Position numbers and translations under genes: made by a program. Source: Octopus sinensis (Eukaryota). Taken from it: 64,000 bases of DNA. Each line of letters begins with the position of its first letter. The stretch's first letter is position 1. Location of the stretch: positions 23,932,001 through 23,996,000 of the forward strand of contig NC_043000.1 in NCBI RefSeq assembly GCF_006345805.1, written 5' to 3'. Under the pieces are notes generated by a model, which was given only the letters and a program-made list of their open reading frames with translations, had not been told where the DNA came from and searched no databases. Below, in pieces: positions 1 through 64,000 of the stretch.

Positions 1-1698
1 ATTATACACAGCTGGGTCCAGCAGTAGACCTGAGAACGTTATGTTCAGTATATACTAACAGATAGTAGTCAATGCCAGTTGTTCATTAAATGGCTCATTG
101 CACAGGAATAGAAGAGATTTTTTTTTTTTTTTTTTTTTTTTTGAGAACCAGCATCTATTTCCATCAGATATCCATTAAAATGAAGATCTTTCAAATGCTT
201 ATAATCGATAAGCATTTCCTATGAAAAGGAGATCATTTATGAAAGTATCAAAATGTACAAATGTAGATCAAGCTTGGGTAGCATTCAACTGATTTAATAA
301 GCCAACATTTGAACACTGCAAGGTACAACATCTGGGCTTTTGAAAGAGAGTAGGGGATGATGGGAAAGAGAGAGAGAGAGAAGTTGCAAAATGTATGAAT
401 GAAACAAGTTTTGCTACAGATGTAAAAACTGTACAAAATGTTGGGGGGGTAGGGGAAGGAAAGATGGTGATGAGATCCAGAAGTACAATAAATGTACATT
501 AAAAAAAAAAAGTTCTGTACCATTTAACTAATGTACAGAAACAATTTTTACAATCAAGAAGGTATCAATAATCTATATTCAAAAGAATATAGGAAATGGC
601 CGTTTTCTAGAGATTTTGAAATTTTACATTTTGTTCAATTGGAGCAGTAATTATAATGGAGGAGTGAGAGAAATGGCTGCAGATATAAAGCAGCAACAAG
701 TCAAGCGATACCATTTAACAATAAAAAGTCCAGCCAACCCTGCATCTTTAACTCTGATCAAACAAAACAGCATTTTGCTGTGATGTTTATTCTATAACAA
801 TGCATCATTCAACATTAGATGATTTAGCGACATCACCTATCTTATTGGTGTGATATTGTTCACAGAGTTCAGCCAAGTATTTTTTAGCCAAACATGTTGT
901 AAACAACTATATTCCTTGTAACAAGAGAATATATTGTTGTTAAGAAAGCCACAAAGCAAGTGGAGTTACAGTGCCAACTAGACAGTAGATTTGCAACAGT
1001 GAAATAAAATACATTAAAATGCAATCACCTCTGTTCAAAGTAACAACCAACCGTCAACAATGACATACTCATCAAATTCACTACATAACGTATTTTCTGA
1101 CAAGGCATTTAAATTAGTCAGAAAAACATTATTTGATTAACATTCCTAATTCGTGAAACATTCAACGACCAAGAGAAATTGATATTTCACATAATACGGA
1201 CGCAAATGTATGCATGTTCTTTAATCTTTCAACAAAGAAAACAGACCAGTAACCTAAACTAATTGTGGCTTTTTTTTTTTTTTTCAACTGGTGTTAGGGA
1301 TAAAAAAAAATGTTTCTTTTATTTAATCCATGACGACTAATCCCTGATAAGATTATGAATCCTTCTCTTGAAAAATAATCATCAAGAGAAAAAGGGGATC
1401 TTTTTCTAAGGAAGACCAGATTTTAAAAACCTTATTAAGTTCTTACGCTTTAAAAAAAGTTCATGAATAATGCAATGCAGTAAACACAATCAAAATTTCT
1501 TCCCTTTTCCAAGACATCTGTAAATAGAACTTGCAGTATAGTCTGCAATTTTATTCCAGGTCTCTTTTAAATCTTTTACTTTAGCAGCTCTCCATAAAGA
1601 TAACCAAATCCTTAATTTGTATCTTATTGTCAACATTGCCTACACAAAATAACTTTCTAATTTTAGATTTTCTTACATTACACCAGTCTTTTAGTCTT
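1..1698 (-). other. ARGLU1: Probable ARGLU1 3' UTR and downstream region (end not determined)
   Basis: Follows the stop codon. U-rich on the sense strand, no recognisable repeats. Candidate sense-strand poly(A) signals: AATAAA at ~1550 and ~787, ATTAAA at ~293. Confidence 0.55.
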
Positions 1699-1857
1699 TC
1701 ATTTTCCCAAACTGAACGATAATTTTGGTCGAGCATTTTTCTTATTTAAAATTCTGTCTTGTTCTTGTTTCACCCGTTTCCTTTCCTCCTCTTCCATTCT
1801 CTGTTTCTCTTCCAAAATTTTTCGCTGTTCTTCAACCAGCTTCAACTGCTCTTCAGC
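1699..1857 (-). CDS. ARGLU1: ARGLU1 terminal coding exon 5
   Basis: Acceptor ttcttcattcag|G. Encodes AEEQLKLVEEQRKILEEKQRMEEEERKRVKQEQDRILNKKNARPKLSFSLGK*, including the diagnostic RPKLSFSL C-terminus. Confidence 0.97.
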   Translation of the reverse strand, partial: AEEQLKLVEEQRKILEEKQRMEEEERKRVKQEQDRILNKKNARPKLSFSLGK

Positions 1858-2174
1858 CTGAATGAAGAAGAAAAAGAAACGAAATAAAATAAAAAGAACA
1901 ATGCATATTTCAATGAGAAATATCCTTAACCCTTTCATTACTGTATTTATTTTGAGATGCTCTGTGTTTCTTTCAATTACTTTAAATATAACAAAGAATT
2001 CAGCAAAATAACTTAGTTATCATTCAGCTAGTGTTAGGAACATAAATTGTGACTAAGGTTTGGAGGAAGACTTTAATTCAAAACTTATGAAAACAAGACA
2101 GTTATACTACAGAGCCGGAGGCAGTTTCAGCCAGGTTGGTAACGAAAGGGTTTAGCAATACTCTTACATTATCA

Positions 2175-2965
2175 TTAACCCTTTCGTTACTAACCCGGCC
2201 GAAAAATTTTTTGGTTCAAAGTACCAACCCGGCCGTTAGAACCCATTGTTATTTAAATGTAAATTTGAACCCAAATCTCGTTGGTACATTCGTTAAAGCA
2301 TGTGATTTCACATTGTAAATAGTTAAGTTATAGTATCCGACATTGCTTGAAGTGATATCTCAACTCAGTGAATTTTGGGAGATTTTTTTCCACATGTTTT
2401 TCGGCATCGATTTTTCTTCAACTTTGAAAATGGATAGGAGTTTCATGTTATCAAGCATTGATTCCGTATATTATTTTTTGACCGATTTCTTTAGTTCGGT
2501 CAAACTTACGGTGGATTCCAATATTTCAGTTTATTCCACCTTTATGGTACACCTGTTGTGCATTAAATTCAACTGATGATCTAGTGATGTGCACAATTCT
2601 TCTTTATCAAAATTTTGTTGCATACCCATTTGAATATTAGCTGATGATTCATTTTCTATAGTGATGTTTAAACAAAATTTTTATATTTTTACCTTTTGCT
2701 CAATTTAAAATTTTAATATTTTTACTGTTTGCTCAATTTACCTGGATTTACCTGTAATTAAAGTCACTTTGAGACAAAAGTTATGCAATAGAATTGATTA
2801 AGAACCCTTCCTTTAATTATGTTCCAAATATCACATTAAAATGTTGATAAGTAAAAAAGTTACAGTTATTTAATGAAACAAGCCTAAATTCATGATTATT
2901 TTAGAATTTAATTGAAACTCATGAGGGGTGTATTTTGGTCAGAAATATAGTAACGAAAGGGTTAA
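2175..2965. mobile_element. Non-autonomous piggyBac-type element in ARGLU1 intron 4
   Basis: 14-bp TIRs CCCTTTCGTTACTA/TAGTAACGAAAGGG flanked by TTAA at 2175-2178 and 2962-2965. No transposase ORF. Confidence 0.85.
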
Positions 2966-3830
2966 TTATCCTATGGTTTGCTCTAGTTTAAAAAGTAATT
3001 ATTAAGTTGACTCCTTGACAAAATGTGTAGATATGGATTTTAAAAGTGTGTGTGCAAACAACAACAACACCACACCTCCAACTGTGGGAGAAATACTTCG
3101 ATGTCAGCCTTCACTTGTGTTTTGTAGACTCGGAAGTGAACATATGTTCTGGCCCCGAAGAGAAGGTTCAGGCTATAAGATGTGATCCCAGCAAAAACAT
3201 AAGCCTAATATAGCTAAGACCACATACTCAGAGATAGTAAGGTCTAACATGAGGCTTCTAGTTAAATACTATTCAGAGCATGAATTTTTATTGAATGACA
3301 TTTCAAACAACTTATCACGACAACTGTTTCTTGAGCCAACATTAAATTGAAATTAGCCATCTGTGCATCATACTTAATGTATATACAACAATGAAAGGCA
3401 TGATGCAGTGGACTTTGTCTGTGAAGAAATCTTTTCATAGACATCTTAAGAACACTATATAATAGCAGAGCAAGGCAAACATCATTGCAGCAAGACTCAT
3501 GAGAACATCAGATTCTTGGGAATTGAATATAAACTATGGACATACTTTATTGTCACCTGACATGTAAATCTGTCATGAAGTGATTCAACAATCGTATTAC
3601 ATTTTTAAAGTCACTAAATCATTGCTAATGGAGACTGCATTCTCAAACCTTTTTAACCAGGGCTTAATCAATAGGGTTTCCATTTTCCTAAAATCCATGA
3701 CGCTTCATCAAGGTCATATTTGCGAAACTTATACTCTAGGATATTTCATCTAGTAATATCCAATGTTAATATCATTAAGCAGTTTCTAACTTTGTATTTG
3801 GGCTAGAATTAAAGCCACACTTCTATGTTT

Positions 3831-4078
3831 ATCATCGTTTAATGTCCGCTTTCCATGCTAGCATGGGTTGGACGATTTTGACTGAGGGTTGGCGAACCAG
3901 ATGGCTGCACCAGGCTCCAATCTGATCTGGCAGAGTTTCTACAGCTGGATGCCCTTCCTAACACCAACCACTCTGAGAGTGTAGTGGGTGCTTTTTACGT
4001 GCCACCGGCACGAGGGCCAGTCAGGCGGTACTGGCAACGACCTCGCTCAAATCTTTTTACACATGCCAACGGCACAGG
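3831..4078 (-). mobile_element. (GAT)n-tailed retroposon/SINE, 5'-truncated
   Basis: Family core GTGGTTGG(C/T)GTTAGGAAGGGCATCCAGCTGTAGAAA and 3' end CCAACCCATGCTAGCATGGAAAGCGGAC(G/A)TTAAACGATGAT. At least 15 copies in the window. Confidence 0.85.
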
Positions 4079-4134
4079 AGCCTATTTTACTTAAATAAAA
4101 TCAAGACAAGCAACAATCTAAGACCCCAACTTAC

Positions 4135-4218
4135 CAATTTTCTTTGAGCTTCTTCAATTTTTTTATTGTTTTCTTCCATTATGCGTTCAAGATCCTCTCG
4201 CTTTTTCCGCTCCTCTTC
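4135..4218 (-). CDS. ARGLU1: ARGLU1 coding exon 4
   Basis: Acceptor ctgtctttgtag|G and donor TTG|GTAAGT. 84 nt encoding EEERKKREDLERIMEENNKKIEEAQRKL. Not in the ORF track. Confidence 0.95.
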
Positions 4219-7200
4219 CTACAAAGACAGATAACCATGTTCATACGAAGGTGCATAACAAACAAACTGTATAATACACGAGGAATAAAATAATCAGCTG
4301 TAAGCTATGACACAATAAGTAACAGGCCGTGGATGAGTTCAACGTAGAGCAGCAGGAGTAGCAGTAGCAGCAGCGACAGCAGTAGTACCAGCGGCAGTTA
4401 CACAACCACTATACCCCCCACCACCGCCACCACCACCACCACCACCAGTGGCCATCAGCACAGCTGGGTGAGAACAAAGGTGTTTCAAATTACTGTTGTT
4501 GTTGTCAGCACAGAAAGGCAAGGGATAATAAATATGTTTTTTGATGTTATTTTTTTTAAATTTACAAAAGGCTACACATCACATTAGACAAACATTCAAA
4601 CAACACTCTAGAAAAAAAAATAGTTTAGTCAAATACAGATGACCGAATCAGTCATCTTTTCATTTATAAATATGTTTCTTGATGAAAAAAAACAAAAACA
4701 AAGGAGCTAGATCATTGGTAACAATTGTTTGTGTTTTTAAAAGGCAAGAGGGAGAAGTAAAAAAAAAATAATTGAGAAACAAATTAAGAAAAACACAAGC
4801 GGCAATGTTACAAACCTTTTCACAAGAATCAGCATGAGATCTAACAGCAATTCAACCTCAACATTAATATAAATATTTTCTTTTTATATGTTAGAGTCAT
4901 GAGGGGAAAAAAAGGTCAAAATAAAAAGATACATACCAGTTGGACTTTAAAGAATTTAAAATTAATTATATAAAAAAATGTACATTTTATAATAAACATG
5001 AATTTAGAAAAAAATAAGTATGGAATTAGCATTTTGGTTGAACTTTTATGCATATTCCTAGAGATAAGGAATCGATTAGCCCAACATATTGCATTGTGGG
5101 CAGTAATTTCTACTACACTCCAAGAATAGTTTAAACAAATTGCACGGAGAATTGACAGATAATGTGACGTCATTGATAGAAAAGTATCTTTCTACATACC
5201 CAAGAGTAGGTAGGTACACATCTGTAGCACATGACACGATTATATCCTTCCAGGAATGCTTCCTCTTCAAACTGTTTACTTCACAGCAGCAGCCAGTTGT
5301 CTCATATTTAAACAAAGCCATTAAAATCCCCAACTAGACACCAAATAAACTGTCCACCAGTCAGTGGTAGTAGCAGCAGCAGCAGGTAATAAAGGGCAAG
5401 TAATTATAAGGAGGTGGCCAGCGAAAAATTGACGACGCTTGTATTAACTGTTTCAGCAGTCGATACATAATACAGAAGAAAAGGATTTGGCCAAAGACCC
5501 AAAACAAAATCCCTTTAGGTCTTCTAAAGTGAAAGTGTCAGAAGTGGCATTAACAAAACTTTCCTACAACTACTACAACTACCACTGATTTCTAAAAAAA
5601 AGGGAATTCCTAAGATTGTAAGACTTGGTGCTTTACTTTTATTCTCCTCTCTCAATAATTAACATTCGTTATAAAAGAAATTATACTGATAAATAGATGT
5701 CGTAATTGGCAATGGCTACAATAGAAGTTGCTTTTAGTAATACTAAATGATAATCAGGCAAGCATATGATTATTGCCTTTGTTATAAACCAATATATCAA
5801 AACACAGACATTCCCAGGTTAGTGTAAGAAGGAAGCAATCTGCACACTCTTAGATAAGGGTTCCTGTTACTAAAAAATACTAACACACTATTAAGAGAGA
5901 TTTTGGTCTAAATATCAATCTCTATACAAAACAATTCCTTCATTTTCTTTTAACATTAGTTTGATGGGAAATTAAAGAAACAATGTAAATATAAAATTAA
6001 AAGACAGGAGCAAAAAGAAACTAAAAAGAGAGAAGCAACACTCAACAAACAATATGGAACAGAAATTGGCTGACAAGCTGAAATTTGCAGAGAATTTCCT
6101 AAAACTGTTTGAAAATGGTCAAAACTACATTCATTAAATAACCATCTTGAAAATTGTTTTAGCCCCTTAACATGTAGAGTTTTGAATTGCACACCAAAAC
6201 TTATTCTGAAGTATATAGAAAAAAGAAAAAAAAAAAGAGTGAATGAAAATCTGATAAAGAAATTCCATGTATTTTAAAGTATATTCTAAGTACCAGTGCC
6301 AAGAACTTGCAATGCAATGGAATGGACAATCTGTGAAAAGATGTTATTAATAACGTCAAGAAAAATTCAAAGCTAAATAGAGTAATATTAAACCCTGAAG
6401 TACAAGAGATGAACGCACCATTTAGATCAGAATGGGCAAACAGCAATTTAAGGGAGCAAGGACAGAAGGGAATTATGGCTGTGTAAACTTTACATACTTC
6501 CTCAGCTGTGTGAATATCCAATCTTTTATATCTTTTCAGCAGGAATCCAATGGTATGGTTTATTTTACTGGAAATGCATCACTGAATACTGTAAAAAAAT
6601 GTTCTCATTAGGTCTGACGGCATTAGCAACCTAATGATTGTTCCAGTTAACTTATGCCGATATATGTGTGGCCAAAATATAGCATGTACACATGGGAGCA
6701 GAATTGCTCAATCAATAACAATACTTACAAAGAGATGTCAAGAAACAGCTTTCTGCTTAAAGAAATCTTTCACAAATTGGAAACCTGTTGGATTAAATAA
6801 CCAACTGCCAATAACATTTTCAGCTGGAAACGTACTCAATTTTTGAGTTATGTAAACGAAAATGGAAAATTTCAATTGTTAATTTTAGGATATATATTCA
6901 TCCTTTCAGAATAAAAACTGAAGTTCAAATACATTACAGTTTCCATGCTCTTTTATATTTTCCAGCATGTAACTTATTCTTCATAAAATAAAAAAAGAAA
7001 GCAACAATATAACTGTTTAGCACGTTGTATCAATATTGGTAAGGATGTACAGTTCAGCAGCCAAAAGTCCAATAAATGAGAAGATGGAAAAAAAAAAAAA
7101 AGCCAATGCAAAAGCAGATGGATACAAGACATAAAAACAGTACCATGACATTGCACCTATGACACCATTCAGAAACTATCATTTATCAGAAACTTCAAAT

Positions 7201-9606
7201 GGTTAAGCAAAGCTCTGAGTTTAGTTTGAGTTCTGCAATCCAAAGAGGAAGCAAATTTTAAGAAACCAACATATGTATTGCAACAAATCAAACAATTCCA
7301 GTTTATAAGTTTCCTATCAAATTAAAATAAAAAGAAATTCAAACTCGTTGATTTAAGCCTTAAGGAATTTCTACAATTTCTTTAAGGAAAAAGCTGTCTC
7401 TTGAACAAGATTTTCTACTTGGGAAGAAGATAGAATCTGTATCATTCCAACCATTATTAAAACAAATATTCCTCATTTCACAGAGTAGCACTCAATTATG
7501 TCAGAATAGAGCTACCAATGATAGAAGACTAATGTGAAGCAAAAGTAGTGTAATACATCAGCCATTCAAACTAAAGAGAGACTATCCTCAATTAAATTTA
7601 CAAACAAAATGAAACTTAAAAGATTAAATAAAATAAATGGTCTTCACTGATGCAGATTCTAATTTTGCTGTCAACTAAAAAAAAAAAAAAAGAGCCACTT
7701 GCATACTTACATCAACCATTCATACAAAATAGAGAGAAACAGCTTCAACACCAGAAGATGTACATAACCAGTTTCACAAGTGAAGTAACCAGAAAACTAA
7801 CAAATACAAATAATTAAGACATTAACATAAGTTGATTTAGATAACATAGACTTTGGTTTGAAAAACGTGAGAGAAAATAAGACAAGATCGTTAACTGAGC
7901 CAACTGAAAATTATAATGATGTTATCAATAAAATGCTTGAGGTTTATGAAGAACAAGACTGTTAAATGCTAACAAAAATGTTTGCAATGAAAAAAAAAAA
8001 AAAAGGACAGTAAAAGTGGGAATATTATTGCAAAGTTGAAACAATTTGAATAGGATATGAATCAGGGCTCTGGGCCATATTCACTGCTAAAATAATGTTG
8101 ATAAATTTTGACCAATTCAGCAAAAACCACAAAAAGGAAAATATGCAATCAGTTGTAATTGGTGTTGTTTTAAATTCCATTAAAAGGAGTAAGAATATAT
8201 AAAACAATTTGGAAATCAAAATTTTCTCTTGATTAATTAAAAACTTGAAACTAACTAACAAAAAATCATCCTGAATAGAAAAAGGGAACCAGGATATTAT
8301 ATAAAATATCTATTGAAATCTTTAAGACAGCCTTGAGGAAAGGAACACTGCAACCATCTTATTGGAAGGAATTGAAAAGAAAAACCAACATAGATATTAA
8401 ATATTTTAAGACAAATTTAATGTTATAGAGAGGAAGGGGATAAACTGCCAGTTAAAAGATTCCTTGCCTATTTCCCCTCACATTTTTCATTCCATTTACA
8501 ACTTTACAGAACTAGGCTAGCATTAAATTATAGAGCCAACATTTAATTTGTCAGCCAGAGCCATTTATTTTTCATAAATGACATTTTAAATTATACAGGT
8601 CAATAATTATCATTTCTATTATTGAACTTTCACAGATTGAAGAAGTGGGAGAGAAAAAAAAAAGATAAAAACCATCTATAATACAAGAATTGTGAACAAT
8701 CAAAAACTGTGTGCAAATAAGATACATGTGAAAAGAGATGAGATTTTATTTTAAAAGAAAATTTATTTCTTTTAAATTATGTACATCAAACTCTTTCCAC
8801 TATTGAAAAGAAGTTTATGATTTGTGAATTGGAAATCAAAATGCAATTTAATAATGGCAATACTATTTGTTTTGTAATGTTTACTGTTTCTTTCAAAAGT
8901 ATTCCTACATTGTGTTTTAAAGTTCTGAGAGAATCCTTTTTAGAAAAGATCAAAATACAAATTGCACGTGTGTGTGTGTGTGTGTGTGTGTGGTAAGAAC
9001 TCACACAATATCAACAAGGAAGTACTTTTATTCCTTCTTTAAATTAAACTCTTTGGACACCAAACTGCCTCTAATATAAATCTGTTCATTTTTAAGTTGT
9101 TTATATTTAAAATTGAACCCTCCATGTAGTTTTATGCAGGAGATATAAGTTATAAGAATGTTATACTTATATTTTTACTAAATCCTTCAAATTAATCCAA
9201 AAATTGACAGGCAGTGTATTTTATTAGAAATACGGTAACAAGAGAGTTAGGAACAGAAATGTTCGATAAAACAGTTCACATTCAGGATAGAGATGATTTT
9301 TTTTTTTTTCAGAATAAAGTTTTTAACTATATCAACCTAAAAATGAATTATCATAGGAAGTAGAGAGAAAGAAATATAAGAACTCTTAATTTCTTCCTTG
9401 TAATAAAAACAAAAAAAAAAAAAGACTTTTTTCCTTCCCAATTTAAAATACCTACATGAATTTAGTAAATGTGTTACCAAGTCCTAATCAATTATGGTTT
9501 TGGCATTTTTTAATATAGAATTAGATAATAAGCCTTTCTTTGGGAAAATAATTAACTAATTAACTATTAATTATGAAAATACTGCAATACAGCTGACCTA
9601 ATTTAA

Positions 9607-9659
<53 letters not shown>

Positions 9660-10005
9660 TATATATATACATACACACACACACCATTATAGTTTACTTA
9701 AGTAGATATATAATAGTAAAAAGAAAATTTTAATGGAACTAAAGCCATAACAATTTAAAGTGAAAAGCAATTTACAAGATTACCAAAACACACATAGCTT
9801 CAGGACTTTGACAAGACATTTTAAAACAAAATGTAGCCTAAAGTGATTATCAATTTTAGAATTTAAAAGACAAAAAAAAAAAAAAAAAAATCAATACAAT
9901 AGTTACTGATGTTTTTCTTTAGGGAACTGGAGAGTAAAATATGAAAAGTAAACCAAACTGAGGGGAAAACAGCAAAGAAAAATAAAAGCTGAAACTTTGC
10001 AATAC

Positions 10006-10231
10006 CTCCTTTTGACGTTGTGCTTCAAGTTCAGCTTGGCGTTGTCTTTCTAATTCTTCAAGCATTTGTTTCTCCATTATTCGTTTTGCTTCTTCTACCC
10101 GTCGCATCACCTCAGCTTCAATTTCATCTTTACGTTTCTCAAGCTCTTCATTAACTCTTTTAGCCACAAGCTCTTCTACACGCCTAGCTACTTCCTCTTC
10201 TATCAATTTTTCTTCCAGTTCCTTTTGTTTT
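10006..10231 (-). CDS. ARGLU1: ARGLU1 coding exon 3
   Basis: Acceptor accttcattag|A and a non-consensus donor GAG|GTATTG. 226 nt encoding [75 protein letters not shown], the conserved ARGLU1 coiled-coil core. Confidence 0.97.
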
Positions 10232-13200
10232 CTAATGAAGGTAAAAAAAAAAAAATTCTCCATAAGATATAATACTACAATCTGGAAGAAAATACTTAAG
10301 AAAATGAAAATAAAATTAAAATTTCATTTAAAAATTTGAATTTATTCTAATTTATTCAAATCTGCAAGTGTGATATGTAAAATCCATCACAGTATAATAT
10401 TCTTCATAAACACCTAAAGGTAGATGATAATTAAAACAAATGTAATCCTTCATATTTTTTTGTACAGTAAATGGTCCAGTAATCAAAGATGAAGTGCTGA
10501 AAAATTGTTTAAGTACAGCACTTAATTTATAAACAATAAAAATAAAACCAAAAGGACTTGATGCTGAGTAAGGACCAAAAACAAGGTAGTGCAAATACTG
10601 AATAAATAAAACTCAAAAGGAGAAATATGGAACATCTACTGTAAAAGTAAATCTGTGAAACAAAGAGTAATTTTAATTAAATTATGGCTTTATGAGAAGA
10701 AAATAGGATTATAAAAAAATGCAATAATAAGCAGCAGCAGCAGCAGATATAATGATTCAGTAACAGTCAAGTTCTATTTGGTCAAAATGGCTATATACAT
10801 ATTTCTTTGTATAATTATTGTTGGTTTGGTCTGGAGGAAAGAGATATGCCTATGGCTTCTCACAAGTTCCTGTTGAATGGTGAGGCTGATACAGTGAGAC
10901 CAAAGTTTTAGTAATTTTTTAATAATCTTCAGAAAGGACATGAAACTGGTTTGATTTAAACATTTATAATGGGGTATATTAGCCTACCAAACTTCATTTT
11001 GAGTATCAATATACATTTTTAAAAAATTATGAGGGTTGTTACATATTAACCCTACAGAACATTTCTTTTTAAGAAAAAATCTTTTTAATTATGTAATTAC
11101 TCATTTGATAGGAAACTACTTGTAATCTTTAGATGAAGGTAAGACATGAGATTATAATAGATCTCACATTTGCAATTTGAACAGAGGTATCTTACTTTTC
11201 ATCCATACTTTCCTGACCAACTAGAAATTTTGTATGCCATGTTACATAACAGACTGTCCTAGCCTTGACAGGATTGGGAGATATCTAGAACAAAGTAAGA
11301 GGGAAGTAAATAGAGTTGAAGCTGTTGTACTTGTAAACCAAATAATGGAAATTTCATTTTAAAACATCAAGTGAACAGTCCAATGTACTGTATACAGGGT
11401 TTATAGTGAAGAGAAGTTCTTACTCAGATGGTGGATCCAAAGGGTGATTTATTATTTTTTTTTAATTCAAAGAATACCAACAGCTGTCTATTGAACAAAT
11501 AATTAGGAAATACACTTACCTTCAAAGAATTATTTGGCATTAACTGCTTTTTATATTGAATACACCTGAAATTCTTTCAGCCAACGTAAACATAATTGGA
11601 TCATTTTTCATATAATACATGAAATGCTTAATGAGGACAAAAAAATGTCTTGGGAAACAGCAGCAAATAATTTTTCAAGTTACAGCATCTTGAAGAAATA
11701 AAAATTTAAGTCTATCTCTATACATGAATCAATAAAAAGGGAAACAGATTTAACTAGAAATATATCTTCTCCTTTGTGTTCCAGCTATGGTCTAATCATG
11801 GACATTTTGGATGTAGAGTTTTACAGTCAAACAGATTTTCTTGATGCTACATGTTCTAATGTGGCTAATCAGCTGTCTATTATTAGAAGCTACCTTTTAT
11901 TAAAGGTGTGGACAGCCTAACCAGTAAAGCACAAATTATTTTAAAATTCTTAATTTGTTTGTTTTTGCTTTATTTAAAAGGATTTTTAACAGCAGTTATT
12001 TTTAAAACAGGACTTGTATCTATAATGTCAATAAAGCATTATAGACTATCCTTAAATCTGTATCTACAATAAAGACTTATCAAGTAGTATTCTTATTTTC
12101 TAAGATGCCAGCTAAAAGTAGGCATGTAAATGAAATTTATTAAATTACAAATCTAGGATTTGTTCATTAGGATGTAATGAACAGTTAATAAATTTAAATA
12201 ATTAAAAAAAAAACATGTACTTCAATATATCAACTGTAAATAAAAATGTTGAGTTTGTTAATAGAACATCATTAAAAAAAAAAATCAACAAGCCAAAATC
12301 TAGAGAAATATTAGATTTAGATTGTTTATGATGGTTGTATGTAAAATGATTAAAAACTATAGTGAAGTAAATTAAAAATAAGTATATTTCTAATTTACAT
12401 AAAATCAGTGAAAACTAAAAGGAAATAAAGTAAATAAAAATGAAGGTATGCAGCCCCTTAGGTTCAATTATTGGCTATTTGCGAATCAACTTCGATACTG
12501 GTTGAAAATCAGAAAGATTAAACTCCATTTGCTCAGTCATCACAATACAGCACACATTGCAGTAAAACTATTCTTGTTCAGTAAACCCAATAGATTAATC
12601 AACTGGAATTCTATTATTTTCATTGTATTTCCTTTTAATCTATGTAAATACTAGATAATCATGATGGTAGTGTTGATAAAAATACTATTTTAAATTAACC
12701 GAATATTGTGAAATTTCAATTCACTAATTGTTTCTAATTTATGCACAAGGCCAACAAATTTGAGGGAAGGGGTTACTACTGGCTCCAGTATTTGACTGGT
12801 ACTTTATTTTATTGACTCCAGAGAGATGAGGATCAGTGGAAGGCAAAACTGACAAATATCAGATAAGCCATTTCTTTGGTAATATTTTCCACAATGTAGT
12901 TCACATGAACAAGCACCTGTTCAGGCTTCAATTTTCTTAGAGTATAGACGGATGTAATCCCATACATTTTACAGTCAAGACATTAGTTTTGCTCTGAAGG
13001 ATGGTGCGGTGATATCAGAACATGATATTCTGCAAGTTCATGCATTTTGAAAGATGTAGTACATTCCGGAAACTGCTGAATAATGTTGTACATAGGCATG
13101 AGGTCTAGTGGTTAGGTTGTAGCTCACTATCATAGGATTGTGGCCTTGATCCCCAGACCAGGTGAAACACTTCTCACATTGCTGGCACACTGTGCCCCTG

Positions 13201-13908
13201 TGCAGGAAATGTTGATTTGATGGAGTGGGTGAGCTAATGTGCAACACAAGCATTTGATCATTATAAACAAATCATCTGTGCCAGTTGTTCTGCAAGAAAT
13301 CACAGAGCTTTCATCAGTCATTTGTGACATGAGAGGAAATTGCACTGAGACTATCAAAAAGTATTCAGCAATAAATTCTTTTCAATTATTCATCAACTAA
13401 GTTTTAAAAATGCATAAACAAACGGTTAGCATAAGTGTTTAATGAAAATAACTGACAACACAAACAATTGTACAACTGTTTGATTTCAAGGAGTTCAAAG
13501 TTCCATTTTTTGGAGTATTTAGGAACTAGAGATTTATATACTCCACTAAGATCATGTATTCTTAACAGAAGGTTTAAATCAGATAACCAGCTAACCACAA
13601 TGTTAAAAAAAAAACATCACCATAAAACAGCTTGCTGATGAGATGAGCTTAGTACAGGTTGAAACACTAAACTGAAACCGTTTTCTCTAAGATCTACTTT
13701 CAACAAATGAAGTCAAAGTATCTGAAGGGAATTGTGTTCCTATGACAAGTCCTCATACAACTACAACCACTTATACAAATTAAACTTGCTGGAAAATAAA
13801 ATTCCCACATATATTTTTTTACTCTTTTGCTTGACATTATTATTGTTGTTTGAAGGAGTATAGGAAAATTTATAAAGAGCCATCTACGTGCATCTATAAA
13901 GTGTATGG

Positions 13909-14541
13909 ATCATCATCATCATCATTTAGCGTCCGTTTTCCATGCTAGCATGGGTTGGACGGTTCAACTGGGGTCTGGGGAGCCCGAAGGCTGCACCAGG
14001 CCAGTCAGATCTGGCAGTGTTTCTACAGCTGGATGCCCTTCCTAACGCCAACCACTCCGAGAGTGTAGTGGGTGATTTTATGTGCCACCGACACAGGTGC
14101 CAGACGAGGCTGGCGAACGGCCACGCTCGGATGGTGTTTTTATGTGCCACCGACACAGGTGCCAGACGAGGCTGGCAGACGGCCACGCTCGGATGGTGTT
14201 TTTATGTGCCACCGACACAGGTGCCAGATGAGGCTGGCGGACGGCCACGATCGGATGGTGTTTGTTACGTCCCCAAAGCACGGAGGCCAGTCTATGCGGT
14301 ACTGGCTACGGCCACGTTCGGATGATTTTCTTGTGTGCCACCGGCACTGGTACCACAAAGATACAAATTCCATTTATGTTCATCTATTTTGATTTGTTTT
14401 GATTTGATTTGATTTTCACTTGCCTCAACAGGTCTTCACAAGTGTCACAAGAAGGAAGGTATGCACAGGTGGACTGACTACGTCCCAGGTAGGGGCCACG
14501 GGTTATGGCCTGACTAGTCTTGCCGGGTCTTCGGATGGTGT
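13909..14541 (-). mobile_element. (GAT)n-tailed retroposon with an internal ~62-bp tandem array
   Basis: Same family. Three near-identical CpG-rich ~62-bp units at ~14076-14262 plus two diverged units. Confidence 0.85.
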
Positions 14542-16104
14542 TATGAACAGAAAGAGTTGATGATCGGAGGATATGTTGAAGAATAGTTAAACTAAGGAAC
14601 CTTAGAAAGTAGATGAATCAAACTTGAGATAGATTAGTCATCTTGGATTAGATGATGAAACAAAAAGAAAATTATGGTTTCAAGTGATTAGCAGACTCAT
14701 TAATAGCAATATAAACACATGTTAAATATATTTAGTTTTGTTATAGTTGCTGAGGTTGTAATCATAGAATGGAAGTCATACAGTCAGTCAACTAAGTCAA
14801 TAGAAACACAAACCACAGTGAAAATAAATATTCTGAAACATTGTTTATCAAGGATTTACCAAACACATATATCAAATATATACTTAATCCAGTTTATGGG
14901 CACCCAAAATGCATCAAGTCATGTATGTTCATTGAAACAACAGTATAGTAATATTTACTCTTCAAAATTAAAGAATGTGGAATTTAAAATGCTCTCACAA
15001 TCAGAAATGTTGATTTAAAGTAAATTAAATACACTTATAATACTAATTTTAATGAAATGCCAAGTAATATTTGACAATGGTTCTAAAATCTTTATTTTCA
15101 CCAAGGTTTTGCGACCAACCATACAACCCCTATTGCATGACTGCAATCATAACCAAATTCTTTGTAGTCTTTGTAAGTTTAAATGTAAAACTGACAAGGG
15201 GATAACTTTATAAAACAAACCTGTCTTTTAAAGTCACATCTAACAAGAGATGGTCAAGTTGAGGTAAGTGTAGTTAATATGGAACTTGTTGGGTTAGAAG
15301 TTAGTGTATTGGAAACTAAACAGGACCAGAGTGGCAGTTTGCAAAATAGTTTTAAGGTATAAAGAAACAGTATGGGTATTATGTAGGAACTAGAACAATG
15401 GATGGAGTTGTTTAGACGGTGAAGTCAGTAATTTATAAAGATCAGAGTTCACTATAACAATAGACAGAAGGGGGGATACGACAAATGATAATGGACTAGC
15501 AACTGAGTCTAAACTAATTTTGTACTTACACCTTAAACATTTTGTTAAATAGGAAAAAATTAAAATTGGAAAAAGAAATTTTACTCCAATAATTGTGGCA
15601 TTTGGATCAATATAGATTTTTAGCAATAATGTTAAATGTAGGCATGGCTGTGTGGTTAAGTTCATTTCTCAACTACATGGGTTTGGATTCAGTCCCACTG
15701 TACAGCAACTTGGGCAAGTGTCTTCTACTACCAACCCTGGCAGAACAATACCTTGCAAGTGTGTTTTAAGTGCATGTGTGTCACTTCATGCAAACGTTTT
15801 CAATCTGCAGTGAGCTAATGTTACACATGTTGACATCACTGTTTGAAGTTGGTATGAAACTACTGAAGTTTGTTTCAAATTATCCACTAGCTTCTAAATT
15901 CCTCTGGATTTAAAATTCCCTTATTTGGAAAACAGGTAAAAAGCATCCAGCCATAAAAATCCTACCTCAAGTACCTCCCTGCCTAACCCTTGTTAGCATA
16001 GAAAAACCGACATCAAGCAAACAAACTAATACTTCATGGTGGATGTTATCAAAAAAGTTATTAAAAATTCTTTACATAGTGCTACCATCTTCTATGTCAC
16101 TGAC

Positions 16105-16331
16105 TTAATCCTTTAGCATTCAAACTGACCACATCTGGTCCAAACATTCTACATGTTTTATGTTCAAACTGACTAGATCCAGCCTCTCACACCAACCCTA
16201 CAATATCATTCTAAAAACATACAATTACATCATTGAAATCTCAAAGGTATGGAATAATGCATGATTAACTGAAAACAATGTGAATAAGTGGCATTACATT
16301 TGACAAAGTAATCTGAATGCTAAAGGGTTAA
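16105..16331 (+). mobile_element. ~220-bp piggyBac-type MITE (copy 1 of 3)
   Basis: TTAA-(T)CCTTTAGCATTCA ... TGAATGCTAAAGGG-TTAA. Homologous to 21027-21250 and, inverted, to 58499-58717. Confidence 0.8.
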
Positions 16332-17282
16332 ACCTTAATACACTGCTTCTGTTTACTATGTAATAACAAGAACTTAGCCATATTTTTACAAAATGCTCTT
16401 TTGTATTTATTCTTGTGGCAAAGAAGGCTCCAAGTCACATCAAGGAGTTTCTTTAGTCCTGCTATCCACAATAAACACGTTTATACACTGTTACACAAAT
16501 TGGTGAATCCAGCCTCCTCATAATGCAATATAGTGCAGTAAGAAACACCGTTTAAAATATCAGTGTTTTGTTTGCACAGTGTGCAGCAGATGTAGACCAG
16601 AGAAAATTAAAATCAGGGCAAACTTGAGAACTTTGTATCATATTGGGGAAAAAAAAAACACGCTGTAAACTGTGGCATACTGCATGGACATAAAAAAGAC
16701 AAAACATCTGTTAACAGAAAGGAGATGGCAGCTCCTTTGATGTTACAATAAACTGTACTAAGTTCTTTTTCACACCCGCTCTGCCAGCATTGTTGATATT
16801 AAGATTATATGAATATCACTAAGGCACACCAACTGCATTAACTTGGCAGGCATAAATTATTCTAAAAGAATAAAGAGTATGCATTGGTGTTAGTGATTTA
16901 TCTAATACAGATAGGTGTGAAATTACAGGAATATGAACCAACACAACATGAGAGGCAATACTGCATTTTAAATTATACTAAAAGCCCAACAAGATTATTG
17001 CTCAGTTAATTTAACAAATTAAAACAGGACATATATAAATGTTTGCTACAATACTACTACTTCTAATACTAACAGAACCTCTAAGGAACTGTGACTATTT
17101 TAAAACAGACTATGTCTATATTTGCAACATATCTATTATCAATGGTTAATGAATCAGGCTTAGATGTCATTTCATCAATGAAATGTATCTTTTACATGCA
17201 TAGAAAATTTACAAATTGATTCTGCAGCAAATAGAAAAGGTGAAGAAAATTCAAAACATCAATCAAAAGGAAAGTAACTTAC

Positions 17283-17393
17283 AAAATTCTCTGTTTTTCC
17301 AATTCAGCTTTCTTTTCCTCCTCTTCCCGACGTTTAGCACGAATAATAAGATCTTCATCACTACTTGAACTACTAGAAGAATATGATCGCCGC
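17283..17393 (-). CDS. ARGLU1: ARGLU1 coding exon 2
   Basis: Acceptor tttatatttacag|G and donor TT|GTAAGT. 111 nt encoding RRSYSSSSSSSDEDLIIRAKRREEEEKKAELEKQRI(L). In frame with exons 1 and 3; EEEEKKAE matches the ARGLU1 family. Confidence 0.92.
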
Positions 17394-20300
17394 CTGTAAA
17401 TATAAACAAACACTTAGAATAACATTTTGAAAGGTGAAAAATATTAGAAATATCCACAATATCATATCTTTAATTAAATATAATATTCTGTAATTAATAG
17501 ACTGTTACATAACCTTTACCTAAAATTAGTATCTACCATAACACACTTCAATAGTTTCTGGTTTGACTGTTCAATTGGAGCAAGAAGGAAATACCTTAGG
17601 ACTGACATTTACATTCAATGAGATTTAGGGGGGGGGGGTACCAGTACAAATAGGGGTTGGACAGGGGTCTGTAGAAAGGCATATCAACACTCCTCTTGAT
17701 CCAGTGCCCTATCATCAGCAATGCACAATCTCACTACTTTTTCCCATATTTTTTTCCAGTACTAAGTACCTGCATCTAGCTCACTCAACACACATTGTCC
17801 ATTCACACCACATATCCAGTGCACTGATCTTCTGCACTTATTCAGCTGAGGCTTTTCATGCCTAGCTCTCAATTCACTTGTTCTTTGAATTCCTTACAAG
17901 TTAATGTTGTACATGCAGTGGGTCATATTTAATACACTTCTCTCAAGCTTCTGCAGCTCCTCGACATCCAATGCCCATATTTCACAACCAATTATTATTG
18001 TTGTCTGTCTTTTCCCAAAAGAGAGGAACCTCTTTTGTCATTTTCTTCCAGCTCTTTCTTACTGACACTCTAAAATTACCCCCAACACTAAATAGATCAC
18101 ACAGGTAACATGCTATTAATCCCTCAAGTGAGCCAGCCCAGCAATATTAGGAATTCACCTTACAAGTACTCACTCTACCACCTGTATGTCTAAGCCTCGT
18201 ATCTCTGATAGATTGTCAGAGATCCTAGTGTTTACCTATTGCATGCACCGGTCGTTACGTTTTTTACCAACTCATTTCCTACATGCTGAGCAAATCCATT
18301 TCCTAAGTGGCATGAAGTCATTTGCCATATTCGCTGTTTGACTCTAGACCATGCTGCTAGGTTTTGAAAATTTTTTCTACAGCTCTCCAACATATTCTAC
18401 AATGAAAGCCAGATTTTCAACATATATTTTTTAGATTTATTAGAAACTATGCAAATAATGAGACATTACTTAGATTATACTGAATATCAGTTGTAATTCT
18501 TGTTTAGTTCTTATGGTTCTTGTCAGACCAGTTAGTCCTGATCCAACAGACTTCCGATTTAAAGGTTCTTCAGATGACAACATTCACTTTCCATGCTGGC
18601 ATGGGTTGAATGGTTTGACAAGAGCGAGCTAGACAGAAGACTGCCCCAGGCTTCAGTGTCTGTTCTGGCATGGTCTCTATGGCTGGATGCCCCTCCTAAC
18701 ACCAACCAGCCAGCCCAACAATGTACTGAGCGCATTTTACATGGCACCAGCACAGGCAAGGTCAGTTTCGGCATGGTTTTTACAGCTGGATGCCCTTCCA
18801 AATGCCAACCACTTTACAGAGTGGACTGGATGCTTTTTACGTGGCACCAGCACTGGCAGAGTCACCAAGTAACCTGCAAGACAAAGATCCTTTGAAAGGG
18901 TATTGGAGGAGGTGATCTTGTGCCAGATGATGAAAGGTTAAAATTTGACAGAGAGACAGAAACAGGTATCTTACTGTAGAGGAGATACATGGTTATCTGG
19001 TGTGTGATTGAAAGAGAGAGAGATCAAGTATGAGGACAGAAACAGATGAGTTGTAAAGATACATGGTTACCCACTCAGAGGGAGAGAGAGAGAGCAGGAG
19101 AGGGATGGTGGCAAAGTGCCAGGGCATACTCGCAAGTAACAGGGAACAAAATATAAATGGGATGGTAGAGTAGAGCAATTTTCAGATACATTATAACTAG
19201 GTATATGATCTCTTTTGAAAATCGTAAAGTGTGAACTGAATGGGATTTTACTGCTATTTCCGGCAAGTTAGACAACTCCCTTGAGGCTGAATATCAGCAG
19301 AAACATTTGTTATCATTCATCTTACTCCTTACTAATGTAAATAAGTTTACCTTTTTACGTTAACAGTTAAACAACTATCAATTCAGATCTCCTGAGACAA
19401 CTCAGCATGTCTAACATTACGATTAAATCTAACAGCGTTACCGTATACTCTCTTTCCTGTGAAGAGAAAGATAGGATGGCTTTGTTATGAAAAACAACAG
19501 CAGCTTTTTAACTACACACCTTATGCTTATTGCCAACCCTCCCTCTTCAAATGTAGTTGTATTTACAGGATATTGAAACATCTGTCAGTTATACATCAAG
19601 TGACTCTATACTGTCATCATAAGTCCACCTTTAATCCTACCACATCTCTTACAAACCAATTTTAGATCTAATGCAATATAGTTTGTTACAATGTAACTAA
19701 TACACTTCACATGCAAGAAGTTTACTGAAATGCAAAATAATTGATAGTTGATTTTTTTTTTTTTTATATTTTAAAATTATAGGTCTATAATTGTAATTGA
19801 TATTCCAGATTTCTTTGGTCAAACTATCTCTACTCTGTAATTAAGAAAAATATCTTTTTAAACAAAAAATGGTACCTGGCAAATGATTTTCATACAATTA
19901 TGGTTACAGGTTCAGGCATGCATATAAGGTTAGGAAACTTGCTTGGCAACTATGGTTTCAGGTTCAATCCCACTATGCAGGACCTAGAGCAAGTATCCTT
20001 CTACTAATGTCTTGTGGGTGGATTTAGTTGACAGAAGCTGTGGAAGCTTGGTGTCTGTGTCTTTTATCTTTTGCTTGTTCCAGCCTTTAGGCTGCAGTCA
20101 TGCTGGAGTACCACCTTGAAGAATATTAGTCATACGAATCAATCCCAGCACTTCACCAGTTGTCAAGCAGTGGTGAGTGACAAACACACACAGATACAAA
20201 ACAGGCTACTTTCAGCTTGTGTCTACCAGATCCACTCACAAAGCTTTGGCCAGCCTGAGGCTATAGCTGAAGATACTTGCCCAAGAAACCATGCAGTGTG

Positions 20301-21026
20301 TGTGCGTTGTCCTAGTTCCCCAACCATTGCTCGACAACAGCAATGGCTTGTTTACACTCCTATAACTTAGCAGTTCGGCAAAAGATACGAGTACAATAAG
20401 TACCAAACTTGCAAAATTCATTAAAGAAGCAATATTAAGATAAAGGGTCAGAAAGAATTATAGCACATCAGTATTTATGGATAGTAGAATTCACAATCAA
20501 GTAAATGGAGTTTACGATGTCAAGATGTGAAACATTTATAACTTAAAGAGGTAAACAACTGTGAGAGACTGAAATATTTCTTGGTTATTATAAAACTTTG
20601 TCTTGGGAAGGCTAAAAATAGAAATTGGTGCAAATTTATATTTGAGACTTAAAATTTTGTTATATTTCTGTTGAAATATACTGCCTTTCTTTTAATTAAT
20701 TTTTAACATAATGGAGAATTTACTCAAATTACTTTGTCATTATTAAGCTGTTGTTTTGAGAATAATTTTACATGAAAGTTTGATGGAAGGTCTTATTTTA
20801 GATCTCTGCAAAAAAAAAAAGTTTATACCATAAAGCCAAGGGTTGTTTTGGGCAGGTTGATATCAAAAGGATTAATCCTGTAGGATAAAAAAGCAGTTTA
20901 CTAGCCTGGGAAGTGAAGTCAAATATAATGCTGTTGAGCTTTGTGACTAAACTGTATACAGTGCCGTACACGGTTGAAAATTTAATGATTTAATATGAGC
21001 AAGACCTGGTAGTGATTTTTCAATCT

Positions 21027-21250
21027 TTAACTCTTTAGCATTTAAACCAGCAATATCCAGCCCAAATATTCTACCTGTTCTATGTTCAAACCAGCCAGAT
21101 CTGGTCTCACACCTACCCTACTATGTCAATCTAAATATAAACAATCACATCATCAAAATCTTGAAACTATGAGACAATGTAGGATTAATACAAAACAAAT
21201 GCAAATAAATAAACATTACACAGTAATCTAATCTGATGCTACAGAGTTAA
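21027..21250 (+). mobile_element. ~220-bp piggyBac-type MITE (copy 2)
   Basis: TTAA-CTCTTTAGCAT ... ATGCTACAGAG-TTAA; internal sequence matches 16105-16331. Confidence 0.75.
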
Positions 21251-21359
21251 ACATGCTCAACTATGCCCTCCCTAATAAGATCACATTAAGCAAAAACAAA
21301 AAAACAAAAAGGTTACTTCACAAACCCCCATAAGAGGTTTTAATTTATATTTCACAAAC

Positions 21360-21638
21360 AGTGCCGCCTCGACTGGCTTCCGTGCAGGTGGCACGTAAAA
21401 TGCACCAATCTGACCGTGGCCGATGCCAGCCTCGCCTGGCACCAGTGCAGGTAGCACGTAAAAAGCACCCACTACACTCACGGAGTGGTTGGCGTTAGGA
21501 AGGGCATCCAGCTGTAGAAACATTGCCAGATAAGACCGGAGCCTGGTGCAGCCTTCTGGCTTCCCAGATCCCCGGTCGAACCATCCAACCCATGCTAGCA
21601 TGGAGAACGGACGTTAAACGATGATGATGATGATGATG
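21360..21638 (+). mobile_element. (GAT)n-tailed retroposon
   Basis: Family core motif and (GAT)n tail. Confidence 0.85.
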
Positions 21639-23311
21639 CTATGCTTAGATTTGACTTTCTTACTACCATCAGTCAAATTCTTAGAAGCTGCAGTTATGTC
21701 ACTCCCACTTAAGTACATCTGTCACAACTTTCTTTTAAGTAAAACTTGCATTAATCACTTTGTCTAATCAGTGGTGATTAGATATATATCAAGACTTCTG
21801 TAGGCTGAGAATACTAAATGTAGCAGTAGTTTAATCAGAAACATAAGACATCAAATAGACACCATCTTAAATGATTTATTGAAGATGATAAATACATTCT
21901 CTTAAGTGTAAATAGATAGATTTATTTAGATAATAGAATTCTACTGTTTTACACCCACATTTCTTTGCTGGCAGTGAGTGGAATGGTTTTGTTTGAAGCA
22001 ATTGTTTTTACAGCTGGCTGCCAATTATAAAATATTTATCAAGTAGTTTAATTTGAGCTGAAGTTGAGCTAGCAAAAACTTTGTGTCTAGTAGGTTGTTA
22101 TTTGAGTGGTACAAGCTTTGGTAACTGCTCTGTTGAAAACTGAAGAATTCTCTTATGAAGGATAGACTATTTAACATGTCTCAGAGGATGGTGTACATGC
22201 ATGAAATAGAGCTATCAAAGAAAGAGTATTAAAGAGTTTAGAAAATTAAGGTATTATTCCACTGGATATAAAAATAATAACTTGAATAATCTAAGTGCAG
22301 AAGTAGATAATGTTTTGGTTTAGAATAGTTGTTGGTGCCATGTAATTGGCATCTGTGCCGGTGACTCATAAAAAGCACCTTTCGAGCATTGGGCCTCACG
22401 GAGACAATGACTGAGATCTTCGACATTATGTTATGCTTAAGAAGACCCATCAAGCCAAGTAAAATCGCAGTTGCGGCAGATACTGGTGTCACACAAATAG
22501 CACCTGTGCCAGTGGCTCGTAAAAGCACCCATTACACTCTCGGAGTGGTTGGCATTAGGATGGGCATCCAACTGTAGAAACCATACCAAATCAGACTGGA
22601 GTCTGGTGCAGCTTGCCAGCCCTGGTCAAATTGTCCAACCCATGCCAGCATGGACAAAGGATGTTGTATGTACTATCATAATTAGCAATCAGAATAGAAG
22701 TGTTGGATGTAAAGTATTGTAGAATACAAGGAATTGATGAAGATTTCAAAATAAAAGTAGTAAGTAGAACAAAGCTTAGATGGTTAGATAGATGACACGT
22801 AATTAACACAAATAAGATATCAATCCAAGATTGCAGAAACAAAAGAAATAATTCAAATTTCATCTCAACTTTTTTTAAATACTGACTTCTTACATTTGTT
22901 ACCATCACTGATATAACATTGGCTTGCCAGTCCTCAGTCAAACCATCCAGCATGGAAAGCGGACGTTAAATGATGAAGATGATGAATGCTCCTATGAAAT
23001 ATAATTGTTATTGTCATCATTCAGAAAACCATATTCCATGCAGGCAAGGCTTGGATGGCTTGGTAGGATCCAACAGCTCAGAGGACTGCATTGAGCTCCC
23101 ATGCCTGCTTTGGCAAGATTTCTGCAGTTAGAAGCCTTTCTTAATGCCAACCATTTTATAGAGTGCACTGGATGCTTTTTTTTTTTTTTGTGTTACCAGC
23201 ACTAGTGAGGTCACCAAGTAGCTCACAAGCCAAAACTCTTCGATTGAAAAGGGTGTACTTTTGAGGGAGGTGGCTTTATGCTAGGTGTTGAAAAGCAATA
23301 GTACGATAGAG

Positions 23312-23496
23312 CAGTGCTCTGCAACCTTTTTTCACTTACGGTACAGTTATATTGTTTTCAAAATTCAGTCACACACCTGAACTAAAAATATAACTAAAAG
23401 TATAGGGAAAATATTATATTCAGGTTACACTGTGGCACACCTAGCATCGTCTCATGGCACATGAGTGTGCTGCAGCATACCAGTTGCAGAGCACTG
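23312..23496. mobile_element. hAT-type MITE
   Basis: 14-bp TIRs CAGTGCTCTGCAAC/GTTGCAGAGCACTG; degenerate 8-bp TSD cgatagag/tgatagaa. Confidence 0.75.
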
Positions 23497-24825
23497 TGAT
23501 AGAAGGATAGGAACAGGTGTTTTGCAGTAGATGAGATACATCTAAAAGACAAGCTGAAAAAAGAGAAAGGATGGTGGTGATAAGGTGTCTGGATGTACCT
23601 TTAAAAGAAAAAGAGGGTGAATGTAAGGTAGATAGGGACTGGGGAACAGGTATTGTTTGCTTGCAGTCCACTGTAAAAGCATGTCTGAGCTTCTTGACAT
23701 GCTGTACACCTTTATAAATAAAAGGCTTGTCCATATGGCGTCATTTATTTCTAGTTCTCCATATAAACATTCCTGGGCTGCTTGTTGCTCGACTGACTGG
23801 GAGATTACAACACCACTTGAAAAATAGTGTGAGTTGGCAACAAGAGCATCCAGCCATAGAAAAATCTGCTCCAACGTACTCTGGTTAGACCCGTACAAGC
23901 ATGAAAAAGTAGATGTTAAAACCATAATAGTCTCTCTCTTTCTCACTATATACACACAGCTACCTTTTAAAATATAAATATAAATGAAACTAATATTCAA
24001 GTAAACACTATATTCACTGGATGTAGAGTCTAAATTAAAACATTAATCATTACTTCTCACAGCACATCAATATATTCTTCTTGCATTCATATTTATAATC
24101 AATCTGTGCTGACATCCCAACCCACCACTAACCTATGTTCTGCAGATTATTTCATGTTCTTAATTTTCTATTCCAAAATTATGCACTGAGGCTACAAGTT
24201 AATTTCCAAAACAACTTAAAATAGAAAGTTATTTCAACACCTGAAAATGCTATATTGGCCAATATCAATATTTTTTTTTTTAGATTCTGCAAGATAATAT
24301 CTTCAATAATCTTTATCCATTCTCATTTTAGTTACAAGGCCTAACTTCCTAATCTCTAAGCTAATCATCTTGCCTCGAAACTTCACTGCTCTATGAATGA
24401 AACTACTGTTTCATCGAATAGACACGATCCAATCTTGGCAGGTTCATATCAATAACATAATCTCTCTAATACCTCTAATACTCAGACAACAGATCATAAA
24501 TAGCTGCTTCCTCTCCAGTTAGCACAGCTTTTACTGTTACTGCTTTGCATGGTTGCATCACAACTTTTCTGATAAAAACATTATATAGTCTAATATTTAT
24601 ACAAAAAAAAAAGCATTAGCTTCCAAATATTTCACGCTACAAAATGATGGCTCTAACATCACAGTAAGTTACCTAAAAACATATTGTATTTCGTTTAATA
24701 AATCATCTCACAAGTGTATATAATTAATTGTTCACGAGGCCCAAATGTATTTAAAATTATTGAATTGATGAAAGTGTTAGTTTAGCAATAGCTCAGCTAC
24801 ATCTAATGGATGTCTGTTTTCTTCA

Positions 24826-25110
24826 TCATCATCATCATTTAACGTATGTTTTCCATGCTGGCATGGGTTGGATGATTTGACTGAAAACTTGTAAGCCAGG
24901 GAGCTGCACCAGGTTCCAATTTGATATGGCAAGGTTTCTACAGCTGGATGCCTTTCCTAATGCCAACCACTCTGAGAGAGTAGTGAAGTTTTTTATGTGT
25001 CACCAGCATGGGTGCCATTAACCTGACACTGGCCACAACTACTGTCTCACTTGGCTTGATAGGTCTACACAAGCACGGTATATTGTCAAAGATCTTGATC
25101 ATTCCACACA
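24826..25110 (-). mobile_element. (GAT)n-tailed retroposon
   Basis: (CAT)n on the plus strand followed by the reverse complement of the family core. Confidence 0.8.
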
Positions 25111-25332
25111 GAAACTAACACCATGTTCCAACACCTTCATGTTCTCAATCTTATACCATTCAATTCTTTAAATTTCTCACTTGGAAAGTTTCCTGAAATA
25201 TGTTTTCCAAGAATTGTAGGTTTTAACAATTCATCTTAATCTTTGAAATCTACAAAAACTTAATATCAAAATCAGCACACTTCAACATTTTGTCCTTCAC
25301 ATTTCTAGTCGCTTAATATCTTCCACCCTCAT

Positions 25333-25601
25333 TGGCCATGACTCGCTGCCGTAAAGGGTTGGCAAAAGCGATGTGGTGGACAATGAAAAACCTGGCTGAT
25401 GACAGTCAAGGCTGATCTGGAACCCAACCTAGGCCCCCATATCTACGGCGTTCACCACTGGAATAAGGAGTGGCTGGAGATCATGCGGTCGTTAGCCTCA
25501 AATCGTCAGGTCTGGTCGGCATTTGTGAGAGATGCAGCATTGAGGATAAATGAAGCCAGCTCAACCCACCCCGGGTGAATGCTGTCTCAAGAAAAGTCAA
25601 G
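25333..25601 (+). mobile_element. RTE-clade LINE 3' fragment
   Basis: Reads GWQKRCGGQ*KTWLMTVKADLEP...WLEIMRSLASNRQVWSAFVRD...STHPG*, followed by a caag-type tail. Confidence 0.7.
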
Positions 25602-27304
25602 CCCTCATATTATCATAAATTGGCTGAATCAACAAACCGGTATGCCTTCGTACAACCTCATTCTTCATTTAATTTCTGTGATTCAAAAGTCTGAGTTTCC
25701 CCATAACTACTGTCCACATTCACTATAAGCTGCTACATCATTCACTGTCTTACATATACCTACCTAGAGTCACCATTGCACGCCAAAGCCAATATCTCAA
25801 ATTCAATTGTTTTCTAATATCTCAAACAAAAATATTTTACTGTGGATGTGTGCACTTTGCAACCACGTTGTTTTGGGTTCAATCCCTACATGGCACTTTG
25901 GGCAAATGTCTACTACTATGGCCTCATGCTGACCAGTACCTTCTGAATAAAATTTAGAAGACAGAAATTGCAAAGAAACATGTTATAGGCATATGTATGT
26001 GTGAGTCTATCGCCATGTGTCTTCACATTGAGTGTGTTACATCCTGCAATTTAGAGAGTGGAAACGAACAGCAAAATATTTCTGTAGAGCCAGGTCAATC
26101 TCTCATCTCTTGGATTGTAAGTATAGACCAACAGAATTCCCTCCAACAAACATGTGTTCCAAGGTTCAGTTACACCCCACCTCTACATAAACCTACCTAT
26201 TGTCACTTCTAACAACATACACTCCTTAGTCTTCAGTACGATACTTCATGATGACAAGCATATACAGCTGAATCCATGATAAGCCATCTTGAAAACATCC
26301 TTCAACAAGAACATGACAAGTTTATCTCTTTCAACAGACCCCGCAGTTTCCACACTTATCAAGGGCCTCACATTTTCTAGATTAGCACCTCTGCAAAGTT
26401 TTGTGATTGCTGATAATTTCTTATGGCAGCCTCATACATACATATATACCATTGCAAAAATGTCTCACAAAAACTAGGATTCTTATTTAGAGCTAAGAAA
26501 TACTTCAGCCATTATCAGTTGCTGATTCTTTGTAAAGCTCAAAACCCATGTTAGAGTAAAGTTCATCACATATTTAGGACAGTACTGCTGTCACACACAC
26601 ACACAATGTTCATGTACATTAAAAAGGCCAGTTAGCTTTATTAGCAAAGTTTCTCTCATTAATATGCACCATCCACAAAAACATAGTTACGTTGTGTCCA
26701 CTTCCTGATACAGTTACATTAATGTCCCTTGCTCTTCTGAAATAATCAACTGCAAATACCATAAGTACAACTCTTCCATCCGACACTTCAACAGCTTAGC
26801 CAGTTCACCATGCAGGATGGCTATTTATTTTTTCAACCTCCAAAGTTGACATCAGCAGGATTTGAACAAGAGTTGAAACAAATACTGTGAAGCAATCAAT
26901 CCAAAGATCTAATGACTCTACCAAATTGCCAGCTTTGATGTAAAAGCAACAAGGTAATAGCGAGATTAGTAATGCTAATTAGAGTATCTTTGTACCAAAA
27001 AGGAGAAAAGAGGGACAAATGGTTAGAGATGAGTGTAACCAACTCTCCATCCATACTCTAATGAACTTATCCACACACACTTCCCATTCTTTGTTCATAT
27101 TTTCCTCTTTTTGTACCTTGAGAGCATGCTGACATCTTGCAGCAACCATCATTGCCTTCTTTACAGCAACTCTCATTCTCTTTTATATAACGAAAGGTAG
27201 CCACATATCTCCTCTACAGCAAGGCACCTCCGCTTGTTCCTCTTTTACTACAACCCCACTCAATGATGGTCTTTTCTTTAATTACTCATCTTACCAGAGC
27301 AGCT

Positions 27305-27620
27305 ATCTGGCTTCTGTGCCGGTGGCATGTAAAAGACACCATTCAAGCGTGATTATTACCAGCATCGCCCTACTGGCACCTGTGCCGGTGGCATGTGTAA
27401 AAGATTCGAGCGAGGTCATTGCCAGTACCGCCTGACTGGCACGTAAAAGCACCCACTACACTCTCAGAGTGGCTGGCATTAGGAAGGGCATTCAGCTGTA
27501 GAAACTCTGCCAGATCAAGATTGAAGCCTGGTGCAGCCATCTGGTTCGCCAGCCCTCAGTCAAATCGTCCAACCCATGCTAGCATGGAAAGCGGACATTA
27601 AACGATGATGATGATGATGA
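27305..27620 (+). mobile_element. (GAT)n-tailed retroposon
   Basis: Family core, internal units and (GAT)n tail. Confidence 0.85.
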
Positions 27621-29524
27621 ATGCTAATGCCTGACACCAAAACAACACCCAATACACTCTGTAAAGTGATTAGCATTAGGAAGGCCACCCAGCCATATAA
27701 ACAATGCCAAAAACAGGCATTGGAATGCAACACAATCCTCTGGCTCACTGGATTCTGTTGAACTGGTTAATCCATCCTAGGACGGAAGACAGACATTAAA
27801 TGTTGATATAAGGACTTGCACTTTTGGCTTTCTTTCTACTTGGATAAATTGAATGACTGGGGCAGTAAGTGAGATTATCAGTTCTGTAACTAGTATTTGC
27901 ACACATTGATGTCCTGATCATCCCAGTACGTAATTTATTTATTAATACAAATAAACTAAAATGACAGCTACAGAGTGATTTAATCTTATTTAGCAGTTAA
28001 ATATATCATCCATCTGGTTAGTCTCTATTAATAAACAGCAATTAAAATGTCACTGAAAGGCTACAGAAATTCAACTTACTGAAAATTCTCAAACATGCTT
28101 ATATGTTTTGACAACCTTCTGAGTTGCACAACAAAGCAATTAGTCAATAACAAAGGATTAAACTTGACTAAAACGATAAACAACACCAGATATGTATGGC
28201 CTCTAAATACAAGTGGTGTATAAAAAAAAAATCATTCAATCCTACTTAACTAATTAACTGATAGTTGTATGAACAACTGCACTGCTAACATTTTAATGAG
28301 GAAAATTATCTTACATTATCATATACTAGACATACACATATCTATTAAAAAGGTACCATTGTGGCCGGCTCATTCTTTCTCTCACATTTATATCATCATT
28401 TAATGTTCACTTTTTCATGCTTGCATGGGTCAGACGGAATTTACTGAAGCAGATTTTCTATTGTTGAATGCCTTTCACCTGCTTCCAAGCAGGGTAGTAA
28501 TGGCGATCGCCGTAATATTTTCCCATTACTCAACATATTTTTCACAGAATGGAAACAATGTCACTTGTATAACAATGATGCTCATTTAGAGCCATCACGT
28601 GATATCTTGATATGGATACACACAAGCAGACACATATAAATACAAGGCGGGTTTCTTTCAGTTTCCGTATACCAAATCCACTCATATGGATTTTGATCGG
28701 ATCGGGGTTAACGCCAAAACCAGAGTTAAGAAGCAAGACTTCTTAATCAAATAGCCACGCCTGCGCCTAGATAAATTGAAGCTGATGTAGCAGATAAATT
28801 GACGAAGACATAAATATGGGCTAATATTTCAAAGAAAAAGTAAATACAACTTGTATTTACATACAACTTGGGAATAAAAATTTGACAGACTCTCTAGAAT
28901 AGTCTTAAGGCTACAGACGATTTGAAGATCCATAATCAAAAATGCGATCGATCGCAAATCAAATATAACTACTGTGTTTACTCGAGTTAATTGCTATGTC
29001 GAATACGATGTGCCTAACTTTTATTTTTATCTGAAAAAAAATAATGGTTACCATTTTATTCTCTTTGTACACTCGCATAATTATGCCATCCAATTTTCTC
29101 GAATTATACACGAGTGTGTGTGTGTAATTATTTACCGTCTGTTTTGAGTGCGTGGTGTACATAAATGCACACATAATTTGTACGTAGGAAACGTGACGGA
29201 TCAATGTCACTAAAGGAAGGGCATGACTGACACAGTCGAATTACAACAAAATTGGGTTTTGTGTTGTGTACGAAATGAATGTCATTGCATGTCGTTTGAA
29301 GGAGAACAATAACTGGTCTCAGTTCACACATGAACACACTAATACTGTGTTCCATGTCTACGTGTACACATACGGACCGAGACGTTGCACACATCACTGG
29401 TTCGACGTTACCACCGTCAAACTGGGTTTTACGTTGTCGTTTGACCTGGTATAAACATCAGTCAAATCATCACCGATTCATACCCCACCCTAACAAAATG
29501 AAATGACATACACGATGTATATTT

Positions 29525-29675
29525 CTTTACTACCCACAAGGGGCTAAACACAGAGGGGACAAACAAGGACAGACAAAGGGATTAAGTCGATTACATCGAC
29601 CCCAGTGCGTAACTGGTACTTAATTTATCGACCGCGAAAGGATGAAAGGCAAAGTCGACCTCGGCGGAATTTGAG
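29525..29675 (-). mobile_element. 3' part of the GGCGAGCTGGCAGAAACGTTAGC-headed tRNA-derived SINE
   Basis: Reverse complement of ...AAATTCCGCCGAGGTCGACTTTGCCTTTCATCC...GCCCCTTGTGGG, with CpGs intact. Confidence 0.85.
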
Positions 29676-30320
29676 ACATACACAATGTAGTCAGTCATGG
29701 ATACACTAAAAGACGGATGGTCACAGATGAAGTGTCTTTGATTAAAAATTTGCTAGATAAGAGCATGCCTAGGGCTAAGGAACAACTACTGTATAAAATT
29801 TAGCTTCAGGAATCATAAAGAGAGGGGATAACGATAAATACTGGGGGGGGGGGTTAAACCGAAAATGTATTTCGTACACACAGATGTATATATGTACACA
29901 GATAATATATTCCCTAATGAGGGAAGCAATGGATAATGCTGAGGTAAAAATTAAAAATAATAAAACCTTTAACATCAAATCTAAGACAAGCTCTACCACC
30001 TTCAGTCTTAATTTGTTCTACACAAAGATCTTCGAAGCCTAATCCATTAAAACTCCTTGATCTTAATGGCTTTACTGACCCCATTCCAAGAAATCAATGA
30101 TTCTCTTTATCTTGAAGAACATCAGTACTGTGTTAATGTAATTGAGAAATGTTATACACTTGAGGATGTACTGTTTAATATATCGATATATCGATCAATC
30201 GACAACACACAAAGAACAACAGTTTGCAAATGATAAACAGACATCAGAACAAGAGATTCGAAAAACCAAATATTAATTCGACATTATGAAAAATAGATTT
30301 CCAGTAAAAATAATTAGCTA

Positions 30321-31404
30321 ATTAAGCTTTAACAAGGAACCAAATTTGTGTGTGTGTGTGTGTGGTGTGTATCGCTACAATATCAGAACCCAAATTGGAA
30401 TAGCGATATTCCAATCGTGGCCATCCCATCTTTTCTGAATATCTTAAGACTATTTTGTTCAATGTACATTATTTACTACGATAAGTTGTTATGTGAAAAG
30501 TTTGGCTGCTGTTTCTCGCCCTGCAAGCTACCACATCGAAGCTCTCTCGCTTGTTCGAAACAAACTTGATTTTATCTTGTTATAAAATATTATAAGGCGG
30601 TAGTTGTTCCTTAGCCCTAGGCATGCTCTTATCTATATGGTTGGAATGCCCTTTTGCTCATAGGTCTTCTTCATAAGCTTAACCATTCCAGTCGTGAACA
30701 TCCAGCCTTTTTTTTCCTTTATGTTTTCTCTAAGAACTTCATTATCCAGTGTGTGTGCTTCGACTGTTTGAAGATGGTGAGGTGCGATATGAGGATGATT
30801 TGATAGTTATTTCTGGCAAGTCGAACGACGTTAGAATGCCACTCATTGTTTAGGGTCGAATAAGGAGGGAAAGAATTTGGAGGGAATTCGCTAATTTGAA
30901 CTTATGCAGTCATTGATGATGAGATCTATTTATATTTTTTAGATTTTAGATCCTCAATACAACGACCATTCACCTTAATAAAACGCTGATTTATATTGAA
31001 AAAATGTACAGGATGATGGTAAAAGTTTGAGAGATTATTAGAAACACACTTTTGACGGGAAAGAAAGATTTTTTAAAATAAATCGAAACATATATTCAAA
31101 AACTCTATGGATAAGAAGAATTCTCTGAAAATAATTTCATTCCCATGTGGTTATCCACCGAATAGCTGTTTAGGGTAAGCAAGCAAGCTAGCTTGCAGAA
31201 TTATGTAGAACAAAGCACACATAAGATAGAACCATACATATCGTATTAAATAATGTACATTGAACAAAATAAGTCTTAAGATACTCAGAAAAGATGGGAT
31301 GGCCACGATTGGAATATCTTTAGCTAATAAGTCGCAATTCAATTTGGGTTCTGATATTATAGCGATACACACACACACATTTGGTTCGTTGTGTAAAGCT
31401 TAAT
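30321..31404. repeat. Inverted duplication of non-SINE sequence in ARGLU1 intron 1 (arms 30321-30483 and 31239-31404)
   Basis: Arms align with a few substitutions and two indels; 34-nt identical core GATATTCCAATCGTGGCCATCCCATCTTTTCTGA. Confidence 0.9.
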
Positions 31405-31447
31405 GTTGCAGGGATATAAGAAGAGAAGAAAGAAAGAGCAAACGAAC

Positions 31448-31632
31448 CTGGCAACTCGTTTTCTATCTTTAGACCGAGAGCGTTGTACTCTGCTGCTACT
31501 GTGATGCCGACTTATGCTATGGATGCGATCTCTGGACGCAGACCGCGAACGTGACCTAGTGCGCCTTTTCTTGTGTTTTGCACGGTGTCTCGTCCTGCTT
31601 GTTGATCGACTACGACTTCTTGATCGTCCCAT
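31448..31632 (-). CDS. ARGLU1: ARGLU1 (arginine/glutamate-rich protein 1) coding exon 1
   Basis: ATG at 31632 encodes an RS-rich N-terminus, MGRSRSRSRSTSRTRHRAKHKKRR...KRVA(R). Donor CAG|GTTCGT at 31448/31447. 185 nt, phase 2; joins exon 2 in frame. Confidence 0.92.
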
Positions 31633-31679
31633 TTTTTTCTTAATTTTGTTTCCTTTAATAAACGATACTGAAATCCCTC

Positions 31680-31950
31680 TCTCTCTCTCACGCTACACGA
31701 CACAAGTAAGCAGCTCACACGCAGCGAACTTCACCATTTGCAATATGGCGTTGTCTTCAATGTTGATGTCTCACTTGACATGCGCAGGCTTTATGATGTC
31801 AATCTTTCATCTCCCAGCCATAAATTATTATTTCTCACGCCAACGACAAAATATTATAAAATATTTGTCAAAATAAAATGCAGAAAGAAATAAAACTTCT
31901 CAAAAAGAGCAATAATTTTGACAGGAATAAAAATGCGCGGCGTTCTAAAA
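31680..31950 (-). promoter_or_regulatory. ARGLU1 promoter/5' leader with YY1-like and NRF1-like motifs
   Basis: CGCCATATTG (YY1-like GCCATNTT) at 31741-31750 and TGCGCATG (partial NRF1 palindrome) at 31779-31786, within a CpG-enriched zone 50-150 nt upstream of the ATG. TSS not determined. Confidence 0.45.
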
Positions 31951-33253
31951 CGATTATCAATTAGTTATGTCTGTTATGGTTGCTGATAACATGAACATTT
32001 CTCTTTTCCTTCCTTTGATACGTATTTTTGTTGGTGAGGATGGAAGTGGAATTCTTTCAAAAATAAATGTTTATTCGCTTTTTAAAATTGTAATTTTAAC
32101 TGATCCGGGTATTGAAATACAAATAAATGTTTAATCGTATGAATTAATGACGAAATAAAGTAACATTTGAACAGACTCGATTCTTAGATTAATGATTGAA
32201 TTATTAAAATAACATAACATTTCGGTTATCAACAAACTAGTGTACGTTATATATATACACACGATGTTCAGATAAAGCTAACGTATATTAAAAGAAACAT
32301 TAACGCATTTAGAGAGATACACCAAGGGGACCCTTAGTTAAACAGTTCGACGTCTACTGAGGGACACTATTTGAATATCCTCAGGCTTTCGTTAATATCG
32401 TCATTTTCCAAAACCCTCTGATGAACTAAACCCCCGAAACGTTACGCATGAAATTGGAATGTCACGAAATCGAGAGGATTCCCAAACAAACAACATTGAA
32501 TGGTGGCAAAGAGAAAAAGGCCAAAGGTTACAGATTCTAAATCAAGAGTACCCTTTGAGTGCAACGTTTGCTTTTCTACCCTTTCTTTTCAATACTAAAA
32601 ACCTTCCTGATTGCAGCTTTTCCAAATGTGAACTATTTGGGAAGAATTCTCATGCTTCATTTTCCGAAAAGACTTATTTAACTTTAGGGAAAAATATATG
32701 GTTTATGACAAAATATCCTGGAAATGTTTTGTTAGATTAAGCATTCTAGCAATAGACTGAGAAGCTGTACTAAACACCTCAAAACCTAAAAATGTTATAA
32801 TGCTTACAGTAGCTTTTTCATTAACATAGGATTCAGCAAAAACAAAAGTGACACCTTCAGGGCAACTGAAGCAATTATTTTAAAATTGAAATTAAGCTAT
32901 AGACTTATGTCAAGCAAGAAGTTGACACAAAAGGATGCCATTCACAAGAAACTGGTTTCTATGCCACAAGCTGTTCTTAGGTAACTGTGTGGAAGTGGAT
33001 AATTAAATGCAAAGAATATCTTGACAAGATCATATATTCTGAGTGTGCAGAATGTTGCAATGCTAATTAACCTTGAACTAAATTTTTTTTTATTAATTAA
33101 AATCCTGATCAAAATGTCATTACAATATGAATGATAACATGAAATTCCAGTTGGTAAATAAAGTTATTTCCTGCATCAATGTAAACTACATTGAGGTATC
33201 AAAGATGTGAAAATTAGCTAAGTCCACTTTGTGTTTATTATTTATTACATATA

Positions 33254-33935
33254 GGCGCAGGGGTAGCTGTGTAGTAAGTAGCTTGCTTACCAACCACATG
33301 GTTCCGGGTTCAGTCCCACTGCGTGGCACCTTGGGCAAGTGTCTTCTACTATAGCCTCAGGCCAACCAAAGCCTTGTGAATGGATTTGATAGACAGAAAC
33401 TGAAAGAAGCCCGTCGTATATATGTGTATATATATATATATATATATAATAATAATACTAATATGAGGAAATATTATTCCAAACTTACAGGGAAAAATTC
33501 AATTTAGAAATACTAAATCAAATTTCACAAAATATAATATACATATATAAATTAGAAAAAAACCCACCTTTTATCAATTCAATAATGAAAAATTAAATTA
33601 TACCATCTAGAAAATTACATATTATAGAAAGATTAAATATAAGATAAAACATATAAGGATGATTAAGTAATGTGCAAAATAATAAATAAAACGTATATAT
33701 ATATATATATATGTATGCATGAGCATGTATATGTTTGTGTGTCTGTGTTTGTCCCCCAACATCGCTTGACAACTGATGCTGTGTTTACGTCCCCATCACT
33801 TAGCGGTTCAGCAAAAGAGATCGATAGAATAAGTACTAGGCTTACAAAGATTAAGTCCTGGGGTCGATTTCTTTGACTAAAGGCAGTGCTCCAGCATGGC
33901 TGCAGTCAAATGACTGAAACAAGTAAAAGAGTGAA
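33254..33935 (+). mobile_element. tRNA-derived CORE-like SINE with an AT-rich insert in its central (TA)n
   Basis: A-box-like TAGCTGTGTAGT, B-box-like GGTTCAGTCCC, ACCTTGGGCAAGTG core, central microsatellite and 3' tail ...GACTGAAACAAGTAAAAGAG. Insert at ~33445-33690. Confidence 0.85.
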
Positions 33936-34116
33936 GAGAGAGTCTGTGTTTTAATCTGTTGCACTTCTTTTGAATTTTTATTCCCGTTCTTAGCAGCATT
34001 GGTTGCTAAACTGTGAATTGTATGGAGACAATCAACTTGTCGAAATTCCTTTTAACTTTGATATGGGAAGAAATGTGTGACTTGTGATGTTAATCAATAT
34101 ATTTTATTGAATATAG

Positions 34117-34540
34117 GTGCAGGCATGGCTGTGTGGTAAGAAGCTTGCTTCTCAACCACATGGCTCTGGGTTCAATCTCACAGAGTGTCACCTTGGGCAA
34201 GTGTCTTCTACTATAGCCTCGGACCAAACAAAACCTTGTGAGTGTATTGGTAGACGGAAACCGAAAGAAGCCTGTTTATATGTGTGCGTGTGTGTCTGTG
34301 TGTGTGTCTCTGTGTGTGTGTCTTTGTCTCTATGCTTGTATCCTCACCCCCATCACTGCTTGACAACTGGTTTTGGTGTGTTTCTGTCTCCATAACTTAG
34401 CAGTTTGGAAAAATAAACCAACAGAATGAGTTCTCAGCTAAAGAAATAAGTCTTGGGGTCAATTTCTTTGATTAAAATATTTGAAGGTGGTGCTCCAGCA
34501 TGGTCGCAGTCAAACGGCTAAAACAAGTAAAAGTAAAAAG
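34117..34540 (+). mobile_element. tRNA-derived CORE-like SINE
   Basis: Same architecture as 33254-33935, more diverged. Confidence 0.8.
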
Positions 34541-34937
34541 TATATTGTCCCCTTTTTGTTATCCATACGAGCTGCCTGAATGCTTGAAGCTTACTAATTT
34601 CCTACATTTTGATCTCTAGATCATACTTATCTATTGGTATGAAAATACATCTAGTTACACATAGATGCAGGTGTGGCTGTGTGGTTAAGAGGCTTGTTTC
34701 TTAATCAGCTGTACTTGGTTTCAATCCCACTACATTGCACCTTGGACAACTTCCATTATAGCCCCAGGCTAACCAAAGCATTGAGGGTAGATGTGGTAAA
34801 TGGCAACTGGAAGAAGAAGAAGCTTGTCGTATTTATATGAATGTATATGTGTGTTTGTGAACACCTTTGTCTTGTCATCATGTAATGGTTGTAAGCAAGT
34901 ATTACTATCATACAAGCAATGTTGTTCATTTGTAGTC

Positions 34938-35290
34938 ATCATCATCATCATCATCGTTTAACATTTGCTTTCCATGCTAGCATGGGTTGGACGGTTTGAC
35001 TGAGGGCTGGCAAACCAGATGGCTGCACCAGGCTTCACTCTTGATCTGGCAGAGTTTCTACAGCTGGATGCCCTTCCTAACGCCAACCACCCCGAGAGTG
35101 TAGTAGGTGCTTTTACGTGCCACCAGCACGGGGCCAGTCAGGCGGTACTGGCAATGATCTCACTCGAATCTTTTACACATGCCACTGGCACAGGTGCTAG
35201 TGAGGCGACGCTGGTAACGATCACGCTCGAATGGTGTCTCTTACGTGCCACTGGCATGGAGACCAGATAGTTGCTCTGGCAACGATCATG
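34938..35290 (-). mobile_element. (GAT)n-tailed retroposon
   Basis: Family core with three internal units. Confidence 0.85.
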
Positions 35291-35589
35291 CTCTTCTCTG
35301 AAAAACATGTTTGGCCATTGGGAAATATTACCTTACCTGGAAACAGGTGACATGACGGGCACAACAAATTACTGTCTGACTCATTCAAACATGGACATTC
35401 TGGATGGTTAAACAAGCAATGTACACCACTACCATGTAATGCTGCATCACAAAAATAGAACAATCAAACATGTATGACATGAATAATGATAGATTATGCC
35501 TCCATGGAGTCAATCAATTAACATGGCAGCAGCACATAACCAGGACAGTCTTACTTGGTTGTCATTTTATCTTTTTTAAATTTTTTGGC

Positions 35590-35970
35590 TGTATGGTAAG
35601 AAGCTTGCTTCCTAACCACATGGTTCCAGGTTCAGTCCCACTGCATGGCACCTCGGGCAAGTATCTTCTGCTATAGCTTCAGATTGATCAAAGCCTTGTG
35701 AGTTGATTTGGTGGATGGAAACTGAATGAAGCCTGTTGTATTTGTGTGCCTTTGTGTTTGCGTTTGTCCCCTACCATTGCTTGACAACTGGTATTGGTGT
35801 GTTTATGTCTCTGTAACTTAGCAGTTTGCCTTAAGGGACCAATAAAATAAGTACCAGGCTTGAAACAAAAATAAATAAAACCAAGAACTTGGCTCCATTC
35901 ATTTGACTAAAAATTCCTCAAAAAATGCTCCAGCATGGTCACAATCTAATGACTGAAACAAGTAAAATAT
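35590..35970 (+). mobile_element. tRNA-derived CORE-like SINE
   Basis: Same head, core and tail. Confidence 0.75.
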
Positions 35971-36196
35971 TTGTCAGAAGAAAAAGCAGTGCTCATGATT
36001 CTTGTGTACAATATTTACTAAACATTAAAATGTCATTTAATGAATAGTGTTTTATGAAATAAATGTAGAATATATGATTAAGAAGTTTTAAAAGTTTAAC
36101 TATTAAAGCATCGGATGCAATGCCTTGTGGTATTTATTCCAGTTTTTTACATAGCCATACGAGACCATATCTAGATTACCCTGAGAAAAAACATAC

Positions 36197-36227
<31 letters not shown>

Positions 36228-36614
36228 GTGCAATGAATAATCCAATGTTTAATCTTACAAACCTTAGGTTGTAATCTAATAGTTCACCAATAGTTCACCA
36301 TTAACCATCATTGCAAATAGGGATCGTCGTCGTCATCATCATCATCATTTAACATCTGCTTTCCATGTTGGCATGGGTTGGATGGTTTGACAGAAACTGG
36401 CTGGGCAGAAGACTGTATTAGGTTCCATTGTCTGTTTAGTATGGATTCTACAATTCAATGCCCTTCCTAATGCCAGCCACTTTACGGAATGTACAGGGTG
36501 TTGTTCACCTGGGACCAGCACCAGTGCTTTTTACATGACATCAATACTGGTGCTTCTTATGCGGCACGAAAAATCATGTTTATATTGAAATGGACGTTTT
36601 TCCATTCTTAATTA

Positions 36615-37181
36615 TTGGGTTGTCTGGAAAGTTTGTGCCAATTAATAGTAGCTTACCTTTCAACTTATTTTAGAACATGGCTGAGTTCATGAAATAGGAT
36701 TTGACTACACCTCCATTTAGAGCACAGTTTAAGCTATCTTTTCGTGGAAGAAGGTTTATGTTCCTATAACCTGTGTTAATTCTTTAACCCTTGAAAATAG
36801 AAGATAAGAAAGTTCATTTTCAGCACTTGATGTTTTAGGAACCAGACAAAAATTGCTGCAGCTCGGCTGGGATGTGTTACCCCCACCTTCCATATTCACC
36901 ACATATTGCTCCTTCGGATTTCCACTTATTCAGGTCTCTACTGAATAGTCTTAAAGGTACAAATTTCAATTCCTTGGATGACATAAAAAGATACCTTGAT
37001 GAATTCTTTTCCATGAAACCACCTCAATTCTGGGAAGAGGGTATTTTCAAGTTAAAGGAAAGATGGAGATGCATTGTGCAACAAAATTATTCATATTTGG
37101 TTGATTAAAAATATAATGGCAAGTATTTATTGACCTTTTTCTTTCCTTTAAAAATCGGCACGAACTTTCCAGACAACCCAA
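36615..37181 (+). mobile_element. Internally deleted mariner element
   Basis: TIRs TTGGGTTGTCTGGAAAGTT(T/C)GTGCC at both ends, TA TSD. Retains the transposase C-terminus ...PYSPHIAPSDFHLFRSLLNSLKG... (YSPDLAP-like motif). Confidence 0.9.
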
Positions 37182-37935
37182 TATTATTATGCTGTTCTGT
37201 TTCTTTTCTTCTTTGATCAAAAGATTCCTTATTTTAGATTCTATTCTTTGCAACACTCAATTTTCATTCAGTTTTAACCCTCACCTGCTTATATCTGCTT
37301 GCCTCTATCACTCAAAACATTTTTTCATAGAATTACATTTCAAATATCAGGGCATTCCTTCCATGATGCAGTGTCTACCAAAATCACCATAAGTCAAGTG
37401 GACAGCAAGAGAAATCTTCATATGAAGAATTCCCATTAAAGTAAGTGTTTCAGCCTGTTAGTTCCTGACACTCTGGAGGAGCTGAGCCCATCCACATCAT
37501 GACTCCTGGGTGTCCTCCTACAATTTTTAAATGCTACCTTTAGTGGGATTTGAACTCAGGACTTTTGGGTGATCTTACTTCTCTGAACTGTGGTGTATAT
37601 CACTTGGTCACAACAAGAACTTACCCTGTGAATCTACCTGACACTGGGTTTCCTTCCTACTATATTTAGGAGCTTGCAGTCATCATCATCGTTTATTCCT
37701 TTTAAGCTCTAGTCATTACTTCTCTTTACCAATTGCTACATTGAGCTATTCTTTGAGGTTGGTGATTTCACACTTTTGATTATATATGTCAATGTACATT
37801 ATTTATATTATTTACATTTGACGGATATTTGTTTGTTGTTAACACAACATTTTGGCTGATATACCCTCCAGCTTTTATCAGGTGTCTTGGGGAAATTTCA
37901 AACCTGGGTTCTCATTCCTAAGGTATATTTTGATG

Positions 37936-37982
<47 letters not shown>

Positions 37983-38072
37983 TATGTCACTGCCTGGAAC
38001 CAAACTTGGAATCTTGGTGTTAGTAGCCCGTGTTCTTAACCCCAAGATTCCAAGTTTGATTCCAAGCAGTGA

Positions 38073-38120
<48 letters not shown>

Positions 38121-38122
<2 letters not shown>

Positions 38123-38520
38123 GGAAACAAACTATGCTGGATCATGCCCAGCTGACAACAAGGTATGTGATAAGGAAGAAAGAAAAGTTGAGAGATATTA
38201 CAGGTTAGCTTGGGAAGTTAAGCAGTTGTGGTTGATGAAAAAGGTAGTGGTGGTACCAGTAATTGTCGGAGCCCAGGGAACAGTGAGCAAAAATCTCGAG
38301 AAGTATATGGAACAAATAGGGGCCACAATAAGGGTGGAGCACTTGCAGAAAACAGCACTGCTTGGAACCGCTTGAATACTCCGGAAGGTGCTCGAAAAAT
38401 AAGAGGTGTTACCATAGTGAACAGCTGACACTGTAGTACTAGCTGACTGCTAGTGAATAGCTGACACCATAATACATCTCCAGCGTTAGAAGCTGTGCAA
38501 AGGCAATAATAATAATAACA
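38121..38520 (+). mobile_element. R4/Dong-like LINE 3' fragment (restriction-like endonuclease C-terminus)
   Basis: Reads CPADNKVCDKEERKVERYYRLAWEVKQLWLMKKVVVVPVIVGAQGTVSKNLEKY...LQKTALLGTA*ILRKVL, then a 3' UTR and (AAT)n tail. Flanked by (AAT)n. Confidence 0.8.
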
Positions 38521-38550
38521 ATAACATTGAAAAATACTTTAGGAATGAAA

Positions 38551-39132
38551 TATAAAAAATATAATGAAATTATTGTATACAGTGTTCAGGTGCACCACAA
38601 CTTGTCAAAAGAGCGTATAAAGCATATACAGTAATTTACAAATGTCTGGAAGGTGAACATGTATGAGTCAGATACATGCTTGCATGTGTATAGAGGGGAG
38701 AAAATCAGGTGTAGTATTGGTAAATCTCAGGAAGTATGGAAGTTTTGAAGGATGCAGTGCTCCAACAATTAACAACTGATGCTGGCTGTTTGTTCCATGC
38801 TTCAGCAACTCTTAGCATGAAAAAATGTTTCCAAAAGTCATGGGAGCTGTGCTGTTTTCTGACTTTGTAAACATGTCCACGGGTGTTAGACAGGTGGAGT
38901 TTGAAAAGGTGCTCAGAGTTATTGTTAGTAAGATGGTTAATAATTTTATGGGTGTCTGCCAAGTCATCTGCCAGACGTCAGAGTTTCAATGTATCCATGC
39001 CCAGGGAAGTAAGGCGTTCAGAATATGGCAAATGCCTGATGGAGGGTATTCTCTTGGTTGCACGTCACTGAACAGTTTCCAGCCGATTAATATCCTCTGC
39101 AAGATAGGGGTTCCAGACTGGTGATGCAAATT
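38551..39132 (-). mobile_element. CR1-clade LINE 3' fragment (copy 1)
   Basis: C-terminal motif ...NTRGHVYKVRKQHSSHDFWKHFFMLRVAEAWNKQP... followed by the 3' UTR. Near-identical to 46461-46940. Confidence 0.85.
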
Positions 39133-39615
39133 CCAGGTTCGAAATTTCCCCAAGACACCTGAAGAAGGCTGGAGGGTATATCAGCCAAAACGTGTTAACA
39201 ACAAACAAGATGAGGACAAATATCCATCAAATGTAAATAATGTACATAATTTCTCATCTCTTAAATATAGAACTGTATTAAATATGTCAATGGTTAGCTT
39301 TTGTCATTTATACGCTTAGAATAAACAATTTATTTACCTTCCTTGATGACATATTACTTGTTTGCATTTGCATATTACATAGTAAAAGAGAAAAATATAG
39401 TTGAAGTAGTTGCTTTTAAGATTGCTAACCTATTCTTACAATTGTTTATTGCACTGTAAAATAGGAGAGGTACTTCTCATTTGAAATGCCAACCTTTTAA
39501 TCAATATACAACCCAGATCAACAACTTAGTTATAAATAAATAAAAGCCTTTTTACATACAACTTTATTGATGAAATCATTATTTCTACATAATCTAGATT
39601 TATCTTTTATTTTTT

Positions 39616-39879
39616 CATCACCTTACTGGCACCTGTGCCGGTGGCATTTGTAAAAGATTCGAGCGAGGTCATTGCTAGTACTGCTTGACTGGCCCCGTGC
39701 CAGTGGCACGTAAAAGCACCCACTACACTTTTGGAGTGGTTGGCATTAGGAAGGGCATCTAGCTGTAGAAACTCTGCCAGATCAAGATTGGAGCCTGGTG
39801 CAGCCATCTGGTTCGCCAGTCATTTGTCCAACCCATGCTAGCATGGAAAGCAGATGTTAAACGATGATGATGATGATGA
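39616..39879 (+). mobile_element. (GAT)n-tailed retroposon flanked by ~103-bp direct repeats
   Basis: Family core and (GAT)n tail; flanks 39513-39615 and 39882-39984 are near-identical. Confidence 0.85.
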
Positions 39880-40480
39880 ATCCAGATCAACAACTTAGTT
39901 ATAAATAAATAAAAGCCTTTTTAGATACAACTTTATTGATGACTCATTATTTCCACATAATCTAGATTTATCTTTTATTTTTTTTTTATTTGTTTCAGTC
40001 ATTAGACTGCAGCTATGCTGGGGCACCACCTTGATCAATTTTTTTAGTCAACTAAGAAGTTCATCGTATATGTGTGTGTGTGTGTGTTTGTGTGTCTGTG
40101 TTTGTCTGCCCAACATTGCTTGACAACTGATGCTGGTGTGTTTACGTCCCTGTAACTTAGCAATTCGGAAAAAAGAGACCAATAGAATAAGTACTAAGCT
40201 TACAAAGAATAAGTCCTGGGGTCGATTTGCTCGACTTAAAGGCGGTGCTCCAGTATGGCCACAGTCAAATGACTGAAACAAGTAAAAGAGTAACTAAATC
40301 AACCCCAGTACTTATTATTTTTTTTTAAAACTGAGGCTTATTCTATTAGTCTCTTTTGCCAAAACGCCACATTATAGGAATGTAAATACTCCAATACCAG
40401 CTGGGGGTGGGGGTGGATAAACATAAACACAATACCACACACATAGATATACATCCGAAATACAACAAGATATATATATC

Positions 40481-40674
40481 TCTTTTACTCGTTTCAGTCA
40501 TTTGACTGCGGCCATGCTGGAGCACTGCCTTTAGTTGAGCAAATCGATCCCAGGACTTATTCTTTGTAAGCCTTATACTTATTCTATCGGTCTCCTTTGC
40601 TGAACTGCTAAGTTACGGGGATGTAAACTCACCAGCATCGGTTGTCAAGCGATGTTGGGGGGACAAACACACAG

Positions 40675-40725
<51 letters not shown>

Positions 40726-40884
40726 TATGATGGGCTTCTTTCAGTTTCCATCTACCAAATCCACTCACAAGGCTTTGGTCGGCCTGAAGCTATAGTAAAA
40801 GACACTTGCCCAAGGTGCCATGCCGTGGGACTGAACCATGTGGTTCGTAAGCAAGCTCCTTACCACACAGCCACTCCTACGCCT
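40481..40884 (-). mobile_element. tRNA-derived CORE-like SINE (full length)
   Basis: Reverse complement of the family, from the head at 40884 to the tail at 40481. Confidence 0.85.
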
Positions 40885-41419
40885 ACATAAATATTTATTT
40901 CATATATTTTGCAATACACAATACATCTAATACTATTAGTTCTGTTTAACCAATAAATTAGATACATTTTTTTCTGTTTTTTTTTGTTAAATATTCATGA
41001 ACATTCGTTAAGAATACAACACACCAGGAACTGGATTTTAAAACTGTAGTGAATGACATTTGCAAATTAGTTTCCATAGTATTTTGTCTTGTATTTCCCT
41101 AAATTTATTCAGGGTTTAAAACAAAAAAAAAAAGAGAAAATCTGTATGATAAAGACTAAATCATTTTACTGTTATCACCATCATTTCACATCCATGTTCC
41201 ATGCAGGCATGGGTCAGATAGTTTGACAGGAACTGATGTGTTCAAGGACAGGCATTTACATAGAATAGGGAGTGAATTGGTAGAAGCAGGCAGTAAGGAT
41301 GTTTGGGTGAGGGTATTTGCTCCATTAAATCTGGGTCCTGAGTTCAAATCCTGCAAAGGTCAACTTCGCCTTTCATCCTTCCTTGGTAGAGAAATAAAAC
41401 AGTCCAGTACTGCAGTTGA

Positions 41420-41570
41420 TTCTCCTCCTCCTCCTTCTTCTTTTTCTTCCTCTTCTTCTTCTCCTCCACCTCCTTCTTTTTCTTCTCCTCCTCCTTCTTT
41501 TTCTTCTTCTTCTCTTTCTTTTTCTTCTTCTTCTTCTCCTTTTTCTTCTTCTTCCTCTCCTCCTCCTCTC
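41420..41570. repeat. Polypyrimidine (TCC/TTC)n low-complexity tract
   Basis: ~150 nt almost entirely C/T on the plus strand. Confidence 0.95.
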
Positions 41571-42199
41571 TTGCCCAAGTCCTACTGCATGCAACTTAAG
41601 CAAGTGTTATATTCTACAGTGTGAGGGCATGTGGTAAGGACCTTCGGCTCATAACCATAAGGTTGTGAGTTCAACACCTGGAGGCATGCTGTGTCTTTGA
41701 GCAAGACATTTTATTCCACATTACTGCAGTCCATCCAGCTGACAAAAACGAGCTGTACTTGTAATTCAAAGAACCTGCCTTGTCACATTCTATGTCATGC
41801 TGAATCTCCCTAACAACTACATTAAGGGTACACGTGTCTGTGGAATACTCAGCCACTTGCATGTTAATTTCACGAGGAGGCTGTTCCATTGATTGGATCA
41901 ACTGGAATACTCATCACCATAACCAAGCCCTAGATCAACCAATGCCTTGTGAATGAACCTGGCCAATTTCAGAAACATAATTTTATTCTGGAAAAATTAA
42001 CAATAGAAATGTTTAGATTAGTCAAAGTATGAGCTGTGAACATCTATGCATTACAGCCATCGATCAATGAGATTATTTATGCCTCATTGATAAAAGCTTA
42101 ATGGATTTGAAACTAAGAAATCTTTGAAAGCTGATTCCACTTCTGGTTTGGACCTGAAAGTTTTATCACTTAAAAACGTGTTTAAATGCTTAAAAATGG

Positions 42200-42600
42200 T
42201 AGCCAGTGAGTGAAAGATCAAGCATATTCCAAGTCTATGAGTTTCTGCAGCGTCATTCTTGCAACATGTGACTTTGTATTATTGTGGATTGAGCCATGCC
42301 AATTCACCAATGCAGGTCTCATTTTTTGCAAGTGAGCATGCATTTTAGTGAGTTGATTGCAGTAAACCTCTGCTGTAATGCTCTGATTGGCTTCCGGAAA
42401 GCTGTAATGGGCAACACCAATTGCAGACCACCAGACAGTCACCACAATCTTTTACTGATGCAACTTTGGCTTTGGGAAAGGTTTGGGAGACTCATCACGG
42501 TCAAGCCTTTGACCTGGTCGTTTACGGTTATCACAAAGGATCCACTTTTCATCACATGTGACTATTCAGTCAAGAAAAGGATCATTGGTGTTTCGCAAAA
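42200..42600 (-). pseudogene. Degenerate mariner DD34D transposase fragment
   Basis: Reads DPFLD*IVTCDEKWI...PKPKLHQ*KIVVTVWWSAIGVAHYSF...ITAEVYCNQL, with stops. Confidence 0.85.
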
Positions 42601-44485
42601 AGAGCAAGTGTGTGTCTGTGCATCTTTGTGTTTCTATTTACATCCCTGTAACCTAGTAGTTCAGTGAAAAGTGACTGATAAAGTCAACTCAGAATGTAAA
42701 GATGGGCGAAATGCTGACTTTGCCTTTCATCCTTTTGGGATCAATGAAATAAGTACCAGTTGAATTCTGGGGTTAATGTTATCAACTGGTCCCTTCCCCC
42801 AAAATTTCTGGCCTTGTGCCTGTAGCAGAAAGGATTATTATTCTAGTGTTTGGAACATAAATTAATGTGAAATCTTAATAGAAGGATTAAATTTAGATCA
42901 CTTTGAAACAAGAATGAGTATCACAGAAACAAGGGTGATCCCCCCCAGATGGGTTGCTATTAAAAAGAGTTAAATTACTGTTTCATGTGAATTGATGTCA
43001 ACAGGGCTAAACTGGATCCTATAATTCACATAAACACAGAACAAAATAATTTGTGTTTATGGTTGATGGTTAAAGAATATAAAAGCAGAAAAGTGTAAGC
43101 TGATATCATACACACAAATGCATGTATGTACACAGGCACACACACACACACATAACCATATACATGGTTTTATATACTCCTCATGAAATAATTTCATCAA
43201 ATTGATTTTATGGATTTTCTGCATTTTTAGTTAAATAGACACTCTGCATTACTTTTTTTTATAATTGATTACTATGTAGACCGATAGTCGAGTCCATAAG
43301 AGGAGCTCTCTGTAATAGTTGCAATTCTTTGAATCCACATCTTATACTACTAATTTATATGTGTGTGTATGTCTGTGTGAAGGCTTGTGGCCTAGTGGGT
43401 TATGGTGTTGCACTCAGGATCACAAGATAGTGGGTTTAATTCTCAGACCAAGCAGTGTGTTGTGTTCTTGAGCAAAACACTTCATTTCACATTGCTCCAG
43501 TCCACTGAGCTGGAAATAAGTAACCTTCTGATGGACAAATAGTACAACGAAGTAACTTAATTTGCATTAATTAGTTTGAATTCAGTTGCCATGGCAGCTT
43601 GCAATTCAGCTAGAGTGATGATTTTAACTCAGAGCATTAAAAAAAACAAAAACAAAAAAAATACCCCCCCCCCCCCCAAAAAAAAACGGTGACTTTAACT
43701 CACAGCATTCAATTATTAAACATTCATAATTGGAATAAATAAATAAAACTGATTAAGTATTTATGGAATTTTGATTTAGTGTTGGGTGACTTTTGGCCAA
43801 CCCTGTATATATCTGATCATTTATAGAGATGAGTATCTCGTTATTAACATTGGAGCCACATTCAGAAACAACACTAATAGTGTAATTTAAATGTTTTCTC
43901 TTCATCCATCATCATTACTATTAAAAAGATGATAATAAAAATGTAGTTCCTCTGCTCTTTCAAACATGTAATTTTGAAGAGAATTCTTTGATGAAGTGTA
44001 GCTCCATTGCTTTTTGGAATTTTGGGTCATCTCTTGAACATTTGTAAAAGGGAAAGATATCCACCTCCACCACTTTGCTTGACAACCGATGCTGGTGTGT
44101 TTACATCCCCGTAACTTAGTGGTTGGGCAAATAAGACTGATAGAAAAAGTACTAGGCTTACAAACAATAAGTCCTGTGTTCAATTTGCTCGACTAAAGGC
44201 AGTGCTCCAGCCTGGCCACAGTCAAATGACTGAAACAAGTAAAAGAGTAATACTATAATAATATTATAAATTCGTAGCGTCCCCCAATTCACTGCCTTCT
44301 TACCAACGCCTTCTTTTTCTCTAGCCCCCCCCCCCACACACACTACACTTTGAGAACTTATGATATAAACGAACAATAAAACGTTCTGTTTTTACTGCTT
44401 TCATTCTGATTTTGTCTTGAGTTCGTAAACGAATGAAAGCACTAATAAAGGATTATCCAAAATTATGATTGCCTCTTTTTACTCA

Positions 44486-44524
<39 letters not shown>

Positions 44525-44590
44525 TAAATTCAACTGATGATGAAAGTAAACAAAGTTTGCTTTAGAAGCATTGAGATGTATTGAATGATA

Positions 44591-44814
44591 CAGAAATAAT
44601 TTATTCTCAAATGCATGATAATGCGAATACAATAGCATGAACAGGATAAAACTACCCATATATTGCTGGAAAAATCATTACTCGCCGGCCATGAGACTTG
44701 AACTCACATCCTCATAGCTGGCTGGTAATGATTTTTTCTGCAATACATGGATAGTTTATCCTGTTCATGTTACTGTATTAGCATTATCATGTATTTGAGA
44801 ATAAGTCATTTCTG
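44591..44814. mobile_element. Foldback MITE (near-perfect 224-bp palindrome, TA TSD)
   Basis: Arms of ~105 bp are near reverse complements around a 15-nt loop; TA|CAG...CTG|TA ends as in Tc1/mariner derivatives. Confidence 0.8.
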
Positions 44815-44830
44815 TATGTATATATATACA

Positions 44831-45480
44831 TATATATATATCACTGTGATCACCGTGACTAACCAGGCTATCAGATGTTGCAACACATCGCTGGTCACAA
44901 TGCGCTTCATATTGTTTTAGCCTGCTAAGCAAGCAGGCCAACAGAAACAGGAAGAAAGAGAGGAAGTTGTGGCAAAAGAGTACACCAGGAATCGCCACCA
45001 CCCCCTGCCAGAGCCTTGTGGAGCTTTAGGTGTTTTTACTCAATAAACACAACGCCCGGTCTGGGAATTGAAACCACGTTCCTACAACCGTGAGTCTGCT
45101 GCCCTAACCACTGGGCTATTGTGCCTCCAACTTCACATTTTCTAATATATATATATATATATAATATATATATATATCACCGTGACCGACCAGGCTATCA
45201 AATGTTGTTATACATCACTGGTCACAATGCGCTTTGCATTGTTTTAGCCTTCAAATGACGCCACCCCGCTGGCTAAGCGAGCAAGCCAACAGTAGAAAGA
45301 GTGAGAGAAAGTTGTGGCGAAAGAGTACAGCAGGGATCGCCACCACCACCCTGCCGGAGCCTTGTGGAGCTTTAGGTGTTTTCGCTCAATAAACACTCAC
45401 AACGCCTGGTCTGGGAATCAAAACCGCAATCCTACGACCGCGAGTCCGCTGCTCTAACCACTGGGCCATTGCGCCTCCAC
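44831..45480 (-). mobile_element. Two tandem tRNA-derived SINEs (tRNA-Arg-like head) separated by (TA)n
   Basis: Head GGAGGCGCAATGGCCCAGTGGTTAGAGCAGCGGACTCGCGG...TTTTGATTCCC. Copies at ~44831-45130 and ~45175-45480. Confidence 0.8.
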
Positions 45481-45584
45481 CAAAAGTTTATTGTTACACT
45501 TGCCCAAGGTGCCACGCAGTGGAACTGAACCCGGAACAATGTGGTTGGTAAGCAAGCTACTTACCACACAGCCTCTCCTGCGCC

Positions 45585-45617
<33 letters not shown>

Positions 45618-46162
45618 CACACACACTCACATATGCAGCAGGCATCTTTCAATTTCTGTCTACCAAATCCATTCACAAGGCTGCTACAGTAGAAAATTCT
45701 TGTCCAAGAAGCTGTGCAGTGGGACTGAACCTAAAACCATGTGGGTGAGAAGCAAATTTCTCAACCACACAACTATGCATGTATGTATTTGCTTCTCTTT
45801 AAATAATCATTCAATTTGGGCAAAATCATCAAACCCACCAACACCACCACCACCACTACCGTCATCATTGTCATCATCATATATTATCACTTTCCCATAT
45901 GTGCTGGACCATCATTAAAAGAAAAAAAAAACATTGCTTTTTTTCGTTCTCAAATTATGTTTTTGCTTCTACAAGCAAAACTTCTTTCCACACCGCATTA
46001 CAGTACATACTAAAACTGAGAATCATGGGAAAGACAAACATATTTATTTACAACAAATAAATGAAAAATATTAAGTTGTATTTTATTTTAGATAATATAG
46101 AGAAATTTATTTATTTAGGAAAAATAATTAAAAAATAAGTAAAATAATAAAAGGAAATAATT

Positions 46163-46276
46163 TTATCCTGGCGTCGCAAGGGGTTTAGATGTGGCACAGC
46201 GGAAACCCAAATTGGAGGCAGATGAATCAGGAGTGTTCTCACTTCGAGCTGCACAACGGTATCTATAGCAATAATC
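46163..46276 (-). CDS. SUMF1: SUMF1 terminal exon
   Basis: Acceptor ttcaattttcag|G. Encodes [37 protein letters not shown], with the second active-site Cys and GFRC motif. Sense-strand AATAAA hexamers at ~46045-46115. Confidence 0.97.
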
Positions 46277-46460
46277 CTGAAAATTGAATAAAAAATAGTT
46301 CTTAAATAAATAATATTATTTTCAATTAAATAATAATTTATAAACTCTTTGTATCCATGCTTAGTTAGTCCTAAGTAATATAAAACTTTCCTGTCATAAG
46401 TCCCAAGTGGTTTATAAAATATTGGAAATGTGCATCATATATGATGCAAAGATGCCAGGG

Positions 46461-46940
46461 AAATATAATAATGAAATTATTGTATACAGTGCTCAGGGTG
46501 CACCACAACTTGTCAAAAGTGCGTATAAAGCATATGCATTAATGTACAAATGCCTGGGAAGTGAACAGGGTATAAGTCAGATACATGCTTGCGTGTGTAT
46601 GGAGGGGAGAAAATCAGGTGTAGTGTTGGCGAATATCAGGAAGCATGGAAGTTTTGAAGGATGCAGTGCTCCAACAACTAATAACTGATGCTAGCAGTTT
46701 GTTCCATACTTCAGCAACTCTTAGCATGAAAAAATGTTTCCAAAAGTCATGGGAGCTGTGCTGTTTCCTGACTTTGTAAACATGTCCACGGGTGTTAGAC
46801 AGGTGGAGTTTGAAAAGGTGTTCAGAGTTTTTGTTTGTAAGATGGTTAATAATTTTTTGGGTGTCTGCCAAGTCATCTGCCAGACGTCAAAGTTTCAATG
46901 TGTCCATGACCAGGGAAGTAAGGCGTTCAGAATATGTCCT
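46461..46940 (-). mobile_element. CR1-clade LINE 3' fragment (copy 2, in the last SUMF1 intron)
   Basis: Same TRGH...FF.LRV..WN.LP motif and the same 3' end as copy 1. Confidence 0.85.
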
Positions 46941-47234
46941 GTGTATTATGGGTGATACACAGCACAAGTAAAAGGTTCAGGGAACATTTAATATTTATTA
47001 AAAGACATTCTTTTACTTGGTTCAGTCATTGGACTGCAGCCATGCTGGGGCACCAACTGAAGCACTTTAGTTGAACAAATCAACCCTGATATATTTCTAA
47101 AGCTTGATGCTTGTTCTATTGATCTTTCATGCTGAACTGCTAGGTCATGGAGATGTAAACAAACCAACACCAGCTGCCAAGTAGTGGTGGGCGACAAAGA
47201 CATACACACATATATGTGTATGTATGTATATATG

Positions 47235-47266
<32 letters not shown>

Positions 47267-47269
47267 TAC

Positions 47270-47595
47270 ATATATTCTATTTGTTTCAGTCATTTGACTG
47301 TGACCATGCTGGAGCACCGCGTTTAGTCAAATAAATCAACCCCAGGACTTATTCTTTGTAAGCCTAGTACTTATCCTATCAGTCTGTTTTGCTGAACTGC
47401 TAAGTTACGGGAATGTAAATACACCAACACCGGTTGTCAAGCGATGTGGGGGGGACAAACACAGACACACAAACATACATATACGACAGGCTTCTTTCAG
47501 TTTCCATGTATCAAATTCACTCACAATGTTTTGGTGCCATGCAGTGGAACTGAACCCGGAACCATGTGGTTGGTAAGCACAGCCATGCCTGTGCC
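47270..47595 (-). mobile_element. tRNA-derived CORE-like SINE (internally deleted)
   Basis: Reverse complement of the family tail and head. Confidence 0.75.
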
Positions 47596-48169
47596 TATAT
47601 ATATATATATATATATATATATTGGTAAATTGGCCTGATTGCCTAACTAGAGGGGTGGCATTATTCAAAAGCTAAAACAATGCAAAGTGCATTGTGACCA
47701 GTGATGTATAATAACATCTGATAGTCTGGTCAATTCTGTGATCATGATACACACCACACGGGCTTCCACACAGTTTCAATCTACCAAATTCATTCATAAG
47801 GAATTGGTTAGCCCAGGGCTATAGTAGATGATGCTTGTCCGAGGTGGCACACAGTGAGACTAAACCTGAAACTATCTGGTTGCATATCAAACTTCTTAAC
47901 CACAAAGCCGTCTTTATAAATCACAATCTAAAATTCCGTTGCCGTAGAAACTGGGTAAATGCATCTAAGAACAAGTTGGGTCTGTTATGCCAAGCATCCA
48001 TTTAAACAAAGGAGCAACAGAACTACTTGACTTCATGCTAGTGTGTCTCTGGTTTGGTCTGGTAATGTTTGTCAAAAGACATCAGAATTAGAAAAAGTGC
48101 TCTAAGAGCAAAAGCCAGAGGAAAATAACTGCCAAAGGAACTGACACTGGTGTGTGTGTGTAAAAAGTG

Positions 48170-48590
48170 CAAACACATATATATATATACACATACACAC
48201 ATGTATATATACACTCACAGATACATATATATAGATACATACACATATATACACACATAGATACATACATATGTACACATATATACACATTCATATATGT
48301 ACACATATACAGATACATACACATATATACACACATAGATACATATATATATATACACACATACATACATAGATACACACATATACAGATATATACACAT
48401 AAATACATACATATATACACATATATACAGATATATACACATATATACACATACATACACATATATACACACAGATACATACATATATACACATATATAC
48501 ACACATATACAGATACATAGACACATATATTCAAACATATATACAGATACTCACACATATACTCACGAACATAAATACATATGAACACAA
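48170..48590. repeat. Degenerate (AC/AT)n compound microsatellite, ~420 bp
   Basis: Continuous acacatatatac-type repeats; source of the spurious MCVYI/HIY ORFs. Confidence 0.95.
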
Positions 48591-48806
48591 GTACATCACT
48601 GTTTACATAATTTACGATCAAGCTGTCTCACCCCCCCCCCCCAAACAAAAGGACACTGTGACAAACCAAGAACACTTTGAAATTGAAAAATCTTTTTTTT
48701 TTTATTGTGATTTTGTACATTTCTGCAATAAATTTCCCTTAAAATATTACAGTAATACAATTGCTAACGACTTCTGAACCCAAGCTTAATTGTTTTTTAT
48801 TTTTAA

Positions 48807-49197
48807 TCTCTCTCTATATAAAGCTGAAGTTGTCTGTGTATAGCAGGTTTGGTAGCCTTCAACTAACACTACCTCCTCCGAGACCTTGTGGCACAAGTTG
48901 ACCAAAATTGAGAGTATGATAGAAGAAGGTTTGCTCTTCCTTCCGTAGAAGAAAAAATTCAAATCAGACCATGTTAACACAAAAAATTATTTACATCAAA
49001 AAGGTGCTTTTTTTCTATGAAAATCTATATTTTTTACGATTTTCTACTGCTGTGTCGCCATTTTTCGGTGTATTTCAACCAGAAAAATGTTCTCTTAAAG
49101 AGAATAACAAGTTACATAATGCAAAATTTTTACTTTTCAAAAATTCCAATTCTAAAGGGTCGAAACAAACCCAAGCAATGCCGGGCGATACTGCTAG
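48807..49197 (+). mobile_element. Non-autonomous Helitron
   Basis: 5' A|TCTCTCTCTATATAAAG, 3' CTAG|T with a subterminal CCC...CGGG stem; inserted between A and T with no TSD. Confidence 0.75.
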
Positions 49198-49881
49198 TTT
49201 ACATAAAGATTGACTTACAATTACAAGGAAACAAAGAAAAAAAAAGATTAAGCTTAACTCCTCCCCTTTCTTTGTTTTCTTGTAATATGTATGTTTAAAA
49301 AATCGTTCAGCCAGTTTGCTTTGAGAGTGGCAGTCAAATTTGGATTCAGTCTTTTATGTAAATAAAACACTCCATTTATTGGATAAAAAAAAAGAAAAAA
49401 AACTTTGAGGGTGAGAAGGAAAGGAAGGGGTGTAAGAAACTGATATGCAGTGGTAAGGGGTTGGTAAGTTTTACTACAAAAGCACAGTCATTCAGATCTT
49501 CCGGTTCACGCACACACACACTCAACACAGCACCACTCTCTCAGTTCTCCTCCCCCCTCTCTCTCTCTCTTTATTTAATAGTCATGAAAATTGAGTTTAG
49601 CAATAGTAACTGAAGAATTATTGTTTTCAGTGTTTATCTTAGAGCACCATTATTGCCCTCATCATCATTTTAACGTCCACTTTCCCATGCTTGTATGGGT
49701 TGGATAGAGTTATTTGATGCAGATTTTCCAATGGTTGGATGCCCTTGCTGTCACCAACCCTTATCTGTTTCTGAACAAGGGAACGTTTCATTATGGCCAG
49801 ACATATTTTTACAGAATATTGCAAAATCAATGATATACATTTACAACATTCATACGATGTCAGGACAAGGACACACACACA

Positions 49882-50742
49882 CAAGGTTTGATCACTAAGT
49901 ATCTGGACTGTTGCCATAGTAATGAAGCTAAAGCATACAGAGTGAAACCGCTTGGCACAGATTAACCTTGAATCCTGCTGTGCATGCACACAAAGTTTTA
50001 ATGTTCCAGCTCACTTCTGCTGTTTACAGCTGTGCTTGGAAGGAAGGTGTGTAGCATGTGATTGTCGCATTGACCATGACAGAGAAAGTTGTCATGGTGA
50101 TACCTGCACAGAGGCCTACACAAAGTTACAGAAAGTGTATGGAGAGGAGTGTATAAGCCACACACAAGTGTACGAGTGGTTCAGACGCTTCCAAGATGGC
50201 CAAAAATATGTCGATATTGATGAACGTTCTAGGAGCCCAGCAACCAGCAGAACTGAGAAAAACATCGCAGACAAGTGTGCAGCTGTGAGGGGAAATTGCC
50301 GAATCACCACCTGTGAGTTATCAGAGGATGTGCAGACTAGTTATGGTTCAGTTCAGTCCATTATCACTGAAGGTTTGGTTATGAAATGAGCATCTGCCAA
50401 GTTTGTGCCAAAAATGCTTTCAGCTGACCAAAATGGCACTCGCGTTTCAGTTGCAAAAGATCTTGATTGTGTCGAGAATGATGAAAACCTTGTATAAGCT
50501 TCTGAGCATGTATCACCAAGCTTTTGGCAAAATTTGATGCCATGTCATGGTCAATGCAATGATCACACGCTACACACCTTCCTTCCAAGCACTGCTGTAA
50601 ACAGCAGAAGTAAGCTAGAATGTTAAAACTTAGTGTGCATGCACAGCAGAGTTCAAGATCAATCTGTGCCAAGTGGCTTCATTCTGTATGCTTTAGCTTC
50701 ATTACTAAGGCAACAGTCTAGATATTCATTGATCAAACCATG
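49882..50742 (+). mobile_element. Mariner derivative with ~250-bp inverted arms (the 5' end is present at both termini)
   Basis: 49882-~50130 is the reverse complement of ~50490-50742. The middle encodes the HTH region EAYTKLQKVYGEECISHTQVYEWFRRFQDG...AKFVPKML. TA at the right end. Confidence 0.85.
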
Positions 50743-52117
50743 TATATATTACACACATACATATACACAATGGGCTTCTTTCAGTTTCCATTTCCCAAAT
50801 TCACTCACAAAGCTTTGGTCAGCCCAGGGCTATAGTAGAAGGCATTTGCTCAAGATGCTGTGCAGTGGGACTGAACCTGAAACCACGTGGTTGCATGCCT
50901 GCACACATAGGAGAGTTATTACTTTCTGACCTTTTGCTATGTTTTGCTCTTTTACTTGTTTCAGTCATTAGACTGTGGCCTTGAAGAACTTTTAATTGAA
51001 TGAATTGACCCCAGGGCTTTTTTTTCTGTTTTAAACTTGGTACTTAATCTATTGGTCTCTTTTGCCAAACTGCTAAGTCATGTGGAGTAAACACATCAAC
51101 ACTAGAACACCAGTTATCAAGCAGTGATCACACACACACGCACACACACATATATGCGATGAGCTTCTTTCACTTTCCATCAACCAAGTCCACTCACAAG
51201 GCTTTGGTCAACCTGGGTCTATAGTAGAAGACACTTGCCCAAGGTGCCACGCAGTGGAACTGAACCTGGAACCATGTAGTTAGGAAGCAAGCTTCTTACC
51301 ACATAATCACGCCTATGTCTACTTAATATAAGTTCAATTAATAGATTTCTGTTTACACTCCACATAAACACTGCTAATATCACCAACATTCTGACATTTA
51401 TATTTCAGCTTTAATGCTCTATTGTATTCATTCTTGTTAGTTTGGGGGATTTTTGCCTCAATAATACTCAAGTTAATATTATCAAACTTTTGTTAGTTTA
51501 GCTTTTAACTGTTACAAGCATTTAATTCATGGAAAAACAATTACCAGCACAATGTTTTCTTCTTCAATCCGTCTACTTGTTATATAACCTCCAGGCTTAT
51601 TTATGATCAGCATATTTAATATTATATGTTTCATTGAAGGCAACAAGCTGGCAGAACCATTAGCCAGCCAAACAAAATGCTTAGCAACATTTCGTATGGT
51701 TTTACATTTGGATGAAATTCTGCTAAGGTCGACTTCACCAGCCATCCTTTCCAGATCAATAAAATAAGTACCAGGTGAATACTGAAAGTGATGTAATTGG
51801 CTTACCCCCTCCTCCTTGACATTATAGAGCTTGTGCCAAAATTTGAAACCAATATTGTATATTTCATTACCATTATAGATAGGGCAGTGAGCTGGCAGAA
51901 TCATTATCAAGCCAGAAAAAAATGCTTAGCAGCATTCCTTCTGGCATTTTACATTCTGAGTTCAAATACCACTGAGGTCAACTTTGTCTTTCATCCCTTC
52001 TGTGTCAATAAAATAAGTGCCAGTTGAGCACTGGGGTTGATGTAACCAAAATTTCTGGCCTTGAGCCAAATTTAGAAAGATTTATCGTTATATATATATA
52101 TATATATCTATATATAT

Positions 52118-52490
52118 AGGTGCAGGAGTGGCTGTGTGGTAAGTAGTTTGCTTACCAACCACATGGTTCCGGGTTCAGTCCCACTGCGTGACACCTTGGG
52201 CAAGTGTCTTCTACTAGAGCCTCTGGCCGACCAAAGCCTTGTGAGTGGATCTGGTAGATGGAAACTGAAAGAAGCCTGTTGTATATATGTATGTGTGTGT
52301 GTGTATATGTTTGTGTGTCTGTGTTTGTCTCCCCAACATTGCTTGACAACTGATGGTGGTGTGTTTACGCCCCCATAACTTAGCGGTTCGGCAAAAGAGA
52401 CCGATAGAGTAAGCTCTAGGCTTCCATAGAATAAGTCCTGGGGTCGATTTGCTCGACTAAAGGCAGTGCTCCAGTAAAGAGAGAGTATTA
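52118..52490 (+). mobile_element. tRNA-derived CORE-like SINE (full length)
   Basis: GGTGCAGGAGTGGCTGTGTGGTAAG head, core, microsatellite and tail. Confidence 0.85.
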
Positions 52491-52499
52491 TAAATCATT

Positions 52500-52915
52500 T
52501 TAAGTGGTCGATGCCAGCACCTATGCCAGTGGCACATAAAAAGCACAAGTTGAGTATGGCTGATGCCAGTACTGCCTGATTGGTTCCCATGCCGGTGGTA
52601 TGTAAAAAGCACCATTCAAGTATGACTGATGCCAGTGCTGCCTGACTGGCACCTGTGCTGGTGGCATGTAAAAAGTACCATTTGAGCAATGGTTGATGCC
52701 AATGCTGTCTGACAGGCTACCATGCCTGTGGCATGTAAAAAGCACCTAGTAAATTTAGGAGTGGCTGGTGTTAGGAAGGGCATCCAACTGTAGAAACCTT
52801 GCCAAATCAGACTGGAGCCTGGTGTAGCCTCCCAGCTTGCCAGTCCTCAGTCAAACCGTCCAACAAATGCCAGCATGGAAAGCAGATGTTAAACAATGAA
52901 GATGACAATGACGAA
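52500..52915 (+). mobile_element. (GAT)n-tailed retroposon with ~60-bp internal units
   Basis: Four diverged GTGGCA(C/T)(A/G)TAAAAAGCA-containing units precede the family core. Confidence 0.8.
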
Positions 52916-52941
52916 AGCAATAAAAATGTGAATATACAAAC

Positions 52942-53001
52942 CTTATGGCACAAGAACGAGCCTCCTTTCTTTACTCTACTCGTTCCTTTAGAAGGCCCTT
53001 T
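52942..53001 (-). CDS. SUMF1: SUMF1 internal exon, equivalent to human exon 8
   Basis: Acceptor gtcttcttttag|A and donor AAG|GTTTGT. 60 nt encoding KGPSKGTSRVKKGGSFLCHK, which includes the first active-site Cys. Confidence 0.95.
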
Positions 53002-53378
53002 CTAAAAGAAGACAGGAAAAAAAATTCAAAAAGCAAACTGTTCAAAAAACATTACACGATCTTGCAAAACAGAGATAATATTGCAATTAGATAGTAGAAG
53101 AGAAATTGCAGTTGTCACAAGATATGGAGAAAAAAAAAAAAAACTTCTTAAATTCACTTTCTATTGATTTCTTGAACTTTCAAAATTTTTGTCACACCAT
53201 TGCTATTTTGGTCACCGACACTGTTCTATTTCAGAGATTATGTAGTAGTTCTTTGATTAAACAATAGTAAGACAATATCCTCTTTATTTATTTACTTTTC
53301 CACATCTGCCCCCACCATCCTTTCTAACAGCATCTCACCATTTGCTGCAATCTTTTGTTATCTTCTGAGTTTCTACAC

Positions 53379-53668
53379 CAGTGGTTCTCAAAGTGGGTGG
53401 TACTGTCCCGCTGGGAGCTATGAAAAGATCAGGGGTGGGGGTGAAGAAAAGCGGGCTGATAAGGGGGAACCCAAAAGAGTGCGGTGAATGTAAAAACAAC
53501 AAAATAACAGGTTAATTAGGCTAAGCTTTATTTGTGAAATACAATTGTCTTAAAGTTGCTACAGAAAGTGGTCTATGTTTGTGGTGGTGGTGAGGGATGG
53601 AGGGGGGCACTAGGAATGCAGCTTGGGTGCCAAGGAGACAACAGCCTGAACAAGTTTGGGAACCACAG
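53379..53668. mobile_element. hAT/Charlie-type MITE
   Basis: TIRs CAGTGGTTCTCAAA/TTTGGGAACCACAG; degenerate 8-bp TSD ttctacac/ttctgcat. Confidence 0.7.
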
Positions 53669-54479
53669 TTCTGCATCCAATGATCAGCTTTCATTACTTT
53701 TACCTAGGTCTTCCTTGATCTTCTTCCACAGTTTCCTTTTACAGGTGGGTCCCCTGACACATTTTAACTCCTCTATTGTTATTTATATGTATTACATATC
53801 CATACAAATGCAGTTGTCTACGATCCCTATTGATTGTTTTTTTTTCTTTCCCCCTTTTTTTTATTTCCTCTTTTTTCTTTCCCTTTTACGATCCCTTTTG
53901 ATCCTGTCTGTGTGCAGCCCTGTGTGACTAATAAAGAAACATATCTTACTACAGTGATTTCTCTTGTACCTAGTTTATCCCCCAGCTCATACACACTAAC
54001 ATTACACGTTTGGTGAAGCAGGCTCTATTCATTTCTCTCCAACCATCACACATCCTTTACACTCACTGTCTACATCTCACAAACATGAAGTGTTACACTT
54101 TCTACACAAGCAATGTACAATTGACCTTCAATCAATGAAAGAATCCTTTCATCACTAGCAGAGATAACAGCTTTCTGAACTTTTTCCACCCTATTCTTAT
54201 TCTGGCTGTTATGCTTTCTAATCACCCTCCCTCACAGGTGATTAGGTTGTTTGATAACAGAAGCTATCCACTACTTCTGTGGATTTTTTTAAAGAATTGA
54301 TAAGAAGCACTGATAAGAAATACTCTGCCTGTTAACTGTGCACCTGCACAAACAAGGTATTTATTATCACCTTGATCTTGTGCACTCATAGTTCATACTT
54401 TGTGCACCATAAGAAGTTCCTATCTGCTCCTTCTCTGCATATTTAGCACAGGTGGTTTTCTTGAGGGTACTTAGTAATC

Positions 54480-54875
54480 CTGTTGGTGCTGGTACCACGT
54501 AAATAGCACTGCTGCTGGCGCCACATAAAAGGCACTGAGCTGGTGTCGCATAAAAAGCTCTAGTACTGGTACCACGTAAATAGCACTGGTGCTGGTATCA
54601 CAAAAAGCACTGCTGCTGGTGCCACATGAAAAGCACTGGTGTAGGTGCTGCATAAAAAGTGCTGGTGCCACAAAAAAAAGCACTGGTTCCACATAAAAAG
54701 CACCCAGTATACTCTGTAAAGCAGCTGGTGTTAGGAAGGGCTTCCAGCCGTAGAAACTGAACCAAAAACAGACTATGGAACCTGGTGCTGCCCCTGGCCT
54801 TGCCAGCTCCTGACAAGCCATCCAACCATGTCAGCATGGAAAACTGATGTTAAATGATGATGTTGATGATGATGC
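54480..54875 (+). mobile_element. (GAT)n-tailed retroposon with a ~24-bp internal tandem array
   Basis: About ten CACATAAAAAGCACTGGTGCTGGTGC-like units precede the family core and (GAT)n tail. Confidence 0.8.
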
Positions 54876-55126
54876 ATACGTGTGTGCATGTTGCTGTCTC
54901 CTTATCTTGACATTGTGTGATAGTAGTAAACAAGCATCACTCTTTTCAATCTTCTACAAAACATGTCTGACTATGGGGAAATGTCGTATTACTTATAAAC
55001 AGATAATGGTTGACAACAGGAAGGGCATCCAACCATAGAAAAATCTGCTCCAACAAACTGTGTCCAATCCAGCCAAGCATGGAAAAGTGGGAATTAAATG
55101 ATGGTGACAACATTAAGACCCTAGAT

Positions 55127-55616
55127 CAGGGGTTTCCAAAGTGGTCGATGGGACTATTCAAGGGGTCGATAAATGCCTGAAACTGCACATCTGCTTCATC
55201 ATCGTCATCCAGGGTTTTGTCCCCGTTAACGGGGGGTGGCCAGATCATCTTCAATGCTATAGCAACTGAGGTAGGCAGGTGCTGCCCACCCAAACCTTTG
55301 GGCTGGCTGGTGCCCATTCTCCTTTGCTATCATGAAGCTTTTTTGGAGCTGGATTTTTCTATGGGGAGTATGCCCTTGCTTACCCCGAACCTCAGTTTTT
55401 AGACATGAGTGATCCTGAGACCAAGGCCTCTACCACAATTTTTAAGAAATGTGATGGAAAACTAGCTCAGGAAGGCAGGGATGTTACTCCCTGAAACCCC
55501 TTTCGGAGTCCCACTACCTAAACTGCATGTCTACTTAATTATTATTTATTTATTTATTTTCTTGTACATGTCTGGTGGTTGATAAAGGGTCAAGGATTCC
55601 ATGACGGAGACCCCTG
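55127..55616. mobile_element. hAT/Charlie-type MITE interrupted by a (GAT)n-tailed retroposon
   Basis: Ends CAGGGGTTTCC ... GGAGACCCCTG; TSD ccctagat/ctctagat fits the Charlie NTCTAGAN target. Insert at ~55195-55525. Confidence 0.75.
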
Positions 55617-56145
55617 CTCTAGATCAAATATAAACTATCTGAAAAGTCTGTTGCATCTTGGGAGTTTCTCCTTTTAGCCAAACAAATTCTCTATAATCCA
55701 ACAAAGCCACAGATGCAAGTTTGAGATAAGAGACCCTTATATTTGTTATCAAAACCAAGCATCTACTAAAAGTATTAACAACAATCTGCCATGCTAATCT
55801 ATCATGATGTGGAAAGGGGATGGTAAAAAGGTAAAAAGTGTATGTGAGAGAGGGGGGGGCAGGGGGCGGGGGCAAGTCAAAGGAATGCCACTAGAATATA
55901 CACACCCTCACACATCTCCCTCTATCTCATTTTCTATCTACTTCTATTATAGTAAAGTGTTAAGGGGATGATAAAAGCATGTGTGTATGTGTGTGTGAGA
56001 GAGAGAGGGGGGGAGAAAGAGAGATGCAAAGGAATGCTAGTGGTATAAACATACACTCAAACATCTCTCTCTCTCCATCTATGTATCTTTTATTATATTA
56101 AAATGTTAAGGGTATGATAAGTGTGGTGTGTGTGTGTGTGTGTGT

Positions 56146-56186
<41 letters not shown>

Positions 56187-56595
56187 AGTAATTCAAATGA
56201 ACACTACTGGTACATACACACACACATGAACACTAGTGACATACACACACACACACACACACAGAGACAGACAACAATTAGCAGTGAATGTGTATGTGTG
56301 ACAGTGATGGGGTATATATGTAATCAACTACTGCATATATTATTTGTATATACAGATTATAACTTATAAATATAACATCTAAAGTGCCATGTTGATCTTT
56401 AATGGTTAGTGGTTAAGCCTAATTAAACCATGGATTATCCAGAGCTTCAGTAAGTCAACCTAAATTAATATGGAAAAAACCACTTATTGTAGTCATGGAT
56501 AATGTTATCAACATCAATTGACACCAAACCCATTCAGGAAGCTGTTGTATTCTTTACTCAATGCTGTCAGTTGGTTATTGTTATCTAAAAGACTT

Positions 56596-56945
56596 CCATC
56601 ATCATCATCATCATCATCATCATCTGGGTTTTTGTCCCAGACGATGATGATGGGGTGGTGGCCGGATCTACTTCAATGCCATAGCAACCAAAGTAGGCAG
56701 GTGCAGCCTAACCCAACATTTGGGCTGGCTGGTGCCCATTCTCCTTTGTTATTGAGGCTTTTTTGGAGCTGGGTTTTCAACGGGGAGCATGCCCTTGCTT
56801 ACCCTCAACCTCAGTTTCTAGACATGAGTGGTCCCGAGACCAAGGCCTCTACCACGATTTTTAAGAAATGTGGTGGAAAACTAACTCAGGAAGGTAGGGA
56901 TGCTACTCCCTGAGACCCCTTTTGGAGTCCCCATCCTTCCACTGC
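56596..56945 (-). mobile_element. Second (GAT)n-tailed retroposon family, homologous to ~55195-55525
   Basis: ~330 bp, high similarity to the insert in the Charlie MITE 1.4 kb away; (CAT)n on the plus strand. Confidence 0.7.
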
Positions 56946-57002
56946 ATTTGAATGGTGGGGGAGGGGTAAAAAATCTCAAAAAAAACAAATAGAAATTCTT
57001 AC

Positions 57003-57119
57003 TGGATTTTTAGCAAACTCTTTAGAATGATGTGTATTCCACCAGTCTTGTGTCCATTCCCATACATTTCCAATTATATTTTTCAGTTTGAACTTGTTCT
57101 GAGTTGGGAATGCATCCAC
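57003..57119 (-). CDS. SUMF1: SUMF1 internal exon, equivalent to human exon 7
   Basis: Acceptor tctcttttcag|G and donor CCA|GTAAGA. 117 nt encoding [39 protein letters not shown] (GNxWEW motif). Confidence 0.96.
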
Positions 57120-58318
57120 CTGAAAAGAGATTGCAATAACAAAATATGTCAGTGTTACTTTTAATAAATGTTCAGTTCAACAGCCTAGAAAGATTGGTAA
57201 CAAAAATTTATATCTTTTACTTGCTTCAGTCATTGGACTGCGGCCATGCTGGGGTGCCACCTTGAAGAATTTCTAGTCAAATGAATTGACTCTAGTATCT
57301 ATTTTTCATTTTAAGCCTGTTTCTTATTCTGTCAATCTCTTTCGCTGAACTGTTAATTTATGAGGACATAAAAACATCAACATGTGTTGTCAAGTGGTGG
57401 TGGGGGACATACATATATAGCTGATGGGCTTCCATCTAGCAAAGTCATACAAACACACACAAAGGTGGTGCTGTATCTTTGAGAAGTTTGCTTCCCAACC
57501 ACATGATTTTTGCCTTGGTGCCACTGCATGACACCTTGGGCAAGTGTCTTAACTTTAGCCTCAACTTGATCAAAATCTTACAAGTAGATCTTGCTGGTAT
57601 ATGGAAGCTAAAAGAAGCCTGCTGTGTGTGTGTGCTCTCTTCCTAATGCCAATGGGTGCTTTTATTTGTCACTGGCACCGGTGCCATTTGCATGACACCA
57701 GTATCTTCCGCAACTGTGATTTTGCCTGGCTTGATGGGTCTTCCTCTCAAGCACGACATAATGCCAAAGGTCTCGGTTATTGCTTCTGCGAGGCCCAATG
57801 CTCGAAAGGAACTGCCTCTGTGAGGCCCAACACTCGAAAGGAACAGATATATTGATGTATAATAAATTAGAGAGGTATTGTTCTTTCACTACATGCAGTG
57901 GTCTGTGAGACTTCTATTGGAGGACTACCACTAAGTGTCCTGTGTTATTTGATGATACCACTGAATTGACTATTGGCTTGTCATCAATTATTGTTGTCAT
58001 ATTCACTTCTCTGCTGTCAAAGACCTTGTCCATAACCCTGAGCACAGGAACCATGCTGGTTGATGTCAGTTAAAGCTAGCTAAGACTAGAACTTGCAGCA
58101 GCAGGTGGTATTGTTTCTCTCTAAAATAGCTGAAATACAAATAGCAATATATATATATATATAATATAGGCATCAATAGAAAACACAAAATTCAGGTAAT
58201 CGATAAACAATTGTTTATCGATTACCTTAATATTATGTCTTCTATCGATGCCTATTTTATTCATATTCTGAGCATGGCATGGTTGTCCTATATAAAGAAT
58301 TAATTCCTTCATTCTTTT

Positions 58319-58356
<38 letters not shown>

Positions 58357-58498
58357 GACAGAGAAAGAGAGAGGGGGGTGCGTGCATGTAATATCTTTGT
58401 GATGTGTCTGTGGAGAGCGTGGAATGTGTGTGTGTTATTTATTTAAAATCTAAAACTTACTTCAGAATATCAGGTGTTAAAATATGAAACACTTCTAA

Positions 58499-58717
58499 TT
58501 AACCCCTTAGCAGTCAATCAAATGTAAAGCTTATTTATTCACATTGTTTTGAATTAATTATGCATTATCTTGTAGTGATGAAATTTCAATGATGTGAGTG
58601 TTTATTTTTAGAATGACATTGTAGGATAGGTGTGAGAGGCCAGATCTGGTCAGTTTGAACATAAAACAGGTAAAATATTTGGGCTAAAAATGGCCAGTTT
58701 AAATGCCAAAGTGTTAA
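58499..58717 (-). mobile_element. ~220-bp piggyBac-type MITE (copy 3, inverted)
   Basis: TTAA flanks; reverse complement matches 16105-16331. Confidence 0.75.
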
Positions 58718-58990
58718 ACTGTAAAAACAAGTTTCCAAAGTACGTAGAATAATGCTTTCTTCTAATTCTTGTTTGCTAATGTAACTATGACTAAAATTAG
58801 CCATTTTGATTAACAATTCTCAAATGAATTCTGTATATAAAGCATCTAATGCATTGGGGCCTGGTACAGTCTCCCAGCTTACCAGTTCTTAGTCAAACCA
58901 TCCAACCTATGCCAGCATAGAAAGCAGACATTAAATGACGATGATGATGAGGATTGTTTGAAGGACAAATGTAACTATAACAAGACTTAC

Positions 58991-59105
58991 CGGTGCTGTA
59001 CCAAGGAAACCATCATCTCCAGTATTTTTTGTAGGAAATTCTCCATGCCATATATTCATCCAATGTTTGTTCTCTGGATTTTCTTTGTTACCCCAGGGAA
59101 ATTTT
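58991..59105 (-). CDS. SUMF1: SUMF1 internal exon, equivalent to human exon 6
   Basis: Acceptor tatacaattag|A and donor CCG|GTAAGT. 115 nt encoding [38 protein letters not shown]. Confidence 0.96.
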
Positions 59106-59307
59106 CTAATTGTATATAAAGTGTTTATAAATTGTTAAAATGATTTTAATTAAATTAGAAAGATGTACTTGCATAGCAAGTATTTTTGATCTGAGATTAC
59201 GTGCTGAAATTAAAGTGATTATAGGATGGAAGACATAGGTTAGCCTTTCAGAAACACACAAAGGCTATTAACTTCACTCAACCAGTCATTTGTAATATGG
59301 TGTCAAG

Positions 59308-59749
59308 GCAGCTAGCTGGCAGAAACATTAGCATAATGGGCGAAATGGTTAGCGGTATTTCGACTGTCGTTATGTTCTGAGTTCAAATTCCGCCGAGGTC
59401 GACTTTGCCTTTCATTCTTTTGGGGTCGATTAAATAAGTACCAGTTACGCACTTGGGTTGATGTAATCAACTTGATCCCTTTCTCTGTCCTTGTTTGTCC
59501 CCTATATGTTTAGCCCCTTGTGGGCAATAAAGAAGAAACGTTAGCACGTCGGGCGAAATGCTTAGCGGTATTTCGTCTGTTGTTGTGTTCTGAGTTCAAA
59601 TTCCGCCGAGTTCGACTTTGCCTTTCATCCTTTCGGGGTCGATAAATAAAGTACCAGTTTCACACTGGGGTCGATGTAATCGACTTAATCCCTTTGTCTG
59701 TCCTTGTTTGTCCCCTCTGTGTTTAGCCCCTTGTGAGCAGTAAAGAAAT
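59308..59749 (+). mobile_element. Head-to-tail dimer of the same tRNA-derived SINE with one TSD
   Basis: Two copies joined at agaa microhomology; 13-bp TSD ATATGGTGTCAAG at 59295-59307 and 59750-59762. Confidence 0.85.
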
Positions 59750-59916
59750 ATATGGTGTCAAGATTTTCATCACTCGAAACTGCAACTGCTGCTGCCACTG
59801 CCACCAGCATCATTACTTTACATCCACTTTTCCATGCTGGTATGAATTGAAAAGGTTTTTCAAAGGCAGAGTTTTACATCTGAATGTCCTACCTGCTGCC
59901 CTTTACAACAAATAGT

Positions 59917-60000
59917 TACACTATCTTTACAAATAGATACACTGTATCTTTACAAATAGGTACAGTGTGTCTTTACAAATAGGTACACTGTCTTTACAAC
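59917..60000. repeat. ~23-bp minisatellite, about 4 copies
   Basis: Unit approximately TACACTGT(A/G)TCTTTACAAATAGG. Confidence 0.8.
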
Positions 60001-60119
60001 AGTTAAAGAACAGTGTACCTATTATAAAACTGGGACATACAAAGAGTCAGCAGATAGAGAAGTGTAAAGCCAACAAAAATTTAAGAGAAATGTCAAAATA
60101 CAAAAAAATTCAATGTTAC

Positions 60120-60242
60120 CTTTGTAATAAACCACCTCGACAAGCATACTCCCATTCTGCTTCAGTTGGCAGCCTTTTGCCAGCCCATTTACAGTACTTA
60201 ACAGCATCATTCCAAGAAACATGGATAACTGGATGGTTCATT
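60120..60242 (-). CDS. SUMF1: SUMF1 (formylglycine-generating enzyme) internal exon, equivalent to human exon 5
   Basis: Acceptor tcttttttag|A and donor AAG|GTAACA. 123 nt encoding [40 protein letters not shown](R), with the FGE-sulfatase [10 protein letters not shown] motif. Confidence 0.96.
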
Positions 60243-60322
60243 CTAAAAAAGATTATATACAAATACAATATTCATTTATTTATTACTTACTAATACTACT
60301 AATTATTATCATTATTACATTG

Positions 60323-60324
<2 letters not shown>

Positions 60325-60355
<31 letters not shown>

Positions 60356-61280
60356 CTTTGTCACGCAGTGTAGATAAAAATTGCAGCAGGATATTTAGTC
60401 ATTTGTCAAGTCACAACAAGGACTGCAGACAGCTAATACTTTCCTTGAAGGTGGCGAGCTGGCAGAAATGTTAGCAGGCTGGGCGAAATGCTTAGCAGTA
60501 TTTCGCCTGTCTTTATGTTCTGAGTTCAAATTCCGCATAGGTCAACTTTGCGTTTCATCATTTCGGGGTCAATAAATTAAGTGCCGGTTGCATACTGGGG
60601 GGGGGATCTAATCGACTGCCCCCCCCCCTTCGGGCTTTGTGCCTAGACTAGAAAAGATAATACTTTCCTTGAAATGTGTGCAGCACTTAGCAATACTGAA
60701 TTCCCAACCACTTGAAGTTTGTGGGATTGATCTTAATGCCCCAATCACAACTGGCATCACTTTTACATTACTCTCTCACTTTCCAAACAGTCTTACTATC
60801 TTCACTTTAAGTTTAGAATAATCTCAGAATATTGTTGCTTTCCCATCCTCCAGCATTACATGGATAGCCACATGTTCATACCAATTCTTTGCAATTTCAT
60901 GTTGGTATTTATGACTTAAAAGCCAATGAAGGCACAAAGAGATTTTATCATGGCAACACTTGTATTCTTTTTGCACAAAACTCTTGCAACCATTTATAAA
61001 GTGGGTTACATTTTCCACATTCTTTCCACAGTTTGCATTTCTGGGTGTCAGAAGTTTTGTACATGCTATATTTTACAGAATTGGTAGCAATAGCTTAGCC
61101 TTGTGCTGCATTCATAGGCTTTCAGTGGTATGTTTCATATAACCTTGCTTAAGCCATGCCCATGATGTTTTATCCTTCATATCCTGTGTGTCTCATTCAA
61201 ACTGACCATGCATTCTCATTTCTGGATCATTTCTCTTCTCAACTCTTTGGTTAAACCCTTCCTTACTAAGTATTTCAGCT
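60325..61280 (-). mobile_element. R4/Dong-like LINE 3' fragment interrupted by a SINE
   Basis: Reads MHGQF...SWAWLKQG...IATNSVK...QKCKL..KNVENVTHFINGCKSFVQKEYKCCHD..LHWLL...WYEH (CCHC knuckle region), with stops. Ends in a (TAA)n tail at ~60325-60352. Confidence 0.8.
60450..60657 (+). mobile_element. tRNA-derived SINE inserted in the R4/Dong fragment
   Basis: 16-bp TSD TAATACTTTCCTTGAA at 60434-60449 and 60658-60673. Confidence 0.9.
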
Positions 61281-61494
61281 GCATTTATACCCATATCTTC
61301 TGCTAACAGAGAAAATGCTTAGTTGCATTTCTTCAATTTACATTCTGAGTTTGAATTCTGCTGGCAAGAACTTTGTCTTTCATCCTTTCACAATCAATAA
61401 AATATATAACAGTCAAGTATTAGAGTTGATGTAATCAACTCCCCCCCAAAAAATTACTGGCTTCACGCCAAAATTAGAAACAATTATTATTATT

Positions 61495-62034
61495 ACTGAG
61501 TGAGAGAGCAGTGCATGCCATCAGAGACACTGGGGTACAAAGAGATGAAGCCCAATATACCCATCATGACTACCTGTCTGATAAGGGTATACCAGGCACA
61601 TGCATCACAACCATATGTGTATGACATAGTGACCTCATATCAAGATAACCAGTGCATGACTTTGCAGGTGGGGCCTAGTTTGAGTAATCCATCCTGCTTA
61701 AAAGGTCCCTGAATAAGGTTTGTTTAAGGATGATGAACAATATACCCATGTTAAAAGAGGTGAGTTATTCAAACCCCAAAGAATTCTTCTCAACACATGG
61801 ATATGATGCTCCCCAACTACTTCTGCTCGTGATTAGAGATGCACATATCATAAGCCACCAAGGGATATGCTCATCTGGTTATGGTCAAACAACTGACAAG
61901 CAAATCTGTGGTATTGAGCAGAATATTTACTGTAGCCCATCTTTTATACAAAGACAAAACAATGTACATGATAACACTTTCAATCAGTTAAGATCAGAAG
62001 TCATGAGAGCCACTGCCTGGTACTGCATCAGGGC

Positions 62035-62075
<41 letters not shown>
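61495..62075. repeat. Unclassified ~540-bp interspersed-repeat-like segment bounded by (TTA)n
   Basis: Non-coding, higher GC than its flanks, (TTA)n on both sides. Family not identified. Confidence 0.4.
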
Positions 62076-62076
<1 letters not shown>

Positions 62077-62084
62077 GACAGCAA

Positions 62085-62720
62085 GCTGGCAGAATTGTTA
62101 GCAAACTGGATGAAATGCTTAGTGGTATTTTGCCCATTGCTATGTTTGAGTTCAAATTCTGCTGAGGTCGACTCTGCCTTTCATCCTTTCGGAGGTGATA
62201 AATTAAGTACCAGTGAAACACTGGGTCAATGTAATCGACTAGTTCCCTCCCACCAAATTTCAGGCCTTGTGCCTATAGTAAAAAGGATTATTATTAATAA
62301 TAATGATAATAATAATAATAATAAAGATAAAGGTGGCGAGCTGGCAGAATCATTAGCATGCTGTACGAAATGCTTAGTGGTATTTCGCCAGTTGCTACAT
62401 TCTGAGTTCAAATTCTACCGAGGTTGACTTTACCTTTCATCCTTTCAGGGTCGATAAATTAAGACCAGTCAGGTACTAAGTCAATGTAATTGACTAGTTC
62501 CCTTCCCCAAAATTTCAGGCCTTGTGCCTATAGTAGAAAGGATTAATAATAAAGATAACAAAAGATAATACTCTGTGGTGAGCAGAGTAAAGACAGCAAG
62601 CTAGCAGCATCATTAGCATGCCAGACAAACTGCTTAGTAGCAGTTTTGAGTTCAAATTCTATCAAGGTTCACTTTGCCTTTCATCCTTTTGGGGTCAATA
62701 TAATAAGTACCAGTTGGACA
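62085..62720 (+). mobile_element. Array of three tRNA-derived SINE copies separated by (AAT)n
   Basis: Copies at ~62085-62290, ~62333-62545 and ~62590-62720. Confidence 0.8.
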
Positions 62721-63284
62721 CTGGAATACACTTGCCCAAGGTGTCATGCAGTGGGACCGAACTGAAGCTTCACCTCACAGCCAGACCTGTGCCTAAGATA
62801 AGATATAAATATACATGTTGACACTGAAAAGTACAAAGACTTATTAAAACCCATTGTAAATCTGTTTTATTACCTTTTATCTCTTCTCTTATAAAACTGA
62901 ACTTTGAACCAAGTTAAAAAAAAAGAAAAAAATTATTAGGAGACAGTTTCCGGTCTTTGCTTATTAAACCCAAACAAAACTTGACAAAATAAACAAAAAA
63001 AATCACAAATTATCAAGTGACACTATATGTTTTATTTGTCTGAGTCATTGGGCTGTGACCATGCTGGGGCACTGCCTTGAAAGGTTTTAGTTGAAGAAAT
63101 CAACCCTTGTACTTACTCTTTTTAAGTTTGGTATTTACTTAATCTGTCTCTTTCGCTGATCAGCTAAGTTACAGGGATGTAAAGAAACTAGCACTTGTCA
63201 AGTGGTGGCTGGGGTGAGAAAAACCACAAGCACAATAATACACACACATATCTATATGTACACACACACACATACATACATATA

Positions 63285-64000
63285 TAAGGTCATCCCATAA
63301 GTTCTGTCCGATTTTACCTTTTTAAAACTGAATGAAATTTAATAGTATTTTAGAATATCTAATGGAATTAAAAATTATTTTTATGCATTTCTGTACATTT
63401 AAACTAATTAAATATTATTTTACAGAATAATAGAATTAAAATTTCTTTGAATAAAACCCTTTCTAACATGGAAGTATCCAAAGAGCATTTGAGGCACATA
63501 ATGCTTTATGAGTAGAAAAAAGGAAACTGCAGCCGAAGTGACTCAAAACACACACTCAGTTTATGGGAAAGAATGCTTGAATGAAAGAACTTGCAGAAGA
63601 TGGTTTGCAAAATTCAGAAGTGGAGATTTCAGCCTTGAAGATGAAGATCGAATAGGACATCCAGTTGAGTTTGATGATAAGCTCCTTGAGGCATTACTTG
63701 AAGAAAATCCCACATTATCAGTTGAAGAATTGGCAATAGAGCTTAGTTCAAACCATACAACAGTTCATCATCATCTTCAACAACTTGGAAAGGTTCCTAA
63801 ACTTGGAAAATGGGTGCCTCGTGAATTGTCCAAAAGCAGCCGCAAATCCCAAGTTGACATCTGCTCTTCTCTCCATTCTCGTGAACTCATTTCACCCTTT
63901 TTGGATAAACTTGTGACGGAAAATGGATCTTCTATCGAAATGTTAAACATCTTAAACAGTGGGAAAAAGCTCAACCACAACCAAGATTCTTCTCTCTATC
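63285..64000 (+). pseudogene. Mariner transposase 5' part (degenerate, runs off the window)
   Basis: TIR-like TAAGGTCATCCCATAAGTTCTGTCCGATT. ATG at 63468 is followed by a stop and frameshift, then ...RRWFAKFRSGDFSLEDE...LGKWVPRELS...PFLDKLVT (WVPHEL-like motif). Confidence 0.9.

Follow-up and report, generated by a model that had tools for sequence, protein, structure and literature searches.

A repeat-free 5.8-kb intron of an octopus ARGLU1 homologue at the position of the vertebrate autoregulatory intron

Intron 3 of the octopus ARGLU1 homologue is the positional homologue of the autoregulatory intron 2 of vertebrate ARGLU1, and it lies within a block of 8,620 nt in which no repeat was found by comparison of the window (the whole 64-kb stretch of DNA analyzed) with itself. 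Taken together with its splice sites, this makes it plausible that intron 3 is a regulated intron that does not tolerate insertions. In human ARGLU1, intron 2 is part of a homeostatic loop that combines intron retention with an exon targeted by nonsense-mediated decay (NMD) (Pirnie et al. 2017, PMC5389617), and in vertebrates this intron is a nuclear-detained one and contains the NMD-targeting alternative exon within a 500-nt ultraconserved element (UCE) (PMC5389617).

Results

Intron 3 shares its position with the vertebrate autoregulatory intron

The ARGLU1 homologue is encoded on the minus strand by five coding exons and comprises 254 aa with an RS-rich and a Glu-rich half. Coding exon 1 (31448..31632), with the ATG at 31632, encodes the RS-rich N-terminus and ends at the donor CAG/gttcgt. 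It is followed by coding exon 2 (17283..17393, 111 nt), coding exon 3 (10006..10231, 226 nt), whose encoded segment ends in ...AQRQKE, coding exon 4 (4135..4218, 84 nt), which encodes EEERKKRE...QRKL and has the consensus donor TTG/gtaagt, and coding exon 5 (1699..1857), which includes the stop codon. Intron 3 (4219..10005, minus strand) accordingly measures 5,787 nt and separates ...AQRQKE from EEERKKRE in phase 0, and the gene model thereby agrees with the boundaries, phase and flanking exon lengths given in the preliminary description of this DNA. Exon 3 is 85% identical to its human counterpart, which identifies the host gene as an ARGLU1 orthologue, and PF15346 is present in every homologue listed from the protein searches. 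An exact look-up of the open reading frames (ORFs) of exon 3 and exon 5 returned no matching record.

The claim that this intron matches human intron 2 in position was borne out by tblastn with a human ARGLU1 query, whose identity to the mole (L012) over the two aligned exons is 100%. The search places the homologous intron at ...AQKARE/EEERAKRE, and in the mole an intron of 2,262 nt separates the homologous exons, which measure 226 and 84 nt. The ...KE/EEER... boundary, phase 0 and the 226/84-nt exons, including the exon 3 length, are the same in the mole and in three invertebrate loci (L011, L013, and L016). The homologous introns are 2.0-3.2 kb long; the octopus intron is about twice as long, and the source of the extra DNA is not visible.

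Weak splice sites and retention-type contigs

The 5' splice site of intron 3, GAG/GTATTGCAA (9997..10008, minus strand), lacks a consensus base at +4, +5, and +6, and the non-consensus donor GAG/GTATTG is present as originally described. The acceptor, ttgtag/GAA, was rated mediocre, and read-through from exon 3 into the intron reaches a stop after 28 codons. A donor without G at +5 was found for this intron in all 8 animals compared (octopus, L010, L011, L013, L014, L015, L016, and mole), whereas a +5G is present in all 5 donors of the next intron (Fisher's exact p ~8e-4, calculated by hand). Furthermore, only 21 of 114 clusters of read-through ORFs are compatible with a +5G. Both the GAG/GTATTG donor and the contrast with the next intron thus mark the splice sites of the putatively regulated intron as weak.

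RNA-type contigs in which the upstream introns are spliced and the homologous intron is kept occur in vertebrates (P0011, P0013, P0014, P0015, P0018, P0024, P0111, and P0113) as well as in six invertebrate protein clusters (P0007/L015, P0037, P0048, P0050, P0072, and P0074), although such read-through contigs in assemblies may derive from ordinary pre-mRNA. The 3' end of the intron is joined to spliced exons 4-5 in P0091/L009, an invertebrate case of the retention type that was confirmed on the contig, and the same arrangement was read from the protein sequences of P0093, P0094, and others.

Intron 3 lies within the longest repeat-free block of the window

The preliminary description had reported a repeat gap from ~4090 to ~12700. 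With a repeat library consisting only of sequences repeated within the window, which would miss single-copy or ancient elements, sensitive self-BLAST reproduced this gap at 4083-12702 (8,620 nt), while default self-BLAST extended it to 4083-13902. Besides intron 3 and its two flanking exons, the block 4083..12702 takes in 2,471 nt of intron 2 and 52 nt of intron 4. It is bounded on one side by a copy of the commonest short interspersed element (SINE) of the window (3804..4082; depth of at most 15 other in-window matches), and on the other, within intron 2, by an old repeat (12703..12829), of which other parts of the window contain at least 7 diverged copies. The SINE lies only 52 nt from the donor of exon 4, which indicates that intronic sequence in the vicinity tolerates insertions.

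Altogether, repeats make up 34.6% of the window and fall into 51 intervals, and the second-longest gap measures 2,243 nt. The permutation test that had been proposed for the 8.6-kb gap gave P = 3.6e-4 for a longest gap of at least 8,620 nt in 200,000 random placements of the in-window repeats. For the 5,787 nt of intron 3 itself, the probability of containing no repeat is ~0.004 at the repeat density of the remaining window, and no other spot in the window could contain a repeat-free segment of 5.8 kb. The result was robust to masking, as switching off the low-complexity filter only added (GT)n, (TA)n, and poly-A matches. It should be noted that the block extends ~2.5 kb beyond exon 3 into intron 2 and is not specific to intron 3; this extension alone has P ~0.1.

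The earlier statement that introns 1, 2, and 4 are full of repeats was overstated: introns 1 and distal 2 do consist of 15-40% repeats, but intron 4 contains just two elements, and none of the four in intron 2 comes within 2.4 kb of exon 3. In L011 and L013, in-locus repeats make up 2% and 0% of the homologous introns, respectively, versus 15% and 12% of the whole loci, a weak comparison of low power.

The composition of intron 3 is also distinct. At 30% GC, its sense strand contains 41% U and 29% A, corresponding to a U-over-A skew of 0.175, compared with values between -0.01 and 0.09 for unique sequence of the other introns and ~0 for intergenic DNA. No Pfam domain was found in its 10 ORFs of at least 60 aa, nor did it match an Rfam family or contain a tRNA.

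Sequence comparison with homologous introns

The comparison with the mammalian UCE that had been called for was negative: at word size 7, the best match between the octopus intron and the mole region 71419-80132, which includes the UCE, had an E value of 0.74. An element counts here as ultraconserved if human and chicken agree at 95% or more over 200 nt or more. An all-against-all comparison of the introns on the plus strand (E 0.01) gave no block shared with mole or with the complete introns of L011, L013, or L016, and a sensitive BLAST search with the octopus intron gave no match in the introns of L009, L010, L014, and L015. A 24-nt block common to L009 and L013 is not found in the window.

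In two protein searches, the closest relative was the exon 5 ORF P0119, whose contigs (L001-L008) cover only exon 5 together with intron 4 and 3' UTR sequence that could not be aligned. The hits of these searches all measured 88 aa or more, compared with 43 aa for the octopus exon 4 ORF. P0092/L010, P0097/L014, and the JGI metagenome loci L016 and L017 were considered as close to cephalopods and were rejected, with an exon 3 nucleotide identity of 70-73%. In the literature, we found no paper connecting ARGLU1 with octopus, in keeping with the preliminary description, according to which this is not known to have been described in cephalopods, and no description of splicing autoregulation for fly CG31712.

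Discussion

Possible reasons for the absence of repeats

Slow or conditional splicing of intron 3, combined with selection against insertions, is in our view the best explanation for these observations, but we advance it tentatively and give it somewhat less than an even chance. With its weak donor, mediocre acceptor and early stop, the intron would be spliced slowly or only under certain conditions, and the fraction of transcripts keeping it would either stay nuclear or undergo NMD. Retention would lower ARGLU1 output when the ARGLU1 protein is abundant. An intron balanced in this manner may poorly tolerate new splice sites, poly(A) signals, or structures, so that SINEs and other insertions, which have spread over the remaining locus, would be removed from it by selection, leaving an old, U-rich, repeat-free intron of 5.8 kb.

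It is also possible, if rather unlikely, that the 3' half of the gene is simply an AT-rich and insertion-poor region, owing to factors that have nothing to do with splicing control, such as local chromatin, insertion-site preference, or stochastic history, in which case its match in position to the regulatory intron of vertebrates would be a post hoc coincidence. Transposable element (TE) density varies at the 10-kb scale, and the locus was selected post hoc among many windows. The gap reaches past intron 3 into intron 2, the first 12.7 kb of the window contain only two repeat intervals (E < 1e-4) and a marginal match at 2885-2949, and the intron comparisons revealed no conserved element, all of which fit regional or chance effects. 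However, introns 1 and distal 2 belong to the same transcription unit and are as repeat-rich as given above, a repeat-free segment of 5.8 kb fits nowhere else in the window, and the U/A skew shifts at the borders of intron 3. In addition, retroelements usually insert readily into AT-rich DNA. In another interpretation, which appears improbable to us, insertions are excluded through constraint on the DNA itself or through some other embedded function, the block harboring enhancers or a non-coding RNA that is not annotated. Transposon-free regions of vertebrates are reported to cluster at regulatory loci (PMC2241635). The extension of the block beyond exon 3 into intron 2 is more in line with a DNA element than with an RNA element of a single intron. 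Yet neither strand has an Rfam family, a tRNA, or a long ORF, the strand-asymmetric composition tracks intron 3 and not the full block, and there is no conservation with the other loci.

Intron 3 might, on the other hand, not be truly transposon-free but consist mostly of ancient or single-copy elements, having escaped only the recent SINE bursts. Its doubled length relative to the homologous introns, with no visible source of the added DNA, could be accounted for in this way, and so could several of its features: 8 of the 20 plus-strand A-runs of at least 10 nt in the window lie in intron 3, where antisense retroposons may have left them as eroded poly(A) tails; the ends of a single-copy miniature inverted-repeat transposable element (MITE) may be represented by a unique 29-nt inverted repeat that spans 667 nt; and marginal matches occur at 4952-5049 and 8581-8637 (E ~1e-3). 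We nevertheless regard this as improbable. The inverted repeat has neither a target-site duplication beside it nor a second copy in the window, and tblastx and Pfam searches yielded no remnant of a TE protein in intron 3, whereas an ORF with a Mos1 helix-turn-helix (HTH) was found elsewhere. Moreover, the absence of all recent insertions would still need an explanation.

Relation to known regulatory systems

The octopus intron resembles vertebrate ARGLU1 intron 2 in lying at the same codon boundary of the orthologous gene, in the same phase and between exons of 226 and 84 nt, in having a donor without +5G (GTAACG in the mole, GTATTG in the window), and in exposing an early in-frame stop upon read-through. 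It differs in length (5.8 kb versus 2.3 kb) and shares no sequence similarity with either the vertebrate intron or the UCE. Furthermore, the vertebrate intron has an alternative exon, whereas no such exon was identified in the octopus intron.

Autoregulatory loops of unproductive splicing, which work through poison exons or retained introns in the genes of splicing factors such as SR and hnRNP proteins, are old and evolutionarily flexible. ARGLU1 resembles these factors as a spliceosome-associated protein with an RS domain, and the logic proposed here would be the same, with excess protein favoring an unproductive isoform that leads to less protein. For the SR/hnRNP families, RNA data from many taxa document the regulated events, while the octopus case is built on gene structure, splice-site weakness, and the absence of insertions. 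Like the transposon-free regions of vertebrate genomes (Simons et al., PMC2241635), the octopus block, which is free of in-window repeats, exceeds 5 kb and lies at the locus of an expression regulator in a repeat-rich genome. Those regions are defined genome-wide with curated libraries and are reported to persist across lineages, in contrast to the single locus and in-window library used here.

It is conceivable, though doubtful in our view, that retention of this one ARGLU1 intron already acted as a dosage brake before protostomes and deuterostomes split. Its constant features would be the position, the 226/84-nt exon frame, and a donor kept weak, while its control elements would have been replaced in each lineage. 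Vertebrates would then use the UCE and the poison exon, and the cephalopod-like genome a U-rich, insertion-intolerant intron of 5.8 kb with a long-range stem beside a decoy 5' splice site. If this were true, ARGLU1 would add its feedback loop to the small number of autoregulatory circuits of splicing factors that can be traced across Bilateria. Such a circuit could persist without a UCE, which would make the UCE a vertebrate elaboration and not the core of the mechanism. In species poor in comparative resources, regulated introns of repeat-rich genomes could also be recognized cheaply by their lack of transposons. If the gap reflects only regional heterogeneity in TE content, the finding is an ordinary one.

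Candidate elements within intron 3

As judged by the sequence comparisons, the vertebrate UCE is not part of octopus intron 3, and any control elements would be lineage-specific, with conserved bases near the donor and a 29-bp long-range stem beside a consensus 5' splice site as candidates. The arms of the inverted repeat lie at 7376..7404 (5' arm in the RNA) and 6738..6766 (3' arm) on the minus strand; they are 29 nt long and complementary at 26 of 29 positions, and their predicted pairing would place 609 nt of the pre-mRNA in a loop. The consensus-like 5' splice site TTT/GTAAGTAT (6721..6731, minus strand) lies 10 nt downstream of the stem, and its 9-mer TTTGTAAGT is identical to that of the real donor of exon 2; this site may represent a decoy or the donor of a poison exon. 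Overall, GTAAGTAT occurs in intron 3 at 7710 and 6728, both sequence candidates for donors of alternative exons.

Estimated by hand from base composition, the 3 GTRAGT sites in intron 3 compare with ~2-3 expected by chance, and the number of AATAAA motifs is roughly at chance level as well. With a home-made splice-site matrix, the real sites of the gene (scores of -1.4 to 9.1) could not be told apart from decoys, which made it unsuitable for calling a poison exon; examination of intron 3 by sequence identified none. Copies of exon ends, as they occur in L011, are absent from the octopus introns. Finally, at 4340..4450 on the minus strand, 120-230 nt upstream from the acceptor of intron 3, the RNA carries G/U-rich microsatellites, which are (UGG)n and (CUG)n-like.

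Position and conservation of ARGLU1 intron 3

The window encodes, on its minus strand, an ARGLU1 homologue of 254 aa with five coding exons (31632-31448, 17393-17283, 10231-10006, 4218-4135, and 1857-1699), all of whose splice junctions are canonical GT-AG. Exon 3 (226 nt, ending in ...AQRQKE) is 85% identical to human ARGLU1 in tblastn, with the alignment ending exactly at ...AQKARE / ...AQRQKE, and the following exon (84 nt) starts with EEERKKRE where the human protein has EEERAKRE; the human query was 100% identical to the star-nosed mole locus (L012) over the two exons aligned. These boundaries thus place intron 3 at 10005..4219 (minus strand; 5,787 nt, phase 0, donor GAG|GTATTG), as the preliminary description had stated for its position, phase, flanking exons, and donor.

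In the mole, the exon ending in ...AQKARE also measures 226 nt and the next one 84 nt, separated by an intron of 2,262 nt, which, together with the tblastn boundary, bears out the earlier assignment to the position of the human regulatory intron. The same exon pair and phase-0 boundary were found in three invertebrate genomic loci, L011, L013, and L016 (introns of 2,307, 3,217, and 2,041 nt, respectively). Since the mole and these loci agree in exon pair and phase, the orthologous intron is ancient and fixed in position. Its human counterpart, ARGLU1 intron 2, gives rise to a nuclear-detained retained-intron isoform and to an NMD-sensitive alternative exon, both governed by a 500-nt ultraconserved element, and the ARGLU1 protein feeds back on this system (Pirnie et al., PMC5389617).

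Intron 3 showed no similarity to the mole intron, ultraconserved element included, or to the complete introns of L011, L013, and L016, so that the alignment to this element suggested at the outset yielded nothing in common; nor were the latter four introns alike among themselves. Because none of the compared introns resemble each other, a deep sequence element seems to be absent, as expected at such distances. The nearest relative found was the ARGLU1 cluster P0119 (Logan contigs L001-L008), whose exon 5 encodes a protein segment (52 residues) identical to that of the window at 84% DNA identity. These contigs have weak TE matches in common with the window and probably represent a second cephalopod species. 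Neither their intron 4, which exceeds 2.9 kb, nor their 3' UTR could be aligned to the window, and any conserved intronic block between the two would therefore be meaningful.

Weak donors and retention in other animals

A G at position +5 is normally dominant at donors. The donor of the homologous intron reads GTATTG in the window and L011, GTAATG in L014, GTACTA in L010, GTAAAC in L013, GTAAAG in L015 and L016, and GTAACG in the mole, while the next intron starts with GTAAGT (window and L011), GTAAGA (L013), GTAAGC (L016), or GTACGT (mole). The weak donor is thus conserved, with +5G in 0 of 8 cases versus 5 of 5 for the next intron (Fisher's exact p ~8e-4, by hand). Furthermore, among ORF clusters reading from the exon into the intron, the codon after the obligatory Val was compatible with +5G in only 21 of 114, these clusters being phylogenetically non-independent.

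A GTAWTGNAAAGTTTC-like intron start is common to octopus, L011, and L014. In many invertebrate read-through ORFs, V-K-x-D-T-N (VKNDTN, VKCDTN, VKRDTN, VKWDTN) opens the intron before the sequences diverge (read-through part of P0021, P0025, P0026, P0045, P0060, P0096, P0122, P0135, P0141, and P0007), which points to ~18 nt of conserved sequence directly after the donor in that group. Vertebrate read-through starts with VTLGRLE, kept from fish to mammals. In L011, a unit made up of the final ~37 nt of the 84-nt exon, its GTAAGT donor, and ~45 nt of intronic sequence recurs just downstream of this exon in ~5 tandem copies (12521-12931, period ~85 nt), lining up several 5' splice sites that could compete with one another; such copies are absent from the octopus window.

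The homologous intron is retained in RNA of other invertebrates: RNA-type contigs that keep it with upstream introns spliced correspond to 8 vertebrate and 6 invertebrate clusters (P0007, P0037, P0048, P0050, P0072, and P0074), counts that are qualitative given the biases of assembly and database. The contig of P0007 (L015) spans the 5' UTR and exons 1-3 together with 938 nt of the intron, and contig L009 joins the 3' end of the intron to spliced exons 4-5, an arrangement also read from the protein sequences of P0093, P0094, and others. The opposite pattern was not seen in assembled contigs. In P0073, a JGI transcript of an arthropod-like ARGLU1, ...EAQRRE is followed in frame by ~200 unrelated residues (DVYGIRSTPP...) without EEER, pointing to an alternative coding exon, or an alternative 3' end, at the same junction in that species.

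Composition and predicted structure of intron 3

Intron 3 is compositionally distinct. Its sense strand contains 41% U and 29% A (skew 0.175), compared to skews of -0.01 to 0.09 in unique parts of other introns and ~0 in intergenic sequence, and the skew shifts at the intron borders. The 5' end has a GC content of 24%, which increases to 34-36% by the 3' end, and translation continuing from exon 3 into the intron stops after 28 codons. Twelve of the window's 20 plus-strand A-runs of at least 10 nt (U-runs in RNA) lie within 4759-13614, 8 of them in intron 3; they may have arisen by slippage during replication, be remnants of eroded retroposon tails, or serve as functional U-tracts. Skew, U-runs, and GC trend fit either long transcription without refreshing insertions or selection for U-rich protein-binding sites.

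Intron 3 also harbors a unique 29-nt inverted repeat (6738-6766 / 7376-7404; 26/29 complementary, 609 nt apart) that beats all 100 shuffles. In the predicted fold of 7440-6700, it forms a ~29-bp stem with the 609 nt looped out, present in both MFE and centroid predictions (z = -3.8). Neither a further copy nor a target-site duplication was found, and the repeat could be either a single-copy foldback element or a long-range RNA structure. TTT|GTAAGTAT, located 10 nt downstream of the stem, could by its sequence serve as a decoy donor or as the donor of a poison exon, and its 9-mer TTTGTAAGT equals that of the gene's real exon 2 donor. GTRAGT sites number three in the 5.8-kb intron, roughly chance level by hand estimate.

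The repeat-free block and its interpretation

With default self-BLAST, repeats made up 28.5% of the window and left a single 9.8-kb gap (4083-13902); a sensitive search (51 intervals, 34.6% covered) revealed older copies at 1944-2152 and 12703-12829 and reduced this gap to 4083-12702 (8,620 nt), the second-longest being 2,243 nt. Detectable repeats are hence absent from intron 3, which is improbable within this window (P ~0.004 for the intron alone at the density of 0.94 per kb elsewhere). Gaps of at least 8,620 nt arose in 0.036% of 200,000 random placements (median longest gap 3.5 kb), the permutation-type check proposed beforehand supporting the claim. When low-complexity masking was disabled, the sole matches were to (GT)n, (TA)n, and poly-A.

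We tentatively consider it most likely that intron 3 is spliced slowly or conditionally and tolerates insertions poorly, serving a vertebrate-like dosage control through lineage-specific elements. Its retention in octopus, NMD or nuclear detention of the resulting transcripts, and feedback by the ARGLU1 protein would be parts of this control, and selection against insertions would have caused the gap. A somewhat unlikely but serious rival is regional TE heterogeneity coinciding post hoc with a regulatory intron. The block is not confined to intron 3: it includes 2.5 kb of intron 2 (P of the extension alone ~0.1), and it ends at a multi-copy old repeat (12703-12829) on one side and on the other at a SINE (3804-4082) that comes within 52 nt of the exon 4 donor. 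The introns of L011 and L013 hold nearly no in-locus repeats, a test of little power.

That ancient or single-copy elements are present in intron 3 is improbable, even though the repeat library was the window itself, to which single-copy or very old elements are invisible; ORFs of intron 3 contain no Pfam domains, whereas another part of the window did yield a Mos1-type transposase remnant. That the block has some other embedded function, for example at the DNA level, seems more doubtful still; no Rfam family or tRNA was found in the intron. Should dosage control by intron 3 hold true, the autoregulatory unproductive splicing of the ARGLU1 loop would extend beyond vertebrates and operate without the ultraconserved element, which would interest specialists in splicing evolution without being startling. 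The literature searched contained no paper linking ARGLU1 with octopus, in agreement with the earlier impression for cephalopods, and none on splicing autoregulation of invertebrate ARGLU1.

Further repeats in the window

Intron 4, previously described as full of SINE, LINE, or MITE copies, holds one SINE and two old fragments in opposite orientations (1944-2152 and 2885-2949), with kin at 20661-20873 (67-70% identity). The Mos1-type (mariner) remnant is an ORF with a transposase HTH (PF17906, E 2.6e-9) at 49952-50389 (+), an intergenic DNA-transposon remnant upstream of ARGLU1. Outside ARGLU1, a purine-rich low-complexity tract (~41410-41590) yields long E/K/R runs in minus-strand translation. 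In the SINE-rich part of intron 2, a 62-nt unit is repeated 3.1 times in tandem (14071-14263, 95% matches) and appears to be a repeat internal to the SINE family, because its translations recur in several ORFs of the window.
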